This document shows positions 1 through 64,000 of a stretch of 64,000 nucleotides of DNA, one piece after another. Source of the DNA: Blepharisma stoltei ATCC 30299 (Eukaryota > Protista > Ciliophora). Location of the stretch: the NCBI GenBank assembly GCA_965603825.1, contig CBFDEM010000060.1, forward strand, positions 62,001-126,000, written 5' to 3'. The position numbers and the translations under genes are program-made. The notes beneath the pieces are model-generated. The model saw only the letters and a list, made by a program, of their open reading frames with translations. It ran no database searches and was not told where the DNA came from. The first letter of the stretch is position 1; each line of letters opens with the position of its first letter.

Positions 1-89
1 TTATTATCCTGCATAAGTTTGGGAATATGCTTACTAGAAACGTTCTGACAGGTCGTGCATTCTGGCTTTAAACATAAATTGTCCCCCAT
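1..89 (-). CDS. 5' end of a Kelch/beta-propeller-like family member (runs off the window)
   Basis: ATG at 89 gives MGDNLCLKPECTTCQNVSSKHIPKLMQDN, which aligns with the N-terminus of 1407-2306 (LKPDCMEYQNDSSKHVPKLMQ). Confidence 0.7.
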   Translation of the reverse strand, partial: MGDNLCLKPECTTCQNVSSKHIPKLMQDN

Positions 90-531
90 GTAATTATTAT
101 TATGATTGATTTATAAAGACTAAATTATGCTATTATAAGGGTATTAATGTACCTAGCAGTAAGCTCTTCAATAATTCTAAATAGCATTAGAGATAACGTT
201 TAATCTGAATATATGCAAAAAGAACCCAAAAAGTCGATAATCTATTTGTATTTGAGCCCCTTACTTTTAGTATAGGGTAACTTCACATTTCCAGGATTTA
301 CAATTTCCCTCGTTTTGAAAGCCATGTGAAATTTAATTTTAGCTTAGACTTGAACTAACAAAGTCTACTATCTCAGCTTTCCTGATAATTTCCATTATAA
401 ATTCTCTTGCCTAGCCTCTTCTAACTCTACTCAGTCTTTCAGCATCTGTACATTTTTGCTGTCCAAACTATATTATCAGCATAAAGAAGGGCTCAGGTGA
501 ATCCCTAGTTTTAGTTCTTCATTTCTTCACG

Positions 532-643
532 ACCGTACATTTGCTTGAGATGATTTTTCAATTTTTTAGGACAAGTTTTGATTAGAGTGAAACCGTCCAT
601 TTGCTTGAGATGATTTTTCAATTTTTTAGCAAAGTTTTGATTA
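532..643. repeat. Tandem duplication with 60-bp period in the upstream region of a Kelch-family copy
   Basis: ACCGT(A/C)CATTTGCTTGAGATGATTTTTCAATTTTTTAG occurs at 532 and 592. Confidence 0.9.
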
Positions 644-679
644 TTGTTTTCAAAATACAATAATCACTATAATAATTAT

Positions 680-1069
680 ATGGGTTTTGGTCAAAGTTTC
701 ATGTCATGCAGGAATAAGTCAGCATATCAAAAAGATCATAGTAAACGAAGTCTGAAACTTAGGCAGGCCTGTCGAGACTATGCGAATACTTTTAATACAA
801 AAACTTCACTTTATTTATTATGTGGAATGAAAGATCAAAGCAGTTTATTTATATATGATACTGAGAGTGATAGTAAAAAAACTCTAATTTGAAAAATTAT
901 AGAGCACACACACTATTATAGGTAATCTATAGAGATAAGTATTTTATTTTTATGGAATTTCAATGCTGCGCTATAAGTGGCAGTCATATATAAAGGGTGC
1001 AATGATTGTGATGTCAGCAAAGCCTTCAAGTTTAGCCTGAACGAGAAAAGGTTAACCAAAATCTATTAA
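680..1069 (+). pseudogene. Internally deleted Kelch-family copy
   Basis: The N-terminus (MGFGQSFMSCRNKSAYQKD...) is nearly identical to 6340-7233. Stops follow shortly after 892, then a C-terminus-like remnant (KAFKFSLNEKRLTKIY*). Confidence 0.65.
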
Positions 1070-1406
1070 ACTTTTTTTAATGATAATTGTTTCAGACTTC
1101 TTGATTTTTATATATTATGTTTATATAACTCAAGGCATCTAATAGATTATAGATATTATGCTCATTAATATGTAAATTTCAAACAGTAATAAACAATGTT
1201 TATAATTAAATGGAATTTAAGCATTTAGGGGATCATAATCAGCAATTTTTATATCAGAATAGTTTAATAGTTATGCTGCCACTGTATAGTTGAGAAGCTT
1301 ACCCTTTTAAACTTGCTAAATTTAGATGAAGTTGCATCATCTATTAAGTATAAAAGCTACTTATTTAAGCAGAATGCTATTAAAATAGTATCATTATAAT
1401 AACTAA

Positions 1407-2306
1407 ATGGAGTATCAGCAATATTTAAAACCAGACTGCATGGAATATCAAAATGATTCTAGTAAGCATGTTCCAAAACTTATGCAGACCTATCAAAACT
1501 ATGCTAGCACTCTCAACCAAGGCGATTCGCTTTATTTAATAGATAGATGAAACAATAGAACGAATTTATTGGTTTATAACACTGTGAGCGATAGCAAGCA
1601 AACTAAAATTTTGAAGACTCCAGAACCGCTTGACTGTAATACATGCATAGCTCAACTACCAAATGGTAAATTATTCTGCTATGGTAAGAATTTTCCAATT
1701 TCTGGCATCACATTGATAATTGATGAGAATGGAGGAGTACAAAAACTGCCATCTGGAGTGTCTTGCTATTGGTCGTCAGCTATCTATTTCAACAACAATG
1801 TCTATTGTTTTGGAGGAATAGGTCGGCATATGAACGCTTTAGCTCTATCTCGTAGATTTGATTTGGATAGGAATCGATGGGTCGAATTAGCTTCAATGCC
1901 ACAAGCTGATTGCAGTTGCAGTAGTGTAATATTTAATGGGAATATTTTGATATCTGGGAGCTGCTATAGATCTCTTTTGTTGTACTCAATTGATATTGAC
2001 AGCTTCTCTACAATTCCTTCTAATTTTAAAGCAAATACACTTAAAATCTTGATATGTGCTGAAAGGAGACTGTATTTGATTGAATGCGATTTTTATGGGA
2101 AATTATATGAAAGTGATATTGGAAGCTACACTTTCTGGAGAATAATTGGCAGATCAGCATCCTTTTTTCCTTTCTCTTTTCAAGTGTATTGGTTATACAA
2201 TGCAGGACAGATATATATAGGAAGCATTAAGTCAAATATGATAGCCTTCTTCAAGTTTAATCTGGATGAACAAAATATAGTCGAATTAGAAAGATTTCCT
2301 CTCTAA
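1407..2306 (+). CDS. Kelch/beta-propeller-like protein, 299 aa
   Basis: ATG 1407 is in frame with ORF 1569 through one TGA(Trp). Kelch-type blade motifs: LPNGKLFCYG, NVYCFGG, RFDLDRNRWVELASMP. Confidence 0.8.
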
Positions 2307-2429
2307 AATAAATTAGTTAAAACTTCTTTCCTATTTCAATATTCGATTCTAAATCTTCAGACTACACACCGGTACAGCGGGCACCATGATGGGCTAGAGT
2401 CTCAACCCTGATTACTATTATGGATAGAC

Positions 2430-2645
2430 ATGGAGATGAATAAGAATACGGAGACGCATATATAGATTCATATGAAGATGTATATGAAGAATTGTATGGA
2501 GACATATATAAGAAGGACATTAATATGCATATAGAGGGTATGAAGATGAATCTGAAGATAAATATGAATTTTAAGTTAAATTTGAAGATTAATATAAAGA
2601 TGCTTTATAATTTGAACTGAATTTGAAGATGAAAATTTAGAAGCT
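2430..2645 (+). repeat. Decayed repeat with ~12-nt period (GAAGAnnnnTAT-like)
   Basis: Units such as GAAGATGTATAT, GAAGAATTGTAT, GGAGACATATAT and GAAGATAAATAT. They translate as E/D/Y-rich sequence interrupted by stops. Confidence 0.55.
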
Positions 2646-3033
2646 GAAACTCTTACTGCATGTACAATGGAAACCTCTGCGGGTCAAATACGAGGAAACG
2701 CAAGAATCGCTGTTTTCAACGGCATAGGGGTGGATTGCAAATTTGCAATTTTCCATTTTTTGCAAAAAACATTTGCTTTTGGAATTTATGCGGTTTTTGA
2801 TCATATTTACAAGTTCTCTATTCTCAACATCACAAAGGTAGAATAAGCATTAGGTTATGCCTGATATACAAATTGTTAAATATTCTCTCCAGTGCTTAAA
2901 TCTCATAAGCTGTTTGGCGCCTATGCAGCACAGTGTGAAAGTAATAAAACTCAATTATTTCACAAAATTCAAATCTATCCAGAGTTTTTTAGGCTAATTT
3001 AATAACCCTTATTTTTTATTAACTATATTAATC

Positions 3034-3879
3034 TTAATATAATTGATCAATAAATGTCATGCTCCGGGTTTTCAAATTAAACTCATACAATGATATGCAA
3101 TGTGGAACACCTATGAAATAAATTGAATCATTATACAATGAGTACATAGGTAGCCCATAAATTCTTGCAATGAGAGTTTTGCTGATACACATCCATTGTG
3201 TGCAGTCTCTTGGCAAACTCTCATAAGCATACCCTTCAGGTTGAATGCAATACAATTTATCATTCGCAGCCAAAAGAATTGCTCCGTAATTTGGTTTAAG
3301 CTTTAATATCTTTGATGCGCTGTTACAAAAAGGGTCAAAAGCCTTCACACTACCGCTGCCATGTGGAGCAATTATAATTTTTCCTTCGAAAGCTGCTAAA
3401 ATCGAATCATAATATGAATCATATCTTTTAGTAGATACAGCTTGTTTTCATCTATTTCTATTTAAATCATATGTTTCTATTGTTCTTAGGCCAGGCTTGA
3501 TCGCGATTAAATAAATTAGCCCATCAAGATATATCATACTACCGTATTTTTTTGGCTCGATATGTTTGCTTTCTGAAAATTTGAGGCTTTTATCAATGAT
3601 AAATGTCAAGCTATTTCCAAAATCAATGCAAAAAAATTTATTATTGGGGATTGCACATATCGATATACTTTTGTCGAATTCTGGACGTTGAGGGAAATTT
3701 TTGTGAGTAGTTTTCATGGTTTTTAGATCTATCTTAACAATGCTAAACTGGTAAGAGAATACAAGGCTACCGTCATTTTGGAGACATGGATTACTATTTG
3801 CTGATTTAATTACTATTGCAGGCTTCATCGAATCGGTTCTGTTCTTTTTGGAGCTGTTTTGACGCTTAATGGGCTTCAT
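3034..3879 (-). CDS. Divergent Kelch/beta-propeller-like protein, 281 aa
   Basis: ORFs 3448-3879 and 3034-3348 join in frame through TGA in YDLNRNR-W-K, the conserved Kelch Trp. IPNNKFFC matches the family motif LPNGKLFC. Confidence 0.75.
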
Positions 3880-4509
3880 ATATTTTATAAATAATTTGTC
3901 TTTTGATTTAATGTGTCTTGATTTAAAAAGTACCTTTCCTGGATTTCATTGTTTGATTTTTGAAATTGAAGGGTGTGATCGGCCCATTGTTTTATATATT
4001 ATTAATGACCTTTAGTTATTAAAGCAATATTCCTAAAATATATAAAATAATGCACTTTATGATGATTAAACGTTTTGCTTTTTGGGTTTCTGAGATTAAA
4101 CCTAAGAAAAAGACATTTATCTATGTGATAGACTTAATATATGATGTAATATCAACTAAATGGGACAGGGCTATAAGAAGAGCCTTTTCAGTTACACAAA
4201 GGCAGCATAATCATTTAGCTAGCCTACATAAAATTGCTAATTATTATCTCTCCAATGCTTAAATCCCATTTTATAAGGGATTGTTGAGAAAGAGTCAATA
4301 TCAATTGAATATAATAAAAGGTTTCTTTTAAAATAACTAGAAATCAAATATTTCAATTAAATATTAAATAATTCCTACGGAAATCCGCTTGTGGCATTAG
4401 AGTTAATTTTATTTAGAAAAAAAAGAGTTCATGCAAATATGATTGAAGTCAAGTTATTTAAGGTTGATTATTGAAAATAAGAAATAAATCTTAAATAGTG
4501 TTATGTAAA

Positions 4510-5380
4510 TTAGATCTTTTCTAAAGCCATTTTTCTTCTTTTACGCAGCTTAAGCTTGAAGTATACAGCACTATAACCGTTTAAGCACCCAATATAAATT
4601 ACTCCTTTTTTGTATAAACTATATGCTTGGGAAGGATTTAAATCAATTGTTGAGTCTGCAATCCATGCAGCTTCCAATTTTGCTCTCATAAATAGATCCA
4701 TTCTTACACTCAATCAAGTACAGTCTCCTTTCTGCATTTACTAGGATCTTTCTATTATATTCTTCAAACTCATAAGGAATATAAGAGAAAGAGTTAAGAT
4801 AAACTGAATACAATAAAAGATTTCTACTCACAGCCCCAGAAATCAAAATATTTCCATCAAAGATTGCACAATTGCAATAGCAATCAGCAATTGGCATTGG
4901 AGGCAAATAAAATCACCGATTTACATTTAAATCGAATCTGCGAGATAAAGTTAACTTGTTATCTTTAAAATCTTGCCCTCCAAAACAATAGACATTGTTT
5001 TTGAAATATATAACTGATGAAAATACAATATTGGAACTAGATGCCAGATGCTGGATGCTAAAATTTTTATCAATTATCAGTGAAACCCCCAAAGCTGGAT
5101 AATTACCAAAACAGAATAATTTACCATTTGGAAGTTCAACTATGCTGCTGCCGACACCGCTTAGGGGGCTAGGGATTTCTCATTTTATGTTTTGTTCACT
5201 ATCACTCTCAGTGTTATAAATAAATAATGAATTTTCACTTAATAAATAAAGTGAAGTTTTTGTATTAAAAGTGTTCGCATAGTCTCGATGAGCCTGCATA
5301 AGTTTTGGTCTTCGTTTACTGCGATCTTTTTGATATGCTGGCTTATTGATGCATGACTTGAAACTTTGACCAACACCCAT
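4510..5380 (-). pseudogene. Kelch-family copy with an 11-nt deletion frameshift near the C-terminus
   Basis: Open frame from ATG 5380 through two TGA(Trp). It lacks 11 nt at ~4664 relative to copies 6340 and 9275, and the shifted frame stops at TAG 4619-4621. Confidence 0.75.
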
Positions 5381-6339
5381 ATAATTATGATAATGATTAT
5401 GTTATAAAGAAATATAAATTAATGTACTTTGAAAAATGTTTTGAAAACAATAATCAAAATTTGTGCTAAAAAGATTGAAAAATTATCCAAGTCTCAGCAA
5501 ATGGACGGTTTCACTCTATTTAAATACCATTTTTTGTTTTCTTTCTGAATAAAGAATTTGTTTTTCTTGTTATTTAATGCGAGAAGAAAACATAGCATTA
5601 CCTAAGTGTGCAAAGTAAAAATAATAAATCTTATAACAATGCAAATGTAAAATAAGTATTAAGATATGGCAATTCGTAAAATGATAATTAGGATTTCCAA
5701 CACTGCATGTCGCTATTTTAATAGGATAAAGATAATCCATATGAATTATCAAGTGAATATGGGATCGCAACAATTGAAGTTCATGCCGTTGGAATCAAAA
5801 GTAACAGCCTTGCTGACCCCATAATTTTTGAGGCATTTAATGATTTTTTATTTCAACTCACTGATCTGCAGTCTCTAGTTCATAATTGGCAAAATATCAT
5901 TATGTGCTATCAGGTATATTTAGATATTAAACTATATATTGAAAATAGAAATAAGCTTTAAAATTTTGTCAGAATCAGATTTTTTTATCCAGATTAAGCG
6001 TGAAGTAAAAAATCGCATGATATTCAAACACTATATAACGCATCAATACCTATATTGTATATTGAATTATCGTAAAATAAGCATGAGCATTGGCCCTACC
6101 ATTAATCAAGATTATCAAAAATCTCTCTGCAAGTCAAATGCAAAGCCTTAGAGCCATTTCATATTTTGCTTGGCCAACTGCCTGCTCTACTACTCTCATA
6201 TCACTCCTGTCGTGACTAGAAGCGCAGGGTATAGAGTAAATTTTATTTAGAAAAAAGAGTGCATTGCAAAAAAAATTAAAGTCAATATTTAAGGCTAATT
6301 ATTGAAATCAGAAATAAATCCTAAATAGCGTTATGTAAA

Positions 6340-7233
6340 TTAGATCTTTTCTAAAGCCATCGATCCTTTTTTACGCAGCTTAAGCTTGAAGTATACAGCA
6401 TCATATCTGTCTAAGCACCCAATATAAATTACTCCTTTATTGTATAAGCTATATGCTTGGGCAGGACTAAAATTAATTGTTGAGTCTGCAATCCTTGTCC
6501 AATCCATGCAGCTTCCAATTTTGCTCTCATAAATAGATCCACTCATAGACTCAATCAAATACAGTCTCCTTTCTGCATTTACCAGGATCTTTCTCCAATT
6601 CACTGAAAACTCATAAGGAATAACAGAGAAAGAGTTAAGATAAGCTGAATACAATAGAAGAGTTCTAGTTAAAGCCCCAGAAATCAAAATATTTCCATCA
6701 AATATTATGCAATTGCATAAGTAAAGAGCATTTGGCATTCGAGGCAATTCAAATCACCGATTTACATTTAAACTGAATCTGCGAGATAAAGATAACTTGG
6801 TATCTTTAAAATCTTCCCCTCCAAAGCAATAAACATTTTTTTTGAAATAGATAGCTGATGAAAATTTAATAAGTGCAGCAGATGGCAGATCCTGAATCTT
6901 AAAATCTTTATCAATTATCAGTGTAACCCCAGAAGCTGGATAATTACCAAAACAGAATAATTTACCATTTGGAAGTTCAGCTATGCTGATGCCGATACCG
7001 CTTAGAAGTTCAGGAGTTTCTCAATTTATAGTTTGCTCACTATCATTCTCAGTGTTATAAATAAATAATGAACTTTTATTTTTCCTTCCACTGAATAAAT
7101 AAAGTGAAGTTTTTGTATTAACAGTGTTCGCATAGTCTTGACAGGTCTGCATAAGTTTTGGTCTTAGTTTACTGCGATCTTTTTGATGTGTCGACTTATC
7201 CCTGCGTGACATGAAACTTTGACCAATACCCAT
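6340..7233 (-). CDS. Kelch/beta-propeller-like protein, 297 aa, intact, with MGxxxS N-terminus
   Basis: ORFs 7021-7233 and 6340-6747 are one frame via two TGA(Trp). Motifs: ELPNGKLFCFG, NVYCFGG, RFSLNVNRWFELPRMP. Confidence 0.8.
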
Positions 7234-7811
7234 ATAATTATTATAATGATTATGCTATAAAGAAATATATTAAAATAGTAAATTAATGTATTTTGAAAAC
7301 AATAATCAAAACTTGTGCTAAAAAATTGAAAAATCATCCAAATCTCAGCAAATGGACACTTTCACTATTTAAATGCCATTTTTTATTTTGTTTCTGGATA
7401 AAGAATTTGTTTTTCTTGTTATTTAATGCTAGAAGAAGCCATAACAAGGCCTAAGTGAGAAAGTAAAAATAATAAATCTTGTAACAATGCAAATGGTAGT
7501 ATAAGCATTAAGATATGTCAATTCATAAAACGATAAATATAATTTCCAGCACTGCTAATGTCGCTATTTTAATAGGATAAAGATAATTCATATAAATTAT
7601 CAAGTTGCTAGGGCTGCATTTGAATATAAAATTAATTTTAATAGTTTAAGGCTAAATAATTGCACTTAATCTATTCATTTCTCAAAAGTTTATAATTCAT
7701 TTTTTTATGCGAATCATTTTATACGATATCAGATGCCTCAAGTTATTCAAATCTGCATATTGATTAAGAAATAAGTGTTAAATAATTGTATTTAATATGA
7801 TATTTTCTAAA

Positions 7812-8254
7812 CTAATTGATTTTTTTTAAGACTAAGCTCGAAGTATAAATTATTCCTTTATTATATAAACAATATGTTTGAGATGGATTAAAATCAAGCG
7901 TTGAGTCTGCAGTACGTGTCCAATCAGTGTAAATTCCAATTTTGCTCTCATAAATTGACCCATTCTTAGACTCAATCAAATACAGTCTGATTTCTGCATT
8001 TATCAGGATCTTTCTTGAATATTCTGCAAACTCATAAGGAATAGAAGAGAAAGAGTTAAGATAAACTGAATAAAATAAAAGATTTCTATTCATAGCCCCA
8101 GAAATCAAAATATTTTTATCAAATATTATGCAATTGCAATAGTAATCAGCATTTGGCATTGGAGGCAATTCAACATTTAAATTGAATTTGAGAATAAAGT
8201 TAACTTGCTATCACCATAATCTTGTCCTCCAAAGCAATAGAGATCATTGTTGAA
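7812..8254 (-). pseudogene. 3'-half fragment of a Kelch-family gene
   Basis: Homology starts abruptly at the YCFGGQD blade. It has indels before LPPMP and no N-terminal half. Confidence 0.75.
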
Positions 8255-8452
8255 ACAAAATTAAATGATTGTCTAATTTATATTAGAATTTTTTCCCCAT
8301 AGTGTATGTATTCATTAAAGGAGAGCTGGATACAAACCTTAAGATTTCACCCTGATTAAAACCATTGTATATAATTATTATAATAACGGCTTATTCTAAC
8401 TAAATTTTATTCTAAATCTGCATTTTTTTGAGCAGTTCAAGGAGGTCTCTGC

Positions 8453-9163
8453 CTAATCCATCATTAATGAAATTGATATCTTTTTCAGAAAGGTTTCATT
8501 CATCTCCAGTCAAACACCATTGAGTTGATTTTCCTCCCTCAAATTATAAGCCATGTTAAAGTCCTGCAAAGCTGCTTCTTCTTGTCTAAGATTATTAAAT
8601 ACTCTCGCTCGGCTGCAGAAATGCAAAGGATTATTGGGTTCATTTTTGATTGCCTCATCATAGCATTGTATTGCTTCTTGATATCTCTCTAAAGTATAAA
8701 GTATATTTCCTTTATCATTATAAAACTTGGATTTATATGGATCGTTTTTGATTGATTGATCATAGCATTCTATTGCCTCTTCATATCTCTGTAAAGTATA
8801 AAGAGTGTTCCCTTTTTCATTATAACACCTGGAATCATATATATTGATTTTGATTGCCTCATCATAGATTTCTAATGCTTCCTGATATCTTCCTAATTTA
8901 TTTAAAGCATATCCTTTCTTATAGTAAAAATCAGTTTTGTTTGGTTCGAGTTTGATTATTTCTTCATAGCATTCGATTGCTTCTAAATATCTTTTTAAAT
9001 TATTAAAATCATCGGCTTTTTTATCGTAAACTCTATAGTCGTTTGGAAAGATTTTGATTGCTTCGCTATAGCGCTCGATTGCTTCTTGATATCTTTTTAA
9101 AGAATAAAAAGCGTCACCGTCAATTCTGTAAAGATTAGCATTGCCTGGAATTTTTTTGTTCAT
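8453..9163 (-). CDS. TPR-repeat protein (possibly 5'-truncated and 3'-frameshifted)
   Basis: Five to six 34-aa TPR units (KG.AL..L.RY.EAI.CYD.AI). Reading TGA 8510 as Trp extends the frame to TAG at 8453. Confidence 0.75.
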
Positions 9164-9274
9164 TTCCCCTTTGATTTTCTTAGAAAAAAGAGTTCATTGC
9201 CAAGATGATTAAAGTCAAGTTATTTAAGGCTGATTATTGAAATAAGAAATAAACCTTAAATAGTGTTATGTAAA

Positions 9275-10112
9275 TTAGATCTTTTCTAAAGTCATTTTTC
9301 TTCTTTTACGCAGCTTAAGCTTGAAGCATACAGTTCTATAATCGACTAAGCACCCAATATAAATTACTCCTTTATTGTATAAGCTATATACTTGGAAAGG
9401 ATTAAAATCAATTGTTGAGTCTGCAATCCATGTCCAATCCATGCAGCTTCCAATTTTACTCTCATAAATAGAACCTTTCAAAGATTCAATCAAATAGAGT
9501 CTCCTTTCTGCATTGACCAGGATTTTTCTTGTATATTCTGCAAAATCATAAGGAATATAAGAGAAAGAGTTAAGATAAACTGAATACAATAAAAGTTTTC
9601 TATTTACAGCCCCAGAAAATATTTCCATCAAATATGACACAATTGCAATAGTAATCAGCATTTGGCATTCGAGGCAATTTAAATCACCGATTTACATTTA
9701 AACTGAATCTGCGAGATAAAGTTAACTTGCTATCATTATAATCTTGCCCTCCAAAGCAATAGACGTTGTTTTTGAAATAAATAGCTGATGAAAATTCAAC
9801 AGGTGCGCTAGATGTGAGATCCTGGATCTTAAAATCTTTATCAATTATCAGTGTAACCCCAGAAGCTGGATAATTACCAAAACAGAATAATTTGCCATTT
9901 GGAAGTTCAGCTATGCTGCTGGCGGAGTAAGCATTTTCTCATTTTATGGTTTGTTCACTACCACTCTTAGTGTTATAAATAAGTACTGATTTTCGATGTA
10001 ATAAATAAAGTGAAGTTTTTGTATTAAAAGTATTCGCATAATCTCAATGAGCCTGCATAAGTTTTGGTCTTCGTTTACTATTTCTGCATGACTTGAATTG
10101 ATAAATACCCAT
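9275..10112 (-). pseudogene. Kelch-family copy with a 5-nt deletion frameshift
   Basis: ATG 10112 (MGIYQFKSC...) is open through TGA codons to IFDGNI. The sequence then reads AATATTTTCTGGG versus AATATTTTGATTTCTGGG in paralogs, giving a premature TAG at 9600-9602. Confidence 0.75.
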
Positions 10113-10689
10113 ATAATTATTATAATGATTATGTTATAAAGAAATAATTTAAAATAGTATAGTGAATTACTGTATTTTGAAAACAATAATCAACAATTTG
10201 TGCTAAAAAAGATTGAAAAATCATCTATGTCTCACAAATGGACGGTTTCACTCTATTTAAATGCCATTTTTTGTTTTCTTTCTGAATAAAGAATTTGTTT
10301 TTCTTGTTATTTAATGCTAGAAGAAGCCAAAACATCGCCTAAGTGAGCAAAGTAAAAATAATAAATCTTGCAACAATGCAAATGGTAGTATAAGCATTAA
10401 GATATGTCAATTCGTAAAATGATAATTAGGATTTCAAGCACTGCTACTGTCACTATTTTAATAGGATAAAGATAATCCATAATTTGCTTGGGCTGCATTT
10501 GAATATAAAATAAATTTTAATAGTTCAAGACTAGATAATTACACTTAATCTATTCATTTCTCAAAAGTTTATTACTCATTTTAGGGTGAGAATCATCTTA
10601 TAAGCTATCTCTGTCTTGAACTCATAAGTGCTATAGCGTCGAGTGATTTAGGTCCTTATATCCGTTAAAAGATATAAACAGCTATATAT

Positions 10690-10995
10690 ATTATTCCTTT
10701 ATTATATAAACTATATTTTTGGTATGGATTAAAATCAACTTTTGAGTCTGCAATTCGATTCCAATTAGTGTAAATTCCAATTTTGCTGTAATAAATTGAC
10801 CCATTCTTAGATTCAATCAAATACAGCCTGCTTTCTACATTTGCCAGGGCCTTTCTTGTATATTCTGCAAACTCATAAGGAATAAAAGAGAAAGAGTTAA
10901 GATAAACTGAATCAATAGAAGATTACTATTTACAGCCCCAGAAATCAAAGTATTTCCACAAATATTATACAATTACAATAGTAATCAGCATTTGG
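10690..10995 (-). pseudogene. Decayed 3' fragment of a Kelch-family gene
   Basis: Nucleotide similarity to 7850-8160 with multiple indels. It abuts the stop of the 11028 gene. Confidence 0.7.
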
Positions 10996-11027
10996 GATTC
11001 TAAATTTAATATTTTATAAACAAAACA

Positions 11028-12425
11028 TTATGCATATGACTTATTTCTCATTATTTCATTAAACTGAGCTCCAAGCATCCCGATATCAGTTTGCAGTTTA
11101 TTTATCTCTGCCTTCAGATCCTCATTTTCTTTTTGCAAGTTTTCAAAATTTCTAGCCATTTCATCATAATCTGCCGCTTTATTTTGATTTTCAATCAACT
11201 CTTGCTCAAGCTCTTGGACTCTATGCGAAAGTGCTTCAACAATAATTTTCTCTTGAAAACTCATTGGCTCATTACTAGTTTTCGGACTTCTCCCTTGGGC
11301 TCCTTTTAGCTCTTGCAGAAGCCTTTCTTTTTCAAGCTTGCACTGCTCATGCATACTTTTTTCTTTGGAATATTGATTTTTTAAGTCTTTTAAATCATGC
11401 ATGCTCCTTTTCTGGACTATTTGTTTTTCAGTTTTTGCGTCTTCATAGTCACTTTGTAATTTTTTATTAATTTCTTCAAGATTTTTTATTCTATTTTCCA
11501 ACTCTTTATTTTTAAATGAAATATTTCCCAGTTCTTGCATATTATCTCTTGCTGAATTTTTTAAATTGTTATATTCAATCTGCAATAAATGCTCATTTCC
11601 TTTGAGTTCATCAAATGATTTTTTTAATTCTTGGTTTTCTTTAATAAGCCCTTTAATTTCTTCTTTAAGCGTAATCGCTCCATTTCCTCTTAATTCTTTT
11701 ATTTCTTGCTCTAATTTTTCTAAATTTCTTTTCAACTTGCTGTTTTCTAAATCTAGTTCTTCCCTTGAGCACTCTATAGCGTATTTTTCTTTTAAAGCTT
11801 GTCTGGCGTCACTTACTTCTTCTTCACGATTTGCGAGGTCAATTATAAGTGTTTCTTTTTGGTTTTCTAGCTGAGAATTTTTTATTCTTAAATCATTATT
11901 TTCTTTAACGGTTGAGTCTAAGGCGATTTCTATTGCTTTGCATTTTTCTTCTAAGACTTCTAAAGAGAGTTTTAATTTTCCATTCAGATCAGAAACTCTT
12001 TTTTGCTCAGCTTTACTAGATATATCTTCTATTGTGCTCTCATTCGGCCTTGCTGTATCTGCTTGTCCACCTTTAGGCCACATATGTTCAAAAATTGCTA
12101 ATAATTGTTCTAATAAAAGTTCCTGATCATCAGTAAGCAATTCTTCTTTTCTGACTTTCTTTAAACATTCTAATGCAATTTGCCGAGAAAATAAAGGAAA
12201 TTTAAGTTTGGAAGGATCGTCTTTTGGCTTAGATTTTTCATCAAGTGCTTTGCGGAGATTAATTATTTCAAAGTATGGGTTTGGTGCTAATTTTATGAGT
12301 TCTTCATAGCGCTCGCTATTTGATTTGAGTTTTTGGTTTTCGTGCTTGAGGTTAAGCAATTCATTTTGAAACTGGCCATATTCTGCCATTGTCCAAGTGA
12401 TTGAGTCTTCTTCGAGATCGCTCAT
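11028..12425 (-). CDS. Coiled-coil protein, 465 aa
   Basis: Uninterrupted ATG-TAA ORF with heptad-like E/K/L/Q composition. Confidence 0.8.
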   Translation of the reverse strand: MSDLEEDSITWTMAEYGQFQNELLNLKHENQKLKSNSERYEELIKLAPNPYFEIINLRKALDEKSKPKDDPSKLKFPLFSRQIALECLKKVRKEELLTDDQELLLEQLLAIFEHMWPKGGQADTARPNESTIEDISSKAEQKRVSDLNGKLKLSLEVLEEKCKAIEIALDSTVKENNDLRIKNSQLENQKETLIIDLANREEEVSDARQALKEKYAIECSREELDLENSKLKRNLEKLEQEIKELRGNGAITLKEEIKGLIKENQELKKSFDELKGNEHLLQIEYNNLKNSARDNMQELGNISFKNKELENRIKNLEEINKKLQSDYEDAKTEKQIVQKRSMHDLKDLKNQYSKEKSMHEQCKLEKERLLQELKGAQGRSPKTSNEPMSFQEKIIVEALSHRVQELEQELIENQNKAADYDEMARNFENLQKENEDLKAEINKLQTDIGMLGAQFNEIMRNKSYA

Positions 12426-13004
12426 AATTTTTTATTATTTATGTTTTAAAAGGATCAAAAGATATTCAAATCCGTTATATTTAGATCTTATAATAATGGT
12501 AATGATATTTGATGTAATATTAGATATTTTTAAGGCATGTTTAAAGATTAAAATCTTTTGAATTCAGCTGTAGTATCCAGTAAAGTATTTCAAAACTATG
12601 GGCCATAATACAAAGTGGCCTTATATAGATGGAAGCATAAAATTTTGAAATGAAAAAGAGGTTAAGCAAATCATTGAGATTAAAAAATCTTGATCGAGAA
12701 ATGATTTTGCATAAAACATTGTTGGAAAAATATCAAATGATTAATTAAGATATAAGGATACTATGATTATTTTAGAAGTATAATATGAAGAGATGAAATA
12801 AAAGGCAAGCTGCAGATTAGGTTAAATGTTTGTTGACTTAAAGATAAGAGAAGTATAATGGAAAAATGGGAAATTTATAGATAGGTGACAGAACCTATCC
12901 CATAAATATTTAGGTTAATTATGCTTACTCATTTTATACTTTTGTAATAGCCATTGATAAAATATTATTTTTAATCCAAAATCAATTATTTGTACAATTT
13001 TTTA

Positions 13005-13757
13005 ATGCAAAGAGACTTCAAACTTCGGACTCGTCGTGATCAAGACTTTATTTCCCAACCCGACCCTGCATCTCATAACTTATCCAAAGGCTCAAAATCA
13101 TTCAAAAAGCTTCCAAGTATCTCAACTTCTGATGAAAAGAAAATAAGCCACGACTTATTAAGATCTTCCACAATTCCTATGAATTCTCCATCATCTCCAT
13201 GCTTACAAATCCCTATCAAAAATGAAATAGGAAAATTAAAAACCTTAGAAACATCTCAAATTAATGTAAATTTCATATAGAAAATTTCTGAATTAAAAAG
13301 AAAAATAAATCAGCAAAAAGAAGAAGTAAAGCAGCTTGAAAGAGAGAATGAAAATTTAAGAGTAATTGACTATGAGCACAGAGTTTTGCCGCTATCCCTT
13401 CAAAACGAAATGATAATAAGAGCTTTCCAACTGTCACAATTACAAGCCCAAATATATGAAGACCAAATAAATCAGCTAGAAGAGGAGCTTGAAGATCATA
13501 ATTACTGAAATTTCAATGAAAATGAAGACATTCATGCAGAATTAACCGAAGAAGAAATAGAGGTAAATTTTAAATAGAAAATTCCAATATTTATTGCTGA
13601 CTCAAATTATATTTGTTTGTGCTGCCAATGTGACATACCTGAAGATTCAGTTGCTAAAAGACTCCCAAACTGTGGACATTATTTTCATCTGGATTGCATT
13701 GATAACTGCCTGAGACACCAAGGTTGCTGCCCAATTTGTTATACAATAGCAATTTAG
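13005..13757 (+). CDS. Coiled-coil plus C-terminal RING-H2 protein (E3 ligase-like); introns 13266-13280 and 13563-13577
   Basis: Removing GTAAATTTCATATAG and GTAAATTTTAAATAG and reading one TGA as Trp yields CLCC...CGHYFHLDC...CPIC. Confidence 0.85.
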
Positions 13758-13985
13758 ATAATTTATTTTTAAATTTTAATCAATTTTCCTAAAATTTGCT
13801 AAAAATATCCATTTAATCCATTAATTTTAGTCTAATTTATGATATATACTAAAAATTTTAATAAAAAAATTAAATAAAGCTATTGTCCTAATTTTAACGG
13901 CATTCTAACGGATTTTATAGCAATTAAGCAAAATTCTATTATTAAGACCTACTAAGCCAAATTCTGTTAATAAGTTTATATTACT

Positions 13986-15794
13986 ATGTCAGATAGGGAA
14001 AGAACTATGTTTAATCTTGGCCAAGCCAGAAAGCCAAAACCTACTTTATCTTCAGCCCCTATTGAAGACATATCGCTTTACCCTCAGCGTCGACATTTAT
14101 CATCAGACAACTCAACATTATCCCCTACATCCATGGAAATTGATTTACAGACCATCTTAAGAAGAATACAAATGGACTTAAATTTAGACAAAAGAGAGAT
14201 TGATATCTACCAGCGAGCTTTAGATAGTCATTACTTGCTAAAAACAACAGAAGAAGAAAAACTATCCCTTGCAGATGATGAAAATTTAATTAACGATTTA
14301 GAAAGAATGGCATCTCGAGATGGAAATAGGACGATTTCAGGCACAAAGTTAAAGGAAAATATTGAAAAATATGTAAAAGCAAAAATAAAGGCAGAAAAGC
14401 TAGTTAAAGATTATGGGAGACCTGATAAAGAAGAACCTGAAAGACCAAGATCTCCGAGTCTGCCTACATTTTCAACAGCTTTGTCAAAGGAATATATTAT
14501 CAATGCCCTCCCCAGTATTTCTATCTATGAAACTACAAATGAGCTCAATTCAGCTAAAAAAATTATTGATATTATCATAGAACAGACCAATAATACTCGA
14601 GGAATCCCAAATCGAAAATCCGTTATACAGCTTTACACAACTTATGCAATAAATTATTTGCAAGGACCAATAAAAACCAAAAAAACAGCTCAAATCAGCG
14701 AAATTTTAAAAAATCAGCTTGAAAAAGCTGGAAAAAGCCAATATGATTTTGAAGCAGTTTTTAAAGCTCTAGAATTTGTATGAATTGAAGAAGAAGAATA
14801 TGAAATTGAGCCTGTAGAGCCAGTTAAGCCACATGCGGCTAAGGTGAAAGTAAAATCAGGAAGACCTGGAGAAGCAGAAGATATTAAATCACTAAAAGAG
14901 GCAGCTGAGACGCTAAAAAATAATAATTTGCAAACAGAAAAAGACATTGAAATGCTGAAATTGACGATTGAAAAAGCTGTTAAGGAAAAAAATATTTTAG
15001 AAAAAAAATTGCAAGAAAATGATTTGTTTTTACAAAAAAAGCTTGACGAAAAGAAAAATTATGAGCAAGAGCATGAGGCTTATTTAAATCTGCAGAAAAG
15101 ACAAATTGAGCTTCAAGAGCAGCTAAATGGACAGCAGCAAGACTTAGTAAATAAATCCAGAGAACTAGAAATATTGAAAAACCAGTATGAAAGCCATATA
15201 AAATCACAAGAAGTGCTCTTTGCTGACCAAGTTAATGAATTAAATGAATTAAGACAAAAAAATCAAGACGTAGAGTATTATATAAAAATGCAATGTGAAA
15301 TCAAAGAAGAAAATCAGAAAATTCAGAGAAAAATTGAAGAAATAATGAAAAATGGGACAACAAAGCAAGATCTGGAAAAATATTTTATTCAAACAGATCA
15401 TCTGAAAGAGCGCATGCAACAGCTGAATAATGAGAAAAAATTGATTGAAAAAAATAACACAATTTTGGATGAAGAGCTGAATTTTGTATTGCAATATAAA
15501 CAAGATATCGATAAAAATCTGATAGATTGCTATAAAAAAAGAAGTGAAAATCTTGATAATATAGAAGAAGAGCTGATATCAAGAGATGAGGACTTAATTA
15601 TTAGGGAGCAAAAATTTAGGGATCAGTATGATACGATAGAAAAAGAGTCGTTAATTGCAAAAAGAAATATGATCAGTTCAATTGGAAACGAATTTTCTAA
15701 AGCACGCAGCTTGCCCGATCATTATGCTTTATATTTTGGGATTTGTGTTATTTCTTTTATAATCGGAATTTTCCTCTCAAAAGCCGAATATTAA
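13986..15794 (+). CDS. Coiled-coil protein with C-terminal transmembrane anchor, 602 aa
   Basis: ORFs 13986 and 14844 are in frame via TGA 14781. Hydrophobic tail YALYFGICVISFIIGIFL. Confidence 0.8.
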
Positions 15795-15915
15795 TAGGAG
15801 CCTAAATAACTATTATTTAACGTAAATTTGAAGAAAATAAGTAATTTTTATAATTTTTATCTGTCAAATTTATTTATATTTGGTATTCATCCCATTTACA
15901 ACTCCCAAACTTATA

Positions 15916-17382
15916 TTAAAACTTCGTCATCAAAAAATCCAAAAATTCATCTAAATCAATCTGCCCATCTCCGTTTTGATCTGCCTCACTTATTAGCGCT
16001 TTCCATATATCAACAGTATCTTCAGTATCATCAGAAAATGCATGCATTAATTCTTCAGCTGAAATTTTCCCATTTTTATCTTTATCTAACAAATCAAAAG
16101 CGACAACCAAATTTTTCCTTGAAAAAACTAATTTTTCATCTGCCACAGCTCTAATATATTCAGTAAACTCAATAAACCCATCCTGGTTTTCATCAACTTC
16201 CTTTATAATCCCTTCAGCTTTATATTTTGCTTCTTTTTCTGAGTAAGACGCAGTAAGCTCTTTTATTAGATCACTTTTTCCTATTTTTCCATCCCCATCA
16301 TTATCTAATGCAGAAAAGGCTTTCCTAAGATGCTTAAATTCTTTATAATTTAGCAGCTGGCAGGTAATGAAAGTCATAATGGCATCTCTAAGCTTTAGCT
16401 GACTTGAAAATCTAGTTAGATTATCAATCACGTGGAGAAGGGTGTGCTGAGATACAGAATGAGTATTGTGGGTTACGATCCATGGGTGATTTAAGGCATC
16501 ATTTACAGATATTCGAGTGTCTAAAGGCGCCATAAGCTTATGGATAAGGTCAATTGCTTCTTCAGAAACGTCTTTAAACTCTTCAGTCGTGGTATCATAT
16601 GACCCGATTTTTACTTTCTCCATAATCTCGTCATCAGTTTTGCCGTAAAATGGCGGATTTCCACATAATAATATATATAAAATTACACCACAGCTCCATT
16701 CGTCACATTTTTCTGTGTATTTCCCAGAAATTAGTTCTGGGGCCATATAATATGTAGTCCCTACGATTCCTTCCATAGTTTTGTTTTCTTCAAGCTTTAT
16801 AGCTGAGCCAAAATCTACTAATTTTAGATTTAATTCTGACCCTCTTTCTTCTATCATAATGTTTTCAGGCTTAAGGTCTCTATGAGCGATATTAAAAGAG
16901 TGCATAAAAGAAACGGCAGAAAATAATTGTTTCATTATATGTGATGCTTGAGATTCACTAAATCTCGTGAGTTTTTTAATTATGTCAAAAAGTTCGCCTC
17001 CTTCACATAATTCCATTACGAGATAATGGTTGCTTTCATCTTCAAAAAAATCATATACCCTGATTATGTTTGGATGGTCTAAAAGTCTCAAAATTTCCAT
17101 TTCAATGAGCAAATTTCCTTCAGCTTCTTTTCCTGGTTTTAAAGCATTTTTGCTGAATATTTTAACAGCTCTTGTGGAGCCAGACAGTTTATGCGTACAT
17201 CTTCTCACTTCCGCAAAGCCACCTTTGCCAACACGATTGCCAAGCATATAAACTTCAGTAAAAGGCAGGTCATTTGGCCTTATAAAAGTTCCTTGATGAA
17301 TTTTGATAGAAAATGAAGGAGGAGCCTCGGAAAATAAGGTAATATTAGTTTTTCGGTATTTTAAAGACGTGCAACAGCCCAT
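15916..17382 (-). CDS. Calcium-dependent protein kinase (CDPK)
   Basis: MGCC acylation motif, GKGGFAEV, HRDLKPEN, DFG, and four EF-hand loops (DNDGDGKI, DENQDGFI, DKDKNGKI, DQNGDGQI). Confidence 0.95.
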   Translation of the reverse strand: MGCCTSLKYRKTNITLFSEAPPSFSIKIHQGTFIRPNDLPFTEVYMLGNRVGKGGFAEVRRCTHKLSGSTRAVKIFSKNALKPGKEAEGNLLIEMEILRLLDHPNIIRVYDFFEDESNHYLVMELCEGGELFDIIKKLTRFSESQASHIMKQLFSAVSFMHSFNIAHRDLKPENIMIEERGSELNLKLVDFGSAIKLEENKTMEGIVGTTYYMAPELISGKYTEKCDEWSCGVILYILLCGNPPFYGKTDDEIMEKVKIGSYDTTTEEFKDVSEEAIDLIHKLMAPLDTRISVNDALNHPWIVTHNTHSVSQHTLLHVIDNLTRFSSQLKLRDAIMTFITCQLLNYKEFKHLRKAFSALDNDGDGKIGKSDLIKELTASYSEKEAKYKAEGIIKEVDENQDGFIEFTEYIRAVADEKLVFSRKNLVVAFDLLDKDKNGKISAEELMHAFSDDTEDTVDIWKALISEADQNGDGQIDLDEFLDFLMTKF

Positions 17383-17793
17383 TTTCGTAGTTTATTTATA
17401 TGGAAAGGAAGAAAATCGTTATGGAATAAATGAGACTCATTAATCACACTTTCTTTAGGTTTAAAAAAAAAGCATGGAAAACGTTTATAATATAAAATGA
17501 AAATTACTGAGGTTTTTGGGTTTTTTACCAAAGTGGAATTTTGTCAAAAGACACTATAAAGTCGCGATGAAAATTATTTGGCAAATTAATTACAATTTTT
17601 AGATGAGATAATTATTATCTTAATATTTTTGTATTAAGTAAATTATATTCTATAAGATTTTTATAATTTGCAAATAAATATTAGGAATTTTTAACTTTGA
17701 GCAAAATACAAAATATACATTAAAAGGAGATTATAAAATGTATATTTTCCCCTCTCAAAAGAAACTATCAATTATAAATTTAAACAAATTAAA

Positions 17794-18807
17794 ATGGAAT
17801 TGGAAACAGAAGACACTCCAGCGTTCATATCAGATTCCACTGATTATGATATTTTTCTGCATCCCATCATTTCTTTACAAACGAATTCAGGGAAACCATC
17901 TCTTCTGTTACATACTAATGAAATAGAAGAAATCCCTGGTGGGTGACTTTATAGGCATTACACAAATCGACATTTAATTCTCCTAAGGTCACTTCATATT
18001 GCTGGCTATGGCCTTGAACTTGGTTGTTTTATAGCAGGCGAATGTCTGGTTAAATTTGAAATTGAATACGATAACTTTACGCCTTTTGCAGTTGACCCGA
18101 TCTTTGTTACATTTTTGTGAGGTTTAATTCTCCTGCTTGGTGCTCTTTTAATACCTGTTTTATTTAGAAAAACAAATAATGCAATTTCGATTATTTCAGA
18201 CCAACTAAAATATTATCATTTCCCTGTGTATATTTTAATTGCGATCTTTTTACTATCAAAAAATGTCTTCAAGACAAAATTTTCTTTTATTTTCAATGAT
18301 TTGACTCTAATTATCATCTCAGGACTCTCATTTTATATATATTCAAGGGTAAAATATGAAGATGACGGAAGATATGTAGTCACTTGGCTTGAATATTTAG
18401 GCATTCAAGTCCAATTTTCAGTAATTGTAGCATGAATGCTTGTGGAATTGTCTATAAGCACAATGCTAACCATTTCTTCAATAGATGGCCAATCTACTAA
18501 AGACTACAAATTTGTAGGGTGGCCACATGAAAATTGGACTATTTTACTTATGTCAATTTGCTTTACTATTAGTGTGATTGTCCTAAATACTTATAAAGAT
18601 ATATTTTTCCCTGCAGTTTTAAGTTATACCTTTTTAGGCATTTATTCTTGACAAAGGAGAAAAATTTGCCTTGAAGACGACGATAACTGCAGCGAAAGTG
18701 TGACAGTCACCGCGTTTGTTTTTGGTGGACTTTTACTGGTATTTATCATTATTACAATTTTGTATTACCCGAAGTTGATATTATACAGAGTTCGAGTAAG
18801 GACATAA
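17794..18807 (+). CDS. Multi-pass membrane protein, 337 aa, unknown function
   Basis: One continuous frame from ATG 17794 to TAA 18805 with four TGA(Trp) and several hydrophobic segments. Confidence 0.75.
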
Positions 18808-18812
18808 TTAAT

Positions 18813-20226
18813 CTAAAATTTACGTTTAAGAAACTCTTGGAGGACTTCAGTGTTCCTCAGCGATGGAGGGGATTTTGATTTTAAGTCTTCAGGCTTTGTA
18901 AGGAGATTTATGGTCTTTTTTGGAGCAATTTTGGAGTAGGCCTTGGAGACTTGTTCGATGAAATCGTAATTAGACTCGACTAATGTTTTTTGAGAGGTAT
19001 TAAGAGGGGTCATTGAGTTTACCATCTTATGAATAGATTCTTGCAAATCAGTTTCAAGACGAGCAGTTAGGTCAGAATATTGCTGGCATAGAGAAGATAC
19101 TGTTTCTGACTGGATTTCTTGGAGTTGGGATTGGACAGCAGTTGAAATCTCATGATAAGATTTTTCGTTTTCATTGATTTTTGAAGGAATTTCTATATGA
19201 TTTTCTGATTCATTTCTGTATCGGAGGTTTATTGACTTTGCATCAATTTCTGAATTTTGGCTTAAAAAGTTCCCAGTTTCAATCTCCTTCAAGGTTTCTT
19301 CTAGTTTTCCTCACAGCTTATTTTCGACTCTTTTCCCGATCCTATCCCCTTCAATTTCGATATATTCTTGCATTTTAACCAGCCCAATTTCCAATCTTTC
19401 TCGAGCAATTTCTGTCCAAATATGGTTAATATGATCTCCAAAAGCACTTGAAACTAGCTGCACCCTTGATTTTATATTATTTTTAATCGCTTTTCGTTTG
19501 CCTGGCACATCCCCTACAACTAAACTTAAATCCACACTTCTTGAACGAAAATTTCTTTTTTTTTGATTTTTTGAATACAAAATTCCTTTTTGCCTGTCTT
19601 TTGGTGACATTAGTTGGATATATGATAAACTTTTTTGTAAAAAATTTCTTGATGATAACTCATCATTAAAAGATTTATGAAGGCTTGATTCAGCTTTTCT
19701 TGAAGAATTTAACGATAAAAAGTCTCTGATTTCTTCATTAGTTGCACGATCTATTGCTTTTTTTCCATACTAAATAGAAGTTTACACAATCACATTTATC
19801 GATATCAGCACCATTTCGTATCAGAATTTCCACTATTTCTTTATGGCTGTTATAAGCTGAAACCATAAGTGGGGTCCATTGACGGCAATCCTCTTTATTA
19901 ATATCTGCGCCTAATTCGATTAAATATTTTAGGATATCTCTTCTATTATATCAGCATGCTAGAAATACTAAATTTTGCCCAGCCTAAAGTTATTTTACCT
20001 TATTGCATTGGTTTATGTCAGAGTTTTTAGATAGTTCTTTGACAATTTGTATATTTCCGAGTTTTACAGCGATTGAGAGTGCTGTGTCTCCTTTCTAATT
20101 AAAATTCACATCATCAAAATCTTCGAGTTTTGAGCTGGGGGCGAGAGACTTGACAAGATTTATGTCATCTTTATCAACTGCCATCATAAGTGGCGTGTAG
20201 CCACCTAAAAGTTTGTTGGCAATCAT
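18813..20226 (-). CDS. Ankyrin-repeat protein; introns 20095-20109, 19984-19998 and 19770-19785
   Basis: Splicing three 15/15/16-nt GT-AG introns restores ankyrin motifs (GYTPLMMAV, GDTALSIAV, WTPLMVSA). It joins ORFs 19311 and 18813 via TGA. Confidence 0.85.
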
Positions 20227-20277
20227 GATTTAATTATCTTAGTAAAACCCATTTTTGCTTCAGTTATTCGGATTATA

Positions 20278-20829
20278 ATGGATAAAAACAGCCTTGGAAG
20301 AACTTTTCACCCAAAATATTCTTTTTACAGAGGTGATGGAAGTGGAAGAGACGAGTATATTTCTACCAATAGTGGTGGCTTTTATCAGAATAGTCCAAAA
20401 GGGGAAGTATTCCGAAGGACAGGATCCAATTTCACCAAAACTCAACATTTTAAGCCTTCTCCTCGACTTTCTTCTCCAATCTGAAGGTATTATTCAGATG
20501 GGTCAGGGAGAGATTACTATATAACTGTTAATAGTGGAGGTCTCCATGCAAGTGGGTACACTGGAGGTAAAAGGGATCTATTTAAAGAAGGATTAAGGAA
20601 CGGTGATACCAGTACGAGTCCTCCGAAAACTGATACGTTTTCAAAAACTATGAGTTGTTGGATTAATCCAAAAATGAGGGAATTTACTAAGCAAAGACAA
20701 GAAAAAGTGAAAACACTAGTAAATAGACTATATCCAAGCCAAAGCAGTAAAACGATTCCTACCACAAAAGATATAGGCTCCGCTCACCAGCGAAAAATTT
20801 CAGCAAAAAATATAATTAAGAATGCTTAA
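20278..20829 (+). CDS. Small basic protein with two DGSGRDxYI..NSGG repeats, 183 aa
   Basis: Readthrough of TGA 20482 reveals the second repeat (YSDGSGRDYYITVNSGG). Ends at TAA 20827. Confidence 0.8.
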
Positions 20830-21805
20830 ATTATAAACTAATTGGTATCTATTAATTCTAAATAAAAAGTGCTTAAGTATATCATATAAAAAGTTAAAGA
20901 GAGGAGCACAAGGAAGCAGATAAGTAGAAAAGAAAAGAAAAAAAAATAAAAAGACGTAGTTGACACCAATATTTGCAATCTTAGCTGGAGACAAAAACAT
21001 TTTTTTATTACGAAGAAATGAAATGAATCAGCCACTGAGATTTCTTGGGGAGCAATCTAGAAGCTTAAACAACTGGAGTCGCTGAAAACCATAATCAAAT
21101 GCTTCTGAAAAGCTATCAACAAAGACTGCGGAAAAAGCTTTGTAAGGTAGAATTCTAGTATTCCAAGAAAATTTATGAATTCAAATAAATCTGAAATAAG
21201 GCTTAAATTCTGGTTAAGGAGAAAAAAAGAAATGCATGAAGAAAGCTCGAAATAAAAGCTCAGATCTAGAAGCTGATATAAAGATTTTATAAAATGACTG
21301 ATGCAATCAGACCAAGACTTAAATACTGATTTTTACTAAACTCGCCTTTTATAAACAAATATTTTGTATTCATTTTTTATTATTGAAAAATATTTAATAA
21401 GTTCAAATAAGCTATATATAACTTAAAAAATTAAATAATTAAGGCCTTATATATTGAATTTTTCAAAATGAGCTTAAATGTACCTTATGAGAAAAAAATG
21501 TCTTATTATCCATATGAATACTTATGTTTCGCCTGAATTGCAGTGTCCTTCACATAAATGTTCAATGATCTAAAAGAAACTCATTATTTCCCTATTGAAT
21601 AATAAAAAAAATTATTAAAATAATATGAATATAATCCTGGTAACCGCTTCAATAATAAAAAAACTCAAATACTGATAAATATTAGGACTTTAATTTATAT
21701 AGCATGCTAATAAGTTCAATTACCGGGCGTATTTTAATAAATCTTATCAGAAAAATAATAATTCCAGTAACTAAAAAATTAATATAATTAATAAATATTT
21801 ACTGA

Positions 21806-22633
21806 ATGGGATCCGCACAAGGAAAGGAAGAAATAAGCTGCGTTATTCACAAGACTGCAGCAAGGGTTACAAAAGAAAAGTTTAAGATTAGGACTCAGCA
21901 ATCACCAATAATAAGGCCAGACCACAGCCAACCAGTTTTGGCCACACCCACACTATTCCATATAAAAGACTACCAAACAAACACCAAATTCGAAAATAAT
22001 GACACAACTCATAAGGTTATTCCAAATAATACTTCTTATGAGAAAAATATTCAAATTCCGAATATAAAAATAAATTCAAGGCCAACTAAACTAAACATAA
22101 GATTACTCAAAAATAAAATAGGGACACAATCGCATCCCGTTTCTAGAATTGGCTCCCCTACTTCAAAAGGAACCCTTAATATTGATGATTCACTTCCAAG
22201 CTTCAACTTGAAATCAAATAATAATACCCCAATATTTAAAGAATCTTCTCATCATGATACCCAAACATTTGACTCCAATTTTTTACCAATTTCAAAATTT
22301 GGTGGTGATGAAGGAATTTCTCCTATACCAAAAAAATCTATGGCGAAAAGTTTCAGCGCACTCAAAGCTTTGAAGTCTACTTCACTTCCTATATATAACT
22401 CAGGAGAAGGAAAAATGAGCTCGCCTATAAAGATTTTTAACACAAGATTAGATAGTCAAGGGCCGGTGAATTCAGAAGCTATAAAAAGTATAGAAAACCC
22501 TTCACTTATATTTGAAAACCTCGACTTAAAAAAAGTATCAAAAAGACGTGAATCATTCAGAGTCAACACTATTTGTGAAGTCATTAAAAATCGCAGAGGA
22601 TCATTACAGCTTAACTATGATAGAAAACAATAA
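21806..22633 (+). CDS. Hypothetical S/P/K-rich protein, 275 aa
   Basis: ATG-TAA ORF with an MG N-terminus and no recognised domain. Confidence 0.7.
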   Translation: MGSAQGKEEISCVIHKTAARVTKEKFKIRTQQSPIIRPDHSQPVLATPTLFHIKDYQTNTKFENNDTTHKVIPNNTSYEKNIQIPNIKINSRPTKLNIRLLKNKIGTQSHPVSRIGSPTSKGTLNIDDSLPSFNLKSNNNTPIFKESSHHDTQTFDSNFLPISKFGGDEGISPIPKKSMAKSFSALKALKSTSLPIYNSGEGKMSSPIKIFNTRLDSQGPVNSEAIKSIENPSLIFENLDLKKVSKRRESFRVNTICEVIKNRRGSLQLNYDRKQ

Positions 22634-22731
22634 ACATATGTACAAATGTAAATACTGAACAAAGAAAAATTCTTATAAATAATATTTAATACTTTTTATT
22701 AATATTTCTCTAAAGAAAAGGAGTAATAATT

Positions 22732-24543
22732 ATGGAAAATTCAGTCCGTAGACTTTCACTTATCAGCAACCATCTAGGACAGCACATTCCAAAGTACACA
22801 TGGTTCAAACCTGATGGCTGGGTAGGCTTTATTTAGGGATTTACAGACACAAAATTTTTCTTAAACAAGCAAAATCAAGTTTACCTTGGTGGAAATCGCT
22901 ATTTGGATTCAGGCAAAATTTTACCATCATTTGCACAATTTTTCCAAGATCAAGGATTAGAATTTGCTAATAAGTCTACAATACAGAAATCAATACCAGT
23001 TGACCCACCTGTAAGGAATCAGGACTTTTTGGATAGGATAAAGCAGTTTTCATTCTATGTGACTGAAGAGGATCAAGACCGTGCTTTTCACTCGCATGGA
23101 CACACATTACAAGAAATGTTTATTGTAAAGTTCGGAAAATTTGATAGAACAGTCGATCTTGTGGTTTATCCAGAAACTGAAGAGCATGTGGGAAACATCG
23201 TTAAACTCGCTAACGAGCTAAACGTTGTATTAGTCCCTTATGGAGGTGGAACAAATGTAACCCATGCTCTCCAGCTTGATCCCAACGAAAAAAGAACTAT
23301 CTGCTCAGTAGATCTTAGCAAGCTCAGCAAAGTCAAAGAAGTAAACAAAGAAAGCATGACTGCTGTAGTAGAGGCTGGAATTGCAGGAAAAGACTTAGAA
23401 AAAGAACTACTTAAGCATGGAGTTTGCTGTGGCCACGAGCCTGATTCAGTTGAATTTTCTACACTAGGCGGCTGGATCAGCACAAATGCATCAGGGATGA
23501 AGAAAAATATTTATGGAAATATTGACGACATTGTACTTACTATAAGAATAGTAACACCTTTAGGAACTTGGGAAAAGCCATGCAACGCTCCAAGAATGTC
23601 AACAGGACCTGACGTAAACCGAGTTTTAATCGGAAGTGAAGGCTTATTTGGGGTAATTTTTATCTAGATCATCACAAGTGCCACAATTAAAGTCAAACCT
23701 CTCCCAGCACACAAAGCATATGACTCCTATGTTTTCCCAAATTTTGAATTAGGCACAAAATTCATGAAGTTCTTAGGAGTAAACAACATCCGTCCAGCCA
23801 GTGTTCGGCTTGTTGACAATATGCAATTTCAGTTCGCCTTGTCCTTAAAACCAGCTGAGCACTCTATATTTAAGCATTTTATGGACAGAGTCAAAAAATT
23901 TTATTTATTAACTATAAAAGGATTTGACCCAAAACAAATATGCGCTTGCACACTGGTCTACGAAGGTAATAAAGAAGTGGTCGATTTGCAGCAGCATCAA
24001 ATAGACGAAGTCGCTAGAAATTTCAAAGGACTTCGTGGAGGCCCTGAAAACGGCCTCAGAGGGTATTTTTTGACCTATATGATTGCTTATCTTAGAGATT
24101 TTGGGATGGAGTATGACCTAGTCGCTGAGTCCTTTGAGACTGCTATATCTTGGGACAAATTAGATAATCTCCTTAAATCCTTGCCTGTAAAAATTATATA
24201 GAAATGCATAGAAGCTGCATGTGCTGCCAGAGGGGTTAAAAAAAGACCATTTGTGTCATCAAGAATTACACAAGTTTATGACACGGGGGCTTGCGTTTAC
24301 GTTTATTTTGGATTTTTCCATACAGGAGTCCCTGATCCAGTTAAAGTTTATTGTGAAGTTGAAGATGAGGCTAGAGAAGAAATTTTACGATGTGGAGGGT
24401 CATTAAGTCACCATCATGGAGTGGGGAAATTAAGGAAAAAATTCATGAATAAATGTGTGGGAGAGCCTGCACTTTCGATTTTGAGAGGCGTAAAGAAAGA
24501 AGTCGACCCTAAAAATATTTTTGCAAATGGGAACTTAATTTAA
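22732..24543 (+). CDS. AGPS: Alkyl-dihydroxyacetonephosphate synthase (peroxisomal FAD enzyme); introns 22822-22836, 23653-23667 and 24187-24201
   Basis: PYGGGTNV, GHEPDSVEFSTLGGW, SGMKKNIYGNI, SHHHGVGK and VDPKNIF motifs. N-terminal PTS2-like RLSLISNHL. Three 15-nt introns keep the frame. Confidence 0.93.
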
Positions 24544-25502
24544 GGTTGAAGTAGCTTATTTATAAAAAATCTTATGTCATTAGCTTCTCTTAAATTTCCA
24601 CTTTCTTCTAAATGCTGTGCATGTGATAAGTACGGAACATGGAAATTTGGGGAAATTTCAAAAATTTTTTTATAATCTTGTTTCGCAAGATCTGGCCTAT
24701 TTATTTTCTCATATGATTCCGCTCGAAGGATATAAATCGCGGGATCAATTTTTTGGTACTGCAGCCTTTCTAAACAAAGCGTAAAATGCAATATTGCTTC
24801 ACGATGCTCCCCTAATGACGAAAAACACCTAGCAAGCTCATAATGGCCATCTGCATTATCAACGAGAGTTAAAAAATGCCTGAAAATTCCTATAGCTTCA
24901 TTAAATCGATTTTTCGCTTGATATACCATTGCTAATGAAAAATAAGCATAAGGAGAGTGAATTTGCATAGAAATGCTGCTTAATAAGTGTCCTTCAGAAA
25001 TTTCATAGTCTTCTAGTAGCCTTCTAGACTCCCCAGCTAAATAAAATAAATCAGAGTGAAGGTATTTTTGTCGGATCAGATTTTCACATAGTTCTGTAGC
25101 TTTTAAATAATCTCCTTTAGAAATTAAAAATTTGGCTTTTGATATAGTATCATGTATTAGCGATGTATTTTGCCTATTTAACAGCTGATTGCCTCTGCTA
25201 AATATTTTTTACGATTTTCGTTTGCAGTTATCGTGATAACTTTCAGATTTCTCAAGACTTTTCAGATAGGAAGGAAGCCTTAGAGCTAGTTTAACTGCTT
25301 TTTCAGGGATGGGGCTGTCTTCTACTTGGATATCATGAGGAGATTTATTAGGGAGAATAGAGATGCTTTCTTCTTGGATATCATGAGGAGGTCTAAAAGA
25401 AGGATTTGGGGCTTCTTCTACTTGGATATCATGAGGAGATTTCAAAGGGGAATCTGGGCGATTTTCTTCGATACGAGAATGCTCAAATGATGGAGTAAAC
25501 AT
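24540..25502 (-). CDS. TPR-repeat protein with three N-terminal 16-aa PHDIQ repeats; intron 25198-25212
   Basis: Intron GTAAAAAATATTTAG joins ORFs 25209 and 24540 in frame. TPR-like helices follow. Confidence 0.8.
25325..25438. repeat. Coding minisatellite, 48-bp period, three copies
   Basis: CTTGGATATCATGAGGAG occurs at 25325, 25373 and 25421. Confidence 0.9.
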
Positions 25503-26033
25503 TTTATTATTTTTGTTTGTTTAAACAATTTAAGCGAATACTGATAAAATTTTTTAAAAATTGCAACTATTTAAATTTTTATGATTTTTAAAAATTAGCA
25601 TTATTATCTACCAGATTCTGTTAAAAGTTCTTAATTATGCACTTGCCTTTAACTTAGAAATTTTGTTAATTAACAGTCAAGAGAATAGCTGGTCTTTACA
25701 TTCAGTTTAATTAGTTTAACTATTAACTTTATTAGCTTTTTTAATATTAAATCTAAATTTTCCCATATTTCTAACATTTATTAAACGCCAATAAAATATC
25801 AAGCGATATACTCTCTTATGCATGGAAAATCAAAAGTATTTTCGTCCTTTAATAAGCACTTATTTCATCTAAAAATATCCATTTTAACATTACTTAATCC
25901 ATCCCATATACCGTCATGACTCATAAAATGCCATAAAATAAGTTTAGCCTTCTTTTGATTAAAAAACGTATATCTAGCCTTCTCACTGCACTAAATCTGG
26001 TCCTTTTTATGTCTAATTTAAATATTTTTTGAT

Positions 26034-27041
26034 ATGGAGAATAAACAATCCTATACCAAGGCTTCATTTAGCGTAAAAAGACGAAAAGAGTCCAACCATT
26101 TCGATGAGCCCAGCGATAGCGTTTATGCTCCACGCTCACCCTCAAACAGTCAGAGCAAAAGAAACCCTATGGAAACCCGAACCCGAAGCCTCGCCGAAGT
26201 AAGGGGTCTTCCTAAAGTAAAAACCCCGACAAAAAATGTGAAAAATAACAAGCCAACAATTTCTTGAAGAAACGACAATAAACAGCTTGACATTTCAATA
26301 GAAGCAGCTGGGAAACCAATTATTTCCCCCAGAAATAAGTTTAAAAAAGCCTTTAAACAAAACAGTCCATATAAAGCCAATTATTCCATGCAGGAAATAC
26401 CGGACTTAAATGAAAGCGAAGTGTTTTCTGATGTGAAGTCCATGAAAACAGAAATTGATAGGCTAAACAATACTATTGAAGCTATGAAAGGGTTTTACAA
26501 GGAAGAGGAAAGGTCTTTGCATAAGCAAATAACAGCTTTGCAAAAAGAGCTAGATTGACTAAAAAAGGAGTATAGTAAAACTGTCGAATATTTAGCCTGT
26601 GTTATTGGAAAGCACATGGATAAAGAAACTCCGCAAATAATAAATGACGAAATAATAGAGACTTTAAAAGAAAAACAAGAAGCTTTGAAGCTTAATTTAG
26701 AGGCTGCAATAAATTCAGTCTCTTCATTTAAGGCTAATGACAAGCTAAAGCTTGATATTCTGAACGTCCCCAACAATTTTGAAAATCATCCAAACCTGCC
26801 AAGCACAGGGCGATTTCAAGGTGTCGCAATGAGGTTCAGCGAGTCTGAGTCCGAAACAGAAAATTCCCCAAAGATCGAATGCATTGCTTTATACGATTTT
26901 TATGCAAGAGATCCTGGACATTTAGAGTTTAAAGCAGGAGACAGAATTATAGTAAAATCAAAATTGGATGATGAATGATGGATAGGGACAAATAAAGAGA
27001 AAACTGGAAAATTCCCAAGCAGCTACGTTATGCTAGATTAG
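26034..27041 (+). CDS. Coiled-coil plus C-terminal SH3 protein, 335 aa
   Basis: ALYDF...LEFKAGDRI...E-W(TGA)-W-IG...GKFPSSYV. Single frame with three TGA. Confidence 0.9.
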
Positions 27042-27423
27042 CAGATTTAAATCTCTAAATTAATTTTTAAATCAGTAGTAGAAGTATGATTATTTTTCTT
27101 GTATGAATCAAAATATTTCGCAATTTTTATAATTTGCTTTATTTTAATGCATTGTGCGCTAAAAATAATTAATTATGTGTGAATCAAAAATACTTGATAA
27201 ATAGAGTTTTTAAAAATTTAGATATTAAACTTTAGATCAATAATAGCAATTAAGCAAAGCAAATAAATAAATTATCTTTGTCTTATATGTGTAATATTTT
27301 AAGTTTTGGGCAAATTAAAGGAAATTTAATTAATTTGTCTACAATACTAAATGATATCATCTTCATAATAAAAAATATTTTAAGCTTATTTCAGACTGTT
27401 CATAGGTTTTAAGCTAAGTTTAG

Positions 27424-27550
27424 TTACGGTGAGTAATGGTAGTCCCTGCCTCCAGCAGTACCATTCTGAAGTAGAAGTTGTGGAGTGGTAGAAACTCTTC
27501 AATGGCTTTCGCATTAGCATTTAGCTGGCTGAAAGACCATCTTATAGTAG
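27424..27550 (+). promoter_or_regulatory. Candidate structured cis-regulatory RNA (four-way junction) overlapping the putative start codon and 112-nt intron of the methyltransferase gene
   Basis: Four nested helices found by eye. G-U pairs favour the + strand. CTCCA/TGGAG loop-loop complementarity. Confidence 0.5.
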
Positions 27551-28372
27551 AGGTTTTTCTTAAGAAAATTTATTGCTAAGCGATTTTCAACAGATCTTTT
27601 TTCAGGACACTCTGATTTATACGCTAAATATCGCCCTAATTACCCTCAAGAACTTTTTGCTTATTTATCCTCTCTAACAAAATCCCATGATCTTGCATGA
27701 GATGTTGGAACAGGAAATGGCCAAGCTGCATTATCTTTAATACCATACTACTCTACAGTTATTGGAACTGATCTAAGCCAGCAGCAAATAGATATCGCCA
27801 GGTCTAAAAATTCTCCAATTATCTTTGAAGCGCTCCCAGCAGAACTATCAGCAGAAATCCTAAGCTCTCATAGCCTCCTGACATATGAAAAAATCGATTT
27901 AATTACTATAGCAACAGCATTACTTTATTTTGATTTAGATAGATTTTATGACACGGTTTATAAAGTTTTAAAACAAGATGGAGTAATCGCAGCTTGGACT
28001 TATGGAGTGCCAAATGTCGATGAAAATGTAGACCGTATCGCTAATAAAATTTACTGGGAAGTTTGCTATGAGTTTTTTGATAAAAGAAGAAAATATGTTG
28101 ATGAAAAATTCAAGACAATAGATTTCCCATTTGATGAAAATTTACCAGAACCTCCTGCTGCTGCTAAATCATTTACAAAAATTTGGAGCATTGAAGAATA
28201 TTGAGGAAATATTCATACGTGGTCAGGGGTCCAAAGAGCAAAAAAGGAACTAAATTTGGACCCTACAGAACCTTATTTTGCAGAACTCTGCAAGTACTGG
28301 CCTAGAAATGAGAAGAAACCAGTGGAGTTTCCACTTTATTTTCGTATAGGTAAAAAGAAATTGTCTTCTTAA
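27436..28372 (+). CDS. Class I SAM-dependent methyltransferase; start inferred as ATG 27436 plus intron 27439-27550
   Basis: Open frame 27551-28372 with YAKYRPNYP, A-W(TGA)-DVGTGNGQ (motif I), VIGTDLS and VLKQDGVIAAW. It has no in-frame ATG, so the start model is an inference. Confidence 0.8.
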
Positions 28373-28393
28373 TATTTGTATTATAATTATTAA

Positions 28394-28735
28394 ATGGCTT
28401 CCTCAGTCATATATTCCCTGCAAGAGTCTTTCAATATTCTAAAGGAGAAATACACAAAGGAGACTAAGAAAAGAACGAAGCTGGTTGATCTTTTTATTTC
28501 TTTCAACTTAATTTTGGCAACAATTCAGTATGTTTATATGAAAATTGCTGGAAGCTTTCCATTCAATGCATTTCTATCAGCATTTTTTTGTAGCATTGGA
28601 ACAGCAGTATTAACAGTGTGCCTGAGGATGCAAGTAGAGAATAAAAGTTCAGGGAAAACTGAAGAAAGAGCTTATGTGGAGTATATGTTCTGTTGCCTTA
28701 TATTATATTTGGTCTCATTTAATTATTTAGGCTAA
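28394..28735 (+). CDS. DAD1: Oligosaccharyltransferase subunit DAD1/OST2
   Basis: KLVDLF, IQYVY, GSFPFNAFLS, VCLRMQ, ERAYVEY and FNYLG signatures. Confidence 0.93.
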   Translation: MASSVIYSLQESFNILKEKYTKETKKRTKLVDLFISFNLILATIQYVYMKIAGSFPFNAFLSAFFCSIGTAVLTVCLRMQVENKSSGKTEERAYVEYMFCCLILYLVSFNYLG

Positions 28736-29243
28736 TACTTATTTATTTGCTAAACTTTATGCATAAAATGCCTTATGAAGCTTGAAATAAATAATTGCCT
28801 AAGCCCTTCCTTAAAATTGAATTTTAGCACTTTAAATCTAAATTTTTTTTCGATCGCATCCTGATCATTTTAATGCTTTTTAGGTTTTATGGGTTTCTAT
28901 GGAACATATTTGTTGTAAATTATATAAAATTATTATACTATTAGAGCGTAGATAAATTACAATATATAGGGAATAATATGCACTGTCCTTCTGTAATATC
29001 TCAATCACTATTAAATGAAGTGCTTAATTCTTTAACCTCAATAATGTTATTTTATTGTTTATAAATCAATTATTACTTATAAGTATAAATGCATTGGATC
29101 AAATTTCAACAATTTAATAAATTTTTAACAAAACATCATAATAAAAATCATATTGTAGCCATAAGAAATTTTTCATTTATTTAATCAATATCAGTCATTA
29201 TAGAATATTGGGCAATTTATAATTATTCCAAAACCAAATAATT

Positions 29244-31412
29244 ATGGCTAGGAAATCTTTCAGAAATTTATCAATCAATGACTCGTGCTACTATCAAGAT
29301 TCTTTCTTAGGGTTTATTGATAAATCTTACGAAAATCTATTTCTGGTAGACACAGGATCAATCTACAGTACTTCTTTTCAAGGTTTATTTGTGTGACTTA
29401 TTTTTGTCAATATTTTTTTATATGAATGCAGTGAAGGGATTAACACATATATAATTCTGGGATTTACTACATTATCACTGCTTCTGTATTTTATGAAACT
29501 TGATCGTTATATGGCTACAAGCATTTTTGGTGACATTTTATGTACAGTTTTTCAACTAAAAACCATCGAAACAGGCTCGCTAATTGAGTGTGTGGGTGCT
29601 TTTTTCCCAAGTTTTTTATTGAATATTTTAGGTATCAGAAAATGAATGGTTTTCTTTATTTTTAGTCTACTTAAGTTATGGATATTTTATTTTACAAATA
29701 ACACCCAACCCAGTGTAATGTTCTTCATTATAATTTCATATACAATTTTGAATTATTTTATTGAAAAAGAAATACGTGATTTTTGGGTGCTTTTTCATAG
29801 CTATAAAAAAGGTTTTGAGCAACATGACGATATATTTATGTACACTCCTAATGGCCTTTATATTGTTGATGAAGAAAGACATATTTTGTACCATAATATT
29901 AGAGCAGCTGAAGTTGCATTTTTTATAGGAAAAGCTGATATAAGCCGACTAGAAAAATTTGAGGACATGTTTGATGATGATCATAGAACTCACGTGAAAA
30001 GAATGGTCTTGGAAACAATTAAATGGGAAAAAAGAACTGAAGAAGTTATAATTAGAAAAAAAGATAAAGAAAATAACAGCATTGTGACTTTGCAGTTTAA
30101 TTTTGATTGCATTGATTTTAAGGGGAAAAAATGCACAAAAGTTGTATGTGCCAATATTTCTAACGCTGCTTTGCAAGATACTTTTATATCAAACTGCTAT
30201 AAAGATTCTTTAGGGTCTATTGAAAAGTTCAGCAAACATTTATTCCAAGCTTTTAAATTAAATGAAAAAGTTCATAAAGAGTTATTAACAAAAATCTATG
30301 AAATCCAGCACAGATTGAGGACTTTTTATTTAATTCAGTGCAAGCTACTGAGTAAAATTGAGATCAAGAAGGACTATTTTGACATCCAAAGAGAAATTTT
30401 TAATACAATTGAAGGGATTTTTCTGAAGGCTGCAAAAAGAGACTTGGTGATTACATTAAATTTATCCCAAAATATTCCGGATTGTTTAATTGGTGATAGA
30501 ACCCTTCATAACTACCTAGTCTACTCAGCTCTGGATTTTATTATAAAAAAATCAAAGAAAAAATCAAAAATTTCATTGTCAGCTTCCATCGATTCTTTGA
30601 AAAAATCTGAAATTATTGTAAAATACGAAATATGTTTTGCATCATCATCTATCACACAAGATGAGCTTGACTGTTTATTCCAAATAAGACAGCAAGCTTC
30701 CAGACGAAAAACATTTAACGATCTCATATTAATCCAACAAAACTATGGAAGCGAACTCCTAATGTTCGACTCTTTAGTCTGTTTATTAAGAGGCTATATC
30801 GATGCCAAAGTTACTGAAAAAATCTGTATAATAACTATAAACCTGCCAGTTATCCCTGTAGAAAGAAAATCAACAAGCAAGCTGGAATTAATCACTGGGT
30901 TTTGCACTCAAGAATCTGATAATGAATTTCGCTGAAAATTTGAAAAAAAAGAAATTGATGAGGTTATTAAAGAAGCTCCTGAAGAAGTTTCTCCTCTACA
31001 AAATGAAGTAAAAGAATGGAAAATTTTGCTTTTATGCAGCCAAAAAGATAGAGAAAAATCTATTAAAAATGCGCTGAAAAAAGGGATCACTGAAGATTTA
31101 GCATCTGTGAATAGTGCAGAGCTAGGTGCTTATTTATATGAAAAAGAAGCAAAGAAAGGGGAAAATTTTAATATAGTTTTTATTGATTTTAAAGTGCCGA
31201 AATGGGAAAATATTTTAAAAATAAAGGAAATAGAGAATGCTAATGAGTATCAGAAAAGTTTATTTTATGGGATTACTGATAGGGAGGAGTTTGAAGAAGA
31301 TGATTTTATTTCTCAGTTCGATGGAATTGGTAATTTTAATGTAGTTAAGTTCCCTATAGATATAGGGATAATAAAAAATGATTTAGGGATAAATGATAAC
31401 CAAATGATTTAA
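29244..31412 (+). CDS. Membrane sensor resembling a degenerate hybrid histidine kinase (TM, PAS-like, HATPase-like, receiver-like); probable intron 31330-31344
   Basis: One frame via three TGA. PNGLYIVD..ILYHN (PAS-like), IPDCLIGD (pre-HATPase segment) and FNIVFIDFKVP (receiver-like). Confidence 0.7.
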
Positions 31413-32511
31413 AATCAGTAATCCATCTGTGGTTTAATTAATTTCGTGCTAACTGGTAAAGTCTATATCTTATATTGCTCTTATTAGCTCTTTAATTCTT
31501 TTATTTCCCAAATCATTGCATGCTTAATTTTTTCGCAGTTTTCAGATAAATAAATGATTAATTATCGCGCATTTTCAAGAGAATTTGATGGTATTAATTT
31601 TACCAAATAAAGCATTTTGATTGAGGCAGCAAAATTAGGAACTTCCGCATTGAATTATATATTGTGATAAAGTAAATCAATATCTACAAATCAAGAAAAG
31701 AAAATTTTTAAAAAATAAATTTTCGCAAAAAAGAGAATAGGATTAGAAAGATTATTAAAGAAACTAAAATTGGCAGCTTACTCTTGGATGCTTCAACATA
31801 TTGAAAGATAGCTTAACTCACACCCAATATTAGAGTAAATTAATTTAATAAATGTAAAATTATTAGATTCTATTTATAGTATTGAGACAACTTATTATAA
31901 GTAGTAATACAAATATCGTCCACATTTTTAAAATTTTAAAATTGATAAGATGTAAGGCTAATTAATTCCAAAGATAAATTGACACAAAAATGGACTAATA
32001 TCTATTATTTTTAGATGATTGCTATAATACTATGTCCAGAAAAACCAAAATTATTTTAGAAATATAAATTTATTTGTAACTAATCAATCTAGTTATATTA
32101 AAAATGCAAATAATTTGATCATAGCAATAAATTAATTGAAGATGAAAAAGCTCTCAAAGAGCACTATATCGGACAAGCAAATTGTTATGGCCCCCGAATT
32201 AGGGTAATAATTTTAAATTCTAATTTTATAAAGATAGTCCCAAAGAAATCCCTAATCGGTTTCTTCAATTTAATATAACTTTAATTAAAATTCCCTGATT
32301 AAATATTATAAACATAAATTCTATATATAAAGTTTTCGCTTAGATATTTATCAAATAATTCCCTTTTATTATCAATTATTTCTATACATAAAATCTTAGG
32401 TTTTCATATGTAATTATAGTTTTTTTCACAGTATAATAATCCTTCTTAAAGTTATGACCTAATGTGCTTTCGACAGCATATATCATAAAATTATCCATAT
32501 ATTGATAAAAA

Positions 32512-32582
32512 TGGTTCTACTGAGAATTGAACTCAGATCTCAGGATTCAAAGTCCTACGTGCTACCACTACACCATAGAACC
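32512..32582 (-). tRNA. tRNA-Gln (UUG)
   Basis: Acceptor stem GGTTCTA/TAGAACC, D arm with TGG, anticodon arm TAGGA-CTTTGAA-TCCTG, T arm CTGAG-TTCAATT-CTCAG, followed by a TTTTT Pol III terminator. Confidence 0.95.
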
Positions 32583-32706
32583 TCAGGCATGTTTCTCTAT
32601 CTCTTTCTATTATTATTTCGAATAACTGCTTTCTCTATTCCTACCAATTATCCCGCAATATTTCTTCTTTCCTAACGAATTTAATATATATTATTTAATT
32701 ACACTA

Positions 32707-33811
32707 TTAGCCACTCCTTGGACTTATCGAATGTTTGAACGAATCCATTGGAGAGAATGGTGGCAGCACAAAAGACCTAGCTTGTGGAGATGGATTTTGT
32801 CCAAAAGCTTCATATTTTAAATAATCAGTTTTCCAATTATTGAAGCCATCAGCCAAGCCATATCCAGCTATTTCTGATTTTTGTATGTTTTCTGTAAGTT
32901 CCTGGACATTAAAGCCATCAAAATTAAAATTTGCTGTCACATCCTCACCAAAATTAAAGATTTTTTGTTGCCGGAAAGGACTACGCAAAAATGCAGTAGG
33001 TGTTATTATGCTGTGAGGGGTATTAGATTCACAATTTCCGACTGGCTCAGATATTTTTGAGGGTGAGTTTCCTTTTGAGGATTTTGATTTTTCATCACTG
33101 GATTGTTCGTATATAGAAATAAGAATATTGGGGAGATCTTCTTGAATTGGATCTATTGATATATTAGGCTTCTTTTTCATAGAATTTGGAGTTGGCTGAG
33201 GCACTGGAATCGGTTCAGTTAATTTTTCTTCCTCACTTTCCTTCTCTTCTTCTATTATTTCTTTTTTCAAACTAAGTCTTTCCGACCTTCTTAACATGGC
33301 TGGCTCTGTTTTCAATGGAATTTTAGCTATTGTATCGTGATGCGAATAAGCCATAATTACATCTAGAATTTCTTGATCCTGCAATAACTGCTTTACAGAC
33401 CCAGTAATCCTCTCATTCTGAGGTCTCTTCCTATTATGTCTCCTCAAATTTTTCCTAATTGTGCTGTAAAAATGATTTTTTATTCCATTATCAGACCTTC
33501 CAGGCAAATGTTTTGCTATCTCAGACCATCTATTTCCATACAGTTTTTGGTACTGAAAAATGATGTCTTCTTCTTCTTTGCTCCAAGTATCCTTTGAAAT
33601 TTGTGGATCTATGTGATTATGCCAGCGTTCTCTGCATTGTTTGCCTGATCTAATATAAAATTTACCTTCCTTTAATGCCATATCGCTCTTGGAGATATTG
33701 AGAAATTTGTGTCCAATGTTTTACTCCGTATTCTTCTACTAGTGCTCGTATTGCGTCATCTTCCTATGTTAAGGTTACGTCTTGAGTCCAGGCTTTACGT
33801 TCAGTTGACAT
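32707..33811 (-). CDS. Two-repeat Myb transcription factor; introns 33764-33778 and 33650-33665
   Basis: The spliced N-terminus reads [23 protein letters not shown]...[36 protein letters not shown]. Confidence 0.93.
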
Positions 33812-34024
33812 TTTTAGGAAATGTAAAAAGTTATTTAAAATATACCTGAAGCTAATACGTTACAAATTATGAATATTTGGAGAAAGTTAGATTTCTTAAG
33901 GACTTATTATTAGCATTTCTAGTTCTTATTTTAAGGTTTTTCTATTTTTGTAACTTAGTTTTATTTTTCAAAAAAATAGTTAAAATAGTATAATTAACTA
34001 AGGTAATCAAATAAATATTGATTT

Positions 34025-35155
34025 CTACTGAAATTTTAGTATATTTTGGATTTCCGTCCATCTACCTTTTAACTTCTTTTGATGAAGCTGATGAAATACC
34101 GACTGAAAAACTTTTTTCAGGCTTTCTTTAAGATTTCACGACCCAAACTCTGCAGCTGATTTTATCACGTAACAGCCATAAGCACAGTTTAACACCATTT
34201 TCATTTTTTCTTCATTTAATAGCTCTGCAATTAAGACTTCTCTTAAATAGTCAAAATGCATGCATTTTTCCATCACATTTGAAGCGTATTTCTGTATGCA
34301 AAGTTGGGCGACTTTTCCTTTAAAAGCCTTAGCAAGCTGCTCAAGTGAGGCTTCTCCCCACATATCGAGTGTTTGCTGGATAGCGTAATTTCCGTATGGA
34401 TCTTGTACTAGAATATGAGCGTTGGAAACAAGCTCGCGATAGACTTCGGAATTTCCAATGCACTTTTTAATAACACATAGGCCGAGCTTGTCGATAGCGA
34501 TTTCTTTTATATGGCCTAGTAATTCTCTAATGATAAATGAGGTATCTTTAAGAGTGACGAGCAATCGTTGAATTACATGAGACGCATTATTATGCATCGT
34601 CATCTCTAAGACATGTCCTCTGAATTTTTCTCTGTAAATGTTTTCTTCTTCAGGTGTTGACGAAAGACATATCAAACCTTGCAAGGAATGTGTCCCTTGG
34701 GAGTCTTTACTGATTCTCAATAAGTGATTCCTCATTGAAGAGAGCAAAATCAGCCTTTGTGACGAGTTGGCTGATTTTATAAGGGACTGGCACATGTAAT
34801 TACCATAAGTGTCAGTCATCAGCAATCCCATATGAGGAGCCATCACAATCACAATTTTTTCTATGTCCTCAGGCCTGCACTTAGCAATGATATGCTGGAA
34901 TTTTTTGCTGCCAGCCCTTGTTTTACACTGTTCAGGAAGGGTGGCAAGGTCTATTTTGCCAATTGTGGGACAATCGATTATAGGGGCGACAATTGGAGAA
35001 CTCTCAGTAGTAGAGGCTTCTGAGTCGTCATTAAGAATTGAGGACAAAATTGAGGAGGTGATAGGGGAGAGATGCTTAAGGTCATCTGGTGAGATCTCTT
35101 CTCTAAATAAAATCTCGTTTGATGCGAAAGCAATGCGAAGGGAATAAGGATGCAT
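34025..35155 (-). CDS. Pumilio/PUF-repeat RNA-binding protein, 376 aa
   Basis: D.YGNY..Q, ASHVIQ and KYASNVMEK repeats. Extends through TGA 34136 to TAG 34025. Confidence 0.9.
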
Positions 35156-35733
35156 TGGTTATATTTTTTATTAATGGCTGAGGGCCATTGGTTGTAATTT
35201 GAATGTTAGGAGAAAAATGAACGAATAATTTAAGCAAGATTAATTATGGGTTTAAAAGTTAGAGCTAAGAGACGTGAATAGAATATTTAATACATAAAAT
35301 CATTTATAACGAGAGTGGGTGTCTATTTGAATTAAGAATCCTAAATATTATATGGAAAATGGCTGAAAGCTTAATTCATTGACTCGAATTGAATTTTTAA
35401 AGAATTAAAAGTCTTAATACCAAACTCTTAGATTATATTTATCCGAATAATAGTTTTATCAACATAGGGAAAGGAGAGAAAGCGGTATTGAAAGAAAAAT
35501 AATGAAATTTTTTGAGGATTGATTTGGTGCTGACTCAGGATAAAAAATGGATAGAATTTTAAAAGAATTGGCAATCCTTAAAGTTTAAAAATCCAAACTA
35601 AGCACTTTTAATTGAAAAAGCCATAATAATATTTAAAGCGCCACAAATCTTCCAATTATTTTTTTAAAAAAAAATTCGACACTTAAAAATTCTCTATTCC
35701 CTTCTGTTTATCTAGCACATATTTATTATTATC

Positions 35734-37137
35734 CTACATTATATAGCATTTATCACAAGAAACATTTTTACTGACTCTCTCCATTACAAGACCGTCTTTT
35801 CTGTCAATGCTTCTTGTTTCCTCTTGAAGTTTCGCTAAAATCCTATTTCGATGCCCAGGCTTTGCGATTCCAATTTCAGCTAAAAGAATTTCATCTGTAA
35901 ACGGGTATTTTGAGTACATTTGTGTAATTATCATTTCATAGCTATCAAATCCTGCTTCTACAAAGACGGTTCAAAGTTCTTCAAGCTTGATCGATTTAAG
36001 CCACTCTCGTAATGTCGGGAAGCTTGCCATTCCAAATGTCGCATTTGTTGGAACTGTGCAGCATTTCCAAAAGCTTTCTTGGTTCAATTTTCGGTTGGTT
36101 TTGATATAGCTTATTCCTGCTTCTTCTTCGGCTTTGATTAAAAAGCGATAAATATGTCCTGGCTTTTTAATTCCGATTGCTACTAATTCGCGCTTTGTGA
36201 TTGGGTTATCAGATATCATTCTTTCTGTGATTTTATTAATATCGTCCAGTCCTGCATCACATAAAACTTCATAAAGCTCTTGCAAATTAATTTTTTCTAA
36301 AAACTGATAAATAGGCTTTAATTCATTTTTTGTTTGAATTACACTAATTTCAGATTCTGGCTCTAAATTTCCTTCCTCCGGCTTTGGCGGGTTCGGAGAA
36401 TCATAAAACTCATATTCCCCATCCTTTTCCAAATTCAGCTTCCCAAAAGTCCCTAAATTCATATTAATTTCATCGATTTCTTGACTTGTGTTGCTTTTGT
36501 CCAAATTCGGTTGATAATTTTCCATCATATCTTGAAGCTCTTTAGTCTGTGCAAGAGAAGTTGGAGTTTTTCCTTGCCTGTCTTGAAGAAAAGGGTCTCC
36601 TCCAAATTCAAGCATAAGCATAACTGATTCATTGTGCCCGCAATCAGATGCATAATGTAATGGTGTTCTTCCGAACATATAGTTTTGAACATTCGGGTCT
36701 GCATGGTGTTTTAATAAAATTTCAATCATTTTGCTATCTCCTCTAAAAGCTGCATGATGTAAAGGAGTATCCCCATCATTTTGCTGCAAATTTGGGTCAG
36801 CATGGTATTCCAATAACAATTCAGCAAGTTCATATTGAGAATTATCAGCAGCTTGATGTAATGGTGTTTCGCCTAAATTATTAACTGTATTAGGGTCAGC
36901 GCCTTGTTTAAGTAAAAACTGCGAAGCTTGTATATGGCCACATATAACAGTTCGATAAAGCGCGGTCCATCCTAAACTTTCATCTTTATGATTTAGCTTA
37001 CTTGGATCTGCATGATAAGCTTTTTTTATTGCAGCTAAATCTCCCAGTCTGCATGCTTTTTGTATATCTAATATTTCTGTCTGGCTGCCCTCAGACGATC
37101 GTGGTGAAATTGAGGTGGATGTATTGTATTGAGTCAT
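35734..37137 (-). CDS. Ankyrin-repeat protein with two SAM-like domains and a C-terminal CaaX (CYIM), 467 aa
   Basis: GETPLH/GDTPLH/GRTPLH repeats and two IGI.KPGH SAM motifs. Joined via TGA 35971. Confidence 0.9.
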
Positions 37138-37170
37138 TTAAAAATTTAGATAAAAATGAATTATGAACAA

Positions 37171-37584
37171 TTAGTTAAATTTTCCTTTATGGTTTCCAGA
37201 AGACAAGCTTATTTTTGGAAAGCAAGATTTTTGAGATCCATATAATGCCTTATATGGAGTTTCATACAGATAAGTTACACTTGGCACTGATGATTTTTCG
37301 GGTGAGATTTTATAACTTTTTAACTGTGGGGATTTGTGTTTTTTTCTTGATAAGAAAGACTTTTTCACCTTGGAAGGGGCTGGGGTTAAGCTATGTCTTG
37401 GGCTGCTGTGAGAATTTTTAGAAATTGTCAGCCTTTTATTGGGAAGAAAAATTTTGAGAGAGGCTGAGATATCATTTTGGAAATTTGAGTTTGGAGAGAG
37501 AAGAGAGGGAAGGATGAGACAGTCTTCCAAAATTTGTGGTCCTTTTAAATGAGTATGAATCTTGCTATTTAATGTCTGGTTCAT
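37171..37584 (-). CDS. Hypothetical small basic S/K/P-rich protein
   Basis: ATG-TAA ORF of 137 aa with an AT-rich leader. No domain recognised. Confidence 0.55.
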   Translation of the reverse strand: MNQTLNSKIHTHLKGPQILEDCLILPSLLSPNSNFQNDISASLKIFLPNKRLTISKNSHSSPRHSLTPAPSKVKKSFLSRKKHKSPQLKSYKISPEKSSVPSVTYLYETPYKALYGSQKSCFPKISLSSGNHKGKFN

Positions 37585-37779
37585 ATATTTTTAATGAGAA
37601 ATATAAAAGTTGACTATTTAGAAAAGTAATAAATTTTTATTTTTGTGGATTTTAAGAGCCTAATATGGGATTGAGAGCCTTTAATAATTGGTTTAGTTAA
37701 ATATGTAACAGAAATTAAAATATTTGATCTTAGGCAAAATTTATTTTAGAATTTCTGAAAATAGTAGTTTATATGATAT

Positions 37780-37829
37780 GCTTTTTTGCCTTGAGTGGCG
37801 CCCATACCGCGCCACTTAAGGCAAAAAGC
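37780..37829. repeat. Near-perfect 21/22-bp inverted repeat (hairpin) in an intergenic region
   Basis: GCTTTTTTGCCTTGAGTGGCGC-CCATACC-GCGCCACTTAAGGCAAAAAGC. Confidence 0.9.
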
Positions 37830-38320
37830 TATAATTTATTTTAAAATCTAGAATAACCATTCAGAGTCTATCGTCGCTATTTCTAATTGTTCTTGGTAAA
37901 TTAAATTTTCTTTTTTATTTAGTTATTTAAGAAATCAGGAGCACTTAGAGAGAATAATATGATATCAGCTCTTAAAACTACTATAAAGTCATAAATTTTC
38001 TTTCTTTAATTTTCTTAGTTGAGATTAACTTTCCACATGTAGCTTAGCCATAAATGGTGAATTTAATTTACATTGATTTTATATTTAAAGCTTAATTTCT
38101 ATAGCGTTTCATAGTAAAAGCTTTTTCTTAGTCTGACAGTATCTGATGTAGAAGTGATGCTAATTTTAAGCCTTTATCCAAATTTTTTAATCGCTTAAAA
38201 TTTTTCAAAATTCTCTTAGAGATTGAATAATTTATTTTCATTCTCTCGTTTTCTCTTTTTAAATTTTATATAATGCATTCTTTTCAAAAATTACCTCCCA
38301 GCTTTTTAATAATTTTAATT

Positions 38321-41300
38321 ATGGACAATATATGCAGTCCATTTGTCACTGTAATTACTATCCTAGGATCGTGGCGTAGAGAATACTTGTTTTGTCAACT
38401 TCTACCTTGTCTTTATTCCAGAACTGATATGAACTTTGCTTATTTCTCTCGAAATCTTTTTCAAGCCTAAATCATCCTCAATCACTCTTCCCAACATTTT
38501 TTCGACAATGTTCGTAGGAATAATCGGGAGCTTTTTCATAAATTTCACGATTTTCTTATTTGCTGTGGACACTGACCTTGTATTTGGTGCTAAAACTCTT
38601 GCTTTTATAGTTTCACTACTACAATGGCAGATTATCCTTTACAGCTACCAAACCCATTTCCATATGGATCAGTGGACTTTTACAGACCTTTGGTCAATAA
38701 AGTTCTTTTGGGCTATCAGGCCTTTATGGCTCATTATGGAGTTTGTGGTGTATTCGATGAATTTCGGACTCCCTCAGAGGCAATCAGGAGGAAAAGAAGT
38801 ATATCAGAGTAAACTTTTAGAGGTCTTTTGGCTTATCCCTCAATTGCTTATAGTTGCACTATGCTATATGATGCTTTCAGGATATGCCAGAATCAGAGGA
38901 AATCGTAGTCGATACAGACCTTTAATAGTTTCTCAAGACATAGAAGGGGTTGATCAAGAAAATCAGAAAAATAGATATGACAGAGCAAGCATTTTTTCAA
39001 GGCTTTTAACATCATGAATTTATCCATTGCTTAAGATCGGCAACCAAAGACCGATAGAGCTTACTGATATAGAATCTCTTAGCAAAACCGAAACTACTGA
39101 GTTTCAAAAGCAAGAGATGAAAACTATTTGCGAAAAATATCTCTCTAATAAGAATGATAAAAGAGCATTGCTAAAAGCTTTATACAGGCGATTTTTGCCT
39201 GAAATTATTGTTTTATTTTTCGTCGGTTTTATTGCTACCCTCATGGATTTCAGTGGAGCTGTTTTTATAAAGCTGCTTGAAAACTTTTTAGATCCTAAAA
39301 GTACTCAACCTTATTGGAGAGGATTTGCATTGGTCGCTTATATGCTGCTCTCCAAAATAGTCCAAGCAATTGCAAATAACCATTATAGATTTAACGTCAG
39401 TATACTGGGAATTCACATAAAAGCAGGTCTTTCTTCATTTATTTTTGAAAAATCCTTAAGCATTTCTCCACAGCTCTTATCCTCAGGTGAACAAAAAAAC
39501 TCAGCTAATTTTACCTACGCCCAAATAGTAAACCTAATGCAAGTTGACTTAGAAAGAATTGCAATGGGTATTCCTTACTCAATGAGAGCTATTACCTGGC
39601 CTATCCAGTGGATTATTGGGATCTATCTCTTATATTCCACTATGGGATGGGAAGGTGGCACAGCTGGCATTATTTTGATGGCAATTTTGTTTGGAATTAA
39701 CATTGTAATTGCAAGAACTATGGCAAAATTACAAAAAATCGTTATGGAGAAAAAAGACACAAGGATGAAATTATGCAATGAATTGTTAGCGAACATTAAG
39801 GTTTTCAAGCTTTATAATTGGGAAAAAAAGATTGCAGAAAGAGTAAAAAATGCCAGAGAAGTCGAGATAGGGTTTATAAGGAAAGGATTGACCTGGATGA
39901 TGTGGGTTATATTTTTAAACTGGGGAACTAGAAATTATCTGATTATGGGAGTTTTAATTACGATGACACTATCAGGGATAGTGCTGACCCCAGGCGATAT
40001 TTTTGCTGGAATTGCAGTTATCCAGATTTTGAATATGTCTATACGTTTAATTCCTGATATTATCAGCAATTTCTTAAATATGCTTGTCTCTCTCAAAAGA
40101 ATTCAAGACTACTTACAATGTAGAGAAATCATTAACTACAATGACTCCGAACAAGGCGAACTCCACCCAGACCTCGCTATAGGCATGAATACAGCCAGTT
40201 TCGCATGGGAACTCCCTGAAGAAAACACTACAGGCGAGCTTAAAGAATCCAAAGCTGTTCTCAAAGATTTATCATTAGAAATAAAACATGGAGAGTTCGT
40301 CGCTATAGTAGGCCGTGTAGGCAGTGGAAAAAGCTCAGTCCTTCAAGCTTTAATCCAAAACATGAATTTTGTAAGAACAGCTGAGTTTTCCAATATGTTT
40401 ATTAATGGAAGCGTTTCTTATGTCAGCCAAGAAGCATGGATACAAAATACTACCATAAAAAATAACATACTATTTGGATCCCCAGTCAATGAAAATCGTT
40501 ATCAAGAAGTCCTCAATGTATGTCAGCTTAGAAAAGATTTAGAAATTTTACCTGGCGGAGATCTAACAGAAATAGGAGAAAGAGGCATTAACTTGTCAGG
40601 AGGCCAAAAAATCCGTGTTTCTATAGCTAGAGCCATTTATTCAGACCATGATGTGATACTTCTTGATGACCCTCTCAGCGCAGTTGATGCTCACGTTGGT
40701 AAAGAAATTTTCCAACAATGCTTTATAGACTTTTTAAAAGGAAAAACCAGAGTTTTAGTTACCAATAATCAGCAATTTTTACCTTTTGTGGACCGAATTA
40801 TTGTCCTTAACCAAGGAAAAATCGTGGAAATTGGAAATTATCAAGAATTGCTTAAAGCTGACGGGTACTTTAAAAATGAATTTTTAGTATCAACTGATCA
40901 TGGGCAGCTGCAAAAAGCAGAATCTGAAGAAGAAATTGTGGAGGAAAAAAAAGAGACCACAAAAGGCACAAAAATTATAGAAGTAGAAGAAAGAGTTACA
41001 GGAAGAATCAGTTTTAACGTGTATAAGACTTATTTTCAATACTCAGGAGGCATAAAAGTCGTTATTTTAGTCATATTTTTTATGCTTTGTTGGCAAGCAG
41101 ATAGAATGTATACAGATTTGTATTTGAGTGAATGGACAAATCAGACAGGCGCTGAACAGGAAGAAAATCAGACGAAAAATATTTTGATTTATAGCATAGG
41201 CAGCTTTAGTGTGAATTTATTTATATTGTTTAGGCTAATGACGACGATTTTTAGTGGGCTAAAAGCAGCAAGGACGATTTTTGAGAGAATGGTGAATGCT

Positions 41301-42737
41301 CTATTAGATGCCCCGATAAATAAATTTTATGATGTCACACCAACAGGCAGAATTTTGAATAGGCTGTCTAAAGATCAAAATACAATAGATACTCAACTAT
41401 TATTCGCCTTAAATGGCTCTATAGGACAAATTTTTACAGTTTTAAGCATCATTTGTATGTGTGCTTATATCGTTCCATGGGTCCTCGTAGCTTTACCAAT
41501 AGCAATTTACCTCTCAATGAAAATCCAAAATTTCTATATATCCTCTAGTAGAGAACTTATGAGGCTAGAAAGTATGAGCAGATCCCCAATAGTCCAGCAT
41601 TTTTCAGAAACTATTAGTGGAGCCAACACAATACGTGCATTTGCTTTCCAAGAACAATTTATAAAAAAGAATGAGGAACTCGTGAATTCTAATACGTCTA
41701 TATACTTTCAGCAGCAAGCTTGCAACTGTTGGCTAGGAATTACACTGGAATTTGTGTCAGATTCTTTACTTACAGTAAGTGCTTTAATTATTGTTGGCTT
41801 TAAAGGACTCATAAACCCTGGGCTCGCCGGTCTTTGTTTATCTTATGCTATAACTCTTCCAGAAAACATATATTTCTTGATATTTGCGACCTCTTTCTTA
41901 GAAAACATGATGGTTTCTGTTGAAAGGGCTCATCAACTAGCCCAAACACAAGGAGAAGCCCCACGACAAAGGCAAAAAGACAGTGAGCTTAAAAACAAAA
42001 ATTGGCCACATGATGGTTCAGTTGAGTTCGAAAATTTCCAAATGAAGTATCGTGATGACACAGAAATTGTCTTAAAAGGAGTTACAGGAACTGTCAAACC
42101 GAAAGAACGTATAGGAATTGTAGGGAGAACCGGCTCTGGGAAATCATCTTTATGTTTAGCTTTGTTTAGAATAGTCGAATCTTATGGTGGAAAAATTTAT
42201 GTTGATGGTGTCGATATTTCTGAAATAGGTTTAGATTTATTGAGGCAAAAATTGTGTGTCATTCCTCAGGACCCGACACTTTTCCAAGGAACTTTGAAAG
42301 AAAACTTAGACCCTTTTAATGAGTGCAAAAAAGAAGATTTGATTGAAAGTTTGAAATTGGTAGAAATTTTCCCTGATGAAAATCCTGCAGATGTTTTAGA
42401 AAAAGAAGTCAAAGACAACGGCTCAAATTTCTCATTAGGCCAAAGACAATTAATCTGTATAGCAAGAGCTATTTTAAGGCACTCAAAAATTATGTTTTTA
42501 GATGAAGCCACAGCATCAGTTGACTATAAGACAGACGCAATAATACAAGACGCCATTAGAAACAAGTTCAAGGATTGCACTGTTCTTACCATTGCACACA
42601 GAATTAACACAATTATGGACTATGATAGAGTCATTGTAATGGACAAAGGAAAAATCGCAGAATTTGATACACCACAAAGACTGATGGAGAAAAAAGGAAT
42701 TTTCTATTCATTGGTGGTCCAGCACAAGAAGCTTTAA
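38321..42737 (+). CDS. ABCC/MRP-family ABC transporter with an extra N-terminal TM region; intron 38351-38366
   Basis: Two NBDs (GRVGSGKS, LSGGQK, GRTGSGKS, FSLGQRQL, DEATA). TGA 39015 lies in the conserved S-W-x-x-P-L motif. A 16-nt intron restores the start. Confidence 0.93.
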
Positions 42738-42744
42738 CCATAAT

Positions 42745-43398
42745 TTAGTCATTAAAATATATTAGCTTATTTTTCTTAAGAATTCGTTTGACATAAGGTG
42801 CTTTGATGCTGTAATAAGATCAGGTTGGAGGCTGTTCTGATTTAGTGAGTTGCAATATCTTTTTAGTCGAATTTTTTGGAATTATTGGAAATTCCGTTGG
42901 TAAAACTTTTAGCACTCTTGATTCCCTTCTTATTATTTTCTTTTTATTTTCACTCGGAAATTTAATAACGCTTCCTCTTCTGCCTTGTGGGGTGCAAGAT
43001 CTTGTGATTCTATCCAGAATTTTCGAGCTTTGTTCAGGGTTCAGTTTTATATTTGTTTTGTCTAACAAAGAAGTAGGCGATTCACTTTGGTTTAATTTTG
43101 ACAGAGAATTTAATACACTTTTATTCGCAATATATATAGGCTGTGTTTTATCTAAACTTTCAGAAACCTGGGTAAAGGTATAATCATCTTCTAGATCTTG
43201 TTCTGTCTCAACTGATTTCTGCACAAATTTCGATGCTTTTGTCCTTCTAAAATCAGTTTCTCTGTTTTTTTGTGTAAAATAAGTGTGAGTTTGCCTAGCT
43301 TTTACACTGAAAGTTCCAAAACTGGAATTTAAAGTTTCATTCAAAGAGCTAGCTGATGGGACAATTTCTAGATATCGTCTTGCTTTAAAATTTCTCAT
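42745..43398 (-). CDS. Hypothetical protein, 217 aa
   Basis: ORF 42820-43398 extended through TGA to TAA 42745. Confidence 0.65.
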
Positions 43399-43519
43399 AA
43401 TAATACTAAAATCATTGTAAATAATGATAAAATTAATTAAGTCTACTGAAAAATCAATATAATAATTTTAGTTCTAAATTTCTTGGCTTTGAATCACCAT
43501 TTTATATTGATTATCAGGA

Positions 43520-45385
43520 ATGTTTTCTTCAAAGATTATCAGATTCTCTTCTCGCATTATTGGTCTTCGTAGATTTGTAAGCTCACAGTCAAGCTACAAT
43601 GCAAACTATAAATGGATTCCAAGAGCAGCTTTAGTTGCAGGAGTGGGGTTAGCATCATTGAATCCAATTTTCTGTGATGATAATCATCAAGATATCACTG
43701 CATGTAGAGAAGATGAACTTATTGATGGAGTGTTAAAAAAGGTTCAAATAGGACAAAACCCAGAAAATTATATTGTAATTGCCAAAGTCAATGGATCGGT
43801 TTATGCTGTAAGTGGAAAATGTTCTCATTACAATCTTCCATTAAATCCAGGATACTTAGATGGCTATACTTTAATATGTCCATTCCATGGTGCTCAATTT
43901 GATATTCGCACTGGAGAATTAATTGGCTCACCAGGCTTGAAATCACTTCAATCATATCAAGTTAAAATTTCTGATGGAAATGTTATAGTAAAAATTCCAG
44001 AAGCAAAAATCAATGAAGTCACTGCTTCTGTTAATAGTCGAAGGATGGTAAAAAGAGACCCAAATAACCAGACTTCGTTTGTTATTATTGGTGGAGGTGC
44101 AGCAGGTGAATCAGCTGCAGAATCTCTTAGAAAAGAAGGTTTTACAGGCAAAATCACGATTTTAACTAAAGAAAATGTTCTTCCTTATGACAGAGTTCCA
44201 ATCTCAAAAGCATTCAAAAATGATGTCTCTTTGTTAAGAAATCAAGAATTTTTTGATGAATATGGAATTGAAGTAAAAACTGGCGCACTTGTACGCCAAA
44301 TTGATAATAAAAACAAAACTATCAAGCTAGATAATCAAGAAGAAATTCATTATGACAAAGTTTTACTAGCTTCAGGGTCATCAGCAAGAGTTCCAGGCCC
44401 TTATAGAAATTTAGCTGAAAATTTCGAAGGTATTTTTACTTTAAGATCAGCTGCAGACCATAGCAAATTTAAAGCTGCCTTGTCAGGTGCCAAAAATGTT
44501 GTCATTATTGGGTCTTCATTTTTAGGACTAGAAGCTGCAGCTTCTATTAAGCGTGGAAACCCAGAAGTCACTGTAACAGTCATGGACCTTGAAAGCTCTC
44601 CATTAGAAAGAATTTTTGGCAAAGAAATTGCCCAACAAATTATACAGTCCCACTCATTAAATGGTATCAATTTTATTCTTGGAAAAAGTGCCAGAGCCAT
44701 TAAAACAGTTGGGGGAAAAGTTTCTAGTGTCAGCTATATGCATCAAGAAGCTGCTGAGATGAAGCCAAAAGAAATTGAAATTCCAACAGATTTACTTTTA
44801 TTGGCCACTGGAGGTGCAGTTCAAACTGATTTTGTCCCAGCAAGTTTATTAAACTCAGATGGCAGTGTCAGAGTAAATCATCATTTGCAGACAATTGACC
44901 CAAATATATACGCAGCTGGGGATATTGCATCTTTTTATAGCATGCTGTCTGAAGGTCAAGAAAGAGTTGAACATTGGCAAGTGGCTCAAGACCAAGGCAG
45001 AGTGGCTGCTAGCAATATGCTTGGAAAAGGGACGTTTTATAGGTCGGTTCCATTTTTCTGGACAAATCAATTTTTAAATGTGCAGTTTGTTGGGTTTAGC
45101 ACTGGATATGATTTTACATATACAGAGACAAAAGAAGAAGGATCTCCTTTAAAGACAGGGAGAATTACTTATTTTTATAAAAACGGAAGATGCATTGGTG
45201 CTGCAGCTGTAAATTGGATGGGAGCAATTATTAAACTGAGAATTGCACTTGATAGAGGGTTGATGCCAGCTAAAGAAGAACTTGTAGCAAAAACAGCGAG
45301 CTATGAAACTATCGCACAAAGGGTTAAAGAAAGCAGCCCTTGTGGATGTGCTCAAGGAAAAGGTTGCTGCAAAGGGAAAAAGTAA
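43520..45385 (+). CDS. Rieske 2Fe-2S plus FAD/NADH oxidoreductase (AIFM3-like), probably mitochondrial
   Basis: CSH...CPFHG Rieske ligands, IIGGGAAG, YDRVPISK, IYAAGD and RVEHW motifs. R/S-rich presequence. Confidence 0.92.
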   Translation: MFSSKIIRFSSRIIGLRRFVSSQSSYNANYKWIPRAALVAGVGLASLNPIFCDDNHQDITACREDELIDGVLKKVQIGQNPENYIVIAKVNGSVYAVSGKCSHYNLPLNPGYLDGYTLICPFHGAQFDIRTGELIGSPGLKSLQSYQVKISDGNVIVKIPEAKINEVTASVNSRRMVKRDPNNQTSFVIIGGGAAGESAAESLRKEGFTGKITILTKENVLPYDRVPISKAFKNDVSLLRNQEFFDEYGIEVKTGALVRQIDNKNKTIKLDNQEEIHYDKVLLASGSSARVPGPYRNLAENFEGIFTLRSAADHSKFKAALSGAKNVVIIGSSFLGLEAAASIKRGNPEVTVTVMDLESSPLERIFGKEIAQQIIQSHSLNGINFILGKSARAIKTVGGKVSSVSYMHQEAAEMKPKEIEIPTDLLLLATGGAVQTDFVPASLLNSDGSVRVNHHLQTIDPNIYAAGDIASFYSMLSEGQERVEHWQVAQDQGRVAASNMLGKGTFYRSVPFFWTNQFLNVQFVGFSTGYDFTYTETKEEGSPLKTGRITYFYKNGRCIGAAAVNWMGAIIKLRIALDRGLMPAKEELVAKTASYETIAQRVKESSPCGCAQGKGCCKGKK

Positions 45386-45532
45386 GATAATCTTTTAGCT
45401 ATAATTTTCTTAGAAAATAATGATAAATAGCCTTATATTAAAGACTAAAGCTGATAAGCGAAAATCTAAATTTTTAAGAAATTTGATATTGAGATGTACG
45501 GCTAAGATGCCATATTTCTTGTAATTTATTGA

Positions 45533-45901
45533 ATGGCATCAGTCAAGCGAAAGGCACCAGCACAAGCTAAGAAACTCGACCTCAAGTTCACAATTGACTG
45601 TTCAAATGTGGTAGAAGACAAAGTTATCATTATGAGAGACTTTGAAAAATACCTAAGAGAAAGAACTAAGGTCAATGGAAAGAAAGGAAACCTTGGCACC
45701 GATGTCAACCTCTCCAGCAACGCCACATCCATCATCGTCCAGAGCTCAGTTCCATTTTCTAAGAGATACTTGAAGTATTTGACAAAGAAATACTTAAAGA
45801 AAGTCAAGATTGCTGATTACTTAAGAGTAGTTGCCACAGACAAGACCAAGTATGAGCTTAAATACCTCAAGATTTACGGAGAAGAGGGTGAAGAGGAATA
45901 A
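45533..45901 (+). CDS. RPL22: 60S ribosomal protein eL22
   Basis: KFTIDC, KVNGKKGNLG, FSKRYLKYLTKKYLKK and DYLRVVA motifs. Confidence 0.95.
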   Translation: MASVKRKAPAQAKKLDLKFTIDCSNVVEDKVIIMRDFEKYLRERTKVNGKKGNLGTDVNLSSNATSIIVQSSVPFSKRYLKYLTKKYLKKVKIADYLRVVATDKTKYELKYLKIYGEEGEEE

Positions 45902-46236
45902 ACTTATTAAGCCTTTTATTAGAGTCATCTTCTCTAATCTTTAATTATCGAGGCAGGTATCAAGTCTCAATCGAGTTCTATTGATATCATAAATAATGCC
46001 TATTAATTTAATGGTTTTCATATGCTTAAGACATCTCTAAGCATTGAAAAATTCGATAGACAGTGATTATTTAGTATCATTATATAAAAAATTTTTATAA
46101 ATAAGCAAGGATTTATATAAAAATTAATTTTTATGATAATTTAGGTAAATTTAAGTAAAACACTAGAAGATTAGGTATTTTAATATTAAAGAACCTTAAA
46201 ATATAACTACATTTTTAAAAGATTAAAAATTATTAA

Positions 46237-47163
46237 ATGACTTATGACCAAAGAGAGCTTGGAATAGGAGCTGGGATTTGGGTCTCAGGAATATCTTTAA
46301 TCGTCGCAAGCTATATATGTCTTAGTATGATTTACGAAAATCGTAAACATAGATATTTTTATGAAGCTCAGAAAATGCTTGATTTCATTTATTTTGCACC
46401 AATTATTATAGGATGGCCAACTTGGGTGATTATTTTATTAGGAAATGAAGGAGGAATTTTTGAATATATCGTAGATATATACAAAGCCATGATATTTTAC
46501 TTCTTGATCTCTTATGTGTTAGCTATGATTGGACGAATTTCTGATGGGAAAGGATATGTGTATAATCAAGAAAAAATGATAAATTCTTTTTTAAGCATTG
46601 AAAGGACTGGGTTTTTCTTTTTATTCTGTGGGAAAATAAAGCTGAGGAATAAAAAATGAGTAAAATCCTTTTTATTTTATGTGAGATTAATTTCGGTTTT
46701 ATACATAGTAACCTATATCTGCATTTTTATAGCAATCTTACTATTACTTTATGTTGATGGTGATAATCTGCATTATGGAGAAATAGACCCTAATTATGGC
46801 TATTTTTGAATAAATATAACCATTATTTGTGTAACAATTTTGTCTTCTCACGCTTTGTATACTTTTATTCACACAATCAAAAAAATTCCTAATTTGAAAG
46901 GATTCAGAATAAAAAGCAAATTTTACATCATTGAGGTTTTTGCAATGCTAATACAAGTTCAACCATTAATTTTTAGTGCTTTTGCGGAATGGAATTGAAT
47001 TTCTGACAATGATAAATACGAGACTGATGAAATTGCTAGCTTTACATCAAATTTTATATTGTGCATAGAAATGGTGATTTTTGCTTTTATGCTAAAAGTT
47101 CTATTTCCCTATACTGATTATATTCCGTCGACTGATTCGTCTAATGAGCCATTGAAAATCTAA
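46237..47163 (+). CDS. TMEM184/OST-alpha-like membrane protein, 308 aa
   Basis: Single frame via three TGA. C-terminal NFILCIEMVIFA...FPYTDY signature. Confidence 0.8.
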
Positions 47164-47214
47164 TTATTTAAAATTATTTAATATTTTTTTTTCAAATAAA
47201 TAGATGATAATGTA

Positions 47215-48459
47215 TTATATAATTGGTGTATGAGGCAACTCAGCATATTCTTTTGACTGCATTTCAGTAAGTCTTGATATAGTTCTGTCAAAAGCAAAAA
47301 CTTCGTCAAATTCTGCACCTTCTTCAGTATAAAGTTGGTCAATTCCGACTTCGGCTGTGCATGTTAATTTTACTTTTCTATTGTATAGCTCGTCAATTAG
47401 CAAAATAAACCTTCTCATGATATCTCTTCTATATACAGAAAAAGTAGGCACTCCAATCATTATAACGTGATGAAAATGCTGAGCAATTGAAATATAATCA
47501 GCAGCTCCCAAGGCTTCTTCACATAGCTCTTTAAACGTAAAAACTCCGCATCCATTTGCTGAATTTTTACAGGTCAAAGTTCTACCTTGCATTACAGGAA
47601 TCGTCAAAATTCCCCCTTTTTCTTTTCCAGTTACCTTTAAAAACATTTTTTTGGCTTCTTGCTCAGCAATAGTGTCATTTGGTCATATAAAAGTTCTGAG
47701 GTGCTCTTCATCTCCTCCATATCGATAATCAACATCAGAGTTCATATCAATGATTTTGCAATTGTTTTTCAATTCCTCAATGAACGGTAAAAATAAAAAT
47801 CTTTGCAGACCATTATAATAGAGATCATCTGGTGGTCTATTCGAAGTAGCAAAAATCGCGACGCCTTCTTCTCATAATTTTCCAAATAATCGTTTTAATA
47901 TCATAGCGTCAGCTATATCAGTGACCTGAAATTCATCAAAACAAAGCAGTCGAGCTTTTTTAGAAATCTCTAAGGCAACTTTTGGGACTGGGTCATAGCC
48001 TTTTTCTGAATCTGGGACGTCAGCTTTATTTAATTGGTGGATTATCTGATGGACTTCTAGCATGAATTTATTGAAATGGACCCTGCGCTTATGAGAAAGA
48101 GACACAAAATCATAAAAAAGATCTAAAAGGTAGGTTTTTCCACAGCCAGGACTGCCATACAAATAAATTCCTGGGATTTTTCGCCAAACTTGTTTGGTGA
48201 CGTATTTTACTGTGTCTTGTGAGCCAAACAATCTTCAAGAAGAGCTGTCTCCTTTAACTTCGATCTTTTCAGTGGTAGTCACGCTTGGTAGTTGTAGATC
48301 CTCATAAAACTTTTGAAGTTCAGCTACTACAAAAGCTTGTTGGTGGTCTAGTTTTATTTCTCCAGAGTTTATTAAGGACTAAATAAAGCTTACTTGGTAT
48401 TTGCCAATGAAATCAGTACTGAATCTTCGGTAAATGTTAGATCTCAGTAATGATATCAT
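47215..48459 (-). CDS. AFG1: AFG1/LACE1/ZapE-family ATPase; intron 48379-48393
   Basis: [42 protein letters not shown] and [11 protein letters not shown] motifs. Joined via TGA codons and a 15-nt intron. Confidence 0.92.
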
Positions 48460-48714
48460 TTATAAAAAACTTAAGCCATATTTAAGGACGGTAATTTTTA
48501 CGAGTAAATATTTTTGATTTAAATAAAGAATATGACTAGTGAGATTAATTGGAATTTTGAGGAATAATTTGTTTTTTATATTTTTTATAAGGTAAATTAT
48601 ATATTAAATTTTAAATAAAATTTGGATAGCAATTTTAAATATCATAAATCCCTAATAATTATTTAGATTTGAACACCCTAAAATTAATACTATTTAAATA
48701 AAGAATTGGTTAAC

Positions 48715-51006
48715 TTAAGAAATAAGGATGCCACCCCAGTCAGATGCAAAGAATCCTCCGAAAACAAGAGAAAGAATGGCAGAGAGCTTGACAAGAATAT
48801 TCAGAGATGGTCCTGAGGTGTCTTTCATTGGATCTCCTACTGTGTCTCCAGTGACAGCGGCTGCTTTAATGTCTTTGAATTGAGGGCTTGATTTAGGAAC
48901 TAAGCTTTCTTTTTCAATATACTTCTTAGCGTTATCCCAAGCGCCTCCAGCATTGGCACTGCTTGTAGCCATTTGGACTCCTGAAACCAAAATTCCTGCT
49001 AGTAAACCAGCAACAGCTCTTGGACCGAATAGCCATCCAGTAATAATTGGAGTAAGCATGACCATCATGCCAGGTAAAATCATTTCTTTAAGTGCAGCTC
49101 TAGTAGAAATCTGAACACATTTTTCGTATTCAGGAGCATAGTGTGGGTTTCTCTTCATTTCTTGGAACTGTCTTCTGACCTCAATAACCATTTGGTTTGC
49201 AGCTTTTCCTACAGATTTCATTGTGAATGCGGAAAATGCATATGGCAGCATAGCTCCGACAAGAAGTCCTGCGAATTGAAGAGGGGCCAAAATATTGACT
49301 TCAGTCATATTTGATCTGGTAATAAAGGCACCGAATAAGGCTAAGGACACAAGAGCAGCGCTTCCAATGGCGAATCCTTTACCAATAGCAGCAGTTGTAT
49401 TACCAGCTGCGTCAAGAGCGTCAGTTCTTTGTCTGACTTCTTTCTTAAGGTGAATCATTTCGACCATGCCTCCAGCATTATCTGAAATAGGTCCATATCC
49501 ATCAATAGCAAGGGCCAAAGCCAAGTTTGAAAGCATTCCAAGGGCGGCCAAAGCAATCCCGTACATACTTGCAAAGTAGAAGGCTACATAAATAGTAACA
49601 GCCAAACAAATGGTTGGGATAATGCATGAAAGGTATCCTAAAGCTAATCCATAAATAATATCTGTGGCAGCTCCAGTTCTGCAGCTTTCAGCGACTTCTT
49701 TGACTGGTGTATAAGCGTAAGAGGTGAAATATTCAGTGACGTAGCCAATAATTAATCCAGACCAAAGTCCAAAGGCCAAGCAGATAAATGCATAAGTGTT
49801 CTTGCTTTGGATAACTTCATCACCTCTAATGAAGGTAAAGTCTTCTGGGAGTACATAAAGAGTCAAGAAGTAAAGAGCTGGGGTCAATAGGACTGTGGAA
49901 ATCACAAGTTGGTATTTTAAGGTTTTTTCAATTTTGTCTTCACTGTCTACTTTCATGACATTTGTTGCAAAGAAACTTGTAACAAAGCTCACAGCAATCC
50001 CTGTAGCTGATATCAAAAGTGGATACAGCAACGAGCACATAGTAGAATTCAACTCAACAGATGTGGCAGCCACCACAAGTGCAGCGCAAGTGCTTTCAGC
50101 GAAGCTTCCGAACAAATCAGAGCCCATACCTGCAATATCTCCGACGTTGTCTCCTACATTATCAGCAATAGTTGCTGCATTTCTTGGGTCGTCTTCTTCT
50201 AGTCCTTCCTCGACTTTTCCAGCCAAATCAGCTCCTACATCAGCTGCCTTTGTGAAAATTCCTCCACCGACTCTTCCGAACATGGCAATTGTAGACCCTC
50301 CAAGTCCATATCCAGCAATGCACTCGTACATGTGTCTGATATCCTCATTATCGTATTCTTCGCCTAGGTAAATTGTGGTATAAAGCCAAATTAACATAAG
50401 TAAGTTAAGAAGGCCTAATGAAGTCAGGACAAAGCCAAGGACTGCACCTCCTCTAAATGCGACAATAAAAGCGTTGGCAAGGCCGTTTTCTCTGTTAATG
50501 GCTGAATAAGCACATCTGGAGTTAGAAAAGACGGCAACTCTCATGCCAATGTAGCCACTGGCGATACTTGTAGTAGCGCCAAGGACAAATGCGAAAACTG
50601 TCCAAAACTGTCCAAGTTCTTCTTCGACGAGGACTGCGATGATAACTGAGAAAATTACGATGAAAACAGTCAAAATCTTGTACTCTTCCATCAAAAAGGC
50701 TCGTGCACCGTCTGAGACTGCTTGAGAAATGCGAGTTAAAGTGTAAACGACTTGATCCCAGTTTTCGTGGTAAAGGCCAGCTTCTTCTTCGATCCATTCG
50801 ACTTCGCCTGTTCGCTTGTTGGTGCGTTGGACGCGTTCTGTTTTGACACCGATGATGTCTTTGAGATATCGAGGATCATTTCGATGATAGTTGCCAGCTT
50901 CTCCTACTGGAACTCTTGTAAGCATCATGATATTGTAAATTCCGAACACCAAGCCTAAGATTCCAGCACTGATGATATAAAGACTAGTGGCTTCGTCTCC
51001 TAGCAT
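48715..51006 (-). CDS. Vacuolar-type H+-translocating pyrophosphatase (K+-dependent type)
   Basis: GGGIFTKAADVGADLAGKVE, IADNVGDNVGD, GNTTAAIGKG (Ala at the K+-dependence position) and GDTVGDPMKDTSGP motifs. Confidence 0.96.
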   Translation of the reverse strand: MLGDEATSLYIISAGILGLVFGIYNIMMLTRVPVGEAGNYHRNDPRYLKDIIGVKTERVQRTNKRTGEVEWIEEEAGLYHENWDQVVYTLTRISQAVSDGARAFLMEEYKILTVFIVIFSVIIAVLVEEELGQFWTVFAFVLGATTSIASGYIGMRVAVFSNSRCAYSAINRENGLANAFIVAFRGGAVLGFVLTSLGLLNLLMLIWLYTTIYLGEEYDNEDIRHMYECIAGYGLGGSTIAMFGRVGGGIFTKAADVGADLAGKVEEGLEEDDPRNAATIADNVGDNVGDIAGMGSDLFGSFAESTCAALVVAATSVELNSTMCSLLYPLLISATGIAVSFVTSFFATNVMKVDSEDKIEKTLKYQLVISTVLLTPALYFLTLYVLPEDFTFIRGDEVIQSKNTYAFICLAFGLWSGLIIGYVTEYFTSYAYTPVKEVAESCRTGAATDIIYGLALGYLSCIIPTICLAVTIYVAFYFASMYGIALAALGMLSNLALALAIDGYGPISDNAGGMVEMIHLKKEVRQRTDALDAAGNTTAAIGKGFAIGSAALVSLALFGAFITRSNMTEVNILAPLQFAGLLVGAMLPYAFSAFTMKSVGKAANQMVIEVRRQFQEMKRNPHYAPEYEKCVQISTRAALKEMILPGMMVMLTPIITGWLFGPRAVAGLLAGILVSGVQMATSSANAGGAWDNAKKYIEKESLVPKSSPQFKDIKAAAVTGDTVGDPMKDTSGPSLNILVKLSAILSLVFGGFFASDWGGILIS

Positions 51007-51258
51007 TTATTATTAACCATGAAATTCCAAGGTAAACCATTAAAGCTTTTGGTGAACCAAAATCGAATAATGAGGAAGAGCTTATTAAATACTTATCACT
51101 TTGGCTTATATGATTATATAATATCAATATAATTTTTCGATACCTATTTTTCTTGTGAACGAATCAAAAAAAATTGTATTGAAAAATCTTTCTCAGTTAA
51201 ACAATTTTTCGAAGGTATTTTATTTTTGCTATATATACCTACTAAAATTAATATAGCT

Positions 51259-52272
51259 CTATTTATCTTGTAAACTCTTCAAAATCGCTTCATTCATCAT
51301 CCTTTCTTCTTCAGTTAGTTCTAAGTCCATATCGGTCCCTGCATTTTCTTGTGTTTGTCTTGGAATGCCTTCATCAAATTGTGAATAAATATTCGAAAAA
51401 GCGCTTGGATTGGAAGATTGTTGGGAAAACTCAGTTTGGTAAAACTCTTGTCTTACGGCACCAGATCCATCTTGTCTTACGCTTGAATAATAGCTTCTTT
51501 GTCCTCCTGGGATTTCTTCTATATTGCTTTCTATATGCTCGCTAAAAGGATCCTCAAAATTTTCATGTTCTTCGGAAAAGTCTCCTCTGTTTCCAAAATC
51601 TTCATAATCTGGGACATAGTCAGCTTGGGTTATTACACTTTGTACTGGCTGTCGTGGAGGTGACCTTGTGTCTTCCATAAGGATTTTCTGGTAAATTTCT
51701 TCAGCATATTGTCTGTCAAGCTCTTCTGCATATTTTTTGGCGACTTCTTGGTCGATTTCTTCTTCTATGATATTCTCAACATTTTCCATGTTTTCACTCA
51801 TCCTTCTCATGACTACTTCATTACGTATTTCGTCTATTTTTTTCTGGGCGTGGACTTCCTTAAAAGTCCCTAAACAGTCAACTTCTTCAAAATGATGCTG
51901 ATAGTCCCTCATTGGGATAAATTTGTTGCATCTTGTGCATAATTCAGTGCGGCTTCCGCATTGGTAGACATGGTCATTGAATTGTTCAAACGGAAACTCA
52001 GCTTCACAATATTTGCATTTCTTTGGAGCTTTAGGGCACTCATGCAAGTTGAAAAGCTGAGGGTCGAATTTTTCACTGCAGGTGGGGCATTCTTTTGGGA
52101 TATGATTTTCTTCATTGTGGGCTTGTTTTTCTGATTTTGGAACTGGCTTGTTGCATTGTTCACAGCGGTAAATGTTCCGGTGGCAGTGAATTGAATGCAA
52201 ATCGTAGGATTGCTTGGGGATTTCTTTGTCACTGAATAGCTCTTACCAGTTTTGGCATAGTTGTATTTCCAT
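51259..52272 (-). CDS. TRAF-type zinc-finger protein (TRAFD1/XAF1-like) with C-terminal UIM; intron 52232-52246
   Basis: Spliced start MEIQLCQNCDKEIP. Repeated Cx2C..H..C units, CGSRTELC, and a UIM-like EEERMMNEAILKSL. Confidence 0.85.
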
Positions 52273-52352
52273 GATATATGAAAAAATAAATTATGATATT
52301 CGCAATTCGATTTTATTTGCATAAAATAGATCTAGATTTATTTAGGCCATAA

Positions 52353-52736
52353 ATGGGTGCTTGTTCCTGTGCTGATAGAAACGATCCTCTCAGCCAAGAA
52401 AGCGAAGGAAAATCAAAAAAAGATGACACAAAAAGACGCCAAAAATTAAGAGACTGGAAGAGCGAAGACGAAAGCGGTGGAGATAGTAAGGATTCAATGG
52501 ATTATCAGGATACCGACGCGTATGAAACAGTTATTCCTGAGGGTTTGAAAGAAGGCGAAATATTTGATATTGAAGGTGGAGGTCAGTTTAAGATTATAAA
52601 ATACAGGGAAAGTCCGCATAAAACCATAATATACTGCTTGACTTGTGAAGTCAATTTTCCTGCAAGTGATTTAAAAATGCATATAAAAAATCCAGAACAT
52701 ATGATGAACAGCCCAGAAAAATGTGTGGTGTTTTAG
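52353..52736 (+). CDS. Small acylated protein with C2H2-like zinc finger and CaaX
   Basis: MGACSC start, CLTC-x11-H-x5-H, ends CVVF. Confidence 0.75.
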   Translation: MGACSCADRNDPLSQESEGKSKKDDTKRRQKLRDWKSEDESGGDSKDSMDYQDTDAYETVIPEGLKEGEIFDIEGGGQFKIIKYRESPHKTIIYCLTCEVNFPASDLKMHIKNPEHMMNSPEKCVVF

Positions 52737-53132
52737 GCATTATACTGCAATAAAAATCCTATTAAGTAATGAGCTGATGACTATTATTTTTTTATTTCGT
52801 AAATTTTCTGGAGATTTTAAAACAATAAAATAACTAAAAGATCAGAGCTTGGTAATATGGTGAAACGGTTAATAGAGAATTTTAATAGGATATGAGATTT
52901 TATAGTAAAGTGATAGAATTATTTTACAGAATTTTAATACTAGTTTTTCATTTAAAATCATAAAGGTTTCTTTGCTTATCTAATCTTCTTTAAATCTATA
53001 TATTAATTTATTTCAAATGAATTTAAAAAAGAGCACTCTTATTTATGCATTTGCTTAAATTTAAATTATTCCAAATTCTCATATAAAATTATCAACAATA
53101 ATAGTAATTTCTTAAAATAGCCTATATAAAAA

Positions 53133-53525
53133 ATGGGAGCTTGTGCTTGCATTGATAAAGGAACTGTTTTTGAGAAGCCAACTATTAAAGAATATAGGGG
53201 GAAAATGGTTATAGAATACTTATATGGACTTAGCAATCATAAAACTGCAAATAAATATGATGATACTAGCGAAGAATGAAGCACTAAAGAAACCAAAGGT
53301 TGGTTAATAAGTGAAGGCTATAATGTTCCACCTGGTCTTATAGCAGGCGATATCTTTATAATAGATGATGGAAGTCATTTTGAAATCATAGAATTACTAA
53401 ATAACGAAAAAAAAGCGATAACTCATTGCTTGGTTTGCGATATTGATGTTCCAGGGAGTGAACTGAAAAACCACTCGAACTCAACAGATCATTTTACGAG
53501 AAATTTAAATAATTTAAGTAGGTAG
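53133..53525 (+). CDS. Paralog of 52353-52736, 130 aa (absent from the ORF track)
   Basis: MGACAC start, one TGA(Trp), VPPGLIAGDIFIIDDGSHFEII and CLVC...H..H. Ends at TAG 53523. Confidence 0.75.
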
Positions 53526-54027
53526 ACCAATCCATCTTATGCAGACTTTATTTCCAATTGGTTATAAATTTATCATTTTTTTTTAATAGTTCTTAATATT
53601 CTTAATTCAATATTATAAGACAAAAGATTATATTATTACCAGTCAAATGCCATTTTAAAAGCTATATTAAGGGTCGGAGATTACTAGTATTTTATTAATA
53701 AAGCCTCCAATAATGACTTTTCTTCGAAATAAATTCTGCACTATTTTTGATAATTCAATTATAATAATATCAGATTAAATATATTTTCAGATAAAAGAAT
53801 CAATCATTTTTCTAATTCGAATTTTATGCTCTGTTTAGTTTAATAGTTTTTATTTTGTCAATTTATAATAAAATTCCTTAGCAGGATTTTTCTTAAAAAA
53901 GCATTTATAAGATTAATTATGGGAACAATATTTATTGATAAGAATTTTAATTACCTGAAGAGTTATTTTTCTTGAATCACTTGCTGTAGAGAACAATGCT
54001 AAATAATTTATTTATTGCTTAATAAAA

Positions 54028-54982
54028 ATGTTCTTTTCAGATCCTAATCAAGATGTAGGAGCCCGTCTCAAATATTGGTGGCAGAACATACCTGCATATA
54101 CAAGACTGATCCTTTATATTTCAATCTTTGTCTACATTTTATCCTGACTTCCCATTTACATTGATTATGCATTCATTTCATCACCTCAATTAACCCTCAC
54201 AAGCTTCCAGCTGTGGCGCCTATTTACCTTCCCATATGTTCCTATCAGTATTTTAGACTTGATCTTTGAAATGATCTCATTTCTGTTCTTAAGCTGCAAA
54301 ATTGAACGTAAATACGGGACTTCTAAGTATTTTATGTACTTTTTTATCAATAATGCCCTGATTGCGCTATCTATGTCGTTGATTTTTATGCTGATTTCTT
54401 GTATACCGATAGATTACTTGCAAGGATTAGCATATTACTATTTAGCTGGATTGTGGCCAATTATTATGATGGAAATTGTGATCAGATGCAATAAAAATCC
54501 AGAAGCAAGCACCCAGTTCTTTTTTATTCCTATACAAATAAAGTCGAAATACTTCCCATTTGTAATGACTGCGATTTTCTGTTTGCTTGGTGTTTTTTGG
54601 GAGTTAATATTTGGGTTGCTATTCGGATATTTACGTAAAATTTATTTAGATGTTTATGGAATTTTGAAATTTACAATACTATCTGATGAATTCGCTAGCA
54701 GGCTTGAGGACTCTGTTGTATGCCTTGGATTAAGAAAGCTGCCACATTTTATTGAAAACGCTATGGCAGGCGATGAAGAGTTGCCAAGTTCTCAAACGAC
54801 AACCCAGCAAGCTTTTCCTCAAGTCACTTCTCCCCAAAATCCCCCATCAGCTCCACAACCAGCACCTTTTTCTGGGCAAGGATATAGACTAGGAGGTGAT
54901 GAGCAAAGTAAAGGAAGGAATTATGATAAGGTAAAAAATAATGCAGCTTGAAGAGAGCGCAAAAGAAGAAGAATTATTTTAG
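54028..54982 (+). CDS. Rhomboid-like/Derlin-like pseudoprotease with SHP box; probable introns 54635-54649 and 54931-54946
   Basis: IPAYTR, FQLWRLFT (WR motif), IERKYGT, IKSKYFP, and the p97-binding FSGQGYRLG. Confidence 0.8.
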
Positions 54983-55211
54983 ATTATTTAAAGATTTTTA
55001 TTATAAATTGTTATTATAAGAAGTTCATTTATTTGGAATTTTAATAATTTTATGCTAAAAAATAATGAGAGCATTGTGTTTAAAATAAATAAAAATGTGA
55101 AAATTATGTTGAAAATAATGAAAATTGCATTATGGCGATCTGAGCATTCGAGATTATTAGAGAAAATTTAAGGCAGAATATGGAATTTAATTATGTATAA
55201 TACGTAATATT

Positions 55212-55673
55212 ATGATATATCCACCAGTAAGCGAAATTGAGCCTCTTCTTTATTTAGGCTCGTTGCAAGGAGCTAAAGATAAAGAGTTATTAGAAAGCAT
55301 AGGAATCCAATGCATTGTACAAGTATTAGACGAAATCCATTTGGATTCTTTATATGAAACCATGGATTATTTATTCATTCCCCTCGCCGATTGGACGAGC
55401 TCTAATATAGTAATGCATTTACCAAATGCATTGAAGTTTATTCATCAAAATATAAGCCAAGATAAAAAGGTGTTCATACATTGCGCTGCTGGGGTCTCCA
55501 GAAGCGTGTCCATTGTATGCGCCTATTTGATGGCGAAATATCATATTTCATATGACCGAGCACTAAAGGAGGTTAGAAATAGAAGATGATGCGCATTGCC
55601 AAATCCTGGTTTTGCCAGGCAGCTAAGAAATATTAGTTTGGATGCTCTTATTTCTTATATTGATAATCCATAA
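55212..55673 (+). CDS. Dual-specificity protein phosphatase, 153 aa
   Basis: LYLGS, HCAAGVSRS and AYLM motifs. Readthrough of TGA 55587 restores PNPGFARQL. Confidence 0.93.
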
Positions 55674-55974
55674 CTAAAGGATTATTTTAAAGTCTTTTTT
55701 ATTTTCCATTCATTTTGGCAGCTTTCTATGTATGGTTCTTTTGAAATTTTTATACAAATAATCATCAGCTGGATGCTATAACACAAATAAAATGGTCCTT
55801 ACTGATTAATCGTGATTTTTTATTGAAAATAAAAAATTTTAGAAATATACTAATGATTGCGCTTTGGTACTGAAAATTATCATAATATTTTATGCTTTTA
55901 GAACTTAAGAAAACTGTTTTAAATAATTAATCGGCCGAAAACTCATATGTGCTATTTTTAACTAAAACCATATA

Positions 55975-58900
55975 TTAACTACTGCTATTTAATTCATTCA
56001 ACATTCCCAATTCCTCTTCATTCAAACTTCCCATTATGCTTCCATACAAGCTTGGGTTTTTTCTTGACAAATCTTCTAATGAGCTCTTAATAAACTTCTC
56101 AATGTCCATCATTTCAAACGGCGAATCATACATATCTTCTGGCCCTGTATTAATTCCATAGTCCTCATCATCACTTTCGTCACTTTCTTCTTGCTGCCTA
56201 ACATTTCGTAAATCTGTTATTAATTTCATATACTCAGCTTCAAACTTTTCCGAGTCTACAAAAGTTCCGCATTCATTGAATTCTTTGGCTTCTGCCTTTA
56301 TGTCTTCATTATAATTGTTTTCTATTCCTTTCCATAGGGATATCAATTTTTTGAAAATTAATGATAAATTTGAGAAAATTATTGGTGGGAGTTGTTCAGT
56401 TACTAAGAACAATGAGCAAATTCCACAGATTACATGAGTTTTTGACATAGGCTCTTTATATTGATTTACGCTTTCAAAAGCAAGCTTAAAAAGATCATTT
56501 AAGACGTTTAGCTGCTGCAAAGCTTGTAAAGTTACAATGGCATTATTCCACATAGCTACACATATACTTTCACATCCTATTACTTTTACTTTTTTAGACG
56601 AGTCTTGTGTACATTTATAAATCATCTGAATTATTGTAGGCAGTGCACTGTCAATAAGCCCTTTCCTGTTTTCCATTAATGATATGAAAATTTTGCAGCC
56701 CATGATAATGTCTTCCTCCTCATCTTTTACTATCAGAAAGGTAGCAATATCAAAGAAAACTTGTAAATTCGCTATAGCTTGGCTATATTTTGCTATGTAA
56801 TTTCCAAATACCGAAAACATTTCATCAATATACTCCAATCCATACGGTTTAATATTTCCATCTCCCATAATCGACACTTTCAACAGCATATGATAATTGC
56901 ACAAATGTCCCAAACTTTCTGGAGGCGCCAAATACAACAAACTATTAAGTATATGTAAAGCCTCTTCAAAGCAGTCACTTCCTTTTGAGCTAAAACAAAA
57001 ATCAAAAATGGGGTTCATAAACAGAGAAGTTTTCAATAAATCTTCAGGTTTATCTTCAAGCACATCAATAATCTTCAATATAGTATTAAGTATAGAAGAC
57101 CCAGCTAAAGAAATTTCTAAATCTTCTTGGTTTTCGACCTTCTCAGCAATCCTCATAAAAGCTTGAGATAAATGTTCAACAAGTTCTATAGCATATGGTA
57201 TTATATCAGTCGAAAATTGGCTAACTATGTTTTCTAGAGCGTCAATTAGCTCTTCTGAGTCTATTTCGTTCATGATGTTTTTGTATATGTGGAGTAATGC
57301 ATTGATTTCGCTGCTGATACTTTCTTTAGAAACGTCCCAAATTAAAATTTTGGGTAAAGCTGTTGCAGCTTCAATTTTGACGGGTAATTCTGGGTCTTGC
57401 ATCAAAGAGCATATTTTTTGAAGCACAAATTTCTGATGGTCTTTATCAGTGAATGGGCATTTAGCTAGCTGCCCATACAGTCAGCAAGTTCTTGATCGCA
57501 AAAAACCGATCGGGCTGTCAAACTCTTGCACAATAAAGCTATGCAAAATATTCTGAATGCTACTAGCTAGTGCATCATTTGATTTTATTAGTTCATGTAA
57601 AGAGCCAACAGCAAGCATAATCGCTTCTTTTTTAATTAAATCTGGCCCTATTTGCAGCTCTCTAAGTGCATAGTCTAAAAATTGTATTAAATACCCTTTT
57701 TGTGCTAAATTCACTAGTAGCTCAATCGCTGAGCTTTTTGCAGAATAAAACGCTTTGCATAAATCATTTTCTTTTCTAATAAATTCAATAGGATTTTCAA
57801 TCCACAGTTCTTCATCACTTTTAACTCTATATAGAGAAGGGACAATTATATCAGTTACTAATGCATGAATTACTAATTGATTGGAATTTGTAAGTTTGGA
57901 TTTAAGCAGTTCACAAGTAAGTGGAAATTTCACAGCCTGAGCAATATATTTAATATAATAATTCGCGACCAAGTTAGGCACAAAATTGGTAGCTCTTTTA
58001 AAAATCGCTGCTAAAATGATCTCAAAAAATGGCAAAGCCCATTTACTTTGGAAATTTTCTCCCATAAGTTTTGAGTTTCCATTTAGGTGGGCAAGGTTAA
58101 AATATCGATTAAAAGTCCTATGGACAATCTGTGCCGCCCATCTTTTAGAAATCCATGGAGATAAAGACTCGGTACTGTGAATTTGATGCTCATCTGATAT
58201 AGGATTTTCTAATTCTCCTAGGTCGATTTCTAAAATTGCTTTAAATTTAGTCAGTCAGCTGTCTAGCGCAGCAGGGATATATTGATCATCAGAGAGTTCT
58301 ATATAAAAACACTCTCAATAAACTTGCAAAATCAATATAACGCAGCTCCAGAAAAAGCTCTGGGAAGGATTTGATAAATTTTGCTCACAGAAGCTCAGAA
58401 GTTCTGGAGGCAAAACAGTATCATTTTTGGCGATTTTTTCAAAAATGATGGTGTTCAAGATTGCATCGAGTACTGGAAAATACCTTGACACTAAAGATTT
58501 TAAGTCTTTTCTTTTTTCGTTCATCACGAATTCAAAGACTCTAGAGATTTGATGAATCATATTAATTCCAGAAAAAATCCTGTTGTATTCATTAGATTGT
58601 AGCTCAGCGTCTATTTGAACTAATATTTCATCCCATGGAAATTCAGCCTTACATATGTTGAACGCGATTTCTTCAAATTGCGATCTAAGTTTTTCTTTAG
58701 TCGAAAATCTTAGACAATAAATTATATTAGCTTTTAAGTAGTTTTTGTCCTCGACTGGCAATGGAAATTCCCTCTTTGAATCTTTCCAAACTTTTGTGAG
58801 GTTTTTAAGGTAAATGACTGCAAGCTGCCTGACCTCGATTAGCAAATCACTGAAAGAAATTTTTACCAGGATAGGGATTAATCCTGGAGAGGTTTTTAGT

Positions 58901-58986
58901 GAAGACAAATGCTCCTCAGCCTTCTTTCTAGCTTCATTATCAAATGATAAACTCACTGAAAGAGCCTGAATTACAGATTCCTCCAT
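55975..58986 (-). CDS. Importin-7/8-like karyopherin-beta, 1003 aa
   Basis: IBN_N start (RKKAEEHL...VRQLAVIYLKN), LWIENPIEFIRKE, FLRSRTC-W(TGA), LPVKIEAA and an acidic tail. Three ORFs share one frame. Confidence 0.88.
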
Positions 58987-59023
58987 TCTTTTATATTACA
59001 AATTAATCATAGCTGTATTAAGT

Positions 59024-59347
59024 TTAATTATCCTTATCTGCAATATCATATTTATAGGTAAATTCTTCTTCAGACAGCTTTTCGAGTGGGACTCCTTGGC
59101 CATCATAAGCTTTTATTTGAGTCATTAAAGTTTTATAAGCTTGCTCCTGCTCATATTCACGCTCAGTCATTGACGAAGTTGTGTGTCTCTTGAAAGCAGA
59201 CATTTGTGCTTCCATTTGGTAAAATACGAATATTGAGACTCCTAATAATGCCCAGTAATGAAAACTCGTACGAAGCGCTTTGACATCAAATGTGTTGTTG
59301 GCCCAATTTTTAATCTTCAAGGATAATTGCTTAAATTTTTGGTTCAT
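59024..59347 (-). CDS. Small single-pass membrane protein, 107 aa
   Basis: ATG-TAA ORF with one hydrophobic segment. Confidence 0.65.
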   Translation of the reverse strand: MNQKFKQLSLKIKNWANNTFDVKALRTSFHYWALLGVSIFVFYQMEAQMSAFKRHTTSSMTEREYEQEQAYKTLMTQIKAYDGQGVPLEKLSEEEFTYKYDIADKDN

Positions 59348-59380
59348 ATTTTGATAAAATATTTCAAGTACTCTTAATAA

Positions 59381-60424
59381 ATGGACGAATTTTTAATTGA
59401 GAAAAATCAATTAGGATATTTAGATGTCAGATTCTTTGGTACTGTGTTTGGCATTGAAGCACTTATGCTTCCATATGCCATGAAGCTTTGTGGGCTTTCT
59501 AATGGGTTTATTTTGATATTAATTTCAGCGCTTGCAAATGTTGGGATTCAAATATTAAATTCCAAGACAAAACAAGAAAAAAATATAGAACTAGGGAAAA
59601 TAATTACTCATATGGTAGGAAAACTCATAACAATGCAATATTTGATATATCAATTATGGTTTTATCAGATAAATTATTATTATGAATTTGACTTGAATTC
59701 ATGGATAATCCCTTTTATATGATCATTAGTTTTTTCAGTAATCGTGCTTTATTTAACGGTCTTTCAGAAGGTAAAAGACTCAGTTATTCCTCATTTATTG
59801 ACAATTCTTACAGCTGCAATTATAGTTATTTATTTAGTTCTTGACATGAATTCTTTATTGCCGAAAGTCCCATCGTTTAATGACTCATTTGTGTTTTCAA
59901 CAGGAATTTCTGAAAAATCTGGGTATCCTTTTATGATTTGCATTATGATTTTTACATCACATTATAGATTTACAGATATAAAGCAGAGGATAAAAATAAC
60001 TGATACAATCTGCTTATTAAGTGCATGATATTTTGTTATAGGATTATTTGGGTATTTGTCATTATTAGACTACACTCCAGAAATCATTCTATTTGGAGCG
60101 CATTTTGGGAATTATAAAATCTTGGCTTTTTTGTCGATGTCGCTATTATTTATTTGCCAATTTTGGAAGCTTCTTGTATATTTGAATTTTGTAAAAAAAA
60201 GATTGCCAAAAATTAAAAAAAGCCAAGAAATTCTAATTTCCTTGATTTTTATCATTACTCTAGTAATCTCCCAACTACTTTCTCTAAAATCTTTGGTTTA
60301 TATTAGCTATTTTTGCTTTATTATATCAAACCTGGTGATTAATAGCATTACAACGAAGAGAAGATTCGGTTTTATTTTTATTTCAATATTGCTTATAGGA
60401 ATAGCAACTAGTAGTTTAGAATAA
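59381..60424 (+). CDS. Divergent amino-acid-transporter-like (AAAP/SLC38-type) membrane protein, 347 aa
   Basis: Three ORFs join via two TGA. TVFGIEALMLPYAMKLCGL resembles the G.GxLxLP first-helix motif. Confidence 0.65.
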
Positions 60425-60445
60425 TTTAAAATAAAATTATTAAAA

Positions 60446-61393
60446 ATGCAGAAAAAGAAAAAGTCAATTGAACTAAAGTTAGACTTAACAAGCACTTTAG
60501 ACACTTCTTCGAGTAATAACCCTTATTCTCCTGTACGATTTTTTACCAAAAGAAATATAAAGACTGATCGATTCAAATCTGAATCACCAAATGAAAAAGT
60601 TTCAGTCACTGATAAAATTTTCAGTCAGGAATCAAGAGATTTTCTTAGAAAATTATTATTTAAAAAGGCAAAGCCTAAATTAGTCGCAGAAAAACTGTCA
60701 TTTTCTCCTTCGTCAACTTTTGGTAAAACCCAAATAAATTCCCCAGTAATGAAAACTATGACACCTACACAAAGAAGCAAAATTATCCAGATGGCCTGTG
60801 AGGATCCTGGCGTTCATTATAGTTTTATGAATAGAAAATTATTTATCAAAGATCTAGCTTCCACAAGTCCATTAATTGTTAAAAGGAATAAGATTGAAAA
60901 TAACCAAAATAGCACAGAAAATTTATTTAATAGAACTCAGGAATTCGCATATGGAAGACCATCATGCGGATTTGAAAAAGAAAGGCTAATGAAAAGGCAT
61001 AAAAATTTACTTGTGATACAAAGAAATTTAACTAAAAAAAGGCCTAAAAGAAAAGAAAAATGCGAAAAAATTGATTTAATTATAAAGTCTTGTGAGGATA
61101 TAGCCAAAAGTGCAAGCACACTTGAAATAAATAATAAAATAGGAAAAGTAGGGCAAATAGCTAAAAATTACTCAGAGAAGATGAGTGGTATTTCAAATGC
61201 ACTTAGAAAAGTTGACAGCTATGAAGGAAGTATCATGGAGAAGCTCTATGAGTACTATCAAGAAGGAGAGAAAAGTCTGAAAAGTGAAGAAAGTCTTGTA
61301 TTTAAAGATATGCAAAACTCTTCATCAGATGCTAGGAGACAGAATATTATGATTCGTGGACTATTAAAGAGATATAAAAATAAAGTCTTATAA
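60446..61393 (+). CDS. Hypothetical basic protein, 315 aa
   Basis: ATG-TAA ORF with no domain recognised. Confidence 0.7.
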   Translation: MQKKKKSIELKLDLTSTLDTSSSNNPYSPVRFFTKRNIKTDRFKSESPNEKVSVTDKIFSQESRDFLRKLLFKKAKPKLVAEKLSFSPSSTFGKTQINSPVMKTMTPTQRSKIIQMACEDPGVHYSFMNRKLFIKDLASTSPLIVKRNKIENNQNSTENLFNRTQEFAYGRPSCGFEKERLMKRHKNLLVIQRNLTKKRPKRKEKCEKIDLIIKSCEDIAKSASTLEINNKIGKVGQIAKNYSEKMSGISNALRKVDSYEGSIMEKLYEYYQEGEKSLKSEESLVFKDMQNSSSDARRQNIMIRGLLKRYKNKVL

Positions 61394-61606
61394 TAATGTG
61401 AAACAATTAAATATAATTTAAACTATTACCTTAAGTTTTAAGATTGATATTTCAATTAAATTTTAATAGCATTTCTCATTAAATCATCTAAATCTTTTTT
61501 ATATTTTTCTAAATCCCTATCTTATTTCACAAAAACTTATTTATTACAAAATCATCTACTACCTTTCTTTTCCTAAAATTTAATCAAAAATTCTATTTAG
61601 ATTATA

Positions 61607-63775
61607 ATGAAAAATCGAAATCGTCGCTTGCTTTTCCCTTCACCTAGCGTTTTGAACGGGGCTGAGCGAGAGCCTCAAGTGTCTGACTTCGAAACTCTCA
61701 CAAAGAAAGCCATAGGAGAGGGTGCTTTTGGTGAAGTCTATAAGGTCCGTCACAAAGTTTCAAAAGAACTCTACGCAATAAAAGTAGTTGGCAAGCAAAA
61801 AGTAGTCGCTGCAAACTTATTACCGCAGCTAAGAAGAGAGATAAGGATCATGTATAGTTTGAATCATCCTCATATTATCAAGCTTTATAATCACTTTGAA
61901 GACGACAATAATTTTTACCTTGTTTTAGAGTTGGCTGAAGGAGGAACCTTATGGGGAAGACTTGCAAAATTCAAAAGCTTTGACGAAGCAACTGCAGCTC
62001 AGTATTTAAGGGAGCTGATTTTAGCTTTGGAATATTTGCATTCAAGAGATCCACCAATCATTCATAGAGACATTAAGCCTGAAAACTTGTTGCTAGACAA
62101 AGAAGGCAGGGATGGCAGAATTAAAGTCGCTGATTTCGGATGGTCAAATTTTTTCAATGCAGATAGGACAAGAATGACCTATTGTGGGACCTTGGATTAT
62201 TTAGCTCCAGAAATGATTAATCAGCAAGGCCATACCACAAGTCTAGATCTGTGAAACTTAGGTGTGCTATTGTTTGAGCTTTTGACAGGAACTGCTCCTT
62301 TTCAAGCTCCGACACAAGCGGCGATGTTTGAAAAGATCTTAAAAGTAAGAATCACTTTCCCCAAAAATTTCCCACCTTTGGCGAAAGATCTTATTATGAG
62401 GCTTTTGCGTGTGAATCCTGCTGAAAGAATTGCCTTGCAAGATATATTAAATCACCCATGGATGCAAACTCATCAGCCTATCCGCCCTACAATAGTGCAA
62501 AATGTCCAAAAAGAAGCTTTACCTTGTCCTTTAGAAGTAAATGATGAAACGACTGCAGATATCCCTAGTGAAGATCCTATAAAACCTTTTGATGAATCTG
62601 AATTCAGGGTCTTAAGTAAGCCTAAAAAAGAAGAAGAAAAAAAAGAAGAAAATCCTCCACCAGCTCCTCAAGCTGCAGAAAATCCGACCCCAGCCCCAAC
62701 ACCTACAGCATACACTCAACAAGTGTCTACTTTAGAAACTGAATTAAAGCAGACCAGAGAAGAAAATAAAAGATATAGATCTCAGTTAGAAGATAAAGAA
62801 GCTGAGCTAGAAAGAGTTAAAAATCGAATTCAAGAGCTAGAAGGGGTTCTAGCAAAGCTAGATAATGATTGTGAAGAAAAAAGAAAAGCAGAAAAAAATT
62901 TAAAGGACCAGCTAGCTGAAAAAAGTAATAAAATCGCTGAATTAAAAGCCCTGCAAGAAGATGAAAATAAGTTATATCAAGAATACGAAGCTTTAAGAGG
63001 AAAATGCCTGGAAAAAGAGACAGAACTGTCTTTATTGAAAACTGAAATCGAAAACATGGAAAAGCTAGCAAAAGATAAAGCAGCCCAAGCAGAATCCCTT
63101 GAAAAAGAAATCGAAAGAGTAAAAGGCGAAATTGACCAAACCAAGCAAAAATATTCAAAATCCAAATCAGAAATGCATGACCAGTTCTTAAAGCTATCCA
63201 CAGAAGTCGATGTATTACAAAAAGAGCTGCAAAGTAAAGAAAGAGACAGCTCAGTTGTATCTTTGGAAGCTTTATTAACATTCACCCAAGAAAATTTGGA
63301 AATTTTAAAAAAAAGAAGCAGGCTGGAAAATGAGTTGTTAAAACAATACCAAGATGCTAATGAAAGACTAATCCAATTAGACAATAAACATACTGAAATG
63401 AAGCTGCAGTATGAAAACGATCTAGCAGAACTAAGAAGAAAAGCTGAAAGCGAAATCCGGGAGCTGGAGTCTTCCATTGTAAAACCTGTTGAGCCTAACT
63501 CTGATGCTGATTTAGAAGTCTTGAAACAAAGACTTAAGGATAGCTTGGAGAACCAAAAAAGAAATAAAGCTATGTATGATGAACTGCAGCATTTACAAGC
63601 TATGATACAACATTATGAAAAATCATTAGCTTTTGCACAGAGACAGCTGCAAGATTTGGAATTTTTGAGAGAAAACGACCAAAAACAAATAATCCAGCAA
63701 GATACCCTACTTCAGAACTATAATCAAGAAATTCAAGAATATCGGAAAAAGCTTCAAGAAGCAAGATTAGTTTAA
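61607..63775 (+). CDS. Aurora-like Ser/Thr kinase with long C-terminal coiled coil, 722 aa
   Basis: GEGAFGEV, QLRREI, HRDIKPENLL, ADFGWS and TYCGTLDYLAPEM motifs. TGA 62252 is the subdomain IX Trp (DL-W-NLG). Confidence 0.92.
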
Positions 63776-63850
63776 TTTCATTAATAAATTGATTTAAACT
63801 ATTGCGATTAATTATTTTGAACTATTTTAATTATAGCCTATTTATATAAA

Positions 63851-64000
63851 ATGGGAGACCCTAGGTTGAAGATTTTAATTAAAGGATTTTTAGACTTGCT
63901 ATATTTTGCACTCGTTTTTGTGGTGTATTTAACAAGCATATTTAGCTATATGAAAGATTATTATGTAGGGACAACAGAAATCACATATAAGTACGTTGAC
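63851..64000 (+). CDS. 5' end of a membrane or secreted protein (runs off the window)
   Basis: ATG after an AT-rich leader, 50 open codons with a hydrophobic stretch. Confidence 0.55.
   Translation, partial: MGDPRLKILIKGFLDLLYFALVFVVYLTSIFSYMKDYYVGTTEITYKYVD

What the first reader, a model, noticed from the sequence alone, without database searches (positions are those of the whole stretch)
27424..27550. Four-way-junction RNA with possible kissing loop that buries the start codon and splice sites of a SAM-methyltransferase gene (riboswitch-like candidate)
Seen in sequence: a GC-enriched island in AT-rich DNA folds into four helices joined by 0-1 nt linkers. P1 is 27424-33/27541-50 (9 of 10 pairs). 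P2 is AATGGTA 27435-41/TACCATT 27459-65 plus CTGC/GCAG, with loop CTCCA. P3 is TGAAG 27467-71/CTTCA 27497-501 plus AGTT/AACT, with TGGAG 27481-85 in its loop, complementary to the P2 loop. P4 is ATGG-CTTTC 27502-10/GAAAG-A-CCAT 27531-40 plus TTAGC/GCTGG. Five G-U pairs work only on the + strand, the sense of the downstream gene. P2 sequesters ATG 27436 and the adjacent GTAGT donor, while P1 sequesters a second donor (GTGAGT 27429) and the TAG-TAG acceptor. Established: fungal TPP riboswitches switch alternative 5' splice sites and uORFs, and bacterial SAM-I riboswitches are four-way junctions with a pseudoknot. This sequence matches neither consensus as far as I can see. Inference: an undescribed cis-regulatory RNA, possibly SAM/Met-responsive. 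An independent Pol III ncRNA ending at TTTTT 27554-58 is an alternative.
Basis: partly seen in the sequence, partly recalled or inferred. Interest (0 to 1): 0.9.

Follow-up and report, generated by a model that had tools for sequence, protein, structure and literature searches.

The report
Probable long intron after start codon
The GC-rich "four-way junction" is most likely an unusually long (112-nt) intron sitting right after the start codon of an unannotated methyltransferase gene in the ciliate Blepharisma stoltei; nothing supports a riboswitch, and no RNA data could be obtained to prove the splice.

Summary
The window is Blepharisma stoltei macronuclear DNA, in which TGA codes for Trp. The fold, however, is no more stable than shuffled sequence (z about -0.9 to -1.1). 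The element matches no Rfam family, tRNA or snoRNA layout, has no snRNA-type promoter box, and has no second copy in the genome. What is unusual is its composition: 44% GC, against 26% in non-ORF DNA and 35% in coding DNA. The gene context is also unusual. The downstream SAM-methyltransferase ORF (27551-28369) has no ATG in 273 codons and opens directly after TAG-TAG. The start codons of its two paralogs align without gaps to its first codon. The gene is missing from the public annotation, whose intron caller accepted only introns of 10-99 nt. The simplest working gene model is ATG 27436-38 followed by a phase-0 GT...AG intron at 27439-27550, joined to AGG 27551. I give this about 0.42. The rivals are a start-codon-loss pseudogene or non-AUG start, an independent small RNA, and a frameshifted N-terminal extension. 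Neither RNA-seq reads nor orthologous loci could be reached, so splicing and covariation remain untested.

The parts
27436..27438 (+). Proposed start codon (ATG) of the methyltransferase gene, forming the coding part of exon 1
   Evidence: This ATG sits directly before a GT, and splicing from that GT to AG 27550 puts it in frame with the ORF. The ORF itself has no ATG. This is an inferred start, not one shown by RNA data.
27439..27550 (+). Proposed 112-nt phase-0 spliceosomal intron (GTAGTC...TTATAGTAG), 44.6% GC
   Evidence: The 3' end has TAG with an A at -7, as described for 16-nt introns of this species. The GTAG donor was not seen among 15 sampled tiny introns. No RNA evidence was obtained.
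27424..27550 (+). P1 pairs the last bases before the ATG with the 3' end of the proposed intron, and P2 pairs AAUGGUA (the ATG plus donor) with UACCAUU.
   Evidence: The helices are present, but the total energy is at shuffle level.
27459..27490 (+). Alternative 9-bp pairing of UACCAUUCU (27459-67) with GGAGUGGUA (27482-90). It excludes P2 and would leave the ATG and donor unpaired. TGGTAG occurs twice (27437-42 and 27486-91).
   Evidence: MFE fold of the intron alone and the sequence itself. Its significance was not tested.
27551..28372 (+). Class I SAM-dependent methyltransferase ORF of 273 codons plus a TAA stop. TGA codes for Trp at 27698 and 28202. It belongs to the Methyltransf_11/25 family (the DDB_G0268948-like group).
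   Evidence: It has no in-frame ATG and keeps 48 of 59 family-conserved columns. It is not annotated in CAJZBQ010000060.1.
27545..27550 (+). Tandem TAG-TAG in the ORF's frame. It closes the frame upstream and provides NAGNAG-type acceptors, of which only the second (27550) gives an open frame.
27554..27558 (+). T5 run, which lies inside codons 2-3 of the ORF (TTT TTC = Phe-Phe).
   Evidence: The run falls within the ORF's first codons, whose N-terminal region aligns to both paralogs. The same 9-mer AGGTTTTTC encodes Arg-Phe-Phe, at a different position, in the paralog of L003.

Best explanation
The GC-rich island is the first intron of an unannotated SAM-dependent methyltransferase gene. Transcription is inferred to start some tens of bases upstream of 27436. 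Exon 1 carries a short leader plus the ATG at 27436-38. A 112-nt phase-0 intron (27439-27550, GTAGTC...TAGTAG) is removed, and the ATG is joined to AGG 27551, giving M-RFFLRKFIAKRFSTDLFSG... If the intron is retained, the ribosome reads a 12-codon dead end (ATG...TAG 27472), so the enzyme is made only from spliced RNA. The hairpins are what a 44% GC sequence of this length forms anyway. They overlap the ATG/donor (P2) and the branch/acceptor region (P1) and may lower splicing efficiency, but nothing shows that they are selected or bind a ligand. What is shown: the ORF anatomy, the paralog alignment, the missing annotation, the composition and the lack of excess folding energy. What is inferred: the splicing itself, the transcript start and any effect of the structure.
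For: (1) The ORF 27551-28369 has no ATG in 273 codons and begins directly after two in-frame TAGs. It is the only homology-supported ORF in the window without a Met near its start. (2) It looks like a live gene. Motif I DVGTGNGQAA is intact and 48 of 59 family-conserved columns are kept, against 52-53 in the paralogs; most of its own changes there are aromatic-to-aromatic. A 73-bp germline IES inside it is cleanly absent from the somatic sequence. (3) Both B. stoltei paralogs start with an ATG that aligns without gaps to our codon 27551. The basic N-terminal segment is shared, so coding must begin at or before 27551. (4) ATG 27436 followed by GT, and AG 27549-50 followed by AGG, give an in-frame join that adds just one Met. 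The acceptor has TAG and an A at -7, as reported for this species' 16-nt introns. (5) The published annotation took only introns matching a two-digit length (10-99 nt). No gene is annotated between the SH3 gene and DAD1 in the NCBI record, and no identical protein is in the protein database. That is what a 112-nt start-proximal intron would cause. (6) Introns in Blepharisma are mostly phase 0 and biased to the 5' end.
Against: In this species 97% of introns are 15-16 nt and AT-rich, whereas this one is 112 nt and 44.6% GC. Its donor is GTAG, while 10 of 15 sampled tiny introns have GTAA and none has GTAG. An ATG-GT within a few hundred bases upstream of an AG is not rare by chance: 20 single-intron models pass the frame test. 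A point mutation ATG to AGG at 27551 would explain the missing start equally well. Unannotated status fits a pseudogene too. The conserved HWF and YW motifs are changed to LYF and FF.
Confidence: 0.42

Rival explanations
1. Start-codon loss. The ancestral ATG at 27551 mutated to AGG, so the methyltransferase is a young pseudogene or is translated weakly from a near-cognate codon such as ATT 27572. On this view the GC island upstream is an unrelated insertion or relic, and its helices are chance.
For: The paralog start codons align exactly to AGG 27551, one base change away from ATG. The gene is unannotated. Conserved HWF and YW motifs are altered. The fold is at chance level.
Against: The ORF is still open for 273 codons in an AT-rich genome, and 48 of 59 conserved columns are kept with mostly conservative changes. 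A second, unexplained event is needed to put 44% GC DNA directly against the start, whereas the paralogs have pure AT-rich leaders. AGG is among the poorest near-cognate starts (general knowledge).
Confidence: 0.25
2. An independent small structured RNA of about 130 nt and unknown class is transcribed from 27424-27553 and ends at the T5 run. The methyltransferase ORF downstream is separate.
For: The GC content (44%) equals that of this genome's tRNA, U6, U1 and rRNA (44-52%) and is rare in non-coding DNA. A terminal helix is followed 3 nt later by T5. G-U pairs favour the plus strand.
Against: There is no Rfam hit at E<=10 and no tRNA. The upstream box TGTCCCATAA, shared by U6 and both U1 genes, is absent. 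An A-box-like site has no B box, and there is no C box or H/ACA layout. rRNA complementarity is at most 10 nt, as in shuffles. No second copy is found by BLAST or by covariance model. The fold z is about -1. The T5 lies in the ORF's first codons, within the N-terminal region shared with the paralogs.
Confidence: 0.13
3. The island is, or was, coding: an N-terminal extension starting at ATG 27502 (MAFALAFSWLKDHLIVEVF...). It would be joined to the enzyme by a 34-nt or 28-nt intron ending at 27580, by a +1 shift at TAA 27577, or it was broken by a 1-nt insertion in the T run.
For: The frame of ATG 27436/27502 has one stop in 47 codons. Intron models 27547-27580 and 27553-27580 pass the frame test. 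Deleting one T from the run would fuse the frames (reading).
Against: Codon-usage scores of all island frames (0.0-0.05) lie about 1.5 sd below true coding (0.19 +/- 0.10). A 28-34-nt intron would have been visible to the published caller, yet no gene was called. These models delete or recode the RFFLRKFIAK segment that aligns to the paralogs. One stop in 47 codons is within chance. The paralogs have no such extension.
Confidence: 0.1
4. One reading: a ligand-responsive (SAM/Met-like) four-way-junction RNA that switches between hiding and exposing the ATG and splice sites.
For: P2 covers the ATG and donor, and P1 covers the acceptor (pair probabilities 0.6-0.8). A mutually exclusive 9-bp alternative for the 3' strand of P2 exists. 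The gene is a SAM-dependent enzyme.
Against: There is no excess folding stability. P3 and the kissing loop are disfavoured. No aptamer family matches. The element is single-copy with no homologue to test covariation. The two paralogs of the same enzyme lack the element.
Confidence: 0.04

Closest known systems
Spliceosomal introns of heterotrich ciliates (Blepharisma, Stentor)
   Same: It shares GT...AG borders, phase 0, a position at the extreme 5' end of the gene, a TAG 3' end with an A at -7, and a retained form that runs into a premature stop.
   Different: It is 112 nt long instead of 15-16 nt (97% of introns) and 44.6% GC instead of AT-rich. Its donor is GTAG rather than the usual GTAA. 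It is longer than the 99-nt ceiling of the published intron caller.
TPP riboswitch-controlled alternative splicing in fungi and plants
   Same: Both have structured RNA near the start of a gene that overlaps a 5' splice site, and intron retention gives a short dead-end ORF.
   Different: It matches neither the TPP aptamer nor any other Rfam aptamer. There is no excess folding energy, no conservation data and no ligand evidence.
SAM-I riboswitch (bacterial four-way junction with pseudoknot)
   Same: Only the drawn topology is shared: four helices plus a possible loop-loop contact next to a SAM-related gene.
   Different: The SAM-I riboswitch is bacterial and acts through a transcription terminator. 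There is no consensus match in Rfam, and the loop-loop partner prefers a local hairpin.
Intron-hosted snoRNAs
   Same: The element is a GC-rich segment of about 100 nt inside an otherwise unnecessary long intron. Unchecked notes from other first-stage readers of this genome claim 80-nt and 109-nt snoRNA-bearing introns.
   Different: It has no C box (at most 1 mismatch allowed), no H/ACA hairpin-hinge-hairpin layout with pockets, and no rRNA complementarity above shuffles.
Structured yeast introns whose stems change splice-site spacing or access
   Same: Stems link the exon-1 end and 5' splice-site region with the intron's 3' end.
   Different: Here the stems would cover the sites rather than merely shorten the distance between them, and they are not more stable than chance.

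Membership tests
Spliceosomal intron (Blepharisma type) | GT...AG borders whose removal restores an open, homology-supported reading frame | tested here: met
   Removing 27439-27550 joins ATG to AGG 27551 in frame. The N-terminus then matches the paralogs with one extra Met.
Spliceosomal intron (Blepharisma type) | Spliced reads across the junction | not testable with these tools
Spliceosomal intron (Blepharisma type) | Typical signals: GTAA donor, branch A at -6 or -7, TAG end, 15-16 nt, AT-rich | tested here: inconclusive
   TAG and an A at -7 are present. The donor is GTAG, seen in 0 of 15 sampled introns. The length is 112 nt and GC is 44.6%.
Riboswitch (TPP, SAM-I or any Rfam aptamer) | Match to an aptamer covariance model | tested here: not met
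   There is no hit at gathering score. At E<=10 over 27300-27700 only two noise hits appear, and both lie outside the element.
Riboswitch (TPP, SAM-I or any Rfam aptamer) | Structure conserved with covariation in relatives | not testable with these tools
   No orthologous locus was found. There is no second copy in the genome.
Riboswitch (TPP, SAM-I or any Rfam aptamer) | Folding stability beyond composition | tested here: not met
   z is -1.09, -0.89 and -0.84.
Box C/D snoRNA | C box RUGAUGA near the 5' end, D box CUGA near the 3' end, and a guide of at least 10-12 nt to rRNA ending next to D or D' | tested here: not met
   No C box with at most 1 mismatch on either strand. The best rRNA complementarity is 10 nt, as in shuffles, and is not next to CUGA.
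Box H/ACA snoRNA | Hairpin-H box-hairpin-ACA layout with internal pseudouridylation pockets | tested here: not met
   The hairpins are near-continuous stems with linkers of 0-1 nt. The only ANANNA sites lie at 27534, 27544 and 27563, after the last hairpin.
snRNA-type small RNA gene of this genome | Upstream box TGTCCCATAA about 47-52 nt before the RNA start, as at U6 and both U1 loci | tested here: not met
   There is no copy with at most 1 mismatch within 2 kb of the element.
tRNA-type Pol III gene | Internal A and B boxes, or a cloverleaf recognised by tRNA finders | tested here: not met
   ARAGORN finds none, and Rfam tRNA hits only 32512-32582. There is an A-box-like site at 27478 (2 mismatches) but no B box downstream.
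U1 snRNA (four-way junction) | Match to the U1 model and a 5' ACUUACC | tested here: not met
   U1 genes lie elsewhere, on C29 and C18. The element has no U1 hit.
Ciliate telomerase RNA | A template complementary to the telomere repeat (a permutation of CCCTAACA) | tested here: not met
   Neither CCCTAA nor TTAGGG occurs in 27424-27560 (reading).
Class I SAM-dependent methyltransferase (Methyltransf_11/25) - the downstream gene | Motif I and overall similarity to family members | tested here: met
   There are 111 homologues at E<=1e-5, all carrying PF08241/PF13649. DVGTGNGQAA is intact and 48 of 59 conserved columns are kept.

The most novel reading that the evidence does not exclude
A genome whose spliceosome handles almost only 15-16-nt introns keeps one structured, GC-rich 112-nt intron directly after a start codon as a regulated gate. 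Two exclusive foldings (P1/P2 hiding the ATG, donor and acceptor, versus the 27459-67/27482-90 helix freeing them) would decide between productive splicing and a 12-codon dead end, possibly in response to a metabolite or protein linked to methyl-group metabolism.
Probability: 0.05. Interest if true: 0.8.

Novelty: new member of a known kind. Interest (0 to 1): 0.35.

Why it matters
If the splice is confirmed, it shows two things. Blepharisma can remove introns seven times longer than its norm. And the published gene set systematically misses genes that depend on introns of 100 nt or more, because the intron caller took only two-digit lengths. That is a practical correction to the annotation and a useful test case for how a 'tiny-intron' spliceosome copes with a long, GC-rich substrate. 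If instead the start codon was simply lost, this is an ordinary young pseudogene. Either way, the riboswitch reading that gave the finding its high score has no support.

Tried and rejected
- **Joined exon model.** Exons were searched separately, by reference only.
- **Orthologous loci.**
  - The N-terminal exon piece found nothing.
  - The neighbouring DAD1 gene led to a related heterotrich assembly (SRR24908292) without synteny.
  - The exhaustive protein search gave a 59%-identical fragment from the same run. It starts with a plain ATG and is closer to the paralogs.
  - The metagenome scan gave only homologues of 45% identity or less.
- **Known RNA classes.** Rejected after testing: Rfam families, tRNA, U1 (40), telomerase RNA (no template), C/D and H/ACA snoRNA, PSE-driven snRNA-type gene (41, 42) and A/B-box Pol III gene (69).
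- **Repeat, introner or IES.** The element is single-copy by BLAST and by covariance model. It is present unchanged in the MAC+IES record and is not one of its inserted IESs.
- **Coding exon.** No frame has a coding-like codon score.
- **Genome-sample scan for long introns by ORF joining (200 kb plus the window).** This was useless for long lengths, because false positives swamp it. It gave only donor and acceptor counts for tiny introns.
- **Other GC islands in the window.** Checked for ORFs and rRNA guides, with nothing clear.

Full report
**Source and code.** The genome has 41.46 Mb in 64 contigs. TGA stands where homologues have Trp. The neighbouring DAD1 gene is found in GCA_914767885.1, record CAJZBQ010000060.1. 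Together these identify the Blepharisma stoltei ATCC 30299 macronuclear genome. The window is contig C60 62,001-126,000. The NCBI record of 861,209 bp is the same contig (652,986 bp in G000) with germline IESs inserted. The element at 27424-27550 is identical in both and is not one of the inserted IESs.

**Observation.** The island is compositionally real. It is 44% GC, against 25.7 +/- 6.2% for non-ORF windows (only 1.3% reach 42%) and 34.8 +/- 5.3% for coding windows (4.3% reach 44.6%). That equals the GC of this genome's tRNA (44%), U6 (46%), U1 (45-52%) and rRNAs (47-52%).

The folding is not special:
- The MFE is -33.4 kcal/mol against -29.7 +/- 3.4 for shuffles, z -1.09. My own shuffles gave -0.89 and -0.84.
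The TGGAG assigned to a kissing loop pairs locally instead.
- P2 and P4 taken alone give z -3.25 and -2.59, but with bounds chosen to fit them.
- Windows inside the coding region reach z -3.3 and -3.6, so the island is no outlier along the locus.

**What it is not.**
- There is no Rfam family at gathering score in the whole window except a tRNA-Gln at 32512-32582.
- At E<=10 in 27300-27700 there are only two noise hits, both outside the element.
- ARAGORN finds no tRNA.
- U1 genes lie on C29 and C18, and U6 lies on C53.
- Those three genes share an upstream box TGTCCCATAA about 47-52 nt before the RNA start. The element has none, and no copy with at most 1 mismatch lies within 2 kb.
- There is no C box with at most 1 mismatch on either strand, no B box after the single A-box-like site, and no H/ACA layout.
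- Complementarity to the genome's own 18S, 5.8S and 28S is at most 10 nt, the modal range of shuffles.
- No permutation of the telomere repeat is present, so it is not the missing telomerase RNA.
- It is single-copy by BLAST and by a covariance model built from its structure, searched at E<=10.

**The gene context is the informative part.**
- The ORF 27551-28369 (273 codons, two TGA Trp codons) is a Methyltransf_11/25 enzyme of the DDB_G0268948-like group. It has 111 homologues at E<=1e-5.
- It contains no ATG at all and opens directly after TAG-TAG at 27545-50. Among the window's ORFs of 150 codons or more, it is the only homology-supported one without a Met near its start.
- B. stoltei has two paralogs (53-55% identity). 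Both start with a plain ATG, and the alignment is gapless over the basic N-terminal segment: MISTRKISARFFSKDLFSG and MKLLRRSSQRFFSKDLFSG against RFFLRKFIAKRFSTDLFSG. Their Met therefore falls on our codon 27551.
- The enzyme looks maintained. Motif I is intact, and 48 of 59 family-conserved columns are kept, against 52-53 in the paralogs. Its own changes there are mostly aromatic-to-aromatic (HW to LY, YW to FF).
- A 73-bp IES interrupts it in the germline-containing record and is absent from the somatic sequence.
- No gene is annotated between the SH3-domain gene and DAD1 in the NCBI record. No identical protein of 92-292 aa exists in the protein database.

**Gene model.** Coding must begin at or before 27551, and the frame is closed upstream, so an ATG has to be brought in. 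Enumerating every ATG plus one GT...AG intron gives 20 frame-compatible models. The one that keeps the whole paralog-aligned N-terminus and adds only a Met is ATG 27436-38 | GTAGTC...TTATAGTAG (27439-27550, 112 nt, phase 0) | AGG 27551.

- Its 3' end fits what the genome paper describes for 16-nt introns: TAG, with an A at -7.
- Blepharisma introns are mostly phase 0 and 5'-biased.
- Its donor GTAG is atypical. Among 15 tiny introns recovered by ORF joining in the window plus 200 kb, the donors are GTAA 10, GTAC 2, GTAT 2 and GTTA 1. A G at +4 can still wobble-pair with the U of the U1 5' end seen; this last point is inference.
- The authors' intron caller used a pattern that accepts only two-digit intron lengths. 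A 112-nt intron could therefore never enter the annotation, and an ORF with no ATG could not be called. This matches the gap in the record.
- Unspliced RNA would translate 12 codons from ATG 27436 to TAG 27472 and stop.

**Why I stay at 0.42.**
- There is no RNA evidence.
- An ATG-GT upstream of an AG is not rare by chance.
- A single ATG to AGG change at 27551 would also explain the missing start.
- The intron would be an extreme outlier in length and GC, since 97% of introns are 15-16 nt.

**Rivals.**
- **Start-codon-loss pseudogene or weak non-AUG start (0.25).** This leaves the GC island as a second, unexplained event.
- **Independent small RNA of unknown class (0.13).** It is supported only by composition, the terminal helix and the T5. 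The T5 lies in the first codons of the ORF.
- **Coding extension from ATG 27502 (0.10).** It would be joined by a short intron or frameshift, or broken by one. It is weakened by codon scores of 0.0-0.05 against 0.19 +/- 0.10 for true coding. A 28-34-nt intron would also have been visible to the published caller.

**Comparative tests could not be made.**
- The N-terminal piece found no protein.
- DAD1 led to a related heterotrich assembly (Logan SRR24908292) without synteny.
- The exhaustive search found, in the same run, a 151-aa fragment at 59% identity. It starts with a plain ATG, keeps HWF, and is therefore nearer the paralogs.
- The metagenome scan returned only homologues of 45% identity or less.

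**Earlier notes.** Other first-stage notes on this genome claim introns of 41, 47, 80 and 109 nt, two of them with snoRNAs. They are unchecked titles. I used them only as a prompt for the snoRNA tests, which were negative here.

**Verdict.** The sequence features are real, but the structure is not beyond chance, and there is no evidence for a riboswitch. The most likely reading is an exceptional long intron that hides the start of a missed methyltransferase gene. One mapping of existing RNA-seq with a higher intron-length ceiling would settle it.

Noticed in passing
L009:1380-1500, L010 (minus strand) and L011, upstream of U6 and the two U1 genes: U6 and both U1 loci share the box TGTCCCATAA, ending about 47-52 nt before the RNA start, followed by a TATA-like stretch. 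This is probably the snRNA-type proximal element of Blepharisma. A genome-wide scan for this box followed by a GC island could list unannotated small RNA genes, perhaps including the telomerase RNA that the genome paper could not find.
   Followed up: partly
L011:1501-1661 (G000 C18:451628-451788): The second U1 copy scores below the Rfam cut-off (55.9 against 69.5 bits) and has an altered 5' end: AATTACAATGG instead of CACTTACCTGG. It still carries the upstream box. It may be a variant U1 with a different 5' splice-site register, or a decaying copy.
   Followed up: no
window 27551-28369: This SAM-methyltransferase ORF is absent from the NCBI annotation of CAJZBQ010000060.1. It has zero Met codons in 273.
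   Followed up: yes
window 27921/27922 (L006:2457-2526): A roughly 73-bp AT-rich germline IES interrupts the methyltransferase ORF in the MAC+IES record and is precisely absent from the somatic sequence. At least eight IESs lie within the 6.6 kb of L006.
   Followed up: partly
window 28370-28394: The DAD1 (oligosaccharyltransferase subunit) gene starts only 21 nt after the methyltransferase stop codon (TAA 28370-72, ATG 28394). Its promoter must therefore lie inside the upstream coding region, or the two genes are co-transcribed.
   Followed up: no
L004:1348-3504 (G000 C57:624545-626701): The paralogous methyltransferase ORF on C57 runs on without a TAA or TAG stop into at least 440 further codons of unrelated sequence. 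This could be a fusion, a tiny intron carrying the stop, or a TGA used as a stop.
   Followed up: no
window 400-511, 951-1055, 6081-6194, 13613-13748, 20048-20161, 22719-22837, 33721-33826, 37778-37880: These are other non-ORF islands of at least 40% GC. None has a gathering-score Rfam hit or clear rRNA complementarity. The best is 12 nt to 18S, on the minus strand at 6100. They may be short exons or unknown small RNAs.
   Followed up: partly
window 27437-27442 and 27486-27491: TGGTAG occurs twice in the island. Each copy can pair with TACCA at 27459-63, giving two mutually exclusive helices. One covers the ATG and donor, and the other leaves them free.
   Followed up: partly

Follow-up and report, generated by a model that had tools for sequence, protein, structure and literature searches.

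A stretch of about 121 nt on the forward strand of the window, i.e., of the whole 64,000 nucleotides of Blepharisma stoltei DNA analysed here, most probably encodes a guide RNA of the box H/ACA type, as predicted from its anatomy and its complementarity to the ribosomal RNA. It lies at the upstream border of a methyltransferase frame that lacks a start codon, and the GT-AG interval 27429–27550 (122 nt) encloses the whole predicted snoRNA, end to end. In our preferred reading, this interval would be an unusually long and poorly spliced intron near the start of the methyltransferase RNA. The freed intron would become the snoRNA after trimming of a single base, and the spliced mRNA would read ACG followed by AGG TTT, such that the near-cognate ACG starts a mitochondrial-type presequence. 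One splicing event would yield both the intact guide RNA and the protein that an earlier, sequence-only reading of this locus had proposed. To the whole chain of guide RNA, 122-nt splicing and ACG initiation we assign a probability of just under 0.4. The features are compiled in Table 1.

Table 1. Features of the leader and the methyltransferase frame (window coordinates).
Feature	Position	Strand	Remarks
Transcript 5' part, candidate exon 1	27379–27428	+	contig starts 27379 (X4, furthest 5') and 27394 (X1)
Candidate near-cognate start ACG	27426–27428	+	in frame if 27429–27550 is removed; inferred
GTGAGT donor	27429–27434	+	best U1 pairing; first base of predicted guide RNA
Predicted box H/ACA-type guide RNA	27429–27549	+	about 121 nt, 44% GC, single copy
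Hairpin 1	27430–27469	+	lower stem, pocket, 4-bp apical stem 27446–27458
Pocket 1, 5' guide	27436–27445	+	perfect 10-nt complement of SSU rRNA 307–316; contains ATG and donor of the sequence-only reading
Pocket 1, 3' guide	27459–27461	+	3 bp with SSU 302–304
Box H-like AGAAGT	27473–27478	+	in unpaired hinge; pocket 1 is 14 nt away
Extra small hairpin in hinge	27479–27501	+	predicted fold
Hairpin 2	27502–27540	+	4-bp apical stem 27515–27527; ATG of uORF2 is part of its lower stem
Pocket 2, 5' guide	27505–27514	+	perfect 10-nt complement of SSU 890–899
AUA box (ACA variant)	27544–27546	+	16 nt from pocket 2; A27544 is 7 nt before acceptor 27550
Tandem TAG TAG	27545–27550	+	in-frame stops; candidate acceptors 27547 and 27550
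Methyltransferase frame	27551–28372	+	class I SAM-dependent, PF08241; 273 codons, TGA=Trp, TAA at 28372

Anatomy of the predicted guide RNA

The minimum free energy fold of 27429–27550 consists of a hairpin, an unpaired hinge with AGAAGU, a small hairpin, a further hairpin and an unpaired AUA tail. The fold z-score of the whole RNA is only -0.8, and the main hairpins reach about -2 each. Each guide stops precisely where an apical stem of 4 bp with a loop of 5 nt begins, with an unpaired U-U at the stem base, and the two A-N-A boxes keep distances of 14 and 16 nt from their pockets, within the 14–16-nt rule of H/ACA RNAs. Pocket 1 pairs with 10+3 bp around its predicted target, SSU U305 (L115:4091 in the rDNA of the same genome), or with 7+3 bp if the lower stem is kept. 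This is above the minimum of 8 bp reported for pseudouridylation guiding (PMC6049503). Pocket 2 pairs with 10+1 bp around SSU U888 (L115:4674), its 3' side contributing only 1 bp, and the hinge box AGAAGT shows the A-N-A of the consensus ANANNA with T as its sixth base. At the tail, AUA at 27544 would take the role of the ACA box, whose place in this class is 3 nt from the 3' end. Because of the two departures in pocket 2 and the hinge box, we call the RNA H/ACA-type rather than a proven member of the class. It would guide pseudouridylation of U305 and perhaps of U888.

The sequences required by guide 1 and by the stem of hairpin 2 would also explain why ATG-GT and a second ATG occur in this leader; ATG-GT at 27436–27440 is the first half of the 10-nt guide 1. 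In a long-context fold of the unspliced RNA, a hairpin at 27531–27559 buries AGG and outcompetes hairpin 2. Removal of the 122-nt piece would abolish this hairpin.

Statistical support and database searches

With 44% GC compared to 19% in the preceding intergenic DNA, the leader is the most GC-rich non-coding 120-nt stretch within the 64 kb. It contains two perfect 10-nt complements to the rDNA of its own genome (L115), both in the SSU, where a single 10-nt match is at background level on its own. The 13-bp pairing of pocket 1 was reached by one in 400 shuffles. The two-unit pattern, i.e., a 10-nt guide with apical and lower stem and a box at 13–16 nt, occurred in none of 20,000 shuffles, rates that overstate the case since the scan rules, which follow the usual H/ACA geometry, were fixed after the 10-nt matches had been seen. 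Under the same rules, the minus strand of the leader gave no hit, and no other pair was present in 264 kb on both strands. When the rRNA was shuffled instead, each guide found a match in 1–3 of 3,000 trials, and both together in 0 of 3,000. Counting against the guide reading, there is a partial resemblance between each guide and the rRNA helix to which it pairs.

The Rfam scan of the stretch returned no relevant match at E up to 10, and DNA and covariance-model searches of the own genome (150 of 303 model candidates scored) found it in a single copy. Neither an upstream sequence element (USE) nor a telomere template was detected at the leader. Other identities were rejected. The genes of U1, U2, U4 and RNase MRP sit elsewhere in the genome. 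A box C/D snoRNA would carry a RUGAUGA motif, of which there is none, and a guide of 10–21 nt ahead of CUGA; the guides before the two CUGA motifs pair over 7–8 bp, within background. A four-way junction was dismissed because its closing helix is unformed in context (probability near zero) and its whole fold is no better than that of shuffles. For known riboswitches (TPP, SAM classes), the scan gave no aptamer match up to the same E-value.

As a separate observation, a second U1-like copy (L114, G000:C18:451628-451788) has a changed 5' end without the donor-pairing ACUUACC.

The methyltransferase frame and its missing start

The frame 27551–28372 belongs to the Methyltransf_11 family (PF08241), and the positions given in the sequence-only reading are correct. 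The frame contains no Met, begins with AGG at 27551 directly behind the in-frame TAG TAG at 27545–27550, and has a presequence-like N-terminus with five basic and no acidic residues among the first 14. A methionine-free interior is not unusual in the family, being found in 11 of 111 homologs. The public annotation holds no gene model between the SH3 gene and DAD1, where the frame lies. A base error at 27552, which had been offered as an alternative, was ruled out by three RNA-like runs (X1, X2 and X4), whose contigs show no other letter.

The frame is under purifying selection. A second allele, present in one run, differs by 12 synonymous and 4 non-synonymous changes (pN/pS about 0.10, P about 1e-5), with no stop and no frameshift; therefore, the protein is needed now or was needed until recently. 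Two Blepharisma paralogs are 52–55% identical to the product and have presequence-like starts of their own. Both carry an ATG exactly in register with the AGG codon, and within the first 17 codons 7–8 residues are identical, including an R-K upstream of ATT 27572. A homolog in another species that also reads TGA as Trp has a plain ATG behind an AT-rich leader and one residue more at its start, so register alone cannot separate a start loss from an intron. Start-context scores gave no discrimination either, with ATG 27436, ATG 27502 and AGG 27551 all in the lowest 20–30%.

In comparison with Methyltransf_11 proteins of the 'putative methyltransferase DDB_G0268948' kind, SAM motif I and the residues that matter at fold level are intact, and the nearly invariant His-Trp pair is replaced by Leu-Tyr. 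In total, four residues that are kept in 95–100% of 110 homologs and in both paralogs are changed (H125, W126, W176 and Y187 to L, Y, F and F). In the tree, the two paralogs and the homolog from the other species group together to the exclusion of the methyltransferase, with moderate support (94/90), and this homolog is nearer to the paralogs than to the frame studied here. The gene is an old copy with a changed predicted active site. Word search, metagenomes, DAD1 synteny and one large protein search yielded only the paralogs and this one homolog, and no orthologous locus.

Two side observations concern the family. A 73-bp TA-bounded germline IES maps to window position 27923 (L086:2457-2529), inside the frame at the codons of the His-Trp to Leu-Tyr change. 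One paralog (L004, region of G000:C57:624698) runs without TAA or TAG for 719 codons, about 445 of them past the methyltransferase domain, which suggests a fusion or a lost stop.

Transcripts and splice joins

Two contigs, 27394–27784 (X1) and 27379–27693 (X4), pass through the leader without a gap, i.e., the observed transcripts are unspliced through the proposed 112-nt intron, and their depth is about that of the coding part. No spliced joint at the leader was seen in the contigs of four runs of one study. The RNA nature of these runs is presumed, with coverage proceeding gene by gene and falling to zero at 27112–27313. Efficient splicing is excluded in those samples by the gapless contigs. 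A minority spliced form may have escaped notice, as assembled contigs lose minority forms and the compared stretch includes no established intron that could serve as a positive control. The unspliced RNA contains the two upstream frames described before, uORF1 at 27436–27474 (+, 12 aa) and uORF2 at 27502–27579 (+, 25 aa), the latter out of frame and overlapping the main frame by 29 nt.

The sequence-only reading had joined ATG 27436–27438 to AGG through a 112-nt intron, 27439–27550, as the only productive splice choice and had interpreted it as an on/off splicing switch. ATG followed by GTAGTC is indeed present. The uniqueness, however, did not hold, since eight canonical GT-AG joins yield a frame opened by ATG, six from ATG 27436 and two from ATG 27502. 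An additional productive join, a 115-nt GGT-AG/GT-AGG version, gives exactly the 17-residue register of the paralogs. Among shuffled leaders, 69% have at least one productive join, and the exact pattern of a bare ATG followed by GT, with an acceptor just before AGG, occurs in 6%. With unspliced contigs, a weak donor and a join that is not unique, neither the 112-nt intron nor the switch finds support, while a long intron in this leader stays plausible.

Introns of 15 or 16 nt were rightly named as the usual kind. In Blepharisma, 97% of introns have these lengths and TGA encodes Trp (10.1101/2021.12.14.471607; PMC9942806 supplement), and splicing declines with intron length (PMC9942806 supplement). 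The interval 27439–27550 falls outside both this length and the GTAA-type donor of Blepharisma introns: in a set of 15 tiny introns picked by strict criteria, 13 start with GTAA and none has a GTAG donor. Three donors overlap in the leader, of which GTAGTC at 27439 is the weakest. GTAAT at 27433, which the sequence-only reading had missed, fits the habit of the genome, and GTGAGT at 27429 pairs better with U1 than GTAGTC. By chance, GTRAGT would fall into any one 10-nt segment with a probability of 0.2–0.8%. At the other end, an A stands at -7 from acceptor 27550, as is the rule in 16-nt introns (PMC9942806 supplement), whereas neither -6 nor -7 is an A in the case of acceptor 27547. A rescue by a tiny intron was rejected, because no 15–16-nt intron opens the frame and the shortest solutions measure 25–34 nt. 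The published intron caller accepted introns of 10–99 nt only (10.1101/2021.12.14.471607). As it was limited to two-digit lengths, an intron of at least 100 nt could not have been annotated, and the annotation is silent on this question.

Competing explanations

The main rival to the 122-nt intron chain is a recent start loss, which we regard as unlikely. The guide RNA would be real and trimmed from unspliced read-through, and AGG would be the product of a recent ATG>AGG change, so that the reference strain no longer translates this paralog. Such a loss is consistent with the unspliced contigs, with the position of AGG one base from ATG at exactly the codon where both paralogs begin, and with the four altered residues. 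However, three of these four changes are conservative aromatic swaps next to an intact SAM motif, the low pN/pS and the lack of stops and frameshifts confine the loss to the recent past, and it would be mere coincidence that the RNA opens with a donor and that a TAG immediately precedes codon 1. Conversely, the missing joint in four runs speaks against the 122-nt chain, and the ATG of the paralogs in register fits a start loss as well. A translation start at ATG 27436 by way of the 112-nt intron or its 115-nt version is distinctly unlikely. Its donor lies buried in a stem (85% pairing probability) and is weak, the contigs show no such joint, 6–11% of shuffled leaders reproduce its pattern, and ATG-GT is already accounted for by the rRNA guide. 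Since a cut at 27439 takes away an arm of hairpin 1, the guide RNA cannot reside in the 112-nt intron, and given a guide RNA the two donors would be an either/or: 27429 would free the snoRNA, whereas 27439 would make the AUG mRNA and cut hairpin 1. That a heterotrich spliceosome of the 15–16-nt type removes a 122-nt intron consisting entirely of an H/ACA snoRNA, with the host mRNA starting at ACG and the second donor 10 nt downstream possibly switching between snoRNA and AUG mRNA, is a tentative and somewhat doubtful proposal.

The remaining explanations dispense with the intron or with the snoRNA. The leader might be a structured element acting in cis, riboswitch-like or based on uORF control, that gates splicing or initiation of the SAM-binding protein. 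Hairpins bury both ATGs and AGG, the competing hairpin 27531–27559 dominates in the long context, and two loops carry complementary 5-mers. Yet no Rfam riboswitch matches, the four-way closing helix has practically no probability in context, neither the paralogs nor the homolog from the other species have such a leader, and two SSU complements beside uridines would go unexplained, which together renders it improbable. Recoding of the unspliced RNA, by initiation at the near-cognate ATT 27572 inside the frame or by a +1 shift from uORF2, is very improbable. It agrees with the form of the RNA that is observed, with the 29-nt overlap between uORF2 and the main frame, and with the many homologs that have only 5–8 residues before the first conserved Phe, but the identities with the paralogs in the first 17 codons include residues upstream of ATT, and two ATGs and three hairpins precede it. 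Largely refuted, and hardly credible, is an assembly error at 27552 or a retained IES or MITE relic (TA 27425 to TA 27548, 123 bp). A relic would be in keeping with the TA ends, which show a weak inverted repeat, and with the GC-richness of some local IESs; against it, the germline-plus-IES record marks none here, the same sequence stands in the somatic window and in the IES-bearing record, no TA-bounded excision restores ATG, and the stretch is single copy. For an error, the G would have to be wrong in three runs alike. Elsewhere in the region, the germline record L086 (GCA_914767885.1) shows eight inserts of 72–1044 bp relative to window 26065–30138, of which two, 361 and 192 bp in size, carry long inverted sequences at their ends.

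Relation to known systems

Fungal TPP-riboswitch introns, e.g., in Neurospora NMT1, likewise lie at the 5' end, have donors that compete, and carry uORFs when they are retained. The candidate intron shares these traits with NMT1, but no TPP or SAM aptamer matches here and an rRNA guide accounts better for the structure.

The predicted RNA resembles the H/ACA snoRNAs of Tetrahymena (124–136 nt, six of them with an AUA box; PMC3273799) in its size class of about 120–135 nt, its two hairpins, the box in the hinge, the use of AUA instead of ACA, and a GC content that is high against the genome. It differs from them in its box H AGAAGU, the extra hinge hairpin, the lopsided pocket 2, and the lack of an upstream USE and of an Rfam family match. 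A few Tetrahymena H/ACA snoRNAs are hosted in introns of housekeeping genes (PMC3273799), and a few larger introns of Paramecium contain snoRNAs (PMC5485702). As in Paramecium and in the intronic snoRNAs of Oxytricha (PMC3177221), the hosted snoRNA would explain the length of a rare long intron. Unlike in these ciliates, the candidate snoRNA would fill its putative intron end to end, directly after a non-AUG start. For heterotrichs, whose introns measure 15–16 nt, we found no literature report of long introns filled by a snoRNA.

A near-cognate ACG that opens an N-terminal targeting sequence, here a predicted one, has a counterpart in the mitochondrial isoform of yeast ALA1, where ACG initiates at about half the level of ATG and AGG does not initiate (PMC2909995). 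In contrast to ALA1, whose downstream AUG makes the cytosolic form, there is no AUG here, and ACG comes into frame only after splicing. Non-AUG starts in Blepharisma were not reported in the literature we searched.

The guide RNA alone would be an ordinary kind of gene, unannotated so far, in a lineage for which very few snoRNAs have been described. Along with it, a methyltransferase gene that is selected and, judging from RNA-like contigs, expressed is recovered for a region where the public annotation misses it. If the 122-nt intron is true, being about eight times the usual Blepharisma length, it bears on whether heterotrich spliceosomes are limited to 15–16 nt, suggests that introns of at least 100 nt form a class left out by the design of the published caller, and adds a non-AUG start in Blepharisma.

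Further GC-rich stretches

Two non-coding GC islands were noted outside the leader. The one at L107:1920-2240 (G000:C60, about 291920-292240) reaches up to 51% GC without a useful Rfam match and is possibly an unannotated RNA gene; the second, at L095:4450-4870 (G000:C60, about 174450-174870), has neither a long frame nor an Rfam match. Smaller GC-rich stretches outside long frames lie at window positions 13611–13750, 20081–20200 and 22721–22840.
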